DNA of 64,000 bases, taken from contig CAZVWU010000002.1 in the NCBI GenBank assembly GCA_964631205.1, positions 755 to 64,754 on the forward strand. Reading direction: 5' to 3'. Under the pieces are notes generated by a model that did not search any database, was not told the DNA's origin, and worked only from the letters and a program-made list of their open reading frames with translations. Every line of letters begins with the position of its first letter. The first letter of the stretch is position 1. The DNA is from an uncultured archaeon (GTDB taxonomy: Archaea; Aenigmatarchaeota; Aenigmatarchaeia; QMZP01; JACQNV01). Shown one piece after another: positions 1 to 64,000 of this stretch. The position numbers and the translations under genes were made by a program.

Positions 1-97
1 CAATGTCACCATGTCTCTCCGACCAGGAGCCATAAAGAAATTGAATTTACTTTATATTTTAGTAATCTTTATAAATACTAAAGTTTATAGTAATTTC

Positions 98-343
98 ATG
101 GGTGAAGTTATTGTGACTAGGGGAGGGCAGGTAACGCTAACAAAAGACATCAGGGAGAAGCTCCATATAGAGGAAGGCAATGTGATTATTGTAAATACTA
201 TGGGCGAGTTGATAATTGCTTCCAAAAGGAATCCGGATGTTTTTGAAAAAGGCAACTTTCTGCCTGAAAATTTTGAAAAAACACTTAGGCAAATAAAAGC
301 TTCTCCAGAAGAGAGGCTGAAAAGATTTGGAATCATAGGCTAG
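98..343 (+). CDS. AbrB/MazE (SpoVT-AbrB) fold antitoxin, VapB-like
   Basis: The ORF is 11..343. The internal Met at 98 gives an ~81 aa protein beginning MGEVIVTRGGQVTLTKDIREKL, typical of a swapped-hairpin AbrB/MazE DNA-binding domain. The PIN gene follows 13 bp downstream. Confidence 0.5.
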   Translation: MGEVIVTRGGQVTLTKDIREKLHIEEGNVIIVNTMGELIIASKRNPDVFEKGNFLPENFEKTLRQIKASPEERLKRFGIIG

Positions 344-355
344 GAAGCGGACTAT

Positions 356-790
356 ATGAAGGTTCTGATTGACACATCTTTGATAGTTGATATTGACAGG
401 CAGAAAAAAGAGACTGTAGAATTATTTAAAAAATTAGCTGTGGATGGCACAACAGAAATGGTTATCAGTGCTGTCACAGTCTCAGAAATCCTGACTGGGG
501 CCTACCTCAAGAAAGATGTGAAAACGTCTGTGCTTACAGCAAAGGAAATTCTTAACCAGTTTATATGGATAAGCCTTGATGGCGAAGTTGCGGAAAAAAC
601 AGGTCAGCTTTTAGCTTATCTTCTTGCGGAAAAAAAGGAGATAGGGTATCAGGATACTGCAATAGCGGCAAGCTTTTTGGTTTCCCGCTCAGATTATCTT
701 TTAACGCTTAACAAAAAGGATTTTGTTGTTTTTCCGGCGCTAAAAGACAAGGTTTTTTCTCCTGAAGAGTTCATCCGGAAAATGTTATAG
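356..790 (+). CDS. PIN-domain ribonuclease, VapC-like toxin
   Basis: 144 aa beginning MKVLIDTSLIVDIDRQ (PIN N-terminal acidic motif), with a conserved D/T pattern. It is immediately downstream of the AbrB-like gene. Confidence 0.6.
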   Translation: MKVLIDTSLIVDIDRQKKETVELFKKLAVDGTTEMVISAVTVSEILTGAYLKKDVKTSVLTAKEILNQFIWISLDGEVAEKTGQLLAYLLAEKKEIGYQDTAIAASFLVSRSDYLLTLNKKDFVVFPALKDKVFSPEEFIRKML

Positions 791-832
791 TCAAAGAGAA
801 TAAATAAAATGCACCGGGTCAGATATACAACA

Positions 833-1771
833 TTATCCTAAAAGAAGCAGCGTCACCATGTCCCTTAAGCCCGGAGCCAACCCTAAAATGATTACAGCGA
901 CTTTCAGGAAATTGCGCATCCTTGGATTGTCGATTTCTTTGTTAAAGACCCAGAGGACAGGGATCACCACAACCGGCTTGAGGATGAAAAAAGACCATGT
1001 TCCAAGAGAGCCGAAAAAAAGGCGGGGCACAACATGCTGTTCTACAAACCCGTAAGCGGCAAGGGCCCAGAAAGTGGCTGCCGCATCAAGGAAGTGCGCG
1101 CCGAGGATGCCTGAGCTCTGGTAGTTGAAAAATTCTTTTAATTTTGGCATGCTCTTTACAAAATAGGAAACTCCAAAAAATATTCCTGTAAGGCCCGCTG
1201 CTGTCGGGATTATTAAAAACAAAGGGTATAGAGATTTTATTGGCAGGCTGATTATTGCTCCGGCTAAAATCAAAAAACCTGTCAAAAACATTGTTTTCCA
1301 GTATGGGACATTTTTTTTCTTTTGGATAAAATAGCTGATTAATAAAACAATTGTCGCTAAGGCTGCTGTTATAAGGTAGCTTCCGGGGGTCACAAACCAT
1401 GTTATTATCGAACTGTATAGGCTGGATATTCCTGGTATTGGGAGGGTTGAAGAAAGATGGGCGTTTGCCTGGTTATATACCGCGCCCAGATTATGAGAAA
1501 GGTCAGTCAAAAAAAGCGGGTTGGATTTTATGTCGAGGGGTATTGTTCCAAAAACAAAATCGCGGATCGCGCGTGTCACAGGCGCCCAGACAACAAAAGG
1601 CAGGATTGCAAGAAGGAATTTCTTGTCTATATTGATTTTTAATTTTTCCAGAAGCTTGTATACAAGTACGACGCCTATAATAAGTATCGCCCCGTACGCT
1701 ATTGTGTTGTAAGGGTTGAACCAGCCGTTCTGGATTATTGGCGCGACAAAATTCTCTTCAAAAAATCCCAT
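833..1771 (-). CDS. polytopic integral membrane protein, function unknown
   Basis: 312 aa with multiple hydrophobic helices and no recognisable catalytic motif. Confidence 0.5.
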   Translation of the reverse strand: MGFFEENFVAPIIQNGWFNPYNTIAYGAILIIGVVLVYKLLEKLKINIDKKFLLAILPFVVWAPVTRAIRDFVFGTIPLDIKSNPLFLTDLSHNLGAVYNQANAHLSSTLPIPGISSLYSSIITWFVTPGSYLITAALATIVLLISYFIQKKKNVPYWKTMFLTGFLILAGAIISLPIKSLYPLFLIIPTAAGLTGIFFGVSYFVKSMPKLKEFFNYQSSGILGAHFLDAAATFWALAAYGFVEQHVVPRLFFGSLGTWSFFILKPVVVIPVLWVFNKEIDNPRMRNFLKVAVIILGLAPGLRDMVTLLLLG

Positions 1772-1825
1772 CTGTATATTTTGTTTGTTTATTTAAAAAT
1801 AGAGAGCTTAATAGGTTATAGTGTT

Positions 1826-2809
1826 ATGGATGTCTCGATTGTAGTTCCTGCATTCAATGAGGAAAAGAATATAGAACGTTCAATAACCTCTTTGCTTAAC
1901 CAAGACTTCAAAGGAAAATACGAGATAATTGTCGTCAATGACGGCTCAACAGACAATACAGAAAAAACAGTGAAAGAAATAATTAAAAAATCCGAAAATA
2001 AAATTAAACTGCTTAACCAGCCAAATCAGGGCCCTGCAGCAGCCAGAAATGCAGGCGCAAAGATTGCAAAAGGAAAAATAGTTTTGTTCACTGATTCTGA
2101 TTGTGTTGTTGAAAAGGGCTGGATAAAAGAGATGGTTGAGCCTTTCAAAAACAAGGAAGTAGTCGGGGTTCAAGGAAGATACAAAATATACAATAAAGAA
2201 AGCCTGGTTGCAAGGTTTGTGCAGTATGAGATAGAGGAGCGATACCAGCGGATGGAGAAGCAGAAGTATATTGATTTTATAGGGTCGTACTCTGCTGGTT
2301 ATAGAAAGGATGTTTTCTTGAAGTTTGGCGGTTTTGATACATCTTTTAAAAAAGCTTCAGGGGAGGATCCTGAAATTTCCTACAGGATCGCGGATAAGGG
2401 GATGAAAATGGTTTTTGCGCCAAAGGCGGTTGTTTACCACTCGCATCCTGACACGCTGAAAAGGTATTTGAAAATGAAATATGGGAGAGGTTATTGGGGC
2501 GAGCTGCTGTACAAAAAGCACCCTGAAAAAAGGTTTGGCCAGTCTTACAATTCCATCTATTATTTTTTGCATATCATGGCGACGTGCCTTTTGAGCCTTC
2601 TATTTGTTGTTTCGCTGCCATTCAGCGCTTTGTTCTCAAAAGCGGCAATCCTTTTGCTTATACTTTTGTCACTCCCTTCAACGCTTTATATTGCAAAATT
2701 TGAGAAAAAGTTTTTATTCATAGGGCCCTTATTCATCAATTTAAGGAATCTGGCAATAGGGTACGGGGTATTTGTTGCTAAAATTAAAAATTTAGGCAAT
2801 AAAGCTTAA
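1826..2809 (+). CDS. family 2 glycosyltransferase (GT-A) with C-terminal membrane anchor
   Basis: VSIVVPAFNEEKNIERSITSLLNQ ... IIVVNDGSTDNT plus DSD, which is the GT2 nucleotide-binding signature. A hydrophobic C-terminus is present. Start is set at MDVSIV (1826) inside ORF 1781..2809. Confidence 0.75.
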   Translation: MDVSIVVPAFNEEKNIERSITSLLNQDFKGKYEIIVVNDGSTDNTEKTVKEIIKKSENKIKLLNQPNQGPAAARNAGAKIAKGKIVLFTDSDCVVEKGWIKEMVEPFKNKEVVGVQGRYKIYNKESLVARFVQYEIEERYQRMEKQKYIDFIGSYSAGYRKDVFLKFGGFDTSFKKASGEDPEISYRIADKGMKMVFAPKAVVYHSHPDTLKRYLKMKYGRGYWGELLYKKHPEKRFGQSYNSIYYFLHIMATCLLSLLFVVSLPFSALFSKAAILLLILLSLPSTLYIAKFEKKFLFIGPLFINLRNLAIGYGVFVAKIKNLGNKA

Positions 2810-2813
2810 CGCA

Positions 2814-3143
2814 TTATTCTGGATAATCGACCTTTTCGCCCTCTTCGGTTGGGACTTCTTCCTGCTCCCGCACCTTAGACATTTTTGAAATCTCAGAGCT
2901 CATGTACGTATACAGCCTCTTGACCCTTTTGTCAAGGAGGTCTATTGTCTGTAGCGTGACTTTGTTTAGCTCTATCAACTCTGTCATTTTTTCAAGCACT
3001 TCTGAGAAGGTCAAGCCATTAGAAGGAGGCTGTATCTTTGGAGGCTGCTGTTCTTGCTCTGCAGAGCATAGCCTTATTATTTGGTTGGCTGTTTTCTGGT
3101 TTTCTTTCAGGTATTCCAGGAGGCTTTCAACTTTTGAATCCAT
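2814..3143 (-). CDS. hypothetical coiled-coil protein
   Basis: 109 aa, charged/helical, no recognised domain. Tight spacing to neighbours. Confidence 0.3.
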   Translation of the reverse strand: MDSKVESLLEYLKENQKTANQIIRLCSAEQEQQPPKIQPPSNGLTFSEVLEKMTELIELNKVTLQTIDLLDKRVKRLYTYMSSEISKMSKVREQEEVPTEEGEKVDYPE

Positions 3144-3220
3144 AATATTATCTATACTGGTAAGAAATATAAATCTGATGCCTTAGGCTGACCGAAATCT
3201 TATCGGCCAAAAAATAAAAG

Positions 3221-4867
3221 TTACTCGCCGCCCATCCCGTCAGGCATCCCGCCTGGCATTGGGGGTCCGCCCCTTGAGGCTGCTGCAGAAATCATGTCGT
3301 CTATCCTTAAAATAAGCTCTGCAACCTCTGTTGCTGATTTCAATGCCTGCAATTTTATTTTCAAGGGTTCGATGACCCCTGCTTTCAGCATGTCAACCGG
3401 CTGTTCTGTAAATACATCCAAGCCCATGTTTGGGTTTTTGTCATGCTCTGCCCTCAACTGGGCAAGCTTGTCTATTGCATCCAATCCCGCATTCTCTGCA
3501 AGGCTTCTTGGGATTATCTCCATTGCATTTGCGTAAGCAAGTATTGCAAGCTGTTCCTTCCCTTTGAACTTGTCAGCGTATTTCCTCAACTCTTTTGAAA
3601 CCTCTATTTCAGGCGCCCCGCCTCCAGGGACTATCTTCCCGAGCTCCAAGGCTGATGCGAGGCCTTTTACAGCATCTGTCATTCCCCTCTCTATTTCATC
3701 AACAACATGCTCTGTGCCACCTCTCAACAGGATTGTGACTGCTTTTGGGTCTTTGCACTTTTCAACAAATAACATCTGGTCGCCTGCTATCTTTTTCTCC
3801 TGCACCAAACCTGCATACCCAAGATCAGCTGAAGTCAGGTCGTTCAGGCTTGTCACTATCTTTCCGCCTGTAGCGCGCGCAAGGTTTTCAAGATCAGATT
3901 TCTTTACCCTTCTTGCGGCGATTATCCCTTTCTTTGCAAGGTAATGTTGGACCATATCGTCTATGCCTTTCTGGCAGAGCACTACATTCGCGCCTGAGTT
4001 GATAACCTTGTCGGCCATCTGCTTAAGCATCCTTTCCTCATTGTCAAGGAAGGCCTGTATCTTGTCAGGAGAGTCTATGTTTATTTTTGCATCATTTTCA
4101 AGGGTCTTGATTTCCAGTGCCGCATCAAGCAGCGCTATCTTCGCCTTTTCAAGCGATTTTGGCATTCCTGGATGGACGATTTCCTTGTCTATCACAATCC
4201 CGTCAATTAAGATGCTCTCCTGTATTGAGCCACCTTTTTTCTTTTCAAGTTTTACGTTTTCGCTGTCTATTTTAATTCCGCTTGGGCTTTCTTCAGCGAC
4301 TTTTTTAATTGCCGACACTGCAATTTTTGACAAGTCCTCGCCTGCCCGTTCTGCTGATTTGCCTGTCATTGCAGTTGTTGCTATCTGTATCAGTAAAGCA
4401 TCGTCTTTTAATGTTATTGGTTTTGACATTGCCTGCAAAACTTCGAGTGCCCTTTCCTTTGCCAGCCTGAAGCCTTTTGTTATGACAGTGGGATGTATTT
4501 CTTCATCAAGCAGCTCGCCTGCTTTTTTCAGGAGTTCGCCGGAGATTACCACAGCTGTTGTTGTTCCATCTCCAACTTCCTGGTCCTGTGTTTTTGCAAT
4601 CTCAACCATCATCTTTGCTGCAGGATGCTCGATCTGCATATTTTCAAGTATTGTTGCGCCGTCGTTTGTTATTGTGATGTCGCCAAGAGAATCAACAAGC
4701 ATCTTGTCCATGCCTTTTGGACCTAATGTTGTCCGCACTGCATCAGCCACAGCTTTCGCAGCTTCAATATTATTTTTCTGGGCATCCCTTCCTTTATTCC
4801 TGAGTGTGCCTTCAGGCAAAATCAATATCGGCTGTCCGCCTAAACTGCCTATTTGCGCTTGCACCAT
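3221..4867 (-). CDS. ths: thermosome subunit (group II chaperonin, Cpn60/TCP-1 family)
   Basis: 548 aa with GDGTTT ATP-binding motif, [20 protein letters not shown] and a C-terminal GGMP-like tail ([16 protein letters not shown]) typical of archaeal thermosomes. Confidence 0.95.
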
Positions 4868-4961
4868 ATTTATCGCCTAAATTAAAGTATTTTTCACGCC
4901 TTAAAAACGGATAAGTAATATTGTGGTTAAAGCATTTAAGCTTTTCGGGAAATTGAGAATG

Positions 4962-4980
4962 ATATAACAGTGTGATATAT
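4962..4980. repeat. 19-bp direct repeat copy 1 (ATATAACAGTGTGATATAT), imperfect dyad
   Basis: Exact 19/19 match to 6168..6186. It lies ~95 bp upstream of the thermosome start and downstream of the Fic stop. 7 of 9 positions are palindromic about a central T. Confidence 0.7.
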
Positions 4981-5099
4981 ATCATATTTCCAGCTCAAGC
5001 TTTTTCCAAACAGGCTTTGGAGAGGGTCTGGTTGTTGGCCTAAAGGAACTTATCCCCTGTTGGGGTTAGTGAATGCATACCTCTGTCCTGTAACAGCTG

Positions 5100-6056
5100 T
5101 CAGGCGTATTTCGCATAAATCTCAAAGAAATTTCTGTATGTTTTTTTGAACTTTTCAAGGAAAAACCTTTCTATCTTGCTATAATGGCTGTTGTCAGCGG
5201 CTTCCAAACAGTTAAAATATGCTGTTCTGGATGTTTTTCTTACAATCAACGGCGGATAGCCTTTATTCACCAGTATTGCATTCACTAGAAACCTTCCTGT
5301 CCTCCCATTTCCGTCTTCAAATGGGTGGATTTTTTCGAATCTTGAATGGAAAATGGCGGCTGCCTGAAGGGGGTGCATCTTTCCGATGTTGCGGCCATAC
5401 CAGCTGATAAGTTTTGACATCTCAGGATAAACTTTCTCCGGCGAGGTTGTCTCCAGCCTTTTGCCAAGAAGAAAATTCGGGAGTTTTTTATATCCCTGCC
5501 TCGTATCTATGTCTTTCGTCAGGAGCGCATGCATTTTTATTATGCTCCGATGGTCTACACTAAACTTTCCAGCCAGAAGAAGGTCTAAAACCCTTCTTGA
5601 GTTCCTGGTTTCATATATTTCCCTCAAATCCTTGCCTTTAATGGACGTTTTGTCAAAAATAACTATTGCCACGTCTTTCAGCGTAAGGGAATTCCCTTCC
5701 AGGGCGTTTGATTCGTATGTAAAATTGAGGATGAACCTGTCAAAGATGTCCTTTTTTTGTTCTTTCTTGAGTTTTTTCAGGAGGCGTTTGTAATCTACTC
5801 TTGTCGCCTCGATTTTTTTAATCTCTTCTTCTGTGAATATGCTGCCTGCAGTGAAGGTTTTCAATGCCCACAGGATATTCGCTTCCTTTTCCTTTTCCAG
5901 AAAATAGCCGGAATATTTCTTTTCCAGTTTCTTCTGGCTGCCGCCCTCTTTGACCAATTTAGCCAGTTTTCTAACAGACCCATCAGGAAGCCTGACAGAC
6001 TTTACAAGGTAAGTGTACTCTTTCCCGTTTATCCTTTTCCTAGAAACATGGACCAT
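5100..6056 (-). CDS. Fic/Doc family protein (putative AMPylase)
   Basis: 318 aa containing the Fic motif HPFEDGNGRTGR (HxFx(D/E)GNGRxxR). Confidence 0.85.
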   Translation of the reverse strand: MVHVSRKRINGKEYTYLVKSVRLPDGSVRKLAKLVKEGGSQKKLEKKYSGYFLEKEKEANILWALKTFTAGSIFTEEEIKKIEATRVDYKRLLKKLKKEQKKDIFDRFILNFTYESNALEGNSLTLKDVAIVIFDKTSIKGKDLREIYETRNSRRVLDLLLAGKFSVDHRSIIKMHALLTKDIDTRQGYKKLPNFLLGKRLETTSPEKVYPEMSKLISWYGRNIGKMHPLQAAAIFHSRFEKIHPFEDGNGRTGRFLVNAILVNKGYPPLIVRKTSRTAYFNCLEAADNSHYSKIERFFLEKFKKTYRNFFEIYAKYA

Positions 6057-6167
6057 AAGGGATTTGGGGCAGGATAGCCTGTTTCTGCCCCAATTATATT
6101 TAACCCCACAGATATTTAAACCTTCATTTTTTGTGGGGTTAAGGGGTTCGGCAAATACTGTAAATTA

Positions 6168-6186
6168 ATATAACAGTGTGATATAT
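6168..6186. repeat. 19-bp direct repeat copy 2 (ATATAACAGTGTGATATAT)
   Basis: Exact match to 4962..4980. It abuts and overlaps the discriminator base at the 3' end of the candidate tRNA, ~112 bp upstream of the Fic start. Confidence 0.7.
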
Positions 6187-6491
6187 GGGCCCGCTGGGGT
6201 TTTCATATTTCCATAACCCAAATTTATTTTTGTAAATGTTTTCTCTTTGGGTTATAAGGCTTTCTCGATTCCAATTGGACACTGATCTGAAGATCAGTGT
6301 CGTCCCTTTAAAGAGAAAGGGTATAAATCGAACCCAGGACCACCTGCATTTACGCAATGCAGATTTATTCATGGACTAGAAGTTTGACTTCAATAAAATC
6401 CATGTGCCTTATAAGACAGGTGCTCTACCATTGCTCGTCTTTTTCCGGGGCGCGCTTTTTTTGATTTATGAACCGAAAAAGGGCGCTGAGC
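6186..6491 (-). tRNA. candidate tRNA-Ile (anticodon UAU) interrupted by three introns (D-loop, anticodon loop 37/38, T-loop)
   Basis: Minus-strand exons: GGGCCCGTGGCTCAG (6491..6477); AATGGTAGAGCACCTGTCTTATAA (6423..6400); GCAGGTGGTCCTGGGTTCGATT (6338..6317); CCCAGCGGGCCCA (6198..6186). These give a perfect 7-bp acceptor stem (GGGCCCG/CGGGCCC), D-stem GCTC/GAGC, anticodon stem CCTGT/GCAGG (one G-U), T-stem CTGGG/CCCAG, T-loop TTCGATT, and U33/A37 flanking TAT. A TTTATTTAAA box sits ~30 nt upstream. Confidence 0.55.
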
Positions 6492-6558
6492 CACGGGCCC
6501 ATAAGACTAATATAACAAGACCAGATTTAAATAAAGTATTCTAGTTCTTTTGGAAGAA

Positions 6559-8097
6559 TTAACCGGAAAGAGTTCCTGCGCTCTTCTGGACCTCAGGCTG
6601 CTTCTGCCATTCCTTTTTCAGGCCATGGATTTGGGCCAGCCTTTTGAAGAAAATTGCAGCTGATTTTGCTGTCCTTACAGCTTCTGAAGGGCTCTTTAAA
6701 GACTGCACAGTCTTGTAGGCCAGGTATTTTGGGTTTGAATAATATTGCTTGAGAGCGACATCTGCCCATTCCACTAATTCTTTGTTTGTTAAATCTGGCC
6801 TTGATACAAGTGTGTTGTGTTTCCCCTCGCTATCGATCCACTGATCATAATCCCTTGTTGTAAGGTAGCCGTTTTCCTCTGCCCATTTAAATGTGCCTGT
6901 TCCAGGGTAAGCCATTAAAGGGAAGAATTGCGCTGTGTCAGGCATCAGCTTTTTCGCAAAATCAATTGTCGCCTGCATGCTTTTCTTGTTGTCTTTTGGC
7001 AGCCCTAATATAAAACAGCCATTTGTAATTAAACCCGCCTTTCTGACACTTTCCATGAACTCTTCCTGCATCTTTGCTGTCGTGCCTTTTTTCACAGAGT
7101 TCAGCTCATCCTGCTCAGGCGATTCAAAACCAACACACAGCAGCCTGCATCCTGCATCCCTCATCGCCTTCAGAGTCTCATAATCAGTGTTTACCCGCGC
7201 ATTGCAGGACCATTTTATTTTTATCCCTCTCTGAATTATCTCTTTCGAAAGATCGATTGTCCGCTGCTTGTTTAATGGAAATGTATCATCCTCCAGCTGT
7301 ATCTCGCTTATAAAAGGCAGCTCATTCTTGATATACTCAAACTCGTCAGCAACATTTTTCACTGACCTCTGCCTATAGGATGATTTGAAAGGGATGTGGC
7401 AAAAAGAGCAGCTGTAAAGGCATCCTCTCCCTGTCAGTATCGTGACTTCAGGCCATGTCAGGGACGCATAAAAATATTTTTTCATCCCCTCTTCTCCAAG
7501 GTGTTTGTAATAAGTCTCTGAAACAAAAGGGAGTTTGTCAAGATCTTGAATTAACGGCCTTTCAGGAGTGTGGATAAATTTTCCGCCTTGCATAAAAACC
7601 AGACCCTTCACATCATCCAGTTTTTTCCCTGCTTCAATGTGCTGCGCCAATTCCAACGCAGTTTCATCAACCTCCCATCTGATCACAGAATCAATTGCGC
7701 CTTTGCCATGAACAAGCGTCTCTTCAGGCACATTAGAAGGGTGTATTCCCATTACAGAAATATGGATTCCGGGGATCGCAGCCTTTATTTTCGCTGCCTG
7801 CCTGATGTCATTCAAAATAGATGGCGTTGAAGTGTCCATCAGGATGAGGCCGTTCCTGTCTGTAAAGTATTTTTTTGCTTGCTCAACTGTGAAATCATGG
7901 GACCATTCGCTTGCCACTGCATCAACCAGCCAGGTCTTAAAGCCGTTATGCTCAACCCATCCTGCCCCATATGCGAGATAATACGGATGGTAAAAAGTCC
8001 CGCCATTAGTCACGCATGGCGACCTTGACTGCCTGGAATAAAGATTGAGCAATTTGCCATTCCTTTCAAAGGACGGGTTTAAGAAAAGGGTTTTCAT
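6559..8097 (-). CDS. B12-binding domain radical SAM protein
   Basis: 512 aa with a CLYSCSFC (CxxxCxxC) cluster motif preceded by a cobalamin-binding-like N-terminal region. Confidence 0.7.
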   Translation of the reverse strand: MKTLFLNPSFERNGKLLNLYSRQSRSPCVTNGGTFYHPYYLAYGAGWVEHNGFKTWLVDAVASEWSHDFTVEQAKKYFTDRNGLILMDTSTPSILNDIRQAAKIKAAIPGIHISVMGIHPSNVPEETLVHGKGAIDSVIRWEVDETALELAQHIEAGKKLDDVKGLVFMQGGKFIHTPERPLIQDLDKLPFVSETYYKHLGEEGMKKYFYASLTWPEVTILTGRGCLYSCSFCHIPFKSSYRQRSVKNVADEFEYIKNELPFISEIQLEDDTFPLNKQRTIDLSKEIIQRGIKIKWSCNARVNTDYETLKAMRDAGCRLLCVGFESPEQDELNSVKKGTTAKMQEEFMESVRKAGLITNGCFILGLPKDNKKSMQATIDFAKKLMPDTAQFFPLMAYPGTGTFKWAEENGYLTTRDYDQWIDSEGKHNTLVSRPDLTNKELVEWADVALKQYYSNPKYLAYKTVQSLKSPSEAVRTAKSAAIFFKRLAQIHGLKKEWQKQPEVQKSAGTLSG

Positions 8098-8153
8098 AGC
8101 TCTGATTTGGTTTGCTTATATTTATTTGTTTACCTAATATAGAGAGGATAGGC

Positions 8154-9455
8154 ATGAAAACTATTGTAGACCTCCACATCCACAGCCCGCATGCAAGGGC
8201 GTGCAGCAAAGACATTTCTCTTGAGAATTTGGAAAAGTTTGCCAAGATAAAAGGGGTTGAGCTTTTAGGGACTGGCGACTTCTGCCATCCAAAATGGATA
8301 CAGGAATTAAAAAATAAATTGACTGAGGATGATACCGGAATTTTAAAAACTAAGACAGGGTTTCCTTTTATTCTTCAGTTCGAGATTGCGCTGATTTATT
8401 CTGATGGCGGGAAAGGCAGGAGGGTGCATAATCTTGTTTTGGCTCCGGATTTTGGCACTGTAGACCAGATAACAGAAGCCCTGCTGAAAAAGGGCCGCGT
8501 AGACTATGACGGGCGCCCGATGTTTGGGATTCCCTGCGCGGATTTTGTTGAAATGATGAAATCGATAAGCGGAGATATTGAAATCATCCCTGCTCACGCC
8601 TGGACCCCATGGTTTTCTGTTTTTGGCTCAAAATCAGGCTTTAATTCACTTGAGGAGTGTTTCAAGGACCAATCAAAATATATTCATGCAATTGAAACAG
8701 GCCTCTCGTCTGATCCGTCGATGAACTGGAGGCTTTCCCAGCTAGACAATATCCAGCTGGTTTCTTTTTCCGACATCCATTCCTACTGGCCATGGAGGCT
8801 TGGAAGGGAGGCGACTGTTTTGGATTTAAAAGAATTGACCTACAAAAATATTTTGAATGCAATAAGAACTGGAGAAGGCTTAATCGAAACATTTGAAACT
8901 GATCCGGCATATGGAAAATACCATTTCGACGGCCACAGGTTTTGCGGCGTTTCCTTTGATCCAAAAGAATCTAAAAAAATAGGGGAGATATGCCCCAGAT
9001 GCCAGAGGAAACTGACAGTCGGGGTCTTAAGCCGGGTTGAAGAATTGGCCGACAGGCCAGAAGGGTTCAAACCAACAGGCAGGCCTGCGTTCAGGTCGGT
9101 CATACCGCTTTCAGAAATTATTTCTTTTAGTCTGGGCTCAGACAATCCTGCATCAAGGCAAGCTTGGGAGGTTTACAATAAACTCATAGAACGTTTCGGC
9201 TCAGAATTCAAAGTTGTTTTTGATGCAAGCTTTGAAGAGCTTTCAAAAACAATAGACGAGAAAATCGCAAAAAACATAATTGATATCCGGGGAGGCAAGG
9301 TAAAGCTCCTCCCAGGCTTTGACGGGGTATATGGGATCCCTGTTTTTAATCCGGAAGATGAAGACAAGCTGAATAAATTAAGACTCAAAAATATGGGAAA
9401 GGAATTTCACCAAAATAAAAATAAAAAACAGAAAAGTTTGGCTGATTTCAAATAA
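8154..9455 (+). CDS. endonuclease Q-like PHP-domain nuclease with zinc ribbon
   Basis: MKTIVDLHIHSPHARACS PHP-type metal-binding N-terminus and a CPRCQRK zinc finger. Its ~430 aa length matches archaeal EndoQ. Confidence 0.6.
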   Translation: MKTIVDLHIHSPHARACSKDISLENLEKFAKIKGVELLGTGDFCHPKWIQELKNKLTEDDTGILKTKTGFPFILQFEIALIYSDGGKGRRVHNLVLAPDFGTVDQITEALLKKGRVDYDGRPMFGIPCADFVEMMKSISGDIEIIPAHAWTPWFSVFGSKSGFNSLEECFKDQSKYIHAIETGLSSDPSMNWRLSQLDNIQLVSFSDIHSYWPWRLGREATVLDLKELTYKNILNAIRTGEGLIETFETDPAYGKYHFDGHRFCGVSFDPKESKKIGEICPRCQRKLTVGVLSRVEELADRPEGFKPTGRPAFRSVIPLSEIISFSLGSDNPASRQAWEVYNKLIERFGSEFKVVFDASFEELSKTIDEKIAKNIIDIRGGKVKLLPGFDGVYGIPVFNPEDEDKLNKLRLKNMGKEFHQNKNKKQKSLADFK

Positions 9456-9458
9456 CCA

Positions 9459-10373
9459 TTATTCGACTTTTCTTTTCACAGACAGGGAAGGGCCTGCCCT
9501 CTCTATATTATAGAAATATGGTTCTGATTCAGCTGTTATTGAAACGAGCTTTTCAGCCAGCTCGCTGCTCGCCCCCGCCTCAAGCTCGCAATTGAATTCT
9601 CCTTTCTGGCCTTTGAAGAGATCAATTTCATTATAATTTATACATTCTCCTGTTTTGATTTCTATATCGGTTGATGGCGTTGACAGCTTAAGCTTTATTT
9701 TTTTGAGCCCATTTTCACAGGAAGTATCGGTGCATACAAAACCGGTGTCCAGATTGGAAACTGTGACAAAAAGCGGGAAGTTGACTTTCCCTTCTGACAA
9801 AAGCCTTATCTGGCTTGCCTGCCCTCTTGTGTTCATATCTATATCTATCGGGCTCCTTGATTTAAACACGGTCTCAGACTCGACTGCCTCGCCTGAATCC
9901 CTTTTTATTATAAATTTTTCCCTTGGCACGAGCTTTATCCTAGAAACTGTTATTGATTTATATTTGTATTTTATCGAAACCTTTGGCTGGAATGTCTGGT
10001 CTAATGGGAGGCTGCCTGGCGCAGTATAAGAAAATATGCATTGTTTGGATTGCCCGGGCGTGTTGAATTCTGGGTTAGGCGGATTCAGAGAAAATTTTAC
10101 GCAACTATCTACTTTAATGCCCCAGCCATCCAATCCTGTTATTGTTGGCTCTATTTCTTCTGCTTTTTCTGTCCCTGTGTTTCTTACAATAAGGCTCAAC
10201 TTTACGGCTTCCCCTGGAAGTATTTCAACCCCTTGAATATCCGGCTCGAAAGCCTCTATTGAGAGTATTCCGCCGCCAGATGATCCGCCGCCAGATGAGC
10301 AGCCGGAAATGAAAACCACTAAAGCTAAGGATAGAAAAAGCGTATATTTTTTATTGATTTTTGATGAATCCAT
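9459..10373 (-). CDS. secreted lipoprotein, CARDB-like beta-sandwich paralog 1
   Basis: Signal peptide ending VFISGCSSGGGSSGGG (lipobox-like Cys plus Gly/Ser linker), then a VRNTGTEKAEE motif resembling CARDB. Confidence 0.5.
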   Translation of the reverse strand: MDSSKINKKYTLFLSLALVVFISGCSSGGGSSGGGILSIEAFEPDIQGVEILPGEAVKLSLIVRNTGTEKAEEIEPTITGLDGWGIKVDSCVKFSLNPPNPEFNTPGQSKQCIFSYTAPGSLPLDQTFQPKVSIKYKYKSITVSRIKLVPREKFIIKRDSGEAVESETVFKSRSPIDIDMNTRGQASQIRLLSEGKVNFPLFVTVSNLDTGFVCTDTSCENGLKKIKLKLSTPSTDIEIKTGECINYNEIDLFKGQKGEFNCELEAGASSELAEKLVSITAESEPYFYNIERAGPSLSVKRKVE

Positions 10374-10387
10374 ACATAAAGCAATTA

Positions 10388-11344
10388 TTAGAATCCTGTT
10401 GCTGATTTGAGCACTGCTAGTGGCTGCGCAAGGGGCTGCAAAATCTCATAAGTATATTGCAATTCAACTTCTATTGTGGCTTTTTCTGCAGGAGCGCCCC
10501 TTTGTGGTGGGCTTGTAACCCTTAATATACAGGTTGTTTCATAGGACCTCCCAGAATTCAAGTTTATCACTCCGTTCTGGCAGGCAGGGTCTGCGCCTGT
10601 ATAGTCTGGGCTTAACCTGGAAGGCCAGCGGATATTAACCCTAACAGGATATGTGAAATCTTGGCTGGATACTAAACCTTGTGTCACATGGGCTAAGGCT
10701 GGGTTCCCATTTTTATCGATTATTGTCAATTTAACAGGGACTTGAAGGTCGAAGGTGGACCCCTGGGTTGTTGTCCTCACTTCCGGAACCTCTATCCTTA
10801 TATCAAGCGGGCCTGTATCAGCTGTTCCAAATTGTGTTACTAGCCCTTGGCCAGCATCCCTTCTTTGTATGAATGTGTCTGCATCAACAAGCGTGATTGT
10901 CCCGCTGCCTTTCAGCACATTATCATATTTTATGCTTAATTTCGGCTGTATGCTTTGCTGCACAGCATATTGGGGCGTTCTTGAACTGAAGGTAATTGTT
11001 CTTATTGGGCCTGCAAGATTCTGCTCCTGGCTAAACCCTGTAAGATCGCCTAAATTTTGTTCAAATATGCCTGACCATTTTTCTTTGTCTAAAAGTTCTA
11101 CAATATTTACCCGGGTATTCTTTGCCTTTATTGTGCCTTGGTTCTGCACCCTTGCAGTAAACTGGACAGGTTCATTCTGCCTTAATTGTGTGCCTTCCTG
11201 ATTAGACTTGAACTCAAGAATGACGACCCCATTCCCTAAACCTACTGGCGCCTGAGAGCCTTGAGCGCATCCAGAAACCAAAACTATAGAGGCTAATAAT
11301 AGCAGGGTTATATATTTTTTGTTGGGTTTTTTTGATTTTCCCAT
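10388..11344 (-). CDS. secreted lipoprotein, CARDB-like paralog 2
   Basis: Signal peptide ending VLVSGCAQG plus a VQNQGTIKAKN motif. Confidence 0.5.
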   Translation of the reverse strand: MGKSKKPNKKYITLLLLASIVLVSGCAQGSQAPVGLGNGVVILEFKSNQEGTQLRQNEPVQFTARVQNQGTIKAKNTRVNIVELLDKEKWSGIFEQNLGDLTGFSQEQNLAGPIRTITFSSRTPQYAVQQSIQPKLSIKYDNVLKGSGTITLVDADTFIQRRDAGQGLVTQFGTADTGPLDIRIEVPEVRTTTQGSTFDLQVPVKLTIIDKNGNPALAHVTQGLVSSQDFTYPVRVNIRWPSRLSPDYTGADPACQNGVINLNSGRSYETTCILRVTSPPQRGAPAEKATIEVELQYTYEILQPLAQPLAVLKSATGF

Positions 11345-11411
11345 ATAATCCTATATGTGGTATAGTAATATTACTTGCACAAGCTTATAAATTATATAAG
11401 ATCTGTCTGGC

Positions 11412-12311
11412 CTATTTTACCGCAGCTGGAGGAGCCTGGTAGTTTAGGGGTTCTATTGTCACTGTGCTTTCTTTACGGAATTCGTATTTGTAGTGTTTGA
11501 GTGTAACCTCCACTCTTACTGTTTTCTCTTTCTGGATATTCTTTGGTGTGACTAATGTGCATATTATAGGTGGGGATTTTTTCTGTATTAGTTTTATTGG
11601 TTTATCGTCATCGAAGGTGCAGCTGGTTTTACTTTCTGCATTATCTATCTTTATAGCGATATTAGTTGGTTTGATCTCCTTGCTCACAGACAAGAACCCA
11701 GACCCTTTATTTTCTATATAAAGGGAAGCTGGCTGTTGAGTTAAATCGTCTGGGATTGGCTGCCTCACGCTTGGGTCAGGAAGGATATAAGCAACTAGAG
11801 GACCTTCGCTTTTTTGCGGAACTGAGCTCTTTTGGACAAACCTGCCTTGCTCCTGCTGCCGCTGCGCTTCATCTTTGTTAATAAAATAGACTTCTGTCTG
11901 GCTTGATGTTGTGTATTCATATTCGACAGATGTTTTTAGTTTGCATGAGGGTATCGGGACAAGGACTTTTTTAGGGTCAGCTGTTAGAGTCCATTTTATT
12001 TCTTTAACTTCCCTTGGCAAAAGCTCGACGTCTTGTTCCTCACTCCCTATCGGATTAAAAACTCCGCATGTATCAAACAAAAATACATTAACCTTAATCT
12101 TATCTTTTTCGCCAAGATTCTGGACATAGGTTGTGAGCGTTATTGACTGGCCGGCTTTAACTGATTGCGGGAACACACTCTGGTCTTTTATCACAACAAT
12201 GTCATTTTCATATTTGCTTTGCAGCTGGCCTCCGCCAAAATCAAGCCCGGGGATTGTGCAGCCTGATACAAAAACAACTGCTGTTATCAGGATGATAAAA
12301 AGCTGGTTCAT
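11412..12311 (-). CDS. secreted lipoprotein, CARDB-like paralog 3
   Basis: Signal peptide ending VFVSGCTIP plus a VQNLGEKDK motif. Confidence 0.5.
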   Translation of the reverse strand: MNQLFIILITAVVFVSGCTIPGLDFGGGQLQSKYENDIVVIKDQSVFPQSVKAGQSITLTTYVQNLGEKDKIKVNVFLFDTCGVFNPIGSEEQDVELLPREVKEIKWTLTADPKKVLVPIPSCKLKTSVEYEYTTSSQTEVYFINKDEAQRQQEQGRFVQKSSVPQKSEGPLVAYILPDPSVRQPIPDDLTQQPASLYIENKGSGFLSVSKEIKPTNIAIKIDNAESKTSCTFDDDKPIKLIQKKSPPIICTLVTPKNIQKEKTVRVEVTLKHYKYEFRKESTVTIEPLNYQAPPAAVK

Positions 12312-12353
12312 ATTATTATTTATATAGAAGAGGTGGTTTAAATGGGATCGGCC

Positions 12354-12770
12354 TTATTCAACTACTTCAAATTTCACTCCATAATGTATTACTCCGCCCT
12401 TCCCATCCTCATACATTTTCCTGAACACTGGTTTGACTTTTTTCCCTGTTTCAATTTTTGATAAATCGCCGACTACTTGGCCTGAAACAGTTGTTCCCTC
12501 GACCAATTTTATCATGCCCACTGCATAAGGCGTATACTCTTCAAAACCGTCGGGCGGTGCATGTATTATTGTATAAGAACGTATTTCTCCCTGGCCAGAA
12601 AACTTAAACTCTTCTATAACACCCTTTCTCCTGCAGTCAGGGCACAAAGTTTTGGGTGGGAAAAAAACCTGGTTGCAGGTTTTGCATTTTGTCCCTATAA
12701 GGCTGTACTTGGATTTTTTCAATCTCCAGAACAATGGCGTTGATACATGAGTCATATTATTCACTCCCAA
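12354..12770 (-). CDS. DUF35 OB-fold/Zn-ribbon protein (thiolase-HMGCS scaffold subunit)
   Basis: 138 aa with a CKTCNQVFFPPKTLCPDC rubredoxin-like Zn ribbon. Overlaps the thiolase gene by 14 bp. Confidence 0.75.
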   Translation of the reverse strand: MGVNNMTHVSTPLFWRLKKSKYSLIGTKCKTCNQVFFPPKTLCPDCRRKGVIEEFKFSGQGEIRSYTIIHAPPDGFEEYTPYAVGMIKLVEGTTVSGQVVGDLSKIETGKKVKPVFRKMYEDGKGGVIHYGVKFEVVE

Positions 12771-13923
12771 AAATATTCACGACAGCAGTTGCGCCTGTGC
12801 CGCCCACATTTTGTGCCAATCCTATTTTTGCGCCTTTAATTTGGAGCTTCCCTGCCTCGCCTTTCAATTGCCTAGCGATATCCACAATCTGCCTTATGCC
12901 AGATGCACCAACCGGATGGCCGATTGATTTTAGGCCTCCCATTGTGTTTGTTGGCTTTTCAGATCCTATTGATATTTTCCCCTGCTCCACGAATTTCCCG
13001 CCCTCCCCCTTTTTGCAGAATCCTAGATCCTCTATTGCAATAATCTCATTTATCGAGAAACAGTCATGTACCTCAGCAACATCAATCTTTTCATGCCCAA
13101 AGCCAGCTTTTGCATATGCAATTTTGGCTGCTGCTTTTGTGGCTGCCATTTCTGTGATGCTCTTCCTGTCGTGCAAAGCAAGCGTGTCTGAAGCTTGGCC
13201 AGAGCCCAGCAGCCAGACAGGTCTTTCTATGCCTAATTTTTTCACCATTTCTTCGGATGCCAGAATAACTGCCGCAGCTCCATCTGTTATCGGGCTGCAA
13301 TCCAATAGCCTTAATGGATCAGCAATCATTGGTGATGTCAGGACATCTTCAAGCGTGACAGGATATGGGTGCTGTGCGAGAGGATTTAACGCCCCATTTT
13401 TGTGGTTGTTCACAGAGACCATTGCAATCTGCTCTTTTGTTGTCCCAAACTGCTTCATATGCGCCCTTGCAATCAAGGCATACAGACCTGGGAAAGTAAG
13501 GCCTATAGCCGACTCCCATTCATGGTCGCCTGCGCCCATTAAAGCAGACACAGCCTGTTCGCCTTTCACATCAGTCATCTTCTCTGCGCCTGCAGCCATT
13601 ACAATATCATGCTCACCTGCCATTATCGAAATGGCCGCCTTCCTGAAGGCCAGAGCTCCAGATGCGCATGCGCCTTCAACTCTTGTTGCAGGTATTGGAT
13701 TCAAGCCTGCTTGGTCAACAGCAAGCGCGGCAAGATGCTCCTGGCCGATAAAACGGCCGCCTGACATATTGCCTACATATAACGCCTGTATCTCCCTCCC
13801 CTCTAGCTTTGCGTCGTGAAGGGCCTTTCCACCAGCTTCTGTAGCCAAGTCCCTCAGCGATTTCTCCCAATGCTCATCAAATTTGGTATAGGCTGCTCCA
13901 ATTACTGCAATTCGTTTAGACAT
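12757..13923 (-). CDS. acetyl-CoA C-acetyltransferase (thiolase), archaeal type
   Basis: 388 aa beginning MSKRIAVIGAAYTKF, with a nucleophile Cys region LNPIPATRVEGACASGA and the C-terminal NVGGTGATAVVNIF. Confidence 0.85.
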   Translation of the reverse strand: MSKRIAVIGAAYTKFDEHWEKSLRDLATEAGGKALHDAKLEGREIQALYVGNMSGGRFIGQEHLAALAVDQAGLNPIPATRVEGACASGALAFRKAAISIMAGEHDIVMAAGAEKMTDVKGEQAVSALMGAGDHEWESAIGLTFPGLYALIARAHMKQFGTTKEQIAMVSVNNHKNGALNPLAQHPYPVTLEDVLTSPMIADPLRLLDCSPITDGAAAVILASEEMVKKLGIERPVWLLGSGQASDTLALHDRKSITEMAATKAAAKIAYAKAGFGHEKIDVAEVHDCFSINEIIAIEDLGFCKKGEGGKFVEQGKISIGSEKPTNTMGGLKSIGHPVGASGIRQIVDIARQLKGEAGKLQIKGAKIGLAQNVGGTGATAVVNIFGSE

Positions 13924-14140
13924 ATTTCACATTTTTCTCCTGTATCATTTTCTTTGGGATCTGCATCTCTCTGTAAGAAGATGCAGAGATGTCTCGTGTC
14001 CTATCGAACAGGCGAGACACGATCTCAAACCTTTCTTTTTTAAAAGAAAGGGCTGATGCCCCTATTATTGCAATTCGTTTAGTCATAGTTAATTCACCAC
14101 TGATTTTGTATTTTAGTTTTTTTTGGATCTGCATCTCTAA
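13896..14140. repeat. partial tandem duplication (~165 bp period) of the thiolase 5' end/leader, with embedded hairpins
   Basis: ATTACTGCAATTCGTTTAGACAT (13901..13923, thiolase start) recurs as ATTATTGCAATTCGTTTAGTCAT (14065..14087). GGATCTGCATCTCT is present at 13957..13970 and 14124..14137. Hairpin CATCTCT...AGAGATG is at ~13962..13990. Confidence 0.6.
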
Positions 14141-15177
14141 CTCTTTAATTTTTTCCTCAGCCTCACATAAGTGCCGTAGTCTATGTGCTGCTTTTTTTCT
14201 ATATATTCGGATGTTTTGGGCGCCAGATCCCTTTTATCCAAAATCTTGTCTGTGACCAGCCATGAGAATGAATCAGATCCTGCGCCAGATCCGTAAGATG
14301 TCATCAATATCCTCTGGCCTGGCTGGGCTATATCCAAAACATTGCATAAACTAATGGGCGTTGCCCCTGAATATGTATTGCCTATATGTTTTACAACAAG
14401 GCTGTGTTTAATCTGTTCAGGTGAAAACCCAAGGTCCTTTGCTGCTTTTGCTGGGAATTTTCCATTCGGCGTATGCAAAACAAGATGATCGAAATCTGAA
14501 GCTTTTAATCCTATCTTCTCCATGAAGTTTTTTGTTGCTGTCACAACATGTTTGAAATATGCAGGCTTTCCTGTGAACCTTGCTGCATGGGTTGGGTAAT
14601 CTTCTCCTTCCCTCCTCCAAAAATCTGCTGTATCTGTTGTATAAGAATAGGTCCCTTCTAATTTTGCAAGAGGATCTTTGCCTATAATAAAAGCTGCTCC
14701 GCCTGCTGCTGCTGTGAATTCCAGAGAATCGCCTGGCCTCCCTTGTGATGTGTCAGCGCCTATCGCTAACCCGTATTTTATTTCCCCAGCTTTCACAAGC
14801 CCATAGCAGCACTGGATTGCAGCTGTTCCAGCCTTGCACGCAAATTCAAAATCGGCTACCATGATATGATTGCTTAAGTTAAGGGCATCTGCCACAATTG
14901 TTCCTGAAGGCTTAACAGCATAAGGATGCGATTCAGACCCTATATAAACAGCTCCTATGTCAAGCGGATTAATCTGTGCCCTGAGCAAAGCATTTTTTGC
15001 AGCCTCAACAGAAATTGTTACGGTGTCTTCGTCCAGGTCGGGCACACTTTTTTCATGGACCATTAGACCTTCTTTTATATCTTCTGCATTCTTGCCCCAT
15101 ACCCTAGCTATTTCCTCTACTTTGATCCTAAACTTAGGAATATAAGCGCCGTAACCAACAATGCCAATGTCTGACAT
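14137..15177 (-). CDS. hydroxymethylglutaryl-CoA synthase
   Basis: 346 aa beginning [24 protein letters not shown], with an active-site Cys in [11 protein letters not shown]. Clustered with thiolase and DUF35. Confidence 0.85.
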
Positions 15178-15248
15178 AAAAAGAATCGATGAGTATAATA
15201 TAGATGAATGTAGGGTTTTTAAAAGGATAATCAGGCTTCGACAGAAAA

Positions 15249-15455
15249 TCAGCCTTTTGGCCCTTCCTCTTTGCCGAGCATTTCGTTTAAATTGGCAATC
15301 ATTTCAAGGTATGCGCTTTCCCTCCCGCTATTGAAATAGCCAACAGGCGCATTTGGATGCCTGTTCAAAATTTCGGAAGATTTGCGCAGTTGGTCTGCCT
15401 TCTCCCCGAGTTCGCCAATATACCTCTTCAGTGAATCCCTTAAACCGTCTTGCAT
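15249..15455 (-). CDS. small hypothetical protein
   Basis: 68 aa ORF in an otherwise empty gap. No known motif. Confidence 0.25.
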
Positions 15456-15505
15456 ATCCCTAATTTATAATTAAGGCATAAAAGCTTATTATTAAAGCCG
15501 GATTA

Positions 15506-16270
15506 TTGTGTATGGCAGTATCTGTTGTAATTCCAGTTTTTAATTATGAAGCAGGGGTCGAGGCAACGGTAAAAAACATAAGGGAGAAAGCAGAAGCCGG
15601 GGAAATTGTTTTGGTCTGGGATGTCACGAAGCCGGAGCTGAAAGGCAAGGTGGCAGAGCTGGCTGATAAATTAAAAAAGAAATACAAAACCACTGCTTAT
15701 TTCAGGTTCAAACAGAAAGGTTTTGGCTCAGCTGTCAGATTGGGTTTTGAAAAGGCAAAAGGGGATGTAGTTGTTTTGATGATGGCTGACATCTGCGATG
15801 ATCCAAAAACAATAAGATTGATGGAAAAAGAAATGGAAAAAGGGTATGACATTGTTTCAGGATGCAGGTATTGCAAAGGCGGCGGGATAATAGGAGAGGC
15901 GTTTAAACAAAAAATTTCCTCTGCAGTTTCTTTATTAATAAATATTTTCAGCAGTGTAAAATGCAGGGACCTGACAAATGCGTTCAAAATGTACAAGAAA
16001 GAAGTCCTAAAAAATATTAAAACAGAATCAAATAATTTCGATCTTTCAATAGAGCTTCCGCTTAAAGCTGCAAGAAAAGGCTATAAAATCTCGCAGGTCC
16101 CGACAGTCTGGAAAAACAGGGATGCTGGAAAATCAAACTTCAATTTCATCGGTGAGAGTAAAAGGTATTTGAAATGGTTTTTATATTCAGCATTCTGGAT
16201 GCCATCATTGCTTACAAAATTTCTTGCGGCTTCGGTTCTTTTGCTGGGTATATGGAGAGTCTTTTTTTAA
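15506..16270 (+). CDS. GT2 glycosyltransferase, dolichyl-phosphate sugar synthase-like
   Basis: VSVVIPVFNYEAG ... VVLMMADICDDP, with a C-terminal TM helix (DPM1/GtrB-like architecture). Confidence 0.7.
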   Translation: MCMAVSVVIPVFNYEAGVEATVKNIREKAEAGEIVLVWDVTKPELKGKVAELADKLKKKYKTTAYFRFKQKGFGSAVRLGFEKAKGDVVVLMMADICDDPKTIRLMEKEMEKGYDIVSGCRYCKGGGIIGEAFKQKISSAVSLLINIFSSVKCRDLTNAFKMYKKEVLKNIKTESNNFDLSIELPLKAARKGYKISQVPTVWKNRDAGKSNFNFIGESKRYLKWFLYSAFWMPSLLTKFLAASVLLLGIWRVFF

Positions 16271-17255
16271 GCCAATCAACTGTTATTCCCAGCCCTGTAT
16301 CTAAATCAACTTTTGGCTTCCATCCAAGAGCCGTTATTTTTGAAATGTCAGGCACTCTTTTCTGGACATCATATTGTAATGCTGAAAGATTTTTAAATTT
16401 TATCTCCTTTTCTGTTCGGCAGATTTTCCAAATCTTTTCTGCCAATTCCTTGACAGAAGTTTCAATTCCAGTCCCTATATTGAAATCGTCATTTTCCGCT
16501 TTTTCAGCAATAAAAATTATTGCGTCCGCGAGGTCGTCCACATATGTATAGCTTCGTGTTTGGTCTCCTGATCCCAGAATTTCAAGCGGGTATTGACCTG
16601 AGAGTATTTTCTTGACAAGGTCTGGTATGATATGCGAATATCCAATATAATCCCCTGGAACCTCTCCTGGTCCGTATGCATTGAAAGGCCTTGCAATAAC
16701 ATAAGGGACACCAAACTCCTCAAAATAGGTTTTTGCAATATATTCTGAAACCAGTTTGGAAAATCCGTATCCTGTAAGAGGAGGCGGCGAAGTTTCAATT
16801 GCTTTTTCCGGTGTTGGAAAAACAGAAGCGCGCTCAAAAACCATCGAGGACGACAGGCATACGATCTTTGTTTTTTCTTTCTTTGATGCGTCCCATAAAT
16901 TCAAATTTAGGATGGAATTGTCCCTTACGCTTGTCGCAGGGTATTTGTGAAAATAGCCTATTCCGCCTATAATTGCCGCGAAATGGAAGCAGACATCAAT
17001 TCCCTCCATTGATTTTTCTGCATTTTCTGTGTTGAGTAGATTAAGTTGCTTGAATTCTATTTTATCAAGGATATTTTCCAGATTTATCGATTCGCCTTTA
17101 GATAAATTGTCAACAACCCTGACATTCGCGCCTGCTTGAACCAATTTTATTGCAACCCTAGATCCTATAAATCCAGCGCCACCTGTAACCAAGATTTTTT
17201 TGTTTTGCCAGAAATTCATACAATTATTTCCCGCTCCCAAACCTGATGTAATCAA
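16212..17255 (-). CDS. NAD-dependent epimerase/dehydratase (extended SDR)
   Basis: ILVTGGAGFIGSRVAIKL Rossmann motif and a YxxxK region. Confidence 0.8.
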   Translation of the reverse strand: MITSGLGAGNNCMNFWQNKKILVTGGAGFIGSRVAIKLVQAGANVRVVDNLSKGESINLENILDKIEFKQLNLLNTENAEKSMEGIDVCFHFAAIIGGIGYFHKYPATSVRDNSILNLNLWDASKKEKTKIVCLSSSMVFERASVFPTPEKAIETSPPPLTGYGFSKLVSEYIAKTYFEEFGVPYVIARPFNAYGPGEVPGDYIGYSHIIPDLVKKILSGQYPLEILGSGDQTRSYTYVDDLADAIIFIAEKAENDDFNIGTGIETSVKELAEKIWKICRTEKEIKFKNLSALQYDVQKRVPDISKITALGWKPKVDLDTGLGITVDWLKKRLSIYPAKEPKPQEIL

Positions 17256-18528
17256 AACCTGATGCCTTCGCCTCTTCCCTGTCCACTATTCCCCAACAGT
17301 CGACCAATATGCAATCTTTTTTGTGGCTGCCGATCGTTGCTATTTTTTTATGCACATCCCTGAAATCTGAATGGTTAGTTGCGATTATTATTGCGTCGGC
17401 ATCCTTTACAGCTTCTTCAAGCGATTCTGTATTTTGGATTAAAGGGTCGTGCACCGAAACTTCTGCATTGCTTCCTTTAAGTATCTCAACTATCCTTACA
17501 GAAGGCGAGTATTTTGTGTTGTCGCTGTTTGCCTTGAATCCAAGGCCTAAAACAGCTATCCTTGAGTTGTGGAGCTTTTTGTTTTGTTTTTCTAGCCTTC
17601 CTTTCAGCCTGTTAATCATGTGTTGGGGGATAGATTCGCTAAGCCTCCATGCAACTTGAATGAAATCAGGGAAAGAAAGGTGTGCAGTAAGGTAATACCC
17701 GTCTTTGCTCAGGCAGGGGCCGCCTGTGAGTCCTGGAATTGGAAGGCCTCCCCTTTTGTAGCCTTCATTCACGAGCTTTATTACCTCATGCCCGTCCTCC
17801 CCATAAGTTTCTGCAAGCAGGCCAAATTCATTTCCGAGTGAGAAGTTGATATACCTGTAGACATTTGCAAAAAGCTTTGCAAGCTCTGCAGCTTTTGGAG
17901 TCGCCCTGAGAATTTTTTTGTCCTTGTTTATTTTTCGGAAAATTTCCTCAGCAATGTCGCCTGAAATTTTATCCATAGAGCCGATAATTTCTGGAAGCTC
18001 CATGATTTCTTTTATCGACTGGCCTTCCACAATCCTTTCAGGGCAGACAGCCAAGCCAAAATCCTCTCCTGCTTTCAGGCCCGTCCTCTTTTCTATGAAA
18101 GGTTTTATCACTTCCTCAAGAGTGCCAGGGGAAGCTGTCGACCTCATTATTATCATCTTGCCATTCAATGGATTTTTCACAAGGCCTTCAAGAGCAGATG
18201 TGAGCTGCGTGTAATCAGGCCTCATGTGCTCGCCTATTGGAGTCCCCACTGTAAGTATCAGCGCGTCGGATTTTGAAATTGCATCCTTTGCATCAGTTGT
18301 CGCTGTAAAATTATTTGTCTTAATGTAATCGTCTATCAGTTCCTCTTTAAACGGCGGGATTTTCTTATTTATGCTTTCAACGTATTCCTTGTTTACGTCT
18401 ATCCCAATTACTTTTATTCCAGAATTCGCAAAAACAAGCCCTAAAGGGAGGCCTACCCGCCCTATGCCTACAATCCCTATCGAAAATCCATTTGTTTTGA
18501 CTTTTTCTAGAAGCTGTTCAAGAAGCAT
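17224..18528 (-). CDS. nucleotide-sugar 6-dehydrogenase (UDP-glucose/UDP-ManNAc dehydrogenase family)
   Basis: IGIVGIGRVGLPLGLVFA NAD-binding N-terminus with a catalytic Cys region GGPCLSKD. Confidence 0.8.
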   Translation of the reverse strand: MLLEQLLEKVKTNGFSIGIVGIGRVGLPLGLVFANSGIKVIGIDVNKEYVESINKKIPPFKEELIDDYIKTNNFTATTDAKDAISKSDALILTVGTPIGEHMRPDYTQLTSALEGLVKNPLNGKMIIMRSTASPGTLEEVIKPFIEKRTGLKAGEDFGLAVCPERIVEGQSIKEIMELPEIIGSMDKISGDIAEEIFRKINKDKKILRATPKAAELAKLFANVYRYINFSLGNEFGLLAETYGEDGHEVIKLVNEGYKRGGLPIPGLTGGPCLSKDGYYLTAHLSFPDFIQVAWRLSESIPQHMINRLKGRLEKQNKKLHNSRIAVLGLGFKANSDNTKYSPSVRIVEILKGSNAEVSVHDPLIQNTESLEEAVKDADAIIIATNHSDFRDVHKKIATIGSHKKDCILVDCWGIVDREEAKASGFDYIRFGSGK

Positions 18529-18611
18529 AGCAGAGTTTTTTATTGGAAGTATAAAAAGCTAATCCTGTATTTGCCACTAACGTCAATCTAACAAAACGCG
18601 CCTGTTTAATC

Positions 18612-18971
18612 CTAATGTTTTCCAGGCAGGCTGGTGTATTTATCTAATCCACATCTTAGATCCGGGATCTTTTTTGCCAGTGCATCAAAATGTTTTTTGT
18701 ATTCTGGATTTAGCGGACTAATACGATCTGCGTCTTGAGGTTGCCACTTTCCCCGATTCAGATCATCACACACATAATTCTTACGCCTTGCCATGCCATC
18801 TGTACTATCCCCCCACATAAAACTAATGCAGGCAATGTCGCCACCTTGATAAACGACTCCCAAATACATTAAAGGGACTGTTGATTTTGTATCTATCAAG
18901 GCCTTGGTATAGACAGTTGAAAGACCGTCGTCATCCGTTTGCCAGTCTGTCTCAATTTTTATCTTTCTCAT
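18612..18971 (-). CDS. hypothetical protein (operon member 3)
   Basis: 119 aa with no recognised motif. A 4-bp overlap with the upstream gene implies co-translation. Confidence 0.4.
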   Translation of the reverse strand: MRKIKIETDWQTDDDGLSTVYTKALIDTKSTVPLMYLGVVYQGGDIACISFMWGDSTDGMARRKNYVCDDLNRGKWQPQDADRISPLNPEYKKHFDALAKKIPDLRCGLDKYTSLPGKH

Positions 18972-19837
18972 ATTTGATCCATTCTAATAGAATCCCAATC
19001 ATCAATTTCAACATGCACAGCAGTCCTGTCATCAAGCCTGTCGCCTTTTAATCCAGGATAGTTTTTGCACCTTTGTGGGTCTTCATTATAAACCTTTTTT
19101 AGTTTGGATTCTAACCCCTCTATCGTAAAGCCGTCTTGGTTGTCAGGCTCTTCAAAACCGTCGCTCCAGAGAAGCAGGTTTTTTGGTGTTGGAATTTCAA
19201 TAAATGTGATGCCTTCTTGTGGCAGGGTTTCTGTCCCGTCTATTGCAGGATAGCTGAACTTGTGGCCAAGTACGTTCTGCGTTTCATATTGGGAAATAAT
19301 AAAGGCGTTAAGCATCTTCTTGAACCAGTCTTCAGATCCATTTTCAATGCACCACTTTCTGAGCTCAGTGTGATGGGTGTCTATCGCTTTTGTAATTCCT
19401 GTAAGTATCCTGCTATCAGCTGCTAACCTGACATCGCCAACTCCTGTAACAACAGTCTTCTCTGGCGCCACTATTGCGTGTGCTATGTAGCCTGTAAATG
19501 TAAGCGCCCTGTTTTCCCTGTAGCCCTTTATGCCGAGCTGTTCATAGGCTCCTCTTATCCTCTCATTTGCGAGTTGAATAAGCTTGTATCCGGTTTCGTC
19601 TGTCCTTTCTATTACATCCTTGACTAGAGTGGAACCAATAACACCGCCATTATATTTTGTGTCTGCAGGCTCGCCTCTCAAAACTGCTGTTTCTTCATGT
19701 GTATAAGGCCCGCCAACAAGGTTGGATGCCCAATCGCCGACTGCAACCTTAAGCCTGTGGCCATTAAAATCAATAAAATAAAAATCTTCAGAAATCTTTT
19801 TCCCTGTTCCAGGCTGATAATAAATTTTTGCTTTCAT
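18968..19837 (-). CDS. hypothetical protein with weak PP2C-like phosphatase signatures (operon member 2)
   Basis: VTGVGDVRLAADSRIL resembles PP2C (N)VGDSRA(V)L, and LLWSDGF resembles PP2C SDGLWD. The match is weak. 4-bp overlaps on both sides. Confidence 0.4.
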   Translation of the reverse strand: MKAKIYYQPGTGKKISEDFYFIDFNGHRLKVAVGDWASNLVGGPYTHEETAVLRGEPADTKYNGGVIGSTLVKDVIERTDETGYKLIQLANERIRGAYEQLGIKGYRENRALTFTGYIAHAIVAPEKTVVTGVGDVRLAADSRILTGITKAIDTHHTELRKWCIENGSEDWFKKMLNAFIISQYETQNVLGHKFSYPAIDGTETLPQEGITFIEIPTPKNLLLWSDGFEEPDNQDGFTIEGLESKLKKVYNEDPQRCKNYPGLKGDRLDDRTAVHVEIDDWDSIRMDQI

Positions 19838-20820
19838 AAATCAGATATTGAAGGCTGGGGGAGCTCTATTTTACTTCCTTCTGCCTGCGAAGCTTTCAGT
19901 TTTGAAATGTCGCAGCCGTATCTGTAAACCCAAAAATCTATCACATCAAGAGACTTTCCTTGTATATTTGCTGTCCCCGCATCCATAGCATCTTGTTCTT
20001 TTATAAACCTCATCATGTAGTCTGGATCATTAGGGAGCAGCCTTAAATTTTTTCCAAATTCAGGTTCATTTTTAGCTTTCTTTTGGGTAGCTCTCCAGTC
20101 TTCATATTTTTCTTTTGTCTGTTTTCCATCAGTGTTTAGCTGAACAACAAAGGAAAATGTAGGGTGATATGTCCCTTCCCTTTTACTTGCTCCGATAGCC
20201 CAGCCAGGAATAATCCGCGAAATATCTAGATCATGGTTCACACCTATCTCTTCTCCCAATTCGCGATATATTTGCGCTCCGAAAGAAGGATGGCCATCTG
20301 GTGATATCAACAAACCGCCTGCAGGCACACCAAGCTTTCCAAGATAGGCTCCTTCTGCTTTCGTGCTTGAGCCAAAGACTATTTTTTCTCCTGTTTCATC
20401 TGGTTTAGTTAAAACCACTGCATTGACGTATGCGGCCTGGAGAGAGGTTGGCTGGCTTCTTGAAAAAGCAAACCTGAAATACGAGCTTGCAACTCCTTTA
20501 AAAACAAGATGATTATTTTCAACTTTGATGTCTGCTGGATCCATGGAAATCGCGACTATAGGATCATCAAAAAAAGTGCCTCCTTTCAACTTTTCGATTT
20601 CTTCCTTCTCCGAAATAAACTGGGCAAAAGTTTTCCCTTTTACTTTATCACCAACCGGAATCTGATGAGTATTGGGGTCAAAACTTCCTATTCTAATTCC
20701 TGAGTAGCCGCTGAAAGGCACATGATACCGCTTTCTATCTGGCATAACTAAAATATACTTTTCCTTATGGGCGAGTTTAAGCTCATCCTTTCTGAAAATA
20801 CTATCTCTTCGTCTTTGCAA
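19834..20820 (-). CDS. hypothetical protein with Nudix-box-like motif (operon member 1)
   Basis: GAQIYRELGEEIGV matches the RE(U)xEExGU core of the Nudix box but lacks the upstream Glu. The annotated start is a TTG; an internal ATG (MPDRKRY) is possible. Confidence 0.4.
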   Translation of the reverse strand: MQRRRDSIFRKDELKLAHKEKYILVMPDRKRYHVPFSGYSGIRIGSFDPNTHQIPVGDKVKGKTFAQFISEKEEIEKLKGGTFFDDPIVAISMDPADIKVENNHLVFKGVASSYFRFAFSRSQPTSLQAAYVNAVVLTKPDETGEKIVFGSSTKAEGAYLGKLGVPAGGLLISPDGHPSFGAQIYRELGEEIGVNHDLDISRIIPGWAIGASKREGTYHPTFSFVVQLNTDGKQTKEKYEDWRATQKKAKNEPEFGKNLRLLPNDPDYMMRFIKEQDAMDAGTANIQGKSLDVIDFWVYRYGCDISKLKASQAEGSKIELPQPSISDL

Positions 20821-21172
20821 AAAGCTGCAAATTCAGACTTAGTAAATTCTACTGTGTAGCTTGCAGACCCATCTGCGAGCATAGTGTCTCCTTGAATTCT
20901 CAAATAACATTTAGCAAGAACTAGCAAGAACTTTTTTTGGGCCTATATATGCCTCTATCTGATCAATACATGAAGCAACATCGCCGGTCCATGGTGTCCA
21001 TTTGTTACCTCTGCCTATAGATAGTGTTTTGTAGCCCCGTTCAATCATATTTAAATATTGTTTTTCCATAAGAACCTCCAAATTATGGCATAATATAGCA
21101 GATAGATTTATAAGCCTTCACCTCAGTTGATTCTGGCATTATTTTAAAGGCGGGTTTTGAGAGTATATAGTT

Positions 21173-22717
21173 ATGCATAGTAAAGCAGAATTCACTGAAG
21201 CCAAGATGCTTGCAAAAGGCGCCGGGCTTGTTTTTGTTGGCCTTGTGCTAGGCAGGCTTCTTGGCTATCTGACAAGGCTTGTTGCGGCAAGGTATCTGGG
21301 CCCTTCAGGCTATGGGCTTTTGATACTCGGGTTCTCCTTGTTTTCAATTGTTTCTGTGATTGGGCTGCTTGGCCTCCAGGGAGGGATGATAAGGTTCTCC
21401 TCTGAATTTTCAGGGAAAAACCAGAGAGGCAAGATCCGGCCTATGGCATACTATTCAATAAAAATTTCAGTTCCGCTTTCAGGCCTGATCGCCATTGCAA
21501 TGTTTTTTTCTGCTGATTACATCTCAGAGGTTTTTTTCCACACAAAGGAGCTTGCCGGCATACTCCGGATATTTTCTCTCGCATTGCCTTTTAGCGCCGC
21601 GGCAGGCATTTTTTTGGGGGTGATAATGGGGATGAAATTTCCCAAGTACAGGGTCTACGCAGAGGATATTTCCAAGCCAGGCTCAAGGCTGGTTTTTTTG
21701 GCTTTTGCGGTTTTTTTCGGATTGGGCCTTGTAGGCGCTGGTGTTTCTTACGCTCTCAGTTTTGCTGTTGCAATGGTTGCGGGGATATATTTTTTCAATA
21801 AACTAGCGCGTGAAAAAACAGGGCTTTCGCCAAAAGAGAAAAAGTCCATCCTTTCTTATTCATGGCCCATAATGATGAGCTCGATAGTTTTCATAATAAT
21901 GGCCCAGATAAACAGCCTTCTTCTGGGCTACCTGAAGGCGGCCTCTGATGTGGGTGTCTACAATGCCGCTGTACCCACGGCTGATATGATGATAATGCTG
22001 CCGGTTTCAATAATGGCGTTATTCCTCCCTGTGATATCCGAGCTTTACGGAAAGAAAAATCTGGATGAGGTTAAAAGGCTTTATGCGAAAGTTGTTAAGT
22101 GGGTCCTTATTGCGACGTTCCCTCTTTTCCTGATATTCATAATTTTCCCTGCCCAGATATTAACCATGCTTTTTGGCCTTGAATATAGTTCAGGCTCAGT
22201 GGCCCTTGCAATACTTTCTATTGGCTATTTCATAAGCGTGGCGCTTTACCCTTCAAATGACGCTATAAACCTTTTCAAAAAAACAAAGGTGCATTTTTAC
22301 ATCTCTGTCATTGCAGTGCTTTTAAACACTTCATTAGGCTACATCCTTATCCAGCTGTACGGCCTTATCGGGGCTGCCATAGCGACAACTGTGACATATG
22401 CATTTATCGGGCTGTCAACTGCGTATGTTGCATACAAGCTTGGACTAAGCCCTTACAGCAAAAGCGCCTGCAAGGTTCTGGCTTCCGGAGCTTTTGTGTT
22501 TGCGGGATTTTTTTTAATAAGCCTTTTATTTCCTGCTGGATTGCTGGCATCCGTGGCAGAAATAACATTGCTTATTGGGTGCTACTTCACTCTGGTTTTA
22601 GTGTCCGGGGTTTTTGATGCGGAGGATATTGCTGTGATTGAGGCTGTTGAGAGAAAGCTCAAGATAAAATCAATGCCCTTCAGCAGGGCTGGCAGAAAAT
22701 TCGTTGGGAGGCAATGA
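21173..22717 (+). CDS. polysaccharide/oligosaccharide flippase (Wzx/MOP superfamily)
   Basis: 514 aa with about 12-14 TM helices and MATE-like flippase-family topology. Confidence 0.7.
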   Translation: MHSKAEFTEAKMLAKGAGLVFVGLVLGRLLGYLTRLVAARYLGPSGYGLLILGFSLFSIVSVIGLLGLQGGMIRFSSEFSGKNQRGKIRPMAYYSIKISVPLSGLIAIAMFFSADYISEVFFHTKELAGILRIFSLALPFSAAAGIFLGVIMGMKFPKYRVYAEDISKPGSRLVFLAFAVFFGLGLVGAGVSYALSFAVAMVAGIYFFNKLAREKTGLSPKEKKSILSYSWPIMMSSIVFIIMAQINSLLLGYLKAASDVGVYNAAVPTADMMIMLPVSIMALFLPVISELYGKKNLDEVKRLYAKVVKWVLIATFPLFLIFIIFPAQILTMLFGLEYSSGSVALAILSIGYFISVALYPSNDAINLFKKTKVHFYISVIAVLLNTSLGYILIQLYGLIGAAIATTVTYAFIGLSTAYVAYKLGLSPYSKSACKVLASGAFVFAGFFLISLLFPAGLLASVAEITLLIGCYFTLVLVSGVFDAEDIAVIEAVERKLKIKSMPFSRAGRKFVGRQ

Positions 22718-22733
22718 GTAAAATAAAGTTTAG

Positions 22734-23615
22734 CTATTTGTCTACAATGCCATTTTCAACAAGCCTGTTAACCCACTCTTCCCCAAAAATGCCAGATCCT
22801 GTTAACACAATCTGCGCGATTGCGACATCAATAATCCTGTTCTCTGCAAGATATTTTGCCATCTCTTCGCCGCTCGCATCTATCCGGAAAATTTTCTGAT
22901 ATTTTCCGGGTGTTTTTGGTTTTGTCTGGACTCCATCTTTGCCGACAATTTTTTCTGATTCTGTTTTTAGCGCGGCGTGAAAAGCGAATGTATGGTCTCT
23001 GTAAGTAAACCCTTCAGCTATGCCTTTAAGATATAATTTATCTATTTCATTTTCTTCTATGCCCAATTCAAGAGCTACTTGCCTTGCAATTACTGAAAAT
23101 AAATGGCCTGTTCCTTTCTCAACTAATTTGTCTACATCCCCGTCCTCACCTGTCAAGCCCCGTCCAAATAAGCTGTCATAACCACCCCATGTTGCCGTGG
23201 CTGGCGATCTTGTACTGTGAAGGGATTTATTGTCTGCTGTTCTTACAGTTGACATCACGCCTATATTTTCCCTGTATTCGTTGGGGATATTTTCTCCTTT
23301 TCTAGCCATAAGATTCATCGCTTCAAAGGCAACATAACCCATTTGCATTAAGCCAACTTCTGCGCCTGTCTCTGTTTCTCTTGTATATCTTAAGCCAGCC
23401 AATTTGCCGTCTCTAAGATCCCGCTGTTCTTTCTTAGCCAATTCCGCAGCCTCTGATTTTGCCTTTTCCAACCTTTCTTTAAAATCAGCATTGTATTGGT
23501 TATCAGTTCCGCGTACAAGTTTCAAGTCTCCTGCTGTATAAGCATCAATTCTTTTAGTCGGCAAAAGGATTTTCCAAGTTTTTCCTTGATACATAAGCAA
23601 CAGATCCACATTCAT
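22734..23615 (-). CDS. hypothetical protein
   Basis: 293 aa, soluble, no recognised motif. Confidence 0.4.
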   Translation of the reverse strand: MNVDLLLMYQGKTWKILLPTKRIDAYTAGDLKLVRGTDNQYNADFKERLEKAKSEAAELAKKEQRDLRDGKLAGLRYTRETETGAEVGLMQMGYVAFEAMNLMARKGENIPNEYRENIGVMSTVRTADNKSLHSTRSPATATWGGYDSLFGRGLTGEDGDVDKLVEKGTGHLFSVIARQVALELGIEENEIDKLYLKGIAEGFTYRDHTFAFHAALKTESEKIVGKDGVQTKPKTPGKYQKIFRIDASGEEMAKYLAENRIIDVAIAQIVLTGSGIFGEEWVNRLVENGIVDK

Positions 23616-24214
23616 GTTTTAAAAGCTTTTTCCAACTTTGAGGAAGCCAGCTGCTCAGCTGAAAGAAATTGAATTGTCTGCAATCCGTGTTTTCTGGCCA
23701 TTTCTATCTTTTCAGGACTGTCGTCAACCAAAAGCAAACTTGCCGGATCGCCGCCAAGCTCCTTTATTACATGCTCGAAGCAGCCTTCATCCGTTTTCAG
23801 AAAATGTGTTTCATGGGATCTGAAGATTTTTTCTGAATATTTTGCCAAATTGACCATTTCTTTTTCCCTTCTTGTCTGCCATTCATTCGTATCGGTTAGA
23901 AAAGCCAACTCCCTGCCGCTGCCCCACAATTTTTCAAGGATGCCTGCAACGCCTGAATCAACTGCATACATATGCTCATCGTGCGCACGGACAATTTGTT
24001 CGTATTTCAGGGGGAATTTCAAATGCGTTTCAACAAGCCTGTTATAAAACTCGCGGCTTGTCATCATTCCCCTGCTATAGACATCATAATCCGGGTTGTC
24101 AAAAAATTTTCCCCTCCTCTGTTCAGGGACTCCATACTCCCCAAGAATTCTCATTGTTATTTCATGCGTCGCCTTTATTATCACATTCCCAACATCGAAT
24201 ATTATTACTTGCAT
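23612..24214 (-). CDS. HAD-superfamily hydrolase
   Basis: IIFDVGNVII (DxG motif I) and LLLVDDSPEKIEMARKHG (motif IV). Confidence 0.65.
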   Translation of the reverse strand: MQVIIFDVGNVIIKATHEITMRILGEYGVPEQRRGKFFDNPDYDVYSRGMMTSREFYNRLVETHLKFPLKYEQIVRAHDEHMYAVDSGVAGILEKLWGSGRELAFLTDTNEWQTRREKEMVNLAKYSEKIFRSHETHFLKTDEGCFEHVIKELGGDPASLLLVDDSPEKIEMARKHGLQTIQFLSAEQLASSKLEKAFKT

Positions 24215-24216
24215 AA

Positions 24217-25476
24217 TTATCCCACAATCCTTATTTCTGGCAATGGTATTATAAATTTGCCGCCTTTGGCAAGGAACTCCTTTTCTTTTTCCAAAACTTC
24301 TTTTTCATAATTGTAAGCAAAAAGCACGGCGTAATCAACCTTGTCTTTTCTGAAAACTTCCGGGGAAACTATAGGCACGTGGGCTCCGGGTATTAGCCTG
24401 CCTATCCTTTCAGGAGACTCATCAACAACATAGTCTATTTCTCCCTTCCCTAAGCCGGAAAAATTCATATGTATTACCGATCTCCCGGAAGCCCCGTAGC
24501 CGACAATTTTTTTGCCTTGTGATTTTAACTTTTCGATTGTATTTTTTATTTCATCGCGTTTTCTAAAGACATGTTTTGAAAATTCCAAAAAAGTTTCTTC
24601 CTTGTCTAATCCGCTCTGATTTTCCAGCTTCAATAGGCGTTCAACTGATTTGTCTTTTTCTTTTTTGGGGTCTTTATTCCGAGCATATACCCTGACAGAG
24701 CCTGAATGTATTGGAATCCTTTTTACTTCAAAAATTTCCATGTCAAAAAGGTCCAGAAGATAAGTTAATGATGTGAGTGAGTGATACATCAGATGTTCAT
24801 GGTAAATCATGTCATACTGGAATGTCTTAAGAAGTTCAGGTAAATAATGAACCTCAAAAATATAAATTCCGTCAGGCTTCAACAAAGTTTTTATTCCTTT
24901 CATTACTTCATGCATGTCATCGATGTGCGCGAAAACATTGTTTGCACATATCATGTCCGCCTTTCCATATTCATCAATAATTTTTTTTGCTGTTTGTTCA
25001 TTAAAAAAATCATTTACAACAATGCATCCCTTCGATCTCGCGATTCCAGCTATATTTTTTGCAGGCTCGACGCCAACAACTTTTATTCCCAAATCCATGA
25101 ATGGCTTTAACAACACCCCATCGTTGCTGCCAAACTCCACAACCAGCGGAAACCTACGGTTCCCGCCCCTCCCTTCAGTTAGAAACCGTTCCTTCATTTC
25201 TTTCGCATAATTTGAGAAGTGAGATGAAAGGGTTTTTGTAGTAGAAGCCAAAAATCTGTAGTCCTTAAATAAAATTTCCGGGGAGACTATGTCCAGAAGC
25301 TGGACTTCCTTGCATTTTCTGCAAAAGTAAACCACTAAAGGGAAGGGTTCATCCTGATCTAATTGATCTGGCCTGATGAAACCGCCTGCAAGCGGCATGT
25401 TCCCGAAATCAAGGAACTTGACCATATCTGTTCCACCGCAAATCCTGCAGTCTTTCCTTCTCCGTATCTTCTCCAT
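24217..25476 (-). CDS. Zn-ribbon C-methyltransferase family SAM-dependent methyltransferase (TylCIII/NovU-like sugar C-methyltransferase architecture)
   Basis: N-terminal CRICGG...CRKC zinc ribbon, VVEFGSNDG SAM motif and a C-terminal methyltransferase domain. Confidence 0.65.
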   Translation of the reverse strand: MEKIRRRKDCRICGGTDMVKFLDFGNMPLAGGFIRPDQLDQDEPFPLVVYFCRKCKEVQLLDIVSPEILFKDYRFLASTTKTLSSHFSNYAKEMKERFLTEGRGGNRRFPLVVEFGSNDGVLLKPFMDLGIKVVGVEPAKNIAGIARSKGCIVVNDFFNEQTAKKIIDEYGKADMICANNVFAHIDDMHEVMKGIKTLLKPDGIYIFEVHYLPELLKTFQYDMIYHEHLMYHSLTSLTYLLDLFDMEIFEVKRIPIHSGSVRVYARNKDPKKEKDKSVERLLKLENQSGLDKEETFLEFSKHVFRKRDEIKNTIEKLKSQGKKIVGYGASGRSVIHMNFSGLGKGEIDYVVDESPERIGRLIPGAHVPIVSPEVFRKDKVDYAVLFAYNYEKEVLEKEKEFLAKGGKFIIPLPEIRIVG

Positions 25477-25530
25477 AGCACGTTTATGATGGGATAACCA
25501 TTTTAAATAGCCTTTGCCAGCTTTATTGTT

Positions 25531-26100
25531 ATGGATAGTGACGTTAGAAAATATTTCTTGGACAAAAGAGACGGTATTGGCATCGAGGAAATTGCGTCTA
25601 AAAGCGCGGCTATTATTGAAAAGCTTCTTTCTTTGGATGAATTCAAGAAGGCGGGTGTTGTGATGGCTTATGTCTCAAAAACAAGAGAAGTCTGTACACA
25701 TGGATTAATCAAAAAAGGCCTTGGTATGGGGAAGGTTTTAGTTGTTCCAAAAATAGATAAAACCATGAATGAAATTATTCCATGCACTTTAAATAATCTC
25801 GACGAGCTTGCCCCCGGAGTTTTTGGGGTATTGGAACCTAAAAAAGCTGAGCTTGTCAAAAAAGAGGATATAGGCCTTTTTGTTGTTCCTGGCCTTGCGT
25901 TTGACAAAAATGGCAATAGGCTAGGTTATGGCTATGGATATTGGGATAGGTTTTTAAAAGGGGTTGATAAAAAGCGTATCGTTGGCCTTTGCCTGGAAAA
26001 TTTCCTTGCAGATAAGCTGGAAATACAGGAGAAGGATATAGCTGTTTCAAAGGTCATAACAGAGAAAAGGATTGTTTATGCAGGCAACGGATTTTATTGA
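25531..26100 (+). CDS. 5-formyltetrahydrofolate cyclo-ligase
   Basis: 189 aa with the LFVVPGLAFDKNGNRLGYGYGYWDRFL signature (GYGxGYYD). Confidence 0.75.
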   Translation: MDSDVRKYFLDKRDGIGIEEIASKSAAIIEKLLSLDEFKKAGVVMAYVSKTREVCTHGLIKKGLGMGKVLVVPKIDKTMNEIIPCTLNNLDELAPGVFGVLEPKKAELVKKEDIGLFVVPGLAFDKNGNRLGYGYGYWDRFLKGVDKKRIVGLCLENFLADKLEIQEKDIAVSKVITEKRIVYAGNGFY

Positions 26101-27412
26101 AAAAGCGGATACTGAAATTTCAGTCCTGCTGAAAAAGGAGATTAAAAGGCAGGAAACTTGTATAACCCTTATCCCTTCTGAAAATTATGCTAGCCTTGCT
26201 GTCCTGCAGGCGCTAGGGTCTCCGCTGACAAATAAATACTCTGAAGGCTATCCAGGAAAACGGTATTATAGCGGCAACAAGTTTATAGACTCTATTGAGA
26301 CTGTTGCAATTGATAGGGCAAAAAAGCTTTTTTCTGTGCCGCATGCGAATGTCCAGCCATATTCCGGAAGCCCTGCAAATCTAGCAGTGTATGCCGCAGT
26401 ATGCAGGCCTGGCGATGTTGTAATGGGCCAGAGCCTTCCTGACGGGGGGCATCTTACGCATGGCTGGAAAGCAAGCTTTACAGGCCAAAACTACAAAAGC
26501 GTGCAGTACCGTGTAAATGGGGATGGAAGAATAGATCTGGAAGAATTGGAAAGGTTGGCAAAGGAAAATAAGCCTAAGCTTATCTGGGTCGGTGCGACAG
26601 CGTATGTCAGGGAATTTTTATTTGAGGAGATAGGGGAGATCGCGGATGAAGCAGGGGCCTATCTCGCTGCTGACATATCCCATATAGCCGGGCTTGTTGC
26701 TTCCGGAGTGCACAAGAGCCCTGTGAAATTTGCGCACATTGTCACAACTACAACGCATAAAACTCTTAGGGGGCCGCGCGGCGCAATAATAATGGTGACA
26801 GGCAAAGGCCTTGAAAAAGATCTTGACCTTTCAAAAAAAATAGATAAGGCTGTGTTTCCCGGCCTGCAGGGCGGGCCGCATGACAATACGACTGCAGCGA
26901 TTGCTGTCGCATTGGCTGAAGCAATGAGACCGGAATTCAGGCAATATGCAAGGCAGGTTGTAGTAAACGCGAAAGCTTTGGCTGATTCTCTCATCAAGAA
27001 CAATCTGAACCTTGTTTCTGGGGGGACAGACAACCATATGGTTCTTGTCGACCTTGCCAAATTTGGCAAAGGCGCTGGATTTTTCGCCCAGGAAGGCCTG
27101 GAGCTTGCAGGCATAACAGCAAACAAGAATACAATACCAAAAGATCCTGGCAGCCCATTTTACCCGAGCGGCCTGAGGCTTGGGACCCCTGCTGTGACAA
27201 CAAGGGGAATGGGGGAAAAAGAGATGCAAAAATTAGGGGAATGGGTTTCGTCTATTGTGAAAGAAGTTTCTGCCTACAGATTGCCTGAAGATGAGGGTGA
27301 AAAGAAAATCCAAATCAAAAAATTTTATCAGGAAGCAGGCAAGAATAAAAAAATAAAGGAGATCGCGGGTGAGATAGCTGAAATCTGCAAAAAATTCCCT
27401 GTTTATCCATAA
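26072..27412 (+). CDS. glyA: serine hydroxymethyltransferase
   Basis: LIPSENYASLAVLQALGSPLTNKYSEGYPGKRYY and the THKTLRGPRG PLP-lysine region. Confidence 0.9.
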   Translation: MFMQATDFIEKADTEISVLLKKEIKRQETCITLIPSENYASLAVLQALGSPLTNKYSEGYPGKRYYSGNKFIDSIETVAIDRAKKLFSVPHANVQPYSGSPANLAVYAAVCRPGDVVMGQSLPDGGHLTHGWKASFTGQNYKSVQYRVNGDGRIDLEELERLAKENKPKLIWVGATAYVREFLFEEIGEIADEAGAYLAADISHIAGLVASGVHKSPVKFAHIVTTTTHKTLRGPRGAIIMVTGKGLEKDLDLSKKIDKAVFPGLQGGPHDNTTAAIAVALAEAMRPEFRQYARQVVVNAKALADSLIKNNLNLVSGGTDNHMVLVDLAKFGKGAGFFAQEGLELAGITANKNTIPKDPGSPFYPSGLRLGTPAVTTRGMGEKEMQKLGEWVSSIVKEVSAYRLPEDEGEKKIQIKKFYQEAGKNKKIKEIAGEIAEICKKFPVYP

Positions 27413-27415
27413 TTT

Positions 27416-28270
27416 ATGGCAATCGTGATTGACGGCAAAAAGATCGCAGAAGAAATAAGGGCCGGGTTAAAAAAAGAAATTCTTGAATTAAAAAATGCTG
27501 GGATAAATCCTGCATTACATATTATTCTGGTGGGCAAAAATCCTGCGTCAAAAATCTATGTAAAGGTTAAGGAAAAATATTGCAAAGAGGTTGGGATTGT
27601 CTTTGAGCTGGAAGAGCTTGATGAAACTGTAAAAGAAGAGGAGCTTATTGGCAGAATACTCGCTATTAATTCTGACAAAAAAATAACTGGCATAATAGTT
27701 CAGCTTCCTCTCCCAGAGCACATAAATAAAAACAATGTTCTTGAGGTAGTTGACCCGAAAAAAGACGTTGATGGGCTCACTCCTTATAATCTCGGGAATC
27801 TTGCTCTAGGAGATGAAACGTTTTCTGCTGCAACATCAAAAGGGATTGTTAGGCTCTTGGAAAAATCCGCGATTGAACTTAAAGGAAAACACATTGTCAT
27901 TATAAACAGGAGCTTGAATGTTGGCAAACCTCTTATACAACTTCTATTGAACAGGGATGCGACTGTAACTGTCTGCCATAGCAAGACAAAAAATTTAAAA
28001 GAATTTACAAAAAGCGCTGACGTAATTGTATGCGCTGTTGGAAAGCCGGATTTCCTCAAAAAGGATATGGTAAAAAATGGCTCTATAGTTATTGATGTCG
28101 GACTGACTTACATCGACGGCAAAGGTGTGGGCGATGTTGATTTCAATTCTGTGAAAGAGAAAGCATCCATGATAACCCCTGTTCCCGGCGGTGTTGGGCC
28201 CATGACTGTTGCAATGGTGCTGGAAAACACGGTGATAGCGGCAAAAAAACAAGCTGGGTTAAATCCCTGA
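27416..28270 (+). CDS. folD: bifunctional methylenetetrahydrofolate dehydrogenase/methenyl-THF cyclohydrolase
   Basis: 284 aa beginning MAIVIDGKKIAEEIRAGLKKEI, with VQLPLPEHI, VDGL and VPGGVGPMTVAML motifs. Confidence 0.9.
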   Translation: MAIVIDGKKIAEEIRAGLKKEILELKNAGINPALHIILVGKNPASKIYVKVKEKYCKEVGIVFELEELDETVKEEELIGRILAINSDKKITGIIVQLPLPEHINKNNVLEVVDPKKDVDGLTPYNLGNLALGDETFSAATSKGIVRLLEKSAIELKGKHIVIINRSLNVGKPLIQLLLNRDATVTVCHSKTKNLKEFTKSADVIVCAVGKPDFLKKDMVKNGSIVIDVGLTYIDGKGVGDVDFNSVKEKASMITPVPGGVGPMTVAMVLENTVIAAKKQAGLNP

Positions 28271-29011
28271 ACCACCTTTTTTCCAATTGACAGAGTTTAC
28301 CAGCGGCGAATATATGTCTGTTGCTTTATCTATCGCCAGTGCGTCTGGGTTTTTTGTGTCCAAATCGACAAAATTTATAAAATCTGTGTCCTCAACAATT
28401 GCCATTGGCGTCTGCTCGTTGCCTTCCCCCATTAACAGCACTGCAGCGGCAGCTATTGCGTCTGCTATGTTTGCCTGAGAGATTTTCATTTCCCTGCCAA
28501 AAATGTCCTTTGATCCCCTATAATCGCGTAGCGGGTTAAACCCATAATAGGAGACTGCTATGCCTGTAACGCCCCATCTAAGGGGCATTGTGTGGCTGTC
28601 GGTGATTATCACACCGAGGTTTTGCAGACTGAATTTCGATTTAAGAAATTTTTGAATCTGTTTTGCCACATCGAATGGCTTTGAGGGCCAGAGTATATAA
28701 TATCCGTTCCCATTGCTTTCATCTATTCCTGCTGTCGGGATAAGTATATTGTTCTTTATTGTCAGCATCACATATTTGTTCGGGACTTCTTCCCTGTCAA
28801 GATACATATATGACTCTTTCTTTACCAGCTCATCCTTTTCAACAGAGCCGATTTTTATGCATCTGCCCTGTGAGATTGCAACCACTTTTGATGTCACAAC
28901 AAATATAGATTTCTCTTTTAGTTTCCTTCCTGAAAGGCCTTCATTTATCAAGGCTAGCAAGTCGCCTTTTGGCGGAAGGAATATCTTTGTTTTAAGCGGG
29001 GTTATAATCAT
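28259..29011 (-). CDS. CofE-like (F420-0:gamma-glutamyl ligase family) protein
   Basis: IITPLKTKIFLPPKGDLLALI...VVTSKVVAISQGR resembles the CofE/FbiB N-terminal domain. Confidence 0.45.
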   Translation of the reverse strand: MIITPLKTKIFLPPKGDLLALINEGLSGRKLKEKSIFVVTSKVVAISQGRCIKIGSVEKDELVKKESYMYLDREEVPNKYVMLTIKNNILIPTAGIDESNGNGYYILWPSKPFDVAKQIQKFLKSKFSLQNLGVIITDSHTMPLRWGVTGIAVSYYGFNPLRDYRGSKDIFGREMKISQANIADAIAAAAVLLMGEGNEQTPMAIVEDTDFINFVDLDTKNPDALAIDKATDIYSPLVNSVNWKKGGSGI

Positions 29012-29012
29012 A

Positions 29013-29894
29013 CTATTCTACAATAGCCTCCTGTATTTCTATATGCCCGCCATCGATGCATTTCAGGATTAAGTTTTGTTCCAGTAGTTTTTTGGCTTGA
29101 TCTTTGTTTATGTTTTTTAATTCCATAACAGATAAAATATTCCCTTGTTCTTTCACTGCAGTAATCTCGACTCTCTTGAAAAATATTTTTCCATCGGCGA
29201 TTTTTGTGTAGGCGTTTGGGTAAGGATCCTCAAGAGAGCATATGAAATTAAAGAGCTGGGTTGAGCCCATTTTCCTTAGTTTTTCTTCTGTGAGCTCGCT
29301 TTCTGATTTTTTCCTTCTTTTGTATACGGTTGCTTGTGATTCATTTTGCTGAATAGGCTTTAACTTACCATCAGCAAGTTCATCCAGCATCTCAATTGTT
29401 GCATTTAGCCCTACATCGCCAATCCGATGGATTATGTCTTTAAGGTGGCCTTCCAGGGAAAGCGGCTTTTGTTTGTAAACAGGCCCGTCGTCCAGTTTTT
29501 CTGTCATCTGGAAGAGTGAAACCATCGATTCTGTCTCGCCGTTGATTATCTGATGCTGTATAGGGGACCCTCCCCTGTATTTTGGCAGCGGTGATGGATG
29601 GAGGCAGATGCATATTTTTGTTTTCACTATCTCAGCTGGGACAATCCATGACCAGCCATAAAAAAGGAGGATATCAAATCCATCAAAAAAAGCTTCTGAA
29701 TATATTTCTAACAGTTCTTTTGGATCAATTATTTTTGTCTGGATCCTGAGCCTGTCTATGGGATATCTTGGAAATAAAATTTCAGGCGTTGTGACTATCT
29801 GGTCTATGTTCCATTTCTTGTTTTTTATGGCTAAAAGCTCCTTTGCAATAAAGTACGCCCAATCCCGTCCGTCACTTAGAAAAGCAATTTTCAT
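29013..29894 (-). CDS. formyltransferase family protein (Fmt-like; likely sugar N-formyltransferase) with extra C-terminal domain
   Basis: ILLFYGWSWIVPAEIV...CLHPSPLPKYRGGSPIQHQI is the Formyl_trans_N HxSLLPxxRG signature. Start is set at MKIAFLSDG. Confidence 0.65.
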   Translation of the reverse strand: MKIAFLSDGRDWAYFIAKELLAIKNKKWNIDQIVTTPEILFPRYPIDRLRIQTKIIDPKELLEIYSEAFFDGFDILLFYGWSWIVPAEIVKTKICICLHPSPLPKYRGGSPIQHQIINGETESMVSLFQMTEKLDDGPVYKQKPLSLEGHLKDIIHRIGDVGLNATIEMLDELADGKLKPIQQNESQATVYKRRKKSESELTEEKLRKMGSTQLFNFICSLEDPYPNAYTKIADGKIFFKRVEITAVKEQGNILSVMELKNINKDQAKKLLEQNLILKCIDGGHIEIQEAIVE

Positions 29895-29907
29895 GTTTGC
29901 CTCCTCC

Positions 29908-30597
29908 TTATATAAAAAGCCTATGACATTTGAACCCCTCAGCTGCATGCGAACCGATTTCCTTTCCCCTTATCTCTGCCCATCGCCTGAGGTTTTCAGC
30001 GCTCCTTGGAAAGGGGTCTGGCCTGTCTTGGCTTTCATGTAATTTCATTGCCTTGATTTTGTTTTGCAGGATTTCTTCTGTGAGCTCGACATAGAAATTC
30101 GGCTTGAAAGCATTTTCTGAAACAGACCAGAGGTAAGGCTCGTCATATTCCAAAACAATTTGCGGCATGTGCCTGACATTTTTTGGCACTGGCCTTAGCG
30201 CAGTTATGCAGGCTGTGAAAACTGCGCGATGGTCCTGATTGTAACTATCCCTGTAAGGTATGCATATTATATCTGGCCTGAATTCCTGTATTATATCTTC
30301 TATCGGGTCGATCATGTCCTTTTGCAAAACCTTGTCCAGCCTTACAAATTCGTCCCCAACAAAAAGGAATTTGTATTTGGAATTGCAGAACTTGGCTACA
30401 TTTGCGGCCTCAGTCATCCTTATATTCTCATTGGTCGATCCTGTCACAAGCTGCCTTGTCTTCCCTACACAGATGTAGAATACAAAAACCTCTGCGCCCT
30501 CCTTTTTGCAGCGGCTAATAAGGCCGCCGCAGCTTATTATTTCATCATCCGGATGCGGTGATATTATCAAAACTTTTTTCCCATTGAAAGAAAACAT
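29908..30597 (-). CDS. PIG-L/LmbE family N-acetyl-sugar deacetylase
   Basis: VLIISPHPDDEIISCGG motif. Confidence 0.8.
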   Translation of the reverse strand: MFSFNGKKVLIISPHPDDEIISCGGLISRCKKEGAEVFVFYICVGKTRQLVTGSTNENIRMTEAANVAKFCNSKYKFLFVGDEFVRLDKVLQKDMIDPIEDIIQEFRPDIICIPYRDSYNQDHRAVFTACITALRPVPKNVRHMPQIVLEYDEPYLWSVSENAFKPNFYVELTEEILQNKIKAMKLHESQDRPDPFPRSAENLRRWAEIRGKEIGSHAAEGFKCHRLFI

Positions 30598-30599
30598 AA

Positions 30600-31496
30600 T
30601 TATTCCTTATCTGTTTCAATTGCATTTTTAAACGCTTCCAGAGACGCTTTCACTGTCGGCAATTTAAAGGTTTTCCCTGCTTTTGAAACATCAAGGGAAG
30701 TGTCTTTTGGACGTTTTGCCTTCCAGCCAAACTTGTTTATTAAGTCCTGAAGCTTAACTTGTTTTATTAGATTTTTATCTAATCCAAAAATAACAGAAAC
30801 AAGTGAAGCAAACTGATATCTATTTACTTTATCTAAACAGGCTATATTCCAAACACCGGCCTGATTTTTCCCTATTAATTCAAAAATATAACCAGAAAGC
30901 TGGTCTGCAAATATTGGGTTGTAAATCTGGTCTGTTGCTGTGAGTATTTCTTTTCCTGATCGTAAGCTGGATATGACCCAAGACGCAAAGCTTTGTTTTG
31001 TTGGCAAGGGGTCTATTCCATAAATGTTTGTCCTTATAACAAGGTTATTTGTATATTTTAAGACAGCTTCTTCGCCCATTAATTTTGTTTTTCCATACAC
31101 ATTCAAAGGGTTCGGCATATCTTCTTCATTATAATTTCCTTTTTCCCCGTCAAACACAAAATCAGTTGAGATGTAAATAACTTTAGCTTTCAAAGAATCA
31201 GCTTCTTTTGAAATGATTTCTGTTGCAAAAGAGTTTATGGAAAATGCTTCCTTTGGGTTTTTCTCACACCATTCGATATCTGTTGCGGCAGCTGCATGGA
31301 TTATTATTTGAGGCTTTGTTTTTTTTAAAACTTCTTTTATTTCTCTGGGATCTGAAAGATCCATTTTTATAGAACTAATTTTTTTGTTTTGCGGGGCATT
31401 TTTAACATATGTTATTGTTGTATTGTAGGTTTCTGGTAAAGACCGTGTTAAAGAAGTTCCTAAAAGGCCTGTTCCGCCTGTAAGAAGCAATTTCAT
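30600..31496 (-). CDS. dTDP-4-dehydrorhamnose reductase-like SDR (RmlD substrate-binding family)
   Basis: MKLLLTGGTGLLGTSL, 298 aa, RmlD-like length and motifs. Confidence 0.6.
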   Translation of the reverse strand: MKLLLTGGTGLLGTSLTRSLPETYNTTITYVKNAPQNKKISSIKMDLSDPREIKEVLKKTKPQIIIHAAAATDIEWCEKNPKEAFSINSFATEIISKEADSLKAKVIYISTDFVFDGEKGNYNEEDMPNPLNVYGKTKLMGEEAVLKYTNNLVIRTNIYGIDPLPTKQSFASWVISSLRSGKEILTATDQIYNPIFADQLSGYIFELIGKNQAGVWNIACLDKVNRYQFASLVSVIFGLDKNLIKQVKLQDLINKFGWKAKRPKDTSLDVSKAGKTFKLPTVKASLEAFKNAIETDKE

Positions 31497-32524
31497 ATCA
31501 AATAAAGCTGGTGTTGGATGTCACCCTCCAAATGGATCTCACCGCCGACCTTCAGGATTTCGAGTATAGCCTCTTTTGAAAGAGGTGGGTATGTGTTGGA
31601 TCCATATTCATTTATTGGGGTCTTTATGTCTGGTTTTTCAACAACACCGTGCTTATAGACTATGTAATGATGATCGGTCTCCTTTACCCTTCGCATCTCC
31701 TCTTCAGAAACAAGAAGCTCGTGTATTTTCTCGCCGGGCCTGATGCCCACTATCTGTGTCGGGTAGTCTGGCTTGTTGGCAAAAGCCTCGCCCATCACGC
31801 TTGCCAGGTCTACTATCCTGCAGGCCGGCATTTTCTTTACAAAAAGCTCCCCGCTCTTGCCATGCTTTGTGGCATGGAAGACCAGCCCGATTGCCTGCTC
31901 CAATGTAAGTAGGTACCTTGTCATTTCTGGATGGGTTATTGGCAAGGGTTTTTTCTGGAGTATCCTCTCCTTAAAAAAAGGCACAACGCTTCCCCTGCTT
32001 GAAAGCACGTTTCCATATCTTACACAAATAAAGTCTGTGCTGCTATCCGTGTCGTCCAGCATTACTTTTTCCTGTAGGGCCTTTGTCATGCCCATCACAT
32101 TTACAGGCTTGACTGCCTTGTCTGTGCTTATGGCAATAACCTTTTCCACGTTGTTCGCCATTGCAGCAATTTTTACATTGTGTGCCCCAAGAACATTTGT
32201 CTTGACAGCTTCCATTGGGAAGGATTCGTATCCTGGCACGTGTTTGTAGGCAGCTGCATGGAAGATTATGTCCACATTTTTGAAAGACTGGTTAAGCTTT
32301 TCCTGATCCCTTACATCACCTATGATAAACTTCAGCTTGTCTCCATAATCCTCAAGCCTATTTTTCATGTGGTACTGCTTGTTTTCATCCCTGCTGAATA
32401 TGATCACTTTAGCTGGATCTGTCTGGAGCAGGCTGCCAACTATCGTATTGCCAAAGCTGCCTGTCCCTCCTGTTATAAGAACCCGCTTTCCCTGGAATAT
32501 ATCATGAAACATAAAATACCTCAA
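31493..32524 (-). CDS. UDP-N-acetylglucosamine 4,6-dehydratase-like (CapD/PseB/FlaA1 family)
   Basis: KRVLITGGTGSFGNTIV and a DVRD motif. Polysacc_synt_2-like. Confidence 0.7.
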   Translation of the reverse strand: MRYFMFHDIFQGKRVLITGGTGSFGNTIVGSLLQTDPAKVIIFSRDENKQYHMKNRLEDYGDKLKFIIGDVRDQEKLNQSFKNVDIIFHAAAYKHVPGYESFPMEAVKTNVLGAHNVKIAAMANNVEKVIAISTDKAVKPVNVMGMTKALQEKVMLDDTDSSTDFICVRYGNVLSSRGSVVPFFKERILQKKPLPITHPEMTRYLLTLEQAIGLVFHATKHGKSGELFVKKMPACRIVDLASVMGEAFANKPDYPTQIVGIRPGEKIHELLVSEEEMRRVKETDHHYIVYKHGVVEKPDIKTPINEYGSNTYPPLSKEAILEILKVGGEIHLEGDIQHQLYLI

Positions 32525-32658
32525 TACAGGATTATGTAAATGTGCGTATCAGAACCTCTAAATGCATGTCCGTTAGTCTATAAGATCGAAACGACTCTTT
32601 TAAAGCTTGCCCCATATTTTGGTGTATCAATATATCAGGGCAGGAGCAAATACACGCT

Positions 32659-33672
32659 ATGTTTCCAAAAGTCTCAATAGTAGTAGTGAACTACAATGGG
32701 GAACAGTGGCTCAGGAAATGCTTCCACACAATTGCGGCCCAGAAGTACAGAGGCAGCCTTCAGATAATTCTTGTAGATAACAATTCTTCTGACATGTCAA
32801 GGGAATTTGCCAAAAAAAAATATAAAAATGCTGTTGTCGTGAATTCTGGTGGAAACCTTGGCTATTCGGGGGGAGCAAATTTTGGTTGCAGATATGCAAA
32901 AGGCGAGTATGTAGCGTTGATGGCGAATGACATGTTTTTCCCGCAGGATTGGATACAGAAGATGGTTGACTTCATGGAGAAGGACAAAGACCTTGCCGCT
33001 TCCACTGCAATAATGGTGAATGGGGAAGACGTAAGCCTTTCTGAAGGGGAGCTTTTGAACGCGTCGCCTGTATTGGTTGGCAGGGCAGACACAAAAGGAA
33101 CAGGCGAAACTGTTGTCCCATGGGGCGGCGCCTGCATTTTCAGAAGAAACCTTTTCCCGCAGCCTTTCGATTCTGAATATTTTTTGTATGGTGAAGATAT
33201 TTATCTTGGCTTGATGTCCTGGCTCAGGGGGTATAAAGTGAAATCAAATCCTGTAAAGGTTGCACATCTTGGCTCTGTAACCGTAGGCTTTTTCAGCAGG
33301 ACGCAAGTCTATTATAATGAAAGGAATAGGCTTGCGAACCTTCTGGTTTTTTTTAAATTTAAGACGCTTCTTATGCTTGCCCCGCTTATTGTTTCAGATG
33401 CTGCCTTGAAATTGCTATATTTCTTGAAAGCAAAAAGGGCTGACCTTGCAAAAGCTGAAATTTCAGCTTTGTCATGGAATTTGAAAGATTTAAAAAAGAA
33501 CTTAAGAAAAAGACATTATGTCCAGCGGCAGAGAAAGGTCGCTGATTATAAAATATTCGAAGTGCTTTGCGAGAATATGTATGGGGAGGGAAGAGTAAAA
33601 AATATCCTAAACCTGCCTGCGATTGGGTATTTTAGGTTTTTGAAATGTTTGTGGAGGCTTTTTAAAATCTAA
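32659..33672 (+). CDS. GT2 glycosyltransferase
   Basis: VSIVVVNYNGEQWLRKCFHTIAAQ ... ILVDNNSSD. Confidence 0.75.
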   Translation: MFPKVSIVVVNYNGEQWLRKCFHTIAAQKYRGSLQIILVDNNSSDMSREFAKKKYKNAVVVNSGGNLGYSGGANFGCRYAKGEYVALMANDMFFPQDWIQKMVDFMEKDKDLAASTAIMVNGEDVSLSEGELLNASPVLVGRADTKGTGETVVPWGGACIFRRNLFPQPFDSEYFLYGEDIYLGLMSWLRGYKVKSNPVKVAHLGSVTVGFFSRTQVYYNERNRLANLLVFFKFKTLLMLAPLIVSDAALKLLYFLKAKRADLAKAEISALSWNLKDLKKNLRKRHYVQRQRKVADYKIFEVLCENMYGEGRVKNILNLPAIGYFRFLKCLWRLFKI

Positions 33673-33673
33673 T

Positions 33674-34525
33674 TCAGGTTTTTCTGGATTTAAGGAAAAT
33701 TATATAGCCCTGAAAGCCAAGCTTTAGGAAAACATTGTCAATTTTTATAAGCTTTCTTATGGCAGGCAGAAATTTTTTGTAGGTTGCCAGGCTTTTTTTG
33801 TCAGGCCTGTTGAACCAGTCTATATCATCAAGAGTTTTCTTTTTGACTGCAAAAATGTATGTTATATCATCCATTAGTTTGACTATGGAAAAACCGCAGT
33901 AATCTGTCTTTTCATTTTTAAAGCCTGCTGACTCGAGCTCTTTCTTAAGTTTGCCTGGTGAAAATCCCCCATAATAATGGCCGTAAGGGTAAAGGAATAA
34001 CGGATTACTTGTCATCTTTCCGATAATCCAAGATAATGAAGGAGATGGGATTGGCCCTATTGCAGGAAAATTTATTATCCTGTTTGGCGTAGTCAATATA
34101 AAAGCTGCCATCTTTTTTGAAACTCTTGAAATTTCCAAAAGGTATTTTTTGAAGTCTTTTATATGCTCTATAACTTCCGATGACAATACCTGCTCAAATA
34201 CGGAATTTTTGAACGGCAGAGCCGTGCCATCAGCAACAACAAAAAGGCAACTTGGCGCAACTCTTTTTGCTATTTTTATTGCATCTTTCCTTATTTCGAT
34301 CCCTATTGTCGTTTTGCTTTTTTTTGCAACCTCAGATGTGAGCACCCCTATGCTACAGCCAATGTCAAGGCTGAGGTTGGCATTTTCCAAACCGTCCTGT
34401 ATTTTTTCAAACCGTACAATTGCGCTTGGGACGTATTTTTTTATAAAAACCTTATCAGCTAATCCGGTTTCCATAAATGGATTTTTATTTAGGCATATAT
34501 TTATATTCCATCGTGTTAAGACCAA
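33674..34525 (-). CDS. class I SAM-dependent methyltransferase
   Basis: LDIGCSIGVLTSEVA motif I and a FVVADGTALPF region. Confidence 0.65.
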   Translation of the reverse strand: MVLTRWNINICLNKNPFMETGLADKVFIKKYVPSAIVRFEKIQDGLENANLSLDIGCSIGVLTSEVAKKSKTTIGIEIRKDAIKIAKRVAPSCLFVVADGTALPFKNSVFEQVLSSEVIEHIKDFKKYLLEISRVSKKMAAFILTTPNRIINFPAIGPIPSPSLSWIIGKMTSNPLFLYPYGHYYGGFSPGKLKKELESAGFKNEKTDYCGFSIVKLMDDITYIFAVKKKTLDDIDWFNRPDKKSLATYKKFLPAIRKLIKIDNVFLKLGFQGYIIFLKSRKT

Positions 34526-34541
34526 CGCAGAGCTTATCGAT

Positions 34542-35129
34542 ATGGCAAGACTAAAAATTGAATATTATCCGGCGAGATGCGTCGGCAACAAGCAATGCAT
34601 TAAAAACGACCCCAAATCATTTGGGTTTGATAAAGGAAAGGCTCTGCTGAAAGGTTCAGTTAGGGACGGCCGAAAATTTGTGCTGGTGAAAGAGCTCTCT
34701 GATGGAGACTCGGAAAAGACAATAAATGCTGCAAAATCGTGCCCTGTAAATGCGATAAATGTGACAGATCTTGCCACAGGTAAAACAGTTGTGAGTTCTT
34801 CAGTCTCTGTGGCCAGTGGTTTCAAGGAAATAAAAGCTTCATACAGAGATGAGAAAGAATTTGTTCTGGACCCCAAAGGCTATTTTTTGATAAGAGTTGA
34901 TCGCGGGAAGGGCTGCATAGAAGTGGGATTTTGCAGGAGCAGAAATATAGTTGAGGTAACGGTAACAGGGAAAAAGGCTTTGGATATTTATATGACAATT
35001 TTAAGGGAGAACCTTATCGACAGGCCTGACCATGCTGCCTATCTGGGGAGGGAGCTTGCAAAAGCGGAACTTGCATTGAAATACTGTTTGGAATATGTTC
35101 AGGATAATGAGCTTATTTTGAAAAAATAA
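34542..35129 (+). CDS. ferredoxin-like Cys-rich N-terminal domain protein with uncharacterised C-terminal domain
   Basis: MARLKIEYYPARCVGNKQCIKNDPKSFGFD...CPVNAI looks like a single 4Fe-4S-type Cys cluster. The start is internal to ORF 34149..35129, whose 5' part is an antisense shadow. Confidence 0.45.
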   Translation: MARLKIEYYPARCVGNKQCIKNDPKSFGFDKGKALLKGSVRDGRKFVLVKELSDGDSEKTINAAKSCPVNAINVTDLATGKTVVSSSVSVASGFKEIKASYRDEKEFVLDPKGYFLIRVDRGKGCIEVGFCRSRNIVEVTVTGKKALDIYMTILRENLIDRPDHAAYLGRELAKAELALKYCLEYVQDNELILKK

Positions 35130-35141
35130 AGAGATGTCTTG

Positions 35142-36656
35142 TTATTTTCCCAGCTTTGGGTTTGAGAGGTTAAACCCCTTTTTCATGAAGCTTTTTGCAG
35201 TGAGCTTTCCCATTCTAAGGAGGAATCCAGGATTTGTATATATTATTTGGGCCAGCCTTAAGATGAAGCATCTGTCTATCATTCCAAAAATATCCTTTAT
35301 TTTTTCTGCATTTTCCTCGCAGGCTTTTTCCACTATTCTTCTGCAGTCTATAAGATCGTCTTGTGTCAGATCCTCATGCCTTATCCCGACTGTGGAGGAA
35401 AGTATATGATCATATTTGCTCCAGTCTCTGCTGACAAGCAGATTGTTTTTGGTTGCATATTCGTAAAGGTATGTTCCTGGGTATGGGGTTGAAATTGAAA
35501 CATTCCAGCTAAAGGGTTTTATTGTTTTTATCAGGTTTATTGTTTCCTGTACAGTTTCTTTTGATTCTCCAAGATTGCCAACCATTAAATAAGCATGTGT
35601 CAGTATGCCCAGCTCCTTGCAATTTTTAAAGACGTCAACTGCCTGCTGGACGGTTGCCATTTTGTTCACATTGTCCAGGATTTTCTGGCTTCCGGATTCA
35701 ACTCCAAAAGCCACAAATATGCATCCTGCCCGTTTCATCCACTCAAGAGTCCTTCTCGAAAGGTTTACCCTTGTCTGGCACCTCCAGAAAATCGGTATCT
35801 TCCTAGTTATAATTTCCTGGCAAATTTCAACAACCCTCTCCTGATGGAAAGCAAAGGTGTCGTCAGTGAAAACAAAGCTGTCCAGCTTGAATTTTTTTAC
35901 TAAGTATTCTATCGTGTCAACAACTTTTTTTGGCGACTGGTATCTTACCTTAGGCCCAAAAAGGCTGACAAGTATTGGCTGGCAGAAAGTGCACCTGTAA
36001 GGGCAGCCGCGGCTTGTATACACTGACATCTCCCTGTAGCCTTTGAGCGCGAAATACTTGTCCATCGGAAAATCGCCTGGGTCTGGAATGGGGAGGTCAT
36101 CAAGGTTTTCTATGAATGGCCTGTCAGCTGTTTTAATTATTTTTCCATGGGCATCCCTGTAGATCACGCCGAGCAGCTTTGAAAAATCCCCATTTGCCTC
36201 TATCGTCTTTATGATGTCTACAATTCCTATTTCGCTTTCCCCGAGAGCTACAAGGTCCATATCGAGTTCCTCAAGTGTCTTTTCCCTGCTTGCTGAAGGG
36301 TGAGGCCCGCCGCCTATTATAAAAGAGGCAGGGTCGCGCTGCCTTATTATTGAGATCATCTGCTTCACCTGGTTGAACAATGCTGTCGGGAACGAGATAA
36401 GGTAAATCCCGCCTGATATGCTTGAATTTTTCAGCTGAGACATCCCCGGATCAAAAAGAATATCCATCACGCGTGTTCTGTAGCCTGCATTCTTAAGCGA
36501 AGAGTTTATGTATGTCAACCCCAGAGGAGGGGCAAGGGAGCTCTGCTTTTCTATCTCAGCAGGCCATATTATAACAATTTCTTTTTTTCCAGATATTGCT
36601 GTTGGCTGAGTTTTCAGGCTCAAATGACCTATGGGTTTTTCAAGAGACGTTTCCAT
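35142..36656 (-). CDS. B12-binding domain radical SAM protein (second copy)
   Basis: YTSRGCPYRCTFC CxxxCxxC motif with an N-terminal cobalamin-binding-like region. Confidence 0.7.
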   Translation of the reverse strand: METSLEKPIGHLSLKTQPTAISGKKEIVIIWPAEIEKQSSLAPPLGLTYINSSLKNAGYRTRVMDILFDPGMSQLKNSSISGGIYLISFPTALFNQVKQMISIIRQRDPASFIIGGGPHPSASREKTLEELDMDLVALGESEIGIVDIIKTIEANGDFSKLLGVIYRDAHGKIIKTADRPFIENLDDLPIPDPGDFPMDKYFALKGYREMSVYTSRGCPYRCTFCQPILVSLFGPKVRYQSPKKVVDTIEYLVKKFKLDSFVFTDDTFAFHQERVVEICQEIITRKIPIFWRCQTRVNLSRRTLEWMKRAGCIFVAFGVESGSQKILDNVNKMATVQQAVDVFKNCKELGILTHAYLMVGNLGESKETVQETINLIKTIKPFSWNVSISTPYPGTYLYEYATKNNLLVSRDWSKYDHILSSTVGIRHEDLTQDDLIDCRRIVEKACEENAEKIKDIFGMIDRCFILRLAQIIYTNPGFLLRMGKLTAKSFMKKGFNLSNPKLGK

Positions 36657-36695
36657 AATATTTTATTTCTCCTTGGATTAATAAACAGATTAAGC

Positions 36696-38120
36696 TTAAC
36701 TTACCCTGTATATTTTAAAGTTCCCTGACTGGAATATTGACTGCCCAGACGCAGATTTATAGAGCACTACTATTTGTATACCTTTTTCTTTTGCAATCTC
36801 AAATATCCTTTGGCTGGTTTTTTCTTTGTAGGCATTTTTAATCTCTACATAGATGTTTTTGTCAGGGAATTTTGACGGGCTGTAGCTTATTATATACTGG
36901 TCTGACTCGGTGAAGATTATGGGCCGTTTTGCCCAAGGTTTCAGGATGCTCCAGTCAGGCGGAGCGATAAATGTCTCATTTTTCCCTGTATTAGAGTCTA
37001 TCCACTTTCCTACAGCAACAGCGTCAGCTATGTCTCTTGAGTAGTCGGCCATATTTTTTGTTATCCCGTCAAAAATTGTCGAGTAATGTATGCTGCTGAA
37101 ATAAAGTGCGAGTATGCAGACCGACAAGACTCCGGCGGCTTTATTTTTTTTGAACAGGTTGCCAGCAAACCATGCAGAGAATATGAAGGAGAAAAATATT
37201 ACGTATTTATAGGCCCGATATAATGTGAAGAGCAGGATTTTTTCGCTGAACAGCCCAGCCAGGCTCGAAAGCGAGTAGATAGAAATTATAAGAAACCAGC
37301 CGAATATTTCTGTGTTGTTTTTCCTTGCTACAATAAATCCTAGAATTATCAGAGGCAAATATTTTGCTGTCGTGATCAGGCCGCTCATGAGGTTTGCATA
37401 CGGGACAGCCTGAAGGATTTCTCCTGTTGCTTCAGGCCCCTGCGCCGTTTTTTCGAAGAGGAAAGGGGATGATATGGCTGCGAAGGCTAATGCTGAAAGC
37501 AGGAAAAGCCTGTATTTCTTTTCTGATATCAGGGAATATGAAAGCATCAAAAGAACAGGCACAATGCTAAAGATATGGAAATATGAAAGGGTCCCGAGCC
37601 CAGCAAAGCACGGGATTGAATACTTTTCCCTGTCTTTAAGGAAAAGATATAATATCAGAGGGGCAAATGCAAAGACGAAATCTTTAGGCAATAGCTCGCT
37701 GACCCCTATTTCATCTGCACCCATAAAATGGGTGAATGCCAGCAAAAAGGCGGCTAACAGGGCTAGGTTTTTGTTTTTTAAAAGCAGACTAGCCAGCAGA
37801 TAGGCTGAAATTACAAAAACTGTTTTTAGAGCAAGGAAAAGGATAAAATAGGTTAGCATCATGTCAGAAAGTATATTATAAACTGCAGCTATTAGAGAAA
37901 AAAGCAGTGTTGGGTAGATTTTTATATATTCGTTGATCACAGGATCGTTGACAAAATACTGGTCTTCTGAAAGCCTGTATGCTGCTGGAATTTGCAATGT
38001 TTGGTCGTTGTTTTCCCAATTCCCCTGGATATGTGTAAGGGAAAGGTTTGCAAATTTAAATTCCAGCAGAGTTGATATTATTATCAGTAAGAGAAGTATG
38101 CTTATTCTTTTTTTATCCAT
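36696..38120 (-). CDS. polytopic membrane protein, possible GT-C-type glycosyltransferase/polymerase
   Basis: 474 aa, ~10 or more TM helices, with a C-terminal soluble domain. Confidence 0.45.
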   Translation of the reverse strand: MDKKRISILLLLIIISTLLEFKFANLSLTHIQGNWENNDQTLQIPAAYRLSEDQYFVNDPVINEYIKIYPTLLFSLIAAVYNILSDMMLTYFILFLALKTVFVISAYLLASLLLKNKNLALLAAFLLAFTHFMGADEIGVSELLPKDFVFAFAPLILYLFLKDREKYSIPCFAGLGTLSYFHIFSIVPVLLMLSYSLISEKKYRLFLLSALAFAAISSPFLFEKTAQGPEATGEILQAVPYANLMSGLITTAKYLPLIILGFIVARKNNTEIFGWFLIISIYSLSSLAGLFSEKILLFTLYRAYKYVIFFSFIFSAWFAGNLFKKNKAAGVLSVCILALYFSSIHYSTIFDGITKNMADYSRDIADAVAVGKWIDSNTGKNETFIAPPDWSILKPWAKRPIIFTESDQYIISYSPSKFPDKNIYVEIKNAYKEKTSQRIFEIAKEKGIQIVVLYKSASGQSIFQSGNFKIYRVS

Positions 38121-38121
38121 A

Positions 38122-39426
38122 TTAATTTTTCTCCATTAAATATTTTTTTACTACCTCAGCTGTTTCAAATCCAGACTCAGCTGCAACACCGGTCGACGGC
38201 ATTTTTGGGTATGTGCAATAGATTCCTGCGAGAAAGAGGCCCTTAACAGGCGTGATTGGGCCAGGCATGTATTTTGCGTAATCTTTATTATATATTGGCC
38301 AAGCTAAGTTGCTTTTTGTGATTTTTTCATACTTCACCATCTTCCTTATTTCAGGATTGACCTTTTCTAAACTCGAAAGATAAGCTTCAGATATTTCTTT
38401 TTCTGTTTTACTCCATAAATCATTGTTTTCATTCAAATAAGTAAAAACATAAAGTATTGTCCCATGACCATCCTTAGAATATATATTTAGGTTATGTTGA
38501 AGTATGCCTCCAAAAGGCCACTCACCGTAACAGAAATTAATCCAGTCAAATTCAGGGACTAATTTTTTGTCCAGGATATAGAATGCATTGATTATGTATT
38601 TGTATTTTATGCTGGAAATCTGGTCTGCAAAATCTTTTGGAAGGTCAATAAGCTTTGGAAGAACTGGAGTTGGAATTGTGCTAACAACAGCGTCAGCGTC
38701 TATTGTTTGTTTTTTCCCTAATGCCTCAATTTCAACAGCATTAGCTTTATTTTTCCATATAACTATTTTTTTTACATTAGCTGAAGTTATTATTCTCGCT
38801 TTTTTTTGTTGCAATTTATTTTCAATTGCTTTGATTATTGACTCAAAGCCCCCTTCCACAAATCCGTATCTTTCTCCTCCTTTAACAGTGTCGATAAGCC
38901 TGTTATAGAGCCATGAAGCGGAGACCTCCTCCAGGCTTTGGTTGAATTTTATTTTTGAAAGGGGTTCAAAAAGACTGTCGCATATATTCTTGCTTGCGGA
39001 TTTTGCCAGCCATTCTTTTGCACTCCGGCCTTCCAGATTATTTTGTTTTATTGTTCTGAGTTTGGCTGCAAATAGGCCAAATTTTATCCTGTCTAAAACA
39101 GGCAATGGCTTAAATCTCAAAAGGCCTAGAGGGTTTGCTATTCCGTAAATTTCATCTTTAAAATAAAAGCCCATCCTTACATCTTCCCATTTCAGTTTGT
39201 TTTCTAATCCAAGGTCCTTGATTATGGCGAGCAGTGTTTTATCTGTGCTAAGGATCCAATGGGAGCCCCATGGTATTTTTGCCCCATTATAATCAACGCT
39301 TGCCACTACACCGCCCAAACTATTTTGTTTTTCTATTAAAACGACATCAAATTCTTCAGATAATTTAAGGGCGCATCCTAAGCCTGCAAATCCGGCGCCT
39401 AATATAACAATTTGTTTTCTGGGCAT
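38122..39426 (-). CDS. FAD/NAD(P)-binding oxidoreductase (amine oxidase/phytoene desaturase-like)
   Basis: QIVILGAGFAGLGCALKL dinucleotide-binding motif. Confidence 0.65.
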   Translation of the reverse strand: MPRKQIVILGAGFAGLGCALKLSEEFDVVLIEKQNSLGGVVASVDYNGAKIPWGSHWILSTDKTLLAIIKDLGLENKLKWEDVRMGFYFKDEIYGIANPLGLLRFKPLPVLDRIKFGLFAAKLRTIKQNNLEGRSAKEWLAKSASKNICDSLFEPLSKIKFNQSLEEVSASWLYNRLIDTVKGGERYGFVEGGFESIIKAIENKLQQKKARIITSANVKKIVIWKNKANAVEIEALGKKQTIDADAVVSTIPTPVLPKLIDLPKDFADQISSIKYKYIINAFYILDKKLVPEFDWINFCYGEWPFGGILQHNLNIYSKDGHGTILYVFTYLNENNDLWSKTEKEISEAYLSSLEKVNPEIRKMVKYEKITKSNLAWPIYNKDYAKYMPGPITPVKGLFLAGIYCTYPKMPSTGVAAESGFETAEVVKKYLMEKN

Positions 39427-39493
39427 ACTATCTAAGAGAAATAAGTGTGTATTTATAGATTATGCCACTTTGGGATTAGCGTATATTAAAATA

Positions 39494-41092
39494 TCATTCA
39501 TCGCCGACTGTAATGTTATTCGGGGTTTCTATTCTATTTTTAAATTGCTGCCTTTGTTCAGGCTTTATCTGGAATATCAGAACATTTCCATTGCCATAAA
39601 CAATGGGTATGTTTAAGCTATTAAAAAGCTTTGCAATCTCTATTATTTTTGGGGCGTACCCTGTTCTAAAAATCTGAGGCGATAGCACAATATAGTCAGC
39701 GTTGAAACCTTCTATTAAATTGGCAGTCCACTGGATCCGGCCGCCAACTTCCTGTTGAAACATATTGGTTGCATTCCTATAGGAAAATGATTTCCAATGA
39801 GAAAAAAAGCCGATGAAATACACCGTTGAGTCTTTTTCTGTATTATTCCTTATCCATTGAAGGGCATCGTATTTATCATTAGTCAAGAATGGTTTGATAT
39901 CGAACATGAAAGATAATGGGCCAATTGATGCAGCAAATATCAGGATTACCAAGATCCCAGTAAAAACCGGCCTTGATGTAGGCGTTGCCACGATTTTATT
40001 AAGGCGATGCTCTGTATTTAGAAACCTCACTATATACTCATAGAAGAAATATACGGCATATGAGCTTAACAGCGCTATTATGATTGGAGTAGAGGAACTG
40101 AATACCCTGTTTGGGTAAGAGGATAAATGCAAAAAAATATCGCCCAGTAAAAAGAAAAGTAATATGCCTATCACCGGAGTAAATATCTGTATTGACTCTT
40201 CTATTTTGAACCTTTTTATAAACGAGATAAGAATTCCTATAGCGCCTGCCGCAGAAAATATAAGCAAGATATTACTCAGTGCCAGAATTTCTAGTATTTC
40301 TGTTAAGTAGACTGCACTCTGCTGTGCTGGAACTTCGCTTATTAGATAGGAGTTTATGAAGTTTATAAGAAATGGGATGGATATTAAAACGGATAGTATA
40401 AAAATTTTTGAAAGGACCTTGAAAATTGGTTTTTTATTTCTTCTGGTCGCAGAATAAAAAACCATTGAAATTGCATAAGGAAAAATATATGGCACGTAGC
40501 ATGTAATCATAAAAACCAGGGAGAGCAGCAATAAGAAGAAGTTTTTCCTTTGAGGATTATGGATATACTTGATTGATAAGAATATCGACAGCAAGAAAAG
40601 CATTGAGCCTGTAATTAAAGCCCAATCCCCATTGAAAAGGTGGCGGAGAGTGGACGGTGAGATCGCAAGTATTAACCCTCCAAAAAAACTGAGTATATTG
40701 TCTCTGGTAACAAATCTTAGAAAGAGAAATAATATGATTGGGAGGAAGCTGTAAACTATCGCTGTTGCAAGGAACCCTGAATTTACGCCCTTTGTGAATG
40801 GCAATATTAAATTGGCTAAGCCTCCAACTGTTAAATAGAAAAAGGGCGGGTTGTCCTGCAAATAAAACCTGTAGGATAGCGACTTCAAAACAGGATCTAG
40901 TGCAGCATATGTACCAGTTCTATCGTAGTTGAGCATGACTATAGGATATTTTGGGAGATACAGCATGTTTATTGTATTATCGACTGTGTCTTTGGAGTCT
41001 ATCGGATAGCCGTAAATAATCACAGGTGCAGCTCTTATTAAAAAAGATGTGATAAAAATTATTATTAAAAGCTGAGCTATTCCAAAATCCAT
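39494..41092 (-). CDS. large polytopic membrane protein, GT-C-like (no AglB WWDYG motif seen)
   Basis: 532 aa, many TM helices. Confidence 0.45.
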   Translation of the reverse strand: MDFGIAQLLIIIFITSFLIRAAPVIIYGYPIDSKDTVDNTINMLYLPKYPIVMLNYDRTGTYAALDPVLKSLSYRFYLQDNPPFFYLTVGGLANLILPFTKGVNSGFLATAIVYSFLPIILFLFLRFVTRDNILSFFGGLILAISPSTLRHLFNGDWALITGSMLFLLSIFLSIKYIHNPQRKNFFLLLLSLVFMITCYVPYIFPYAISMVFYSATRRNKKPIFKVLSKIFILSVLISIPFLINFINSYLISEVPAQQSAVYLTEILEILALSNILLIFSAAGAIGILISFIKRFKIEESIQIFTPVIGILLFFLLGDIFLHLSSYPNRVFSSSTPIIIALLSSYAVYFFYEYIVRFLNTEHRLNKIVATPTSRPVFTGILVILIFAASIGPLSFMFDIKPFLTNDKYDALQWIRNNTEKDSTVYFIGFFSHWKSFSYRNATNMFQQEVGGRIQWTANLIEGFNADYIVLSPQIFRTGYAPKIIEIAKLFNSLNIPIVYGNGNVLIFQIKPEQRQQFKNRIETPNNITVGDE

Positions 41093-41197
41093 ACATGGCC
41101 TGCCTTTTTAATCTGTAGACTATTTATTTTTCTGCTTTAAAGAATGGAGTTGTTGAACTATACATCAAAGGCAAGCGGCATAAATCTGTGTTTGCAT

Positions 41198-42148
41198 TTA
41201 TTCCGGATTATTAACCCACCATTCAAAAGTGTTTTTAATCCCGTGCTCAAATTCAATTTCCGGCTTATATCCAAAGGCTTTGTACGCTTTTGAAATATCG
41301 GGTATACATCTTTTAAAATCCGCTTTTCTCTCTGGGCCTAAAACAGGCTGTAGATGATCTTTCCCGGAAATTTTTATCAACAGTTTCGCCAGATCAAGAA
41401 CGCTTATTTCTTTTCCGTATCCTATATTATAAACCTCGCCTTTTGTATTTTTACTTTCTGCTGCAAGCAGATTAGCGTTTACAACATCGGAAATATGCAC
41501 AAAATCCCTTGTCTGCTTGCCGTCTCCGAATATAATTGGATTTTGGTTATTCAATATTTTTTTTATAAATATTGGTATCACGCCGCTTTCTGATTTTTCA
41601 GATCGTTGTCCTTCACCATAAATATTTGTATATCTCAATCTAACCGTATCCATCCCGTAAGCCTCAAAAAAGCACATGCAATAAGCCTCCATTGCATATT
41701 TGGCTGCAGCATAAGGTGAAACAAGCTGTATTGGATGTTTTTCATCCATTGGAATGTATTTTGGGTTGAAGTAGACATTGGTGGATGCGAGAAGGAATTT
41801 TTTGACATTAGCCTGCCTTGCCCAATTGAGGATGTTAAAACCGCCGTTTACGTTTATATCAAAATCAAAATCAGGCTCATTCACTGCTTTAGTGGGGTTT
41901 ATCTGAGCTGCTTCATGAAATACGATATCTATATCCTTGCCTATTTTTCTTTCAATTTCCTTGTCCCTAATATCACCTTCAATGAATTTTACGTTTTTGT
42001 TTTTCAAGAGGTATTCTATATTTTGCTTAAATCCTGAAAGGAAATTGTCCAGAAGTATAATCTCATTGTTTTCTGCCAAGGCGCCTGCTAGATGGGAGCC
42101 GACAAAACCAGCCCCGCCTGTTATTAGGATTTTTTTATCTTTTATCAT
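41198..42148 (-). CDS. NAD-dependent epimerase/dehydratase (GalE/UXS-like SDR)
   Basis: KKILITGGAGFVGSHL and a YAAAK catalytic motif. Confidence 0.8.
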   Translation of the reverse strand: MIKDKKILITGGAGFVGSHLAGALAENNEIILLDNFLSGFKQNIEYLLKNKNVKFIEGDIRDKEIERKIGKDIDIVFHEAAQINPTKAVNEPDFDFDINVNGGFNILNWARQANVKKFLLASTNVYFNPKYIPMDEKHPIQLVSPYAAAKYAMEAYCMCFFEAYGMDTVRLRYTNIYGEGQRSEKSESGVIPIFIKKILNNQNPIIFGDGKQTRDFVHISDVVNANLLAAESKNTKGEVYNIGYGKEISVLDLAKLLIKISGKDHLQPVLGPERKADFKRCIPDISKAYKAFGYKPEIEFEHGIKNTFEWWVNNPE

Positions 42149-42216
42149 AGATTAGAGCTAAATAGTCTGCTTACATTTATATCCTTTTACCCGATTTTCA
42201 TAGAAAAACGTATGAG

Positions 42217-42948
42217 TTAAAGCCCGAGACCTAGTCTAAGCTTAAACAAAGTAACTATCTCCTTTGTATAATCTTTTAAAGGGTTCATTTTGGAAACTCC
42301 ATATTTCCTTTTCTTCAGCGTCATTGCCACCTCTGTTATTTTATATCCTTTTCTTCTGGCCTTGACCACCATTTCAGGAAGTATGTTAAAGCTGTCAGAT
42401 TTTAGGTCAATATTATCCACCACAGTTTTTCTAACAGCCCTGAACCCATTGGTGACATCTTTTATCGGCATGTTGAACAATATTCTTATGAGAATTCTGC
42501 TCGTATCGCTTATAAGCCTTCTGTACCATGCGACGCCGATCATTTTCCCGCCTTCTACGTAACGGGAGCCTATGACTATGTCATAACCCTCTTTTATTTT
42601 TTCCATAAATTTTTTTATTTCATCTGGATCGTGGGTAAGGTCAGCATCCATTGTTGATATTACAGTACCCCAGGAATTTCTATACCCTGTTTTCAGTGCG
42701 GCCCCGAAGCCTTTATTTTTTTCGTGGTGCACTACTCTGAATTTTTTTTCTTTTTTTACAATTTTTTCAAGGAGCTCTCTGCTCCCGTCGGTGCTGCCAT
42801 CGTTAACCATCAAAACTTCGGTCCTGTATTTCCATTTTCTTATAAAGTTTTTTAGGGAGGAGACAAGAAATGGTATGTTCTCTTTCTCATTAAAAATCGG
42901 TATAAGAATTGTAAGTTCCTGGGAGTTTTTTGGCATAATACAAATCAT
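42217..42948 (-). CDS. GT2 glycosyltransferase (Dpm1/GtrB-like)
   Basis: LTILIPIFNEKENIPFL...VNDGSTDGS. Confidence 0.75.
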   Translation of the reverse strand: MICIMPKNSQELTILIPIFNEKENIPFLVSSLKNFIRKWKYRTEVLMVNDGSTDGSRELLEKIVKKEKKFRVVHHEKNKGFGAALKTGYRNSWGTVISTMDADLTHDPDEIKKFMEKIKEGYDIVIGSRYVEGGKMIGVAWYRRLISDTSRILIRILFNMPIKDVTNGFRAVRKTVVDNIDLKSDSFNILPEMVVKARRKGYKITEVAMTLKKRKYGVSKMNPLKDYTKEIVTLFKLRLGLGL

Positions 42949-43010
42949 GCTAAGTGGTATTTAAATTCATTCTGGGATACAAATATAAGGGTGTTTTACA
43001 CCTGCTTATT

Positions 43011-43961
43011 ATGGAAAGTTTTCGCGGAAAAAGAATTGTTGTGACAGGCGGCTCGGGATTTATAGGGTCTCAATTGACTGAAAGACTTGTGAAGGAAGGT
43101 GCATATCCCCATGTAATAGAAAAATCTGCTCTGAAAATGGAAAATCTGGAAAATGTCAGAAGCCATATAGAATTCCATCAAGCGGATATCTGCGACAGGA
43201 ATAAAATAAGCCAGATAATTTCAGATGTCAAGCCATCGATAGTATTCCATCTAGCAGCTTGCCTTAAAAGGGAAAGGGATCCAAAGATAATAGACCAGTT
43301 GATGGATGTGAACTTCAAAGGTACATTGAATTTATTGGATGCAGCTAAAGCAGTATCTGTAGATAGGTTTATTTTTCCAAGCACATCAGATGTATATGGG
43401 TCCAATAAATCTCCTTTTGTAGAGACCCAGGCAATAGACCCTGTGAGCCCTTATTCGCTTTCGAAAGCTGCTGCCGAACTTGCATGCAAAATGTATTTTA
43501 AGATATTTGGTGTTCCTGTTGTGATATTAAGGCCTTTCCTAACTTATGGCCCAAGGCAGAAGCCGGATCTTCTTATACCGGAGCTGATAATTTCTGCACT
43601 TTCAAAAAAAGATTTCAAAATGACAAAAGGCGAGCAGAAAAGGGACATAAATTTTGTCGATGATCTTGTAGATGCCTTTATGGCAGCAGCTCTGAAAAAA
43701 GAGGCTGTAGGCGAAACAATAAACATAGGCACAGGAAATATGTATAGAATTGTTGACATTGTTAAAACTATCCTTGACATAATGGGAAACCCAATAAAAC
43801 CTGATATCGGAGCATTGAAATATAGGGAAAATGAGATATGGGAGATGTATTGCGGCAATTCAAAGGCAAAAAAGCTCATTGGCTGGGAGCCTAAAACTTC
43901 CCTGTCTGAAGGCCTCGAAAAAACCATAAAATGGTATTCTGAAAATTGGAAAATAAATTAA
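43011..43961 (+). CDS. NAD-dependent epimerase/dehydratase (SDR)
   Basis: KRIVVTGGSGFIGSQL and YSLSKAAAE (YxxxK). Start is set at MESFRGK inside ORF 42954..43961. Confidence 0.75.
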   Translation: MESFRGKRIVVTGGSGFIGSQLTERLVKEGAYPHVIEKSALKMENLENVRSHIEFHQADICDRNKISQIISDVKPSIVFHLAACLKRERDPKIIDQLMDVNFKGTLNLLDAAKAVSVDRFIFPSTSDVYGSNKSPFVETQAIDPVSPYSLSKAAAELACKMYFKIFGVPVVILRPFLTYGPRQKPDLLIPELIISALSKKDFKMTKGEQKRDINFVDDLVDAFMAAALKKEAVGETINIGTGNMYRIVDIVKTILDIMGNPIKPDIGALKYRENEIWEMYCGNSKAKKLIGWEPKTSLSEGLEKTIKWYSENWKIN

Positions 43962-44668
43962 ACTTTGCTAAAAAATCTATATGAAATTGCATTTTTCAGG
44001 AATTCTACAATTGTTGACCTTCTGACAGTCGATTTTCCTTTTTTCCTTTCGCCCGCCACTGTGAGTATCCTGCAAATTTTTAGCTTTTTTTTGTAAACAT
44101 TGATGAAAAATTCAGTGTCCACAAACCAGTCTTTTGATTTCAGATTGAAGGTGCTGTATGCAGTTTTTTTTATCATTTTTGGCTTTGCATTTACGTCCCG
44201 GAAATTTTTCATGTACATTATGAACAGCAGTGTGTTGTACCAGAAAGAGGCTATTTTCCTATATGTTGTCTGGCCCCTGTCTGTCCGCTCGGAAAGGCCT
44301 GCATCGCAACCCTCTTCTTTCATTTTTCTATAAAGACTGAAATAGGAGTTTGGATTTATTGTATCGTCGCCGTCTGTCCATCCTATTATTTCCCCATCGG
44401 CAGAATTAAGGCCTGAGACAATGCCAAAGCCGTAGCCTATGTTCTTTTTCACTGTCACGATTTTTATCCTTCTGTCATCTTTTGAAAGATGCTTTAATAT
44501 CCTGGCTGTATTGTCGGAAGACCCGTTGTCGACCATGACAAGCTGGTAGGAAAGGTTACCGTCTAGTGCCTGCTTTATTTTTTTATAAACATTTTCTATA
44601 TTGCCTTCCTCATTAAAAAATGGGATTACAAGCGACAGGTCAAAATTCTTCATCAAATTTCCCACCAC
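43958..44668 (-). CDS. GT2 glycosyltransferase
   Basis: LSLVIPFFNEEGNIENV...VDNGSSDNT. Confidence 0.75.
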   Translation of the reverse strand: MVGNLMKNFDLSLVIPFFNEEGNIENVYKKIKQALDGNLSYQLVMVDNGSSDNTARILKHLSKDDRRIKIVTVKKNIGYGFGIVSGLNSADGEIIGWTDGDDTINPNSYFSLYRKMKEEGCDAGLSERTDRGQTTYRKIASFWYNTLLFIMYMKNFRDVNAKPKMIKKTAYSTFNLKSKDWFVDTEFFINVYKKKLKICRILTVAGERKKGKSTVRRSTIVEFLKNAISYRFFSKV

Positions 44669-46452
44669 CTTGAATATCTAGTGAAATTGAAGGCTACAGC
44701 AGGCTTTTCGGGCAGGCTTTTGATGTCTTTCACCGAATAAACAGTATAGTTTCCTGATTTATATTCAGCTGCGAAAGCCGACGAGGCGGCAAAATCAAAT
44801 GGCTGGACGTCATATTTCTGGAGGAATTTATTTTCCTCATCTCCATAGATTATGTATTTTACCATGTATTTCTCTATAAGGTCCTTGGAAGGGCTATTGA
44901 ATAAGGATAATGTATCCCCAAAGCTTGACTTAAGCCTTTGCTGATCGTATCCCCAACCCCTGAGGAAATCATCGCTGCATACAATCATTTTTCTTTCTGA
45001 AACGCCTGAATAAAGGGGGTTTGGTGCAGCCAAAATCCTGTCATGCGGGGAAGAATTATTTCCTGCCCATTCAGAGGCTGAATATTGCTGGAGGCCGTAA
45101 AAATTTTCAGCGGAGAATGTATTTTTTAGGTCATCTACATAGACAAAAATCCACGGGAGAATTAAAAGGAAAGCGGCTGCGGCGATCTTGATATGGCTGA
45201 AGCCCTTCAAATAGTAAAAGCCGAATAAAGAGAGTGGAAAAATGCTGAGGAAGATGTTCCTGTAGATGTTTGGATTTCTTGGCATCACAAACATTATTAC
45301 AAAAGCAAATATGGCTACTAAAGAAAATAGAAGCTGTATCTGGCCGCCATTTTTTTCTTTCAGGGCTTTTGCTGCTGCAAACGGCAGGATAACAAGAAGT
45401 ATGCTAAAATATTGCATCTGGCTGACGTAAAGGAACAAACCTGAAAGCGGCTGGAACATGTAAAGGCCTTTGGAAGAAGCTGTGTTAAGAAGATAAAACG
45501 GGAAAGCTGCAGAAAGTGGAAGCAGGTAATGAGCTGCTGATTGCATTTTGCGCCTCAAATTTCCGGTGCTCGCCAAACTGTAAGTTGTGATTGAGATTAA
45601 GGCTATTAAGCAAAAAACAAAAGAAAGGCCGTGTATGTAAATAAGGGAACTGACTAAAAACCCGGCAAGGATTTTATATTTTCTCCCGTTGTTGTTAAAG
45701 GATTTTACCATGAAATAAAACGCCAAGGAGATTATCGGGAGGGCATAACCCTGAGTGCTGAAAAGGAAGAATGATGCATAAAAATAGACTAAAATCACGG
45801 CCAAAAATGCAGATAAAATGGCATTATTGCCAGATAAGTATGTGTTCCCTAAAATGTACACAGAATATGCGAAAAGAATGAAAAGATAGAGGCCATAAAA
45901 AGAGAAAATTGAATATGTTGGCAGGCCAGAATATTCTGAGATAAGGTATGTCATTAAATGTGGGAACCAACTGTATTTCAATTTCTCCCCGGGGAGGCAT
46001 GCAGTGTCAGGCGGCAAGGACTTGTATGTCCTTATTTCATTAACTGCTGCCGCATGGAAGTGAGAATCTGTTATCCTGGAGAACGCAAATTGCGGAAGAG
46101 CTAAAAAAAAGAGCAGGAGCAGGATCAAGAAAAGGGAGGCTGATATTACAAAAACTGGTTTTTTAATTTTGCTCTTCACAGATTGTGCGCTAATTTTTGG
46201 TATTTGTTTCCCTGTTTTCAAAAAAATATATGCCCCGATCATTGTAATAATCACAGGTAAAAATATGAGCGAGCTTTCGAAGCCTATTGCAAAGGTTAAG
46301 CCTGTGAATAAGGCAGGTGTAAGGAAGAGGCTCAAAACTGCCGGTATAAAAAGCCTTTCAGCAGAGCGTGCTTCTTTATAAAATTGTTTTTGGAAAGCAT
46401 AGCCTGGGAAAAAGTGGAGGATGAAAAATAAGATGGCAGCAAAGATTATCAT
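44653..46452 (-). CDS. large polytopic membrane protein with C-terminal extracytoplasmic domain (GT-C-like/unknown)
   Basis: 599 aa, ~12 or more TM helices. Confidence 0.45.
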   Translation of the reverse strand: MIIFAAILFFILHFFPGYAFQKQFYKEARSAERLFIPAVLSLFLTPALFTGLTFAIGFESSLIFLPVIITMIGAYIFLKTGKQIPKISAQSVKSKIKKPVFVISASLFLILLLLFFLALPQFAFSRITDSHFHAAAVNEIRTYKSLPPDTACLPGEKLKYSWFPHLMTYLISEYSGLPTYSIFSFYGLYLFILFAYSVYILGNTYLSGNNAILSAFLAVILVYFYASFFLFSTQGYALPIISLAFYFMVKSFNNNGRKYKILAGFLVSSLIYIHGLSFVFCLIALISITTYSLASTGNLRRKMQSAAHYLLPLSAAFPFYLLNTASSKGLYMFQPLSGLFLYVSQMQYFSILLVILPFAAAKALKEKNGGQIQLLFSLVAIFAFVIMFVMPRNPNIYRNIFLSIFPLSLFGFYYLKGFSHIKIAAAAFLLILPWIFVYVDDLKNTFSAENFYGLQQYSASEWAGNNSSPHDRILAAPNPLYSGVSERKMIVCSDDFLRGWGYDQQRLKSSFGDTLSLFNSPSKDLIEKYMVKYIIYGDEENKFLQKYDVQPFDFAASSAFAAEYKSGNYTVYSVKDIKSLPEKPAVAFNFTRYSRWWEI

Positions 46453-46883
46453 AGCAGTTTCGCCATATCGCCGAAAGACAACCCCTCTATCTGAAGATTG
46501 CCTGTCGCAAATTCTGAAAACAGCGCCCCATTCATATTATAAGACCCGTATAAGATCCCTGCTATTGCATGGTCATTGAATTTTATTTTTATTTGCTCTG
46601 GGCATCTACCTATATTTTCTGGCATGCCTTTCGAAATTGAGAAGAAGCGTTCCTTTTTGTATTTTCCTGTTGTTTCTATTTTCATGCAGTCATAATTTTT
46701 AAGGGCTGCGCTGAATTTAGAAAAATAGTTCAGGGATTTTCCATTCCCCAGAGAATCCATAAATCCTTCTATCTGCTCCTCGCTTACGTCTGCTCTGTCG
46801 AAAACAGATTCCCCAACAAAAAAGAAAGCTGCGAATAAAAGCAGGGTACATACCACAAATCTTTTTTTCTCGTCCATAATCAT
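46449..46883 (-). CDS. hypothetical membrane-anchored protein
   Basis: 144 aa with an N-terminal hydrophobic segment. 4-bp overlaps with neighbours. Confidence 0.4.
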   Translation of the reverse strand: MIMDEKKRFVVCTLLLFAAFFFVGESVFDRADVSEEQIEGFMDSLGNGKSLNYFSKFSAALKNYDCMKIETTGKYKKERFFSISKGMPENIGRCPEQIKIKFNDHAIAGILYGSYNMNGALFSEFATGNLQIEGLSFGDMAKLL

Positions 46884-48010
46884 TTTTTGTCCTCTCCCAC
46901 CCTCTCAAGGACTTTCAGCATACATTTTGCTGTCCTTTCCCAGGTATAGTTTTCTGCCTTCTCTCTTGCTCTATTTCGTATTATTCCAGTCCTTTTATCG
47001 CTCTCAAAAAGGTATTTCAGGGCTTTGCCTATCTCATCGACGTTTTCAGGATTTTTAAGTATTATACCATCTTTATAATTTGTTATCAGCTCGGCGGCTC
47101 CCGCAATTTCACTGGTTATAACAGGCAGTCCGGAAGCCATTGCCTCTAAGATGACAAGACCAAATGGCTCGTAAAGGGTGGGGAAAACAAACATATCTGC
47201 GGCAGCAAAAATTTTCCTTATTTCGGATGTCAGACCTATGTTGTAGACTATTTTGTTATCAAGGCCTAACTTTTTTGACAGCTCTATGTAAGGTTTTGGA
47301 TCGTCTTTTCCTGAAACCAGAAGCCTGAATTTTTCGTTTTTTATATATGGAAGGGCTCTCACCAATTGGTCGAGGCCTTTCCTGCTAAAAGGGTTGCCGA
47401 CAAATAAGATTAATTTCTCATCCTCTTTTATTTTAAACTGCTCTCTAATTTCGTCTCTATATAATTTCTTGTTTTTAGGATGGAATTCTTTAATATTCAC
47501 ACCACTGTAACATACTGTGACTTTTTCATCTGGTATCGCGTATCCGCTAACTATTGTTTTCTTAACGCATTTTGCTAATGCTATGAATTCTTTGCACTTT
47601 TTCACATTCCTTTTTTCCATCCATGAAAGCCAAGAATCTGCCAGCCTTATTTTCAATCCATCTTTCACTCGAGCAGACAATTTATAGTCTATCCATGCCT
47701 TGTAAACAAACTGCATTTCGCCTATATCTGGCGTAAAATATCTGGTAGGTTGTGCAAGTGTTACATCAAATTTGTGGAATTTTTGTATGAAGCTGTTTGA
47801 AATTGTGTTGACTGCTTCCCTCAAAACCAGATTATTTGAAAATATCCTTGGCGTCTTGTGGAAAAAAACTGATTTGTGATCTATAGGATCCCAGCTGTTT
47901 GCAAAAAGGTGTATTTCATGCCCTTTTGATGCAAAATATGGGATTGTCTCTATCAAATATCTTGAAGAGCCGAACCTATGGCATTTGCTTAATACTATAC
48001 CTATTTTCAT
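46880..48010 (-). CDS. GT4-family glycosyltransferase (Glycos_transf_1)
   Basis: GT-B C-terminal domain with FVFPTLYEPFGLVILEAMASGLPVI (the E-x7-E region). Confidence 0.8.
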   Translation of the reverse strand: MKIGIVLSKCHRFGSSRYLIETIPYFASKGHEIHLFANSWDPIDHKSVFFHKTPRIFSNNLVLREAVNTISNSFIQKFHKFDVTLAQPTRYFTPDIGEMQFVYKAWIDYKLSARVKDGLKIRLADSWLSWMEKRNVKKCKEFIALAKCVKKTIVSGYAIPDEKVTVCYSGVNIKEFHPKNKKLYRDEIREQFKIKEDEKLILFVGNPFSRKGLDQLVRALPYIKNEKFRLLVSGKDDPKPYIELSKKLGLDNKIVYNIGLTSEIRKIFAAADMFVFPTLYEPFGLVILEAMASGLPVITSEIAGAAELITNYKDGIILKNPENVDEIGKALKYLFESDKRTGIIRNRAREKAENYTWERTAKCMLKVLERVGEDKK

Positions 48011-48479
48011 AATTTTTTTGGATAAAAGTTTCTATTAGGATTGGGATTTTTTTATTCTTTTCAAAACTTTTAACTTTGAATTTCTTGGCTTTTTTAATTG
48101 CATCCATCAAATTTGCAATGTTGTAAACCGCGATTATTTTTTTCTGGTTTTCAAGCTCTTTGGTTATCTGAAGCTGGTGATCGTCTGTATGTTCATTGTA
48201 TTCTTTTAGGCGGGGGACTACGACAATTTTCTTCTCCATTATCAGAGGCGTCATTATAGACCCTATACCACCATGGGTTATAATAACCGATGCTTCCATG
48301 CATGCCCTTTCAAAGTCCTTTTGTGGCAAAAAATCTTTATACGCACAGTTTTTTGGTTTATAGCCTGTGCAGCCAATTTGCATAAAAATTTTTTCAGCTA
48401 ATTGAGGCGCTATCTTATCGGCCTCTTTTATCAGCCTGTCAAAACCTTGGTTATGCGTGCCTACAGTTACAAACAGCAT
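47976..48479 (-). CDS. Alg13-like glycosyltransferase C-terminal-domain subunit (Glyco_tran_28_C)
   Basis: MLFVTVGTHNQGFDRLI...ITHGGIGSIM. Confidence 0.7.
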   Translation of the reverse strand: MLFVTVGTHNQGFDRLIKEADKIAPQLAEKIFMQIGCTGYKPKNCAYKDFLPQKDFERACMEASVIITHGGIGSIMTPLIMEKKIVVVPRLKEYNEHTDDHQLQITKELENQKKIIAVYNIANLMDAIKKAKKFKVKSFEKNKKIPILIETFIQKNYENRYSIKQMP

Positions 48480-48493
48480 AATTCATCAGCCTC

Positions 48494-50158
48494 CTATTTT
48501 TTAACCAGATAATTCCCTATTGCAAGAGCATCTACACCTTCGCTATAAAAAAGTGAAAGCGCCTGCTTTGGGTTTTCTATTATCGGCTGGCCTTTGATAT
48601 TGAGCGAAGTGTTAAGCAAAACAGGTATTCCTGTATTTTTATAAAATTGGCTTATAACCTTGTGATATGTAGGGTTGATAGATTTCCTTACAGTCTGCGG
48701 CCTTATGCTGCCATCAACATGGACAACACCTGGAATTTCATTTCTCTTTTCAATTGGAACTTGGGTCGCAACAATCATGAAAGGCAGATAATTGTTTACT
48801 CCGTAATCTTTTGATTTTTCTTCTAAGATGCTAGGGCAGAAAGGCCTGAAAGGCTCCCTGTGTTTCACATGATAGTTTATTCTGTCCTTTATCTTTGGCG
48901 AACATGGATTTGCAAGTATGCTTCTGTTTCCTAGAGCTCTTGCACCCCACTCCATCCTCCCCTGAAACCATGCGACGATCTTGTCTTTTGCAAGCATATC
49001 TCCCACAATGCCGGCTATATCCTTGTGGTATTCATATTTTATTTTTGCCATATCAAGCGATTTTTTGATACTTTCATCGGTATACTCGGACCCGTAATAT
49101 GCATGATCCATCTTTTGGAATTTATGCCCGTCTTCAACAGCCAGCGTGAGCGCAGCACCCAAGGCACATCCTGCATCATATGCAGCCGGCTGGACAAAAA
49201 TATCCTCAATCAGGCCCGATGCGAGAAGGACGCCATTCATTTTGCAGTTGAGGCCGACGCCTCCGGCTATGCAGAGATTTTTTGAGCTTGTTATGCTGGT
49301 TATTTTTTCCGTGAGTGCGAGAGCTGCTTCTTCGAGCCTTTTTTGTAAAGAGTAAGCTACATTTTTATGGTGGTCTGACAGCTCACCCCTCCCTCTAGGA
49401 TTTCCTATAAAAGATATAAGCTGTTCCCTATAATTTGCTTCCAGCCTTCCCACATTAAAATTTAATATTTTTGAATTGAATCTGTAAGGAATCTTGCTGT
49501 TTTTATTGATCTGTAAAATCTTATTAAAAACATCCAAGTATTTTGAGCCATAAGGCGCAAGGCCCATTACTTTTCCCTCTCCCTCATTTGGTTCAAAACC
49601 AAGCCATTCAGTAAAGCATGTATAATAAGCGCCGAGGCTATTTGGCAGACAGGCATCTTGAAGCTCCTCTATTTGAGCCCCGTTGCCAAGGTAAAATCCT
49701 GTGGCTGTAGCTTCACCGGCGCCGTCCATTGTAAGGACTGCCGCTTTCTGAAATCCAGAAACGTAAAAGGCTGATGCAGCATGCGTTTTGTGGTGGTCTA
49801 TGTAATGTATTTTTTTCTCAGAGCCGAAATATTTTTTCAGGCCGGCTACAGGATTATTCAGGATGTTTTTCCTGTAATAAATTGTCCCTAAAACATTGAG
49901 TGGGTTTTTGTAAATGATCTTTCTTTTTACAAACAAGTTTTTGAAAGAAGGGTTAAAATAAAACCCGATTTTGTCGACATCCATCATCCCAATGCCTGCC
50001 TTTTTCAGGCAAAAATCTATTGCTCTCCACGGGAATTCGCCTCTTGCATGTTTGCTTAAAGAAAACCTCTCTTCCTCAGCCATTGCAACGATTTTATTGT
50101 CCTCGATAAGGCAGGCTGCAGGGTCGTGGTAGAGGGAAGTTATGCCTAAGTAATACAT
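48494..50158 (-). CDS. NodU/CmcH-family carbamoyltransferase
   Basis: MYYLGITSLYHDPAACLIEDNKIVAMAEEERFSLSKH matches the ASKHA-like N-terminus, with a YrdC-like C-terminal region. Confidence 0.8.
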   Translation of the reverse strand: MYYLGITSLYHDPAACLIEDNKIVAMAEEERFSLSKHARGEFPWRAIDFCLKKAGIGMMDVDKIGFYFNPSFKNLFVKRKIIYKNPLNVLGTIYYRKNILNNPVAGLKKYFGSEKKIHYIDHHKTHAASAFYVSGFQKAAVLTMDGAGEATATGFYLGNGAQIEELQDACLPNSLGAYYTCFTEWLGFEPNEGEGKVMGLAPYGSKYLDVFNKILQINKNSKIPYRFNSKILNFNVGRLEANYREQLISFIGNPRGRGELSDHHKNVAYSLQKRLEEAALALTEKITSITSSKNLCIAGGVGLNCKMNGVLLASGLIEDIFVQPAAYDAGCALGAALTLAVEDGHKFQKMDHAYYGSEYTDESIKKSLDMAKIKYEYHKDIAGIVGDMLAKDKIVAWFQGRMEWGARALGNRSILANPCSPKIKDRINYHVKHREPFRPFCPSILEEKSKDYGVNNYLPFMIVATQVPIEKRNEIPGVVHVDGSIRPQTVRKSINPTYHKVISQFYKNTGIPVLLNTSLNIKGQPIIENPKQALSLFYSEGVDALAIGNYLVKK

Positions 50159-50211
50159 AAGCTATATAGTAAAAATATGTGTTTATAAAATTATGCCGCT
50201 AAGCTTTTTGC

Positions 50212-50697
50212 CTAAAAGATTGAGCCGCCGTATATGGCTTTTTTATAATATCTCAAAATCGGCTTCCATTGGACTATGAAAAGGTCTGCAAAGGGGTGTA
50301 TAAGCCTTCCGCTCCACGATGCGGATTCGACTCTGGAAAAGGATTCCATAAATATTATTTTTTTCCTGAAAATTTTGGCTATATAACAAAATGGCACAAC
50401 AAACCCGCCACCGTTTGCAATGACAATATCGGGCCTTTTTTTAAGGAAAATAAAAAAACTTTGCAGGATATTTTTTATGAGCCTCAATGGGCTCCTCCTA
50501 GAATCTGTGATAAAAATTACTCTTTCTCTTTTTGAAAGTTCTGTTGACATTTCCCGTTCAAAAGTAAGATAGAACCTATCATAGTTTTTATACATGCCTT
50601 CTAATTGGAGCATCTGCAGCATGTGGCCTCCTGGACTGCAAGCCAGGCAGAGTTGTGGTTTTCCTTGTCTGGTTTCTGATATTGGGGATAAGCTCAT
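50212..50697 (-). CDS. Alg14-like glycosyltransferase membrane-anchoring subunit
   Basis: SPGGHMLQMLQL and ESFSRVESASWSGRL...FADLFIVQW. Start is set at MSLSPIS to avoid a divergent overlap with asnB. Confidence 0.65.
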   Translation of the reverse strand: MSLSPISETRQGKPQLCLACSPGGHMLQMLQLEGMYKNYDRFYLTFEREMSTELSKRERVIFITDSRRSPLRLIKNILQSFFIFLKKRPDIVIANGGGFVVPFCYIAKIFRKKIIFMESFSRVESASWSGRLIHPFADLFIVQWKPILRYYKKAIYGGSIF

Positions 50698-50754
50698 AAA
50701 TAGATCTTTCTCCTCTTTTATATAAAACAATACCAAATAGTGAACTCTATATTT

Positions 50755-52608
50755 ATGTGCGGCATAGCAGGGTTTTTGGGTCTCGAGGACAGGGATTTGC
50801 TCAAAAAAATGTGCGATGTTATAGAGCATAGGGGGCCTGACGATTTCGGCCTTTATATTGACAGGGGCATCGGAATAGGTTCAAGGCGGCTAAGCATTAT
50901 AGATCTTGAAGGCGGCCATCAGCCAGTGCACAATGAAAATAAGACAGTTTGGATAGTCTTTAATGGTGAGATTTACAATTTTCCAGAACTGAAGAGGCTT
51001 GCAGAAAAGAAAGGCCACAGATTTTATACAAACTGCGACACAGAAGTTATTGTCCATCTTTACGAAATTTTCGGCGAAAGCTGTGTAAAGTATTTGAGGG
51101 GAATGTTTGCCTTCGCCGTCTGGGACTTCAATAAAAAAATGCTTTTTCTCGCAAGAGACAGAGTGGGGAAAAAGCCATTATATTATACGCGGGTTGGCAG
51201 GAAATTTATTTTCGGATCAGAAATAAAATCGATACTCCAATATGAGAATTTACAAAGAGAAGTGAATATCGAAGCGCTCCATGAATTCCTTACTTTCCAG
51301 TATGTCCCTGGGCCAAAAACAATGTTCAAAAATATTTTCAAATTGCGGCCTGGCCATATCCTTGTCGCTGGAAAGGAGGGGATTAGGGTTGAGAAATATT
51401 GGGGAGCTGAAATTTCTGAAAAGTATTTTGATGAAGGCTTTTGCAGGCAGAAAATTCTTGATCTTCTCGAAGAATCAGTCAAGATAAGGATGACTTCAGA
51501 AGTCCCTATAGGAGCTTATTTATCAGGGGGCATTGATTCTAGCGCTGTAGTTGGGTTTATGAGCAGGTTTTCTGGAACGCCTGTAAACACTTTTACTGCC
51601 GGATTTGGAAATAAAACAGATGAATTTGGGTATGCAAGGCTTGTTGCAGAGAAATTTGACACGAACCATAGGGAAATTCTTGTTGAGCCGAAGAGCTTGG
51701 GCGTTCTCCCGCAGATAGTTTGGCATTTTGATGAGCCTGTCGCGGATCCGGCAGCAATTCCAACATATCTCATGGCACAAGAAACTAAAAAATATGCTAC
51801 TGTCAGTTTGGTTGGCGAAGGCGGAGACGAGGTTTTCGCAGGCTATGAAAAGTATGGAATTATGCTAAAGATTTACAAAAACAGGTTATCTAAGCTGATT
51901 TATAATAAAAAAACATTGTCAGCCGCTGCAAAAGGTTTAGGGTTCTTTAATAACACAAAGAAAATACAGTTCCTGTCAGAGCTTTCGAAAAACTTAACTG
52001 ATCCGTCTCAGGCATTTCTCAGGCTCAGTGCACTGGGCTTCACAGAGCAGGAAAAAAACCGGATTTATTCTGATGAGCTGGCGAACATTAATTTAAAAGA
52101 TGTTGCTATAAAAAATTATTTCAATGGAAAATCAATTTTCGAGAATATGCTGATGTTTGATTTGGATGTCTGGCTGCCGGACAGGCTCCTTATGAAAGTT
52201 GACAAGATGACTATGGCTTCATCTGTTGAGGCAAGGGCTCCTTTCATGGACCATCTTCTTGTAGAATTTAGCAATAACCTTTCAAGAAATCTTAGATTAA
52301 ATAAATATATCCTTAAAAAATCCTTAGTAAATATTCTCCCAAAAAAAATATTGACGCGGAAAAAGCATGGTTTTTCTGTGCCCATAGGCGACTGGTTTAA
52401 GGAAGATCTGAGGGGGTTTGCTGGAAGCTTTTTGGAAAACCCCGCTATGGAAAGATATTTCAAAAAAGAGCGAATAAGAAGTATTCTGGAAAATGCGGAT
52501 ATTGTGAGGAATGACCATAAATTATGGAATATCATTAATTTTGAATTATGGCATAAAATTTTTATAGAAGGGGATATTGGCCTGAAGCCCCCAAAGATAA
52601 ATTTGTGA
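50755..52608 (+). CDS. asnB: asparagine synthase (glutamine-hydrolysing) family amidotransferase
   Basis: MCGIAGFLG Ntn nucleophile Cys2 and an SGGIDSS PP-loop. Confidence 0.85.
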   Translation: MCGIAGFLGLEDRDLLKKMCDVIEHRGPDDFGLYIDRGIGIGSRRLSIIDLEGGHQPVHNENKTVWIVFNGEIYNFPELKRLAEKKGHRFYTNCDTEVIVHLYEIFGESCVKYLRGMFAFAVWDFNKKMLFLARDRVGKKPLYYTRVGRKFIFGSEIKSILQYENLQREVNIEALHEFLTFQYVPGPKTMFKNIFKLRPGHILVAGKEGIRVEKYWGAEISEKYFDEGFCRQKILDLLEESVKIRMTSEVPIGAYLSGGIDSSAVVGFMSRFSGTPVNTFTAGFGNKTDEFGYARLVAEKFDTNHREILVEPKSLGVLPQIVWHFDEPVADPAAIPTYLMAQETKKYATVSLVGEGGDEVFAGYEKYGIMLKIYKNRLSKLIYNKKTLSAAAKGLGFFNNTKKIQFLSELSKNLTDPSQAFLRLSALGFTEQEKNRIYSDELANINLKDVAIKNYFNGKSIFENMLMFDLDVWLPDRLLMKVDKMTMASSVEARAPFMDHLLVEFSNNLSRNLRLNKYILKKSLVNILPKKILTRKKHGFSVPIGDWFKEDLRGFAGSFLENPAMERYFKKERIRSILENADIVRNDHKLWNIINFELWHKIFIEGDIGLKPPKINL

Positions 52609-52615
52609 ACTGTTT

Positions 52616-53764
52616 TCATTTTTGGTAGTTTCCATAAACTTTTATTATGTTTTTTACCACAATATCTTTCGAGTATTTTTCTTTGATTATCTTTACTGCC
52701 TGTGTCTGAATTTTATTTAATTTATATTTGCCGTTTATTGTGTCTTCCAATGTTTTTGCTATCCGGTTTACTTCATGTTCGCATAAAACCATCACGTTTG
52801 AATCTATTCCTTCGAAATCGAGTGTGTCTCCCACATTTGTCGCAACAACTGTTTTTCCGCATGCAAGAGCTTCGAGAAGAGTGAAGCTGAAATTTCCTAT
52901 CGGGCATGTCAACAAAATTATATCAGAGGCATTCATGTAGTAGGGCATATCCTCTCTTTTTTGGTAACCGAAAAAGATTACATTTTCTTGAAGATTTAAC
53001 TCTTCAACTAATTCCCTTAACTTAGTTTCGTAGTCCCCGCCTCCAACAAGCCACAACTTTGTTTTCGGAACTTTTTTATTTAAAATTCCAAAAGCTTTTA
53101 TTGAGTATTCGAGTCCGTTCTTTTTATCCAGCCTTCTCGGGCAGGAGACAATTAAATCTTTGCCTTTGAGGGCTTCTATTTCTTTGTTTTTGTTGTTTTT
53201 GTTGAATAAATCTGTGTTTACCCAGTTTGAGATTACTGTTATTTTATCTTTTGGTATGTATTTCAATGCGTATTCTTCAAATAATTTGTCAACAGAAATG
53301 ACAAAATCTGCATGCCTTATTGAATAGATTTCCATTGATTTTGTAATAAAACCGAATGTTTTCCTGTACCAGAAAGGCCTTCCAGTAACTGTGCTCTCAG
53401 CTACAATGCCATGAGAAGTCATTATTATAGGAGTTTTCGATCTTGTGATTTTTTTTGCAATTATTGCCGCGATAGTTGGTTGGTAAGAATGGCTGTGGAT
53501 TATGTCCGGTTTGTTTTTTGATAACATCGATTTTGCAATAAAAAAAGTTAATAAAACCATGAAGCTAAAGCCCCTCAAATATTTTATGTTGAGAAAGGGT
53601 ATCTCCTTTATATGGCCTTTATTTCTCTTCTCTTTTTTAGTAAAAACTATGGCTTCCATTTTCTTTTTCCGTAGTTCTTCAGTAAGTTCATAGCAATGGG
53701 TCTGTATCCCTCCCCTGCTTGGCGGATAATAATCGCATGCAATTATTACTTTCATAATATACAA
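52616..53764 (-). CDS. GT4-family glycosyltransferase
   Basis: YPPSRGGIQTHCYEL N-terminal GT-B domain and a C-terminal Glycos_transf_1 fold. Confidence 0.75.
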   Translation of the reverse strand: MYIMKVIIACDYYPPSRGGIQTHCYELTEELRKKKMEAIVFTKKEKRNKGHIKEIPFLNIKYLRGFSFMVLLTFFIAKSMLSKNKPDIIHSHSYQPTIAAIIAKKITRSKTPIIMTSHGIVAESTVTGRPFWYRKTFGFITKSMEIYSIRHADFVISVDKLFEEYALKYIPKDKITVISNWVNTDLFNKNNKNKEIEALKGKDLIVSCPRRLDKKNGLEYSIKAFGILNKKVPKTKLWLVGGGDYETKLRELVEELNLQENVIFFGYQKREDMPYYMNASDIILLTCPIGNFSFTLLEALACGKTVVATNVGDTLDFEGIDSNVMVLCEHEVNRIAKTLEDTINGKYKLNKIQTQAVKIIKEKYSKDIVVKNIIKVYGNYQK

Positions 53765-53808
53765 TTCAGTAGACTTTATATGATCTTGTTTTAATATATT
53801 TTGTCGAT

Positions 53809-55383
53809 TCAGAGAATGTTAACTATTTTTTCTATATCATTTAGATTTTTTGCAAAATAGTTTGGATTTTCCTTGGCAAGTCTCTCTTTTCCTATAAGCG
53901 CATACTCCGCTGCAATAGTCTTCATTCCAATATTTTTTGCTTGGATTATATCTGCTGGTGAATCGCCTATTGCAATGCAGTCAAATGTGGATACTCCTAT
54001 TTTTTTTGAAGCTTTTATTAGGGCATTTGTCTTTTCTTTAGATGATTCATTAATTATCAAGTCTATAAATTGCGAAAGACCGAAGTCTTTAATTTGTTTG
54101 TTGAATTCCTTTGGCCTTAGGGTGACTACAGCTGTTTTGAAGCTGCTTTCTTTTATTTTCTTTAGTGTATTTCTAGCTGCTTGGTATGGTTTATCCTTAC
54201 ATATTAGCTCATGCGAATTGGTTATTCTAATCCTAAGCTCATCCGTCTGTTTGATTTTTTCATCACTTTCATCCTGATATATTGTTTTTAAAATCTCAAA
54301 GCCCGTTAGACCAAACTTTTTTAATTCTATTATCTTTTCCTTCTCTGGTATTTGAAGTGACATTTTTTTGGCGGCTTCGATATAGCCTTGCGCATACCTC
54401 TCAGTTACATCCAGCAAAGTCCCATCAAGGTCAAATATTATTGCTTTTATTTTTCTTGGTTTTTGTGACTCCCACCACAAAATTGTTTTTTCTATCCCAT
54501 CTTCAAAGCTTGTCTGAGGTCTGAACTTTAACATTTTTTTTGCTTTTGATATATCTAGAAATTTGATTGACTCTTGCCCCTTACCCAGGTATATTTTATG
54601 TTCAGGCGTCCACATACCAAATTTTTTATAGATTCTTCTGACTGTTTCAGCTATTTTTATTATGGTTAAAGGTTTTCCGCTCCCTATATTGAATATGGTC
54701 TCTTTTGTGTCAGCCACCAGGGCGTTTATTATTGCATCAGCTGCATCACCTACATAAAGATAATCTCGAGACTGGTTTCCACTGACTTCAATTTGCTGCC
54801 CATCAGACGATTTTTTAATGAACTTAATTATTACACCCTCTTGACTTGGGCTTTCTCCATAAAGGTTTGAAATTCTGAGAATAAGCAATTTCATTTTTGC
54901 AGTGGCGGACTTCTCCAAAAGTAGCTTTTCAGCTTCAGCCTTTGTTTTACTGTAGACCGTGCTCGTATTTATTTTCTCAGTCTCCTTTATCGGGAACTTC
55001 CAATCGTTTTCCCCATATACGTGCCAACCACTTATAAAAATAAACTTCTCAACTCCATTTTTTTCTGCTTCGCTAAATACATTTATTGCTGCCAAAACAT
55101 TCTGCTTATAGGATTCTTTATAATCCTCCTGCACACCGATTTGCGGCACTTTGGCCGCCAAATGGATTACAGCCTTGCAACAGTCAAATGCGTTTTCTAT
55201 TGTTTTTTTGTCTGTGTTGTCGCATACGACCACAGAAGTTCCTTCGGCTTCTTTTTGCCCAGCCTTCCTTGAGAGAATTTTAACGAAGTAGCCTTTTTCG
55301 AGTAGTTTTTTTACAACCTGCTTGCCAATAAAGCCTGTTGCGCCTGTAACGGCAACAATGTGCTTTGGTTTTATTTCAGACAT
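53809..55383 (-). CDS. fusion protein: N-terminal NAD-dependent epimerase/reductase (SDR) + C-terminal HAD-like phosphatase
   Basis: HIVAVTGATGFIGKQVV Rossmann plus YSKTKAEAE (YxxxK) in the N-terminal half. IIFDLDGTLLD (HAD motif I) and IAIGDSPADI (motif IV) in the C-terminal half. Confidence 0.7.
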   Translation of the reverse strand: MSEIKPKHIVAVTGATGFIGKQVVKKLLEKGYFVKILSRKAGQKEAEGTSVVVCDNTDKKTIENAFDCCKAVIHLAAKVPQIGVQEDYKESYKQNVLAAINVFSEAEKNGVEKFIFISGWHVYGENDWKFPIKETEKINTSTVYSKTKAEAEKLLLEKSATAKMKLLILRISNLYGESPSQEGVIIKFIKKSSDGQQIEVSGNQSRDYLYVGDAADAIINALVADTKETIFNIGSGKPLTIIKIAETVRRIYKKFGMWTPEHKIYLGKGQESIKFLDISKAKKMLKFRPQTSFEDGIEKTILWWESQKPRKIKAIIFDLDGTLLDVTERYAQGYIEAAKKMSLQIPEKEKIIELKKFGLTGFEILKTIYQDESDEKIKQTDELRIRITNSHELICKDKPYQAARNTLKKIKESSFKTAVVTLRPKEFNKQIKDFGLSQFIDLIINESSKEKTNALIKASKKIGVSTFDCIAIGDSPADIIQAKNIGMKTIAAEYALIGKERLAKENPNYFAKNLNDIEKIVNIL

Positions 55384-56467
55384 TGTATTTCACCGTAGTA
55401 TCTGGAGACATCAACGCATTTATATCGGTTCCTGATTTACAGAGTTTTTCAAAATCAGTTTTATGGAGAAGCTTAGGCTGCGAATCGGCGCTCCTGAGCC
55501 AATAATAATCGGCTTTCAATGGATTGTATTTTTTGATATCTGGCACGGTTTCGCCTGTCGCCAATTTTATATATATATCAGGCATATTCAAACCGAGTTC
55601 AGCAAAAAACTGTATTGTTGTGAAAAACCTTCCTATGTTTATTTCTGTTGGACAAGGTATGTCATTTGAATTCTCCTTTAAGTCGACGCCGAATATGCCA
55701 TTTGGTTTTTTATCAATAGCTAGTATGGCCTTTTCTGCAATTTCGTCCAAGTCTTTTCTTGCTACTGTTCTGCAAACCCCTGTCATTCCACTGACGCCGG
55801 AAGCAGTTGCATTTCCCATAGCCCAAGAAAGCCTTTCTCGCCCTTGGGCACATATAAGCTCCCCATCTTTCCATATACTCTGCCACGTTAACAGCCTGTT
55901 TGGGAGCAATTCGCTTGCAACAAAACTGCCCCACCCATTCAAGTAGTCTATCCATATTTTTGCCTGGTTTATGTCTTTGGCTATAAGGCTGCCTTTCCCG
56001 CCGGCACCTTTTATTGCGCGTATCCAGAAAGGACTTTTTATTTCCTGAAATGCCTGCCTAAGGTCTTCCTCTGTCTTCAGTAATAAGGTCTTTGGCTGCT
56101 CAATACCTTCTTTCTGCCACATTAAAAAAGACTGGTATTTGTTTTGGCAGATCTCGACTGTTTCGTGGGAGGGTAGAAATGTTTTTGTTTTTATCTTGGC
56201 TCTATTCTTTGAGACTACTATCACCTCTGAATCAGGTTGCACTTGGATAATGTCTATATTTTCATGTTCTATTATTTGGTTTAGATTGTCTATATATAGT
56301 GGGTTGTCTGCTCTGGGCACAAGATGTTTTGAATCTGTTTCTGCAAAAGGCAGAGTAAAAATATTGCAATCTGTGCCCACTATACGGTATCCGCCAGCTT
56401 TTTTCAGGCAGCGTGTGACCCCTATAGAAGCCGGCCCGCCGCACCCTGTTATCATTATTTTTTTCAT
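55376..56467 (-). CDS. ATP-grasp fold protein
   Basis: FWIRAIKGAGGKGS ... TEINIGRF resembles ATP-grasp nucleotide-binding and E-I-N motifs. Confidence 0.45.
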   Translation of the reverse strand: MKKIMITGCGGPASIGVTRCLKKAGGYRIVGTDCNIFTLPFAETDSKHLVPRADNPLYIDNLNQIIEHENIDIIQVQPDSEVIVVSKNRAKIKTKTFLPSHETVEICQNKYQSFLMWQKEGIEQPKTLLLKTEEDLRQAFQEIKSPFWIRAIKGAGGKGSLIAKDINQAKIWIDYLNGWGSFVASELLPNRLLTWQSIWKDGELICAQGRERLSWAMGNATASGVSGMTGVCRTVARKDLDEIAEKAILAIDKKPNGIFGVDLKENSNDIPCPTEINIGRFFTTIQFFAELGLNMPDIYIKLATGETVPDIKKYNPLKADYYWLRSADSQPKLLHKTDFEKLCKSGTDINALMSPDTTVKYNV

Positions 56468-56497
56468 AATATGTTTAAAGCAGCTAATTTTAAATAG

Positions 56498-57517
56498 TCA
56501 ACTAATTATAAGCGAATGCGTCTTTATCTCGTCTGAAAGCTCAACTGCAACATATCTTCTTCCGAAATCGTCCATATGCTCGTTTGGGTTTAGGGCATAT
56601 GTGAAATGCTCGCGGCTTAGGCTGAAGGAAAGATCTTTTATTTCTAGCTCATTTTTGTACATCTGGACGATTGCTTCTATATTTCTTGACACTATATCCT
56701 TAAAATCGGGCAGTTTTTCAGTTCCACTTTGGTAATCTATTGGCGTTATATATACAAGTAAATTAACGCCACAATTTTTATAATTTTTTATTGTATTTCC
56801 AAGAGACAGGAGCTTTCTATGAGTTGAATTGATTGTGTATAAATAATGGTATATAAATTTTTTCCTTATTTTGTCCTGGAGATCAGGGTCTTTTTCAGTC
56901 ATTTTGAAATTAAAGTCTATAACCCTGCCTACAGGGATTGTGTTGTAATAAACTATTTGGTTTTTCCATTTTATTTCATCCTCGCCTTCTGCCTGGCCTC
57001 CAAAAACCCTTGAAAACCTGTTCCAAAAATTTTCAAGAACATTATCTTTGGATTTTATTTGTTTGATTTCGTCTTTGAACTGGTATTGGGGCCGTGTGTC
57101 CCATTCAGGGCTGAACGATCTTAGATTTATTGGAAAAATAACGAGTTGTGGCTTTTTTTCTGATTCGCAAATGTACTTGCTGAATTCTTCATAAATCCCA
57201 AGGTGGTAAGCATTGTTTGATATTACAGATAATGACCCATTTTCGAGAATATTCCGCAACATGTCTCCGATTGGACGCGTATCTGTATCGTTCAGTCCTG
57301 TCCATCTCATTGTCGAATCGCCAAAATATATGATTTGTGTGTTGTTTTGTATGGATTTTCGAAGTTCATCCAACTCTGGGAAGTTTGTATTATCTAAATA
57401 GCCTTCAATCATAAGCCCTGCTATAACTACAATTGCGGTAAAACCTGCAGACTTCAGCAAAAATTCTTTTATGCCACCCATACTAAAATTGGAAATAGAT
57501 AAATTTTGGGCTTGCAT
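56498..57517 (-). CDS. SGNH/GDSL-like hydrolase-fold protein, membrane anchored (MBOAT partner)
   Basis: N-terminal TM segment and IIYFGDSTMRW (GDS block I). It sits adjacent to the MBOAT gene. Confidence 0.5.
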   Translation of the reverse strand: MQAQNLSISNFSMGGIKEFLLKSAGFTAIVVIAGLMIEGYLDNTNFPELDELRKSIQNNTQIIYFGDSTMRWTGLNDTDTRPIGDMLRNILENGSLSVISNNAYHLGIYEEFSKYICESEKKPQLVIFPINLRSFSPEWDTRPQYQFKDEIKQIKSKDNVLENFWNRFSRVFGGQAEGEDEIKWKNQIVYYNTIPVGRVIDFNFKMTEKDPDLQDKIRKKFIYHYLYTINSTHRKLLSLGNTIKNYKNCGVNLLVYITPIDYQSGTEKLPDFKDIVSRNIEAIVQMYKNELEIKDLSFSLSREHFTYALNPNEHMDDFGRRYVAVELSDEIKTHSLIIS

Positions 57518-58922
57518 GCCCGAAAAATATTATAGCCAATATAAGGAAGATGTAAGACCCCCACCTGAACAAAATATTTTTATTGGAAAAAATTTCAATT
57601 AAATTCGTCTTTGACTGGATGGCATATACAGAAACTATAAAAGCTATAAGGCCTAAGGACAGCAAAATTTCATCCCATCCGAGGCCTACCCTAAGGCCTG
57701 AGAAATCCAATGTTATCCCGCTCAGCATATTGCTTATAATATAATATGCATCAGAAAGTGTGTCTGCCCTGAAGAAAATCCAGGCGAATGTCACAAGGGA
57801 GAATGTAATCCCTATGCTAATTAGTGAATAGATTGATGGGAATTTGTGAAGATTTATTTTATGCGTGAATTTAGTTCTAAAACCGGTTGTTATCACATCG
57901 GATAATATATACCCCCCGTGCAGAATGCCCCAAACAATAAATGTCCAGCTCGCTCCATGCCATAAACCGCTTATTAGAAATACGATTAGAATGTTGATGT
58001 ATAATCTCCTGACAGAAACCCTATTCCCGCCCAAAGATATGTATACATAATCCCTGAACCAGCTTGAAAGGGAGATGTGCCACCTTCTCCAGAATTCTGG
58101 GACCGATTTTGAAAAATATGGCCTGTTGAAATTTTTCATTAGGTTGAAACCCATGACTCTAGCCGAGCCGATTGCTATTGTTGAATAGCCGGCAAAATCG
58201 CAAAATATCTGGAATCCGAAAAAGACTGTTGCGACCATCAATGGAAGGCCTGTATAATCTGTTGGATTAGCGTAGACTGTATTGACAAATATTGCCAGCC
58301 TGTCTGCAACCACCACTTTCAAAAACAATCCCCAAAGAATCAGTTTCAAGCCGTTTGAAACTCTTTTATAATCAAAATTGTGCTTTTCCCTGAATTGGTG
58401 GATAAGATTTTGCGGCCTTTCTATAGGGCCTGCGACAAGCTGCGGATAAAACATCACATACAAGGCATATATCCCTATATTCCTTTCCGGCTTCTGTTTT
58501 TTCCTGTATACTTCTATGACATAGCTTAAGCTTTGGAATGTATGGAATGACAAGCCTATCGGCAATAGAATCGATAAAGCTTCTATAGAATAGTTCCATC
58601 CTATTAAATTGGCGAGGCTATTCAGGTTGGACCCAAAAAAGTTGTAATATTTGAAAATAAAGAGCGTGGCGCATGTTGCAAGGATGCTTGCTGCAAGGAC
58701 GCCTTTTCTTTTCCTTCCTTCAGCTTTTTCTATAAATATTCCCGCAAGATAATCAACCAATATCAGGAAAAAAAGGGTGAATATATATATCGGGATTAAG
58801 GAGATGTAAAAAACCACGCTGGCCGCTAAAAGCAAAGCCCAGCGGAACCTGTGTGGCAAAAGAAAGTACGCTGTTGTAACCAAGCCGAAAAATACAAAAA
58901 ATTCCACTGAATTGAATAGCAT
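57483..58922 (-). CDS. MBOAT-family membrane-bound O-acyltransferase (AlgI/DltB-like)
   Basis: FWRRWHISLSSWFRDYVYISLGGNR with a conserved His in a multi-TM protein. Confidence 0.85.
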   Translation of the reverse strand: MLFNSVEFFVFFGLVTTAYFLLPHRFRWALLLAASVVFYISLIPIYIFTLFFLILVDYLAGIFIEKAEGRKRKGVLAASILATCATLFIFKYYNFFGSNLNSLANLIGWNYSIEALSILLPIGLSFHTFQSLSYVIEVYRKKQKPERNIGIYALYVMFYPQLVAGPIERPQNLIHQFREKHNFDYKRVSNGLKLILWGLFLKVVVADRLAIFVNTVYANPTDYTGLPLMVATVFFGFQIFCDFAGYSTIAIGSARVMGFNLMKNFNRPYFSKSVPEFWRRWHISLSSWFRDYVYISLGGNRVSVRRLYINILIVFLISGLWHGASWTFIVWGILHGGYILSDVITTGFRTKFTHKINLHKFPSIYSLISIGITFSLVTFAWIFFRADTLSDAYYIISNMLSGITLDFSGLRVGLGWDEILLSLGLIAFIVSVYAIQSKTNLIEIFSNKNILFRWGSYIFLILAIIFFGHASPKFIYFQF

Positions 58923-58951
58923 AATTTAACAGACAGGTAATTTAATTGATG

Positions 58952-59905
58952 TCAACCTTTAATTGCTTTCAGCGCTATATCCAAAGTCTTTAAGGCGTCT
59001 TCGCCGCTTGTGATTGGTGTTTTATTGCTTTTTATGCATTCAAGAAAATGCTGCAGTTCTAGCTTCAAAGGCTCCTGTTTTTCGACGTGCACTTCTGTCC
59101 TGCGAGGCTCCCCGAATTTGAGCACGAAATCGCCGAATTGGTCGTGCCCTTTCTCATAATTGGATTCATGCACTACAAGATTTTGCGTTATGTAATTGAG
59201 TTCTGCATATCCCTTTGTACCTGTAACATTAAGCAGCCTTATTTTAACTGGTGTTATCCAGTTTGCTTCTATTAGTCCGCTTGCGCCATTATATTTTAAA
59301 AGTATGCTTGCATAGTCTTCTCTGTTGCCTATAGCTTTGCCGGAATTAGAGAATATTTCTATGGGCTGCTTTTCAAGCAGATACCCAAAAATATCTATGT
59401 CGTGGACAGCCAAATCGATTATTACATTCATATCTTTTATTTGTGGCGGAAACAGGCCTACTCTTCTTGCAAGAAGCGAAGTTATTTCTCCCAGCTGGCC
59501 AGCTTTTATTATTTCTTTCAGTTTCTGGACTGCGGGATTATATCTTTCTATATGGCCTACCATCAATTTTACATTATGTTTTTTCGAGAGGTCCACAAGA
59601 TTATTTGCTTCTGAAACCGAAGATGAAATCGGCTTTTCTATAAGGACGTTTACGCCAGCCTGTATAAGCTCTGAAGCTATCTTGTGGTGCATGGATGTAG
59701 GGACACAAACAGAGACAGCATCAGGCTTTTCGTTCTCTATCAGCTCATTGCATGACTTGTAAAAATTGCACCCAAGACGCTTGGCGTCTTCTTTCGCCTT
59801 TCCATTTGTATCGACTATGGCAACAAGATTCGAGCCTTTCAGCTCTGTATATACCCTTGCATGGTGTTTCCCCATGTTTCCTGCTCCAACAACCGCTGTT
59901 TTCAT
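58952..59905 (-). CDS. Gfo/Idh/MocA-family NAD-dependent sugar oxidoreductase (WbpB-like)
   Basis: MKTAVVGAGNMGKHHARVY and an EKP motif. Confidence 0.8.
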   Translation of the reverse strand: MKTAVVGAGNMGKHHARVYTELKGSNLVAIVDTNGKAKEDAKRLGCNFYKSCNELIENEKPDAVSVCVPTSMHHKIASELIQAGVNVLIEKPISSSVSEANNLVDLSKKHNVKLMVGHIERYNPAVQKLKEIIKAGQLGEITSLLARRVGLFPPQIKDMNVIIDLAVHDIDIFGYLLEKQPIEIFSNSGKAIGNREDYASILLKYNGASGLIEANWITPVKIRLLNVTGTKGYAELNYITQNLVVHESNYEKGHDQFGDFVLKFGEPRRTEVHVEKQEPLKLELQHFLECIKSNKTPITSGEDALKTLDIALKAIKG

Positions 59906-60978
59906 ATCCTGAATTCCTTTATTTTTTTTATTATATAATCTATTTCTTCAGCTTTAAGTCGAGGATGGACAGGCAAAGATACAACTTCTTTTGAAATTTT
60001 TTCTGAGATTGGGCAGCTTTGTTTTGGATCCCTGTAAATAGGCTGGAGGTTTAAAGGCGTTGGATAATATATTTTGGCCCCTATTCCATTTTCTGCCATA
60101 TAACTTAAAAACCTGTCCCTGTTTTCCCGGGTTTTTATTGTATACTGGTGCCATGAATGCTTGGCATTCTTGATCGTATAAGGGATTTCTATCCAAGGTA
60201 TCTTTTCTATGCTTTCCGTGAGGACCCTTGCATTCTCCGCTCTTTTTTTATTCAATATATCAAGCTTCTTTAATTGTATCCTGCCTATGGCAGCCTGGAT
60301 TTCTGACATTCTCTGGTTGAAGCCGATTTTCACATGATTATATTGGCCATCTTGGCCCTGATTTCTTATGATTTTCGACTCACGCTCTATCTTTTGCTTG
60401 TTTGTTGATATCATTCCGCCTTCGCCTGTTGTAATATTTTTTGTTGCGTAAAAAGAGAATGTAGAAATTTCGCCAAATGAGCCTGCTTTTTTTCCACTAT
60501 ATTCTGCGCCAAGAGATTGTGCGCAATCTTCAATCAAAAGGAGGTTGTTTTTTTGGCATATTTTCATTATGCTGCCCATTTCGCATGGCTGGCCGAACAA
60601 ATGAACGATGAGCACTGCCTTCGTTTTTTCTGTTATTTTTTGTTCAATTGAAACTGGGTCTATGTTGAATGTGTTTGGGTTTATGTCAGCAAAAATTGGC
60701 CTGCACTTATTGTAAACAATCGAATTTGCTGTTGCAATAAAAGTGAATGGCGTTGTTATGATTTCAGAGCCTTCCGGAATTCCCAAGGTTTCTATGCCTA
60801 TTTGCAGGGAAGAGGTTCCGGAAGATGTTGCAGCAGAATATTTTGCCCCCAGATAAGCTGAAAACTCTTTTTCAAATGCTTCTACATTCTTCCCCTGTGC
60901 AAGATCTCCTGACTTCAGAACATCTGTTACAGCTTCAATCTCCTCTTCGCCTATTGAAGGTTTTGATATGCTTATCAT
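59902..60978 (-). CDS. DegT/DnrJ/EryC1/StrS-family PLP-dependent sugar aminotransferase
   Basis: Fold-type I aminotransferase with FSFYATKNITTGEGG (PLP-Lys). Confidence 0.85.
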   Translation of the reverse strand: MISISKPSIGEEEIEAVTDVLKSGDLAQGKNVEAFEKEFSAYLGAKYSAATSSGTSSLQIGIETLGIPEGSEIITTPFTFIATANSIVYNKCRPIFADINPNTFNIDPVSIEQKITEKTKAVLIVHLFGQPCEMGSIMKICQKNNLLLIEDCAQSLGAEYSGKKAGSFGEISTFSFYATKNITTGEGGMISTNKQKIERESKIIRNQGQDGQYNHVKIGFNQRMSEIQAAIGRIQLKKLDILNKKRAENARVLTESIEKIPWIEIPYTIKNAKHSWHQYTIKTRENRDRFLSYMAENGIGAKIYYPTPLNLQPIYRDPKQSCPISEKISKEVVSLPVHPRLKAEEIDYIIKKIKEFRI

Positions 60979-62096
60979 AATTTATCAGGGAGTTTCAATT
61001 CATTTTTTTCAAAAGCGGCTTTTGTTATCTCTAGGATTCTGTTGCTTGCCTTGCCGTCGCCGAACGGGGAAGGCAGGTTTTTGACTGTTTCCTTGAATCT
61101 CGGGGAAATTAATTCATCTACCAATTCTATGATCCTTTTCCCGGAATAACCTGAAATTTTCCAGAAAACATCCTCGCCTTCTGTGTCGACCCAGTTATCG
61201 GTGTATACTATTGTTGGTATTTTATATGCTGTCGCCTCTTTGAGTGCCCCACCGGAATCTGTCAGCAAAAGCTTTGCGTTGTTTAAAAAAGCCAAAAAAT
61301 CAAAATAGCCTACAGGCTCTATGATGTTTATTGATTTTTTGTTTATCAGATTAGTCAAGTTGAATTTTTCGATCATTTTTGCTGTCCTAGGGTGCATTGG
61401 AAAAATGATTTGATAAGTTTCGCTCAACTCTCCAAGAGTTTTTAAGAATTCTTCAAGCTTGTCTTTGTAATCAACTGTCTCTGCCCTGTGAAGAGTAACA
61501 AGGATATAATTTTTAGGGTCTATTTGCCTGTAAATATTGGCTTTTTCTTTTGCAAGTTCTGTGAACTCGTAGCATGCATCTATGATTGTATTTCCTGTCA
61601 CAAATATGCGGTTTTGGTGTATCCCTTCTTTCAATAATTTTTGCATCGAGTCTTCAGAATGTGCAAACAATAAGGAAGATATGTGGTCTGTCAATAGCCT
61701 GTTGACTTCTTCAGGCCTCCTTAAATCATAGCATCTGGGACCAGCTTCTATATGGCCAACAGGCAAGTGGATTTTTACAGCAGAAAGGGCAGCTGACAGG
61801 GTTGAATTTGTGTCCCCCTGGACCAAAGCAATGTCAAACTTTTTTTCCGCGAAAATTTTTTCCAGAAAAGGCATCATTGCTGACATGTGTTCGGAGTGCG
61901 TTTCTGCTTCATATTGCAGCTTAAAATCCGGCTCAGGAAGCCCCAATTCTTTTATAAAAATCCCTGCCATGTTGAAATCGTAGTGCTGACCAGTCTGGAT
62001 AAAAGAGAAATCTAGTTTATTTTTCTGCAGCTCTTTTATCAGGACTGCAACCCTTATGATTTCAGGCCTTGTCCCGGCAATCACAGCTATTTTCAT
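60975..62096 (-). CDS. UDP-N-acetylglucosamine 2-epimerase (non-hydrolysing), WecB family
   Basis: MKIAVIAGTRPEIIRVAVLI ... VQGDTNSTL ... HIEAG. Start is set at MKIAV. Confidence 0.85.
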   Translation of the reverse strand: MKIAVIAGTRPEIIRVAVLIKELQKNKLDFSFIQTGQHYDFNMAGIFIKELGLPEPDFKLQYEAETHSEHMSAMMPFLEKIFAEKKFDIALVQGDTNSTLSAALSAVKIHLPVGHIEAGPRCYDLRRPEEVNRLLTDHISSLLFAHSEDSMQKLLKEGIHQNRIFVTGNTIIDACYEFTELAKEKANIYRQIDPKNYILVTLHRAETVDYKDKLEEFLKTLGELSETYQIIFPMHPRTAKMIEKFNLTNLINKKSINIIEPVGYFDFLAFLNNAKLLLTDSGGALKEATAYKIPTIVYTDNWVDTEGEDVFWKISGYSGKRIIELVDELISPRFKETVKNLPSPFGDGKASNRILEITKAAFEKNELKLPDKL

Positions 62097-62211
62097 ATCC
62101 ACAGCAAATGGTTGTTGTAAGCCTGAAAAGATATAAAGGTTTACCAAAGTATGCGGTTGAACAATCTGTGAGAAGTTATTTAAATTAACAGGGTTATTAA
62201 CCTAAGGAAGT

Positions 62212-63273
62212 ATGATATTGACATTCGCAGGCACAAGGCCGGAGCTGATAAAGCTTTCCCAGCTTGTGCCGCTTATAGACAAAAGCTTTGAGCAGAAGTT
62301 TGTTCTCACAGGGCAGCATTATGCCAAAAACATGGTTGACATATTTTTGGAAGAGCTTGGCATGAGAAAGCCTGACGTTTTCCTTGAAACAAAAAGCTCA
62401 GAGCATTCCCAGAATTTGCCGCCGATCAAAAATCTTATCCGGAAAGAGGAGCCTGAAGCTGTGATTGTTTATGGGGATACAAATTCGATGCTGCCTGCAG
62501 CAATGGCTGCCAGTAAGTTGGGGGTCAAGGATATTATACACGTGGAGGCTGGGCTCAGGAGTTTTGACCAAAGGATGGCTGAAGAAACTGTAAGGGTTTT
62601 AATTGACCACATCAGCGATATACTCTTCACGCCAACCGAGCTGACATGCAATTTCTTAAAAAAAGAGGGGCTAACAGAAAAAACATTTATAGTGGGAAAT
62701 ACAGTAGTTGATTCCTGCATGGCGTATCTTCCTCGCGCCGAAAAAAGCGATGTTTTAAATAGATTAAGCTTAGAGGCAGGCAACTTTATTTTATCTACAG
62801 TCCATAGGGCTGAGAATGTTGACTATCCTGAAAAACTGGCTAGGCTGCTTCAGGCTTTTAACCAGCTTCCTTTGCAGGTCGTACTTCCTCTGCATCATAG
62901 AGCGAAGGCCAGGCTCGACGAATTTGGATATAAGATTCCAGGAAATGTGACAACTATCGATCCGGTGGGGTACATCGATATGCTGAAATTAATGAAAAAT
63001 TCGGCTTTGATAATGACAGATTCAGGCGGCGTCCAGGAAGAGGCAATAACCCTCAAAGTCCCATGCATAACTGTCAGGGAGACTACAGAAAGATGGGAGA
63101 CTATTGAGGCCGGCGCGAATTTTTTGGTTGGGACAGATCCCGAGCTTATAAAATATAAAACAAGAATGGTCTTGGAGACTGGCATGAAGAGCAGGCTTGC
63201 CAATATTCCAAACCCCTACGGCAATGGGGATTCCAGCAAGAGAATCGTTGAAGAGCTGAAAAAGCTCCTTTAA
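62212..63273 (+). CDS. UDP-N-acetylglucosamine 2-epimerase, second WecB paralog
   Basis: MILTFAGTRPELIKL ... VYGDTNS ... HVEAG. Confidence 0.85.
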   Translation: MILTFAGTRPELIKLSQLVPLIDKSFEQKFVLTGQHYAKNMVDIFLEELGMRKPDVFLETKSSEHSQNLPPIKNLIRKEEPEAVIVYGDTNSMLPAAMAASKLGVKDIIHVEAGLRSFDQRMAEETVRVLIDHISDILFTPTELTCNFLKKEGLTEKTFIVGNTVVDSCMAYLPRAEKSDVLNRLSLEAGNFILSTVHRAENVDYPEKLARLLQAFNQLPLQVVLPLHHRAKARLDEFGYKIPGNVTTIDPVGYIDMLKLMKNSALIMTDSGGVQEEAITLKVPCITVRETTERWETIEAGANFLVGTDPELIKYKTRMVLETGMKSRLANIPNPYGNGDSSKRIVEELKKLL

Positions 63274-63304
63274 TTTATTATATTAGGCTTTACAAGATTG
63301 TGTT

Positions 63305-64000
63305 ATGAAAAATATTGATGTCTGCCTGAGGCTAAGCTCGCATCCGGTTTTCAATTATCTGGTCAAATTTCCGCCTGCAGGAGTGAATTACAATGTAAGC
63401 CAGAAAACAACTTTGAAATCCGAGGCGCCGGGCCTGAAAAAGGAGATTAAAAAGAAAATATGGACAGCGCTCACAAAATTCAGGCCGCCATATGTTAATG
63501 TTGACATTGGGGCCAACCAGCTTATCCATTCATGCCACGGGATGCTCATTTCCAATAAAGAGCCATGGGCTGTGGATGTGGAGCATGCGCCATCTTTCGC
63601 AAACTACCAGGCGGCGTCTCTGTTAAAAGACGACTACAGGAATAGAATAATTAAGCTGCTTGCTTCAGACAGCTGCAAAAAAATAATCCCTTGGACGCAG
63701 GCCGCAAAAATGTCCGTTGAAAACACTTTCAAAAATGAAAAAATTAATGAAAAAATGGTGGTTGTTTATCCTGCAGTTGACATAAAAAATATAAAAAGCG
63801 AAAAGGATGACGGCATTATAAGGTTCCTTGTTGCAAGCAGGTTCTTTTATGAAAAGGGCGGCAAGCAGGCATTGGAGGCTTTCGAGGACCTGGATAAAAA
63901 ATATGATGTTGAACTTGCTGTCCTGTCCATTGTGCCTGAAGAAATAAAAAAGAAATATTCGAAAATAAAATCGATAAATTTTGTTGAAAAAATCTTTGTT
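63305..64000 (+). CDS. glycosyltransferase (GT-B/GT4-like), 3'-truncated at window edge
   Basis: Open frame from ATG 63305 runs to the end of the window without a stop. Its GT-B N-terminal-like region goes into the C-terminal domain start (FLVASRFFYEKGG). Confidence 0.45.
   Translation, partial: MKNIDVCLRLSSHPVFNYLVKFPPAGVNYNVSQKTTLKSEAPGLKKEIKKKIWTALTKFRPPYVNVDIGANQLIHSCHGMLISNKEPWAVDVEHAPSFANYQAASLLKDDYRNRIIKLLASDSCKKIIPWTQAAKMSVENTFKNEKINEKMVVVYPAVDIKNIKSEKDDGIIRFLVASRFFYEKGGKQALEAFEDLDKKYDVELAVLSIVPEEIKKKYSKIKSINFVEKIFV

Follow-up and report, generated by a model that had tools for sequence, protein, structure and literature searches.

The operon on the minus strand of the window, the 64,000-nucleotide stretch of archaeal DNA analysed here, consists of four genes, g0-g1-g2-g3, one of which (g0) is frameshifted, and its two central products are variants of known enzyme kinds: g1 of the Nudix hydrolases and g2 of the PPM/PP2C phosphatases. 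We tentatively propose that these two, whose genes are translationally coupled, are metal-dependent phosphohydrolases that would form the functional core of the operon, acting as a two-step cassette in surface-glycan precursor metabolism. The pair points to a divergent PPM-fold clade that is missed by curated profiles and is tied to nucleotide pyrophosphatase domains, through coupling in archaea and through fusion in distant relatives. In practical terms, two “hypothetical” families gain a fold-level annotation, g1 at the sequence level of its Nudix core and g2 from its model.

The ORF list of the window holds three co-directional ORFs on the minus strand in the order g1, g2, g3, and direct reading of the sequence places 4-bp ATGA overlaps at both junctions (g1/g2 at 19834–19837, g2/g3 at 18968–18971), as the initial annotation had described. 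The overlapping stop and start codons and the shared orientation are those of a translationally coupled operon, to which a likely promoter, described below, can be added. Of the three-gene operon proposed at that stage, the three coupled genes stand, but a frameshifted fourth, g0, lies upstream of them; as a conserved module the three-gene unit does not hold, since g1 with g2 is all that recurs elsewhere, and g2 is frequently found by itself. A T-run, TTTTGTT (18590–18596, minus strand), follows the g3 stop codon and is a candidate archaeal terminator, and the next gene, that of a UDP-sugar dehydrogenase (17224–18528), has its own TTTTTATA box. The GC content of the cassette is that of the surrounding sequence, and comparison of the window with a related locus places the cassette at the same position in two related archaea. 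Searches of g1, g2 and g3 against Pfam, NCBIfam, PADLOC and PHROGs returned zero family assignments, in keeping with the earlier statement that the three genes had no assignable function; FosA matches of g2 in NCBIfam were dismissed as noise (16 bits against a cut-off of 250–305).

The region upstream of g1 had been taken for a 350-bp promoter region with a tandem motif. The motif is present, as a perfect 10-bp tandem duplication (TAGCAAGAAC x2, 20912–20931) with a single occurrence in the window, but the region is mostly coding and belongs to g0. The 5′ fragment of g0 (MEKQYLN...KKVLASSC*; 20911–21069, minus strand, within an ORF listed as 20911–21081) is ended prematurely by the frameshift, and the 3′ fragment (20748–20927, minus strand) lies out of frame with it; scored by codon usage, the annotated frame of the former ranks first among six (0.119), and the best of six frames for the latter scores 0.076. 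Because in silico removal of one TAGCAAGAAC copy fuses both ORFs into a single open frame of 103 aa, running from the ATG at 21069 to a TAG at 20748–20750 separated from the g1 start codon by 2 nt, we read the repeat as a duplication causing a +1 frameshift within coding sequence rather than as a promoter motif. The split is identical in assemblies L001 and L002, and searches of Pfam, PHROGs and PDB sequences with g0 and its reconstructed form gave no homologue. Judged by its sequence, g0 is an orphan gene inactivated by the 10-bp tandem duplication, and what appeared to be a regulatory repeat turns out to be a gene-inactivating one. The true intergenic stretch upstream of g0 is only ~100 bp (21070–21172). 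It contains a GGAGGT ribosome-binding site (21074–21079, minus strand), visible in the sequence 4 nt upstream of the g0 start codon, and a TATA-like box, TTATAAAT, in the minus-strand sequence ~40 nt upstream of that ATG (21106–21113), which archaeal promoter architecture marks as the likely operon promoter.

The second gene of the coupled trio, g2 (18968–19837, minus strand), encodes a 289-aa protein that AF2, Foldseek and alignments together place as a PPM/PP2C-fold metallophosphatase of a new archaeal subfamily. The motifs that had suggested a weak PP2C likeness, VGDxR and SDG, are present in the sequence, within the series E17-D18, G34-D35-W36, V133-G-D135, S195-YPAIDGT-202, W224-S-D226-G and D269-D270-R-T. 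Structure prediction, which the initial annotation had put forward as a check, yielded a confident AF2 model (pLDDT 85.9, pTM 0.86), and in a Foldseek search of this model against the PDB the top 50 matches were all PP2C phosphatases (best E=1.1e-9, probability 1.00; TM to PP2C structures up to 0.66). At the sequence level the connection is transitive: g2 itself has no match to Pfam PP2C_2 (PF13672), PP2C or SpoIIE even at E=1, and the link runs through its relative P0042, which scores E=1.3e-25 with the g2 profile and 31.7 bits with PP2C_2 (gathering score 24). The g2 superfamily counts 327 representatives. Together with P0042, the relatives P0059, P0060 and P0050 score 27–32 bits against that threshold of 24; g2 therefore belongs to the clan, yet to no curated family.

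In an alignment with bona fide PP2C_2 members, D18, D35, D135, D226 and D269/D270 are invariant, and D18, D35, D226 and D269/D270 correspond in position to NED, DG, SDG and DDRT in the PP2C_2-positive relatives. The model and alignment thus assign g2 a predicted PPM/PP2C fold with all metal-ligand aspartates intact. Compared with the established PPM/PP2C phosphatases (PP2C_2, PF13672; Stp1 of S. aureus, 6iht/5f1m; PstP of M. tuberculosis, 1txo; RsbX of B. subtilis, 3w40), g2 has the same fold and the same order of catalytic motifs with the Asp ligands kept (ED, motif II D, GD, SDG, DD/DN), and is homologous through the intermediates that pass the PP2C_2 gathering score. It differs in motif II, where instead of the canonical D-G-x-G-G the g2 clade has G-D-W-A-[SN], with Trp in place of Gly (distant relatives have DGA[ST]), and where an insertion of 21–28 residues follows; in an altered flap region, which consists of two long helices and an invariant Q..QN / SYPAIDGT motif, giving the family its own set of invariant polar residues (Q183, Q187-N188, SYPAIDGT); and in having no partner kinase. 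It is further set apart by its coupling to a Nudix gene and its place within archaeal glycan clusters, and its substrate may be non-protein. The codon usage of g2 is fully native (0.333).

Upstream of g2, g1 (19834–20745, minus strand) encodes a 303-aa divergent Nudix-like protein, identified from its sequence, a homologue alignment and HHalign. We set its start at the ATG at 20745 rather than the TTG at 20820, because homologues begin at an equivalent MP..K..YH and the gene callers picked the same ATG. Its Nudix core, Y-RELGEEIGV, spans residues 160–169, with E162, E165, E166 and G168 invariant in homologues; this core motif is absent from all other ORF segments of 100 aa or more, both in the window and in the loci that were fetched. 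The second half of the Nudix box, REUxEExGU, is perfect, whereas the G-x5-E spacing of the first half is not matched: this part is absent, and the loop is 3–4 residues longer and carries an invariant PDG instead. The RELGEEIGV core and the missing canonical upstream part had both been recognised correctly in the initial annotation. Its description of the domain as degenerate is not supported, since the three metal-binding Glu residues (E162, E165, E166) are invariant in homologues, and we judge the box not to be functionally degenerate.

The Nudix assignment agrees with profile comparison, in which the g1 domain profile matches MutT in HHalign with a probability of 85% (E=6e-6) and a score of 34.3, against 11.8±2.5 for shuffled sequences, 0 of 60 of which reach that score. 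MutT is the only or top PDB match of g1, at a database-wide E-value of just 0.3–1.4. There is no match at all to Pfam NUDIX (PF00293), g1 falling below its gathering score, and the g1 orthologue P0002 reaches E=0.04 and 14.4 bits against a threshold of 21.1. An AF2 model built from a 2-sequence alignment has a pLDDT of 38.5, and the fold search of that model gave noise. Set beside Nudix hydrolases such as E. coli MutT (1mut), g1 shares the RE-U-x-EE-x-G-U helix, its three invariant Glu and the preceding P-A-G-G loop, but differs in lacking the G-x5-E half, in its longer PDG loop, in scoring below threshold in Pfam NUDIX and in its extra flanks, ~100 aa N-terminal and ~90 aa C-terminal, which have no family assignment. 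The sequence pattern as a whole marks g1 as having a genuine Nudix core with an intact catalytic helix, RE-x2-EE. The family has only four known members: the search of 5.8 billion proteins gave one homologue, and two more were found by genomic context. The g1 profile had no match in the metagenome scan or in viral contigs.

The glycan-island setting described initially is confirmed by the neighbouring genes, both in the window and elsewhere. Across ~11 archaeal loci g2 is the constant part, each time found in the company of genes for envelope or glycan biosynthesis, which include those for UDP-sugar dehydrogenase, NDP-sugar epimerases, UDP-GlcNAc 2-epimerase, sugar-1-P nucleotidyltransferase, glycosyltransferases, a flippase and AglB/STT3, as well as a CDP-alcohol phosphatidyltransferase and LPG_synthase_TM. 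The g2 and LPG_synthase_TM genes are convergent, so their adjacency may reflect DPANN synteny rather than function. Gene-neighbourhood analysis, also proposed initially, placed g1 directly upstream of g2 in each of the 4 loci that have it, the two genes overlapping by 4 bp or standing 3 nt apart; the ATGA overlap of g1 and g2 is repeated in L004 and L005, and coupling overlaps are kept in three independent loci. Never seen away from g2 (2 matches in 5.8 billion proteins), g1 belongs to a cassette that is extremely rare and patchy in distribution, and g2 occurs without g1 in 7 of the ~11 loci.

A functional link between the Nudix and phosphatase genes, as first suggested, is borne out by the exclusive position of g1 upstream of g2 in those 4 loci and by a distant g2 relative, P0102, in which a PPM-like domain is fused to a Pfam NUDIX domain scoring above the gathering threshold. 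In P0124 and its relatives the PPM-like domain is fused to an HD-like phosphohydrolase. Homology of g1 over its whole length to the C-terminal half of P0102 was marginal (2 of 60 shuffles reach the score) and was not accepted, and the genomic contexts of the distant relatives P0102, P0088, P0030 and P0028 were bacterial and uninformative. A 293-aa neighbour in the window (22734–23615) was likewise not accepted as evidence of a g1 paralogue; its HHalign alignment is colinear but not significant, with E=0.07 and a score reached by 5 of 60 shuffles. This 293-aa protein is coupled to a HAD phosphatase, and we note the possible second Nudix-like/phosphatase pair as a lead only.

From these observations we infer that a nucleotide-sugar processing module, one of two readings offered by the initial annotation, is the best hypothesis for the operon; the other, a small defence system, has gained no support. 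In the proposed scheme, g1 would cut the pyrophosphate bond of a nucleotide-activated compound (of the NDP-sugar or CDP-alcohol type), releasing NMP and a phosphomonoester, and g2 would recognise the latter through its polar motif (Q183, Q187-N188, SYPAIDGT) and strip the remaining phosphate via a Mn2+/Mg2+ binuclear site. As g2 lacks g1 at most of its loci, the two-step scheme is not the whole story, and there the phosphomonoester for g2 would be supplied by another enzyme. The GDP-mannose mannosyl hydrolase Gmm/WcaH is a Nudix enzyme of polysaccharide clusters with an altered Nudix signature, and g1 is likewise located in a sugar-polymer gene cluster. Routes in which a phosphatase follows a Nudix enzyme operate in folate synthesis (NudB) and in geraniol formation (Nudix1). 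By analogy, the same logic of a pyrophosphohydrolase followed by a phosphomonoesterase may apply to g1 and g2, a comparison backed by their translational coupling and by the natural PPM-like/NUDIX fusion. To our knowledge, the second enzyme of the known routes is of the HAD or another type, not PPM-fold, and PPM/PP2C enzymes have been treated almost exclusively as protein phosphatases. Our literature search turned up neither PP2C-Nudix pairs nor PPM enzymes with small-molecule substrates, and a 2025 survey of 57,520 PF13672 sequences (439 archaeal) mentions no Nudix or HD partners. It is a bolder and rather doubtful proposal that the g2 clade is the first PPM/PP2C-fold family to act on a non-protein phosphomonoester (a sugar, lipid- or nucleotide-derived phosphate) made by a dedicated Nudix/HD pyrophosphatase, with the pair carrying out a step of archaeal surface-glycan or lipid head-group biosynthesis that has so far gone unrecognised. 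Were g2 a metabolite or lipid phosphatase, the PP2C fold would have a broader catalytic range than is now recognised, and archaeal envelope biosynthesis would gain a type of enzyme that has been missing from it.

An alternative that we consider somewhat less likely sees g2 as an ordinary Ser/Thr protein phosphatase with a regulatory role, acting on one or more envelope or glycan-assembly proteins, and g1 as an independent Nudix enzyme, of housekeeping or sensor type, that has only its transcript in common with g2. In bacteria, PPM phosphatases are known to regulate cell-wall synthesis, the characterised structural neighbours of g2 in Foldseek are all protein Ser/Thr phosphatases (Stp1, PstP, RsbX, tPphA, PppA, HAB1/ABI1), the nearest Pfam family is PP2C_2, and most g2 loci are without g1. 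However, no protein kinase, Hanks-type or other, and no anti-sigma-type partner was seen in any of the ~11 loci; the invariant SYPAIDGT motif with Q183, Q187 and N188 suggests one fixed ligand instead of varied protein substrates; and the recurrent fusion or coupling to Nudix and HD-like domains, with g1 never apart from g2, fits metabolic channelling better.

It is very unlikely that the operon has lost its function and is now a remnant in decay. The frameshift in g0, a truncated g2 homologue in an Aenigmatarchaeota genome and the near-zero codon adaptation of g3 would fit such decay, but g1 and g2 are full-length, all catalytic residues are invariant across their homologues, and the overlaps that couple the genes have been retained in independent loci. 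Highly improbable, too, is a mobile module of defence, toxin or conflict type that would deplete or modify nucleotides and sit by chance in a hypervariable glycan island. Its rarity and patchiness would suit such an element, as would the atypical codon usage of the orphans g0 and g3, the PIN toxin-antitoxin genes that adjoin the g1-g2 pair in L005, and the rapid divergence of g1 between syntenic loci (39% identity, against 85% for the adjacent dehydrogenase). Against this, there were 0 matches to 5027 PADLOC models and none to PHROGs, and a search of 2.9 million viral contigs gave no relative; GC content and g2 codon usage are like those of the surroundings, the position is syntenic in two related archaea, and the neighbours are consistently biosynthetic rather than defence genes. 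The nucleotide-sugar processing module remains our preferred reading.

The last gene, g3 (18612–18971, minus strand), is a 119-aa orphan ORF from the ORF list. The novelty claimed for it is upheld, as among 5.8 billion proteins it found no homologue but itself, and it had no match in Pfam, PHROGs or PDB sequences. It is missing from the syntenic locus L003, and although its annotated frame is the best of six, its codon usage score is 0.014, with every native gene higher (minimum 0.137). Both g3 and g0 appear to be lineage-specific orphan accessories of the operon. The small ORFs that follow g2 at other loci, compared with g3 as candidate kin, proved unrelated. One 154-aa ORF downstream of g2, in L011, matches the opposite strand of the region called as PIN in L005, and is therefore probably a shadow ORF.

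The protein encoded by g2, the second of the three co-directional genes (18968–19837, minus strand), represents a new subfamily of the PPM clan of metal-dependent phosphatases that lies outside all curated models. The PP2C-like character that the initial annotation had suspected from weak motifs was borne out by structure prediction, one of the checks it proposed, and by sequence bridges to the Pfam family PP2C_2 (PF13672). An AlphaFold2 model generated from the g2 family alignment was confident (pLDDT 85.9, pTM 0.86), and the top 50 matches to it in a Foldseek search of the PDB were all PPM/PP2C phosphatases (E-values down to 1e-9, probability 1.00), including Stp1, PstP, RsbX, tPphA, PppA, SaSTP and plant HAB1/ABI1. 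Eight relatives share 44–62% identity with strongly conserved motifs, and an exhaustive search of 1.84 billion representatives yielded 327 proteins matching the g2 profile at E ≤ 1e-3. PP2C_2 was matched by 22 of 72 sampled superfamily proteins; P0042 matched both the g2 profile (1.3e-25) and PP2C_2 (31.7 bits; gathering score 24), and P0059, P0060 and P0050 bridge the two likewise. Residues E17-D18 (motif I), D35 (motif II), D135 (the ‘GD’ motif), D226-G227 (motif VIII) and D269-D270-R-T (motif XI) are invariant in comparison with bona fide PP2C_2 members, and thus, judged from sequence, the catalytic metal site looks intact. The archaeal g2 clade is set apart from PP2C by G-D-W-A at motif II, where PP2C has D-G-x-G-G, by a 21–28-residue insertion after that motif, and by two long helices and an invariant Q183/Q187-N188/SYPAIDGT element in place of the PP2C flap region.

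Across ~11 distinct loci, the genes around g2 consistently serve envelope biosynthesis. In the window and in L003, a locus from a related archaeon whose adjoining dehydrogenase and epimerase are 85% and 83% identical to those of the window, these encode a UDP-sugar dehydrogenase, an epimerase and GT2; in L004 they encode a UDP-GlcNAc 2-epimerase, an epimerase and GT1. Loci L006, L016 and L019 lie inside an AglB/STT3 island with a sugar-1-P nucleotidyltransferase, 2-epimerase, B12-radical SAM protein, GT2 and PMT_2, while L013, L014 and L028 carry a methyltransferase, a CDP-alcohol phosphatidyltransferase and an epimerase. In the remaining arrangement (L005, L007/L015, L010, L011 and L031), g2 is followed by a convergent gene for an LPG_synthase_TM (MprF-flippase-like) membrane protein and then usually by TFIIB; of these loci, one is from a MAG labelled ‘archaeon GW2011_AR5’ and one from a MAG labelled Aenigmatarchaeota, and the order may reflect a functional link or mere lineage synteny. 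A truncated homologue in L011 (8040–8531, Aenigmatarchaeota MAG JBAZQV010000001.1) retains the C-terminal 163 residues, the N-terminal half being absent from the sequence upstream, and is probably a pseudogene remnant still adjoining LPG_synthase_TM. At L005, g2 and LPG_synthase_TM are separated by an inserted PIN toxin-antitoxin pair.

The Nudix-like gene g1 was first called as 19834–20820 (minus strand) from a TTG, but its real start is the ATG at 20745, giving a protein of 303 aa, because three homologues begin at an equivalent MP..K..YH and the gene callers of two assemblies agree. A word-indexed search of 5.8 billion proteins recovered only g1 itself and one relative (39% identity); two further homologues were found solely through their position upstream of g2 homologues. 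The family shares the pattern P-A-G-x-L-x3-P-D-G-x-P-S-x-G-x-Q-x-Y-x-E-x2-E-E-x-G, and a scan of every ORF segment of 100 aa or longer, in the window and in the fetched loci, found the core motif nowhere else. The Nudix-like reading in the initial annotation is supported. The second half of the Nudix box, RE-U-x-EE-x-G-U, is perfect in g1, with E162, E165, E166 and G168 invariant, but a loop longer by 3–4 residues replaces the canonical G-x5-E half. MutT was the only PDB match of the full g1 profile and the top match of the domain-restricted profile, aligned on the box, at a database-wide E of only 0.3–1.4. In direct HHalign comparison with the domain profile it reached a probability of 85% (E = 6e-6) and a score of 34.3, against 11.8 ± 2.5 for shuffles, none of 60 attaining 34.3; the g1 orthologue P0002 also matched Pfam NUDIX at E = 0.04. 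The AlphaFold2 model, from an alignment of two sequences only, lent no fold support (pLDDT 38), and its fold search returned noise. From these alignments, g1 appears to carry a real Nudix core, flanked by ~100 N-terminal and ~90 C-terminal unassigned residues.

Of the three genes, only g1 and g2 recur as a pair. Wherever g1 occurs it lies directly upstream of g2, the two genes overlapping by 4 bp or standing 3 nt apart, and the envelope setting is consistent; g1 is found in just four of the ~11 loci (the window, L003, L004 and L005), while g2 is in all, and g3, the small third gene, is missing from L003, where g1 and g2 (62% identity) occupy the same slot between flippase and UDP-sugar dehydrogenase. 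On the g2 tree, the g1-bearing loci are split between two positions, which makes g1 an accessory partner of patchy occurrence. Between the window (19834–20745) and L003 (374–1267), g1 is only 39% identical, less than the neighbouring dehydrogenase and g2, so either its evolution is unusually rapid or another gene has taken its place.

The most economical reading of the g1–g2 pair, which we infer tentatively, is a two-step phosphohydrolase cassette. In it, g1 would split a nucleotide-activated precursor by hydrolysis at its pyrophosphate bond, releasing a phosphomonoester whose remaining phosphate g2 would then take off at a binuclear Mn2+/Mg2+ site. The polar motif that is invariant in g2 would bind a fixed small ligand, and in g1-less loci another enzyme would supply the g2 substrate. 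Every characterised structural neighbour of g2 dephosphorylates proteins, which favours a conventional regulatory protein phosphatase acting on the envelope machinery. We consider this somewhat less likely, as no protein kinase partner occurs in any of the ~11 loci and distant relatives carry domain fusions. In P0102 (611 aa), on a bacterial-looking contig beside a His_Phos_1 phosphatase and enolase, a g2-like domain (residues 68–301) precedes a C-terminal Pfam NUDIX domain (23 bits; gathering score 21.1) whose half of the protein aligns colinearly with g1 at a marginal score; in P0088, P0093, P0108, P0111 and P0124 (515–592 aa), an N-terminal HD-like phosphohydrolase domain is fused to the PPM-like domain. 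The PPM-like domain has thus been joined repeatedly to enzymes cleaving nucleotide (pyro)phosphate bonds. That we are looking at a decaying remnant is very unlikely, and a defence or conflict module, in line with the small defence system suggested in the initial annotation, is scarcely plausible, with no viral relatives or defence-model matches among viral contigs, PADLOC and PHROGs.

Neither of the two folds is new in itself. The novelty is a PPM subfamily that curated profiles miss and whose motif II is altered; it is coupled to a divergent Nudix protein and lies within archaeal glycosylation clusters. Nudix and HD partners go unmentioned in a survey of PF13672 from 2025, and our literature search found no precedent.

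Both 4-bp ATGA-type junctions between the three co-directional genes were confirmed by reading the sequence directly (plus-strand ‘tcat’ at 19834–19837 and 18968–18971), but the genes do not form a self-contained three-gene system. What had been taken for a 350-bp promoter with TAGCAAGAAC x2 is coding sequence: small minus-strand ORFs at 20911–21081 and 20748–20927 differ in frame by one base, and the perfect 10-bp tandem duplication (20912–20931) frameshifts a fourth gene, g0 (20748–21081, minus strand). Deleting one copy restores a single open frame, an orphan of 103 aa from the ATG at 21069, with a TAG stop 2 nt before the g1 ATG. GGAGGT lies 4 nt before the g0 start and a TATA-like TTATAAAT ~40 nt before it; the unit is therefore frameshifted g0-g1-g2-g3, with its probable promoter at ~21106–21113 (minus strand). 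A T-run follows g3, and the gene beyond carries a TATA-like box of its own. The split is identical in two independent assemblies (ENA and Logan), and the duplication may mark a pseudogene that has become fixed, a variant within the population or a phase-variable switch.

For g3 (18612–18971, minus strand), described as novel, the protein search indeed returned no homologue, and it is unrelated to small ORFs downstream of g2 elsewhere. By codon usage the annotated frame scores best for both g0 halves, and for g3 it is clearly the best of six; codon adaptation (0.08–0.12 for g0, 0.014 for g3) is below every native window gene (mean 0.27, minimum 0.137), and GC content matches the surroundings. 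Both resemble lineage-specific accessories of young or foreign origin rather than conserved system parts. The g1, g2 and g3 proteins had no match in Pfam (even at E = 1), PADLOC, NCBIfam or PHROGs, the sole NCBIfam entries being FosA matches at 16 bits, far under their cut-offs. A lipoprotein-like protein (MRK..GAC, 107–120 aa, 51% identity) near g2 in L007 (1054–1416) and L010 (7120–7443), on the downstream side in one locus and the upstream side in the other, is unrelated to g3.

The window comes from an archaeon that carries genes for F420 and the mevalonate pathway; one source run, SRR8863434, belongs to bioproject PRJNA512237. Across the flippase gene, a 293-aa protein without Pfam or PDB match (22734–23615, minus strand) overlaps a HAD-phosphatase gene (23612–24214, minus strand) by 4 bp, mirroring the g1–g2 arrangement; aligned to the g1 profile by HHalign, it runs colinearly across 160 columns and puts ‘RQVALELGIEE’ on the Nudix helix, a match that is not significant (E = 0.07; score reached by 5 of 60 shuffles). 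The products of three tandem genes of ~300 aa without Pfam matches (9459–12311, minus strand) all combine a signal peptide with an SGC lipobox-like motif, which makes them probable surface lipoproteins; two of the three are paralogous (31% identity, E = 1e-17).
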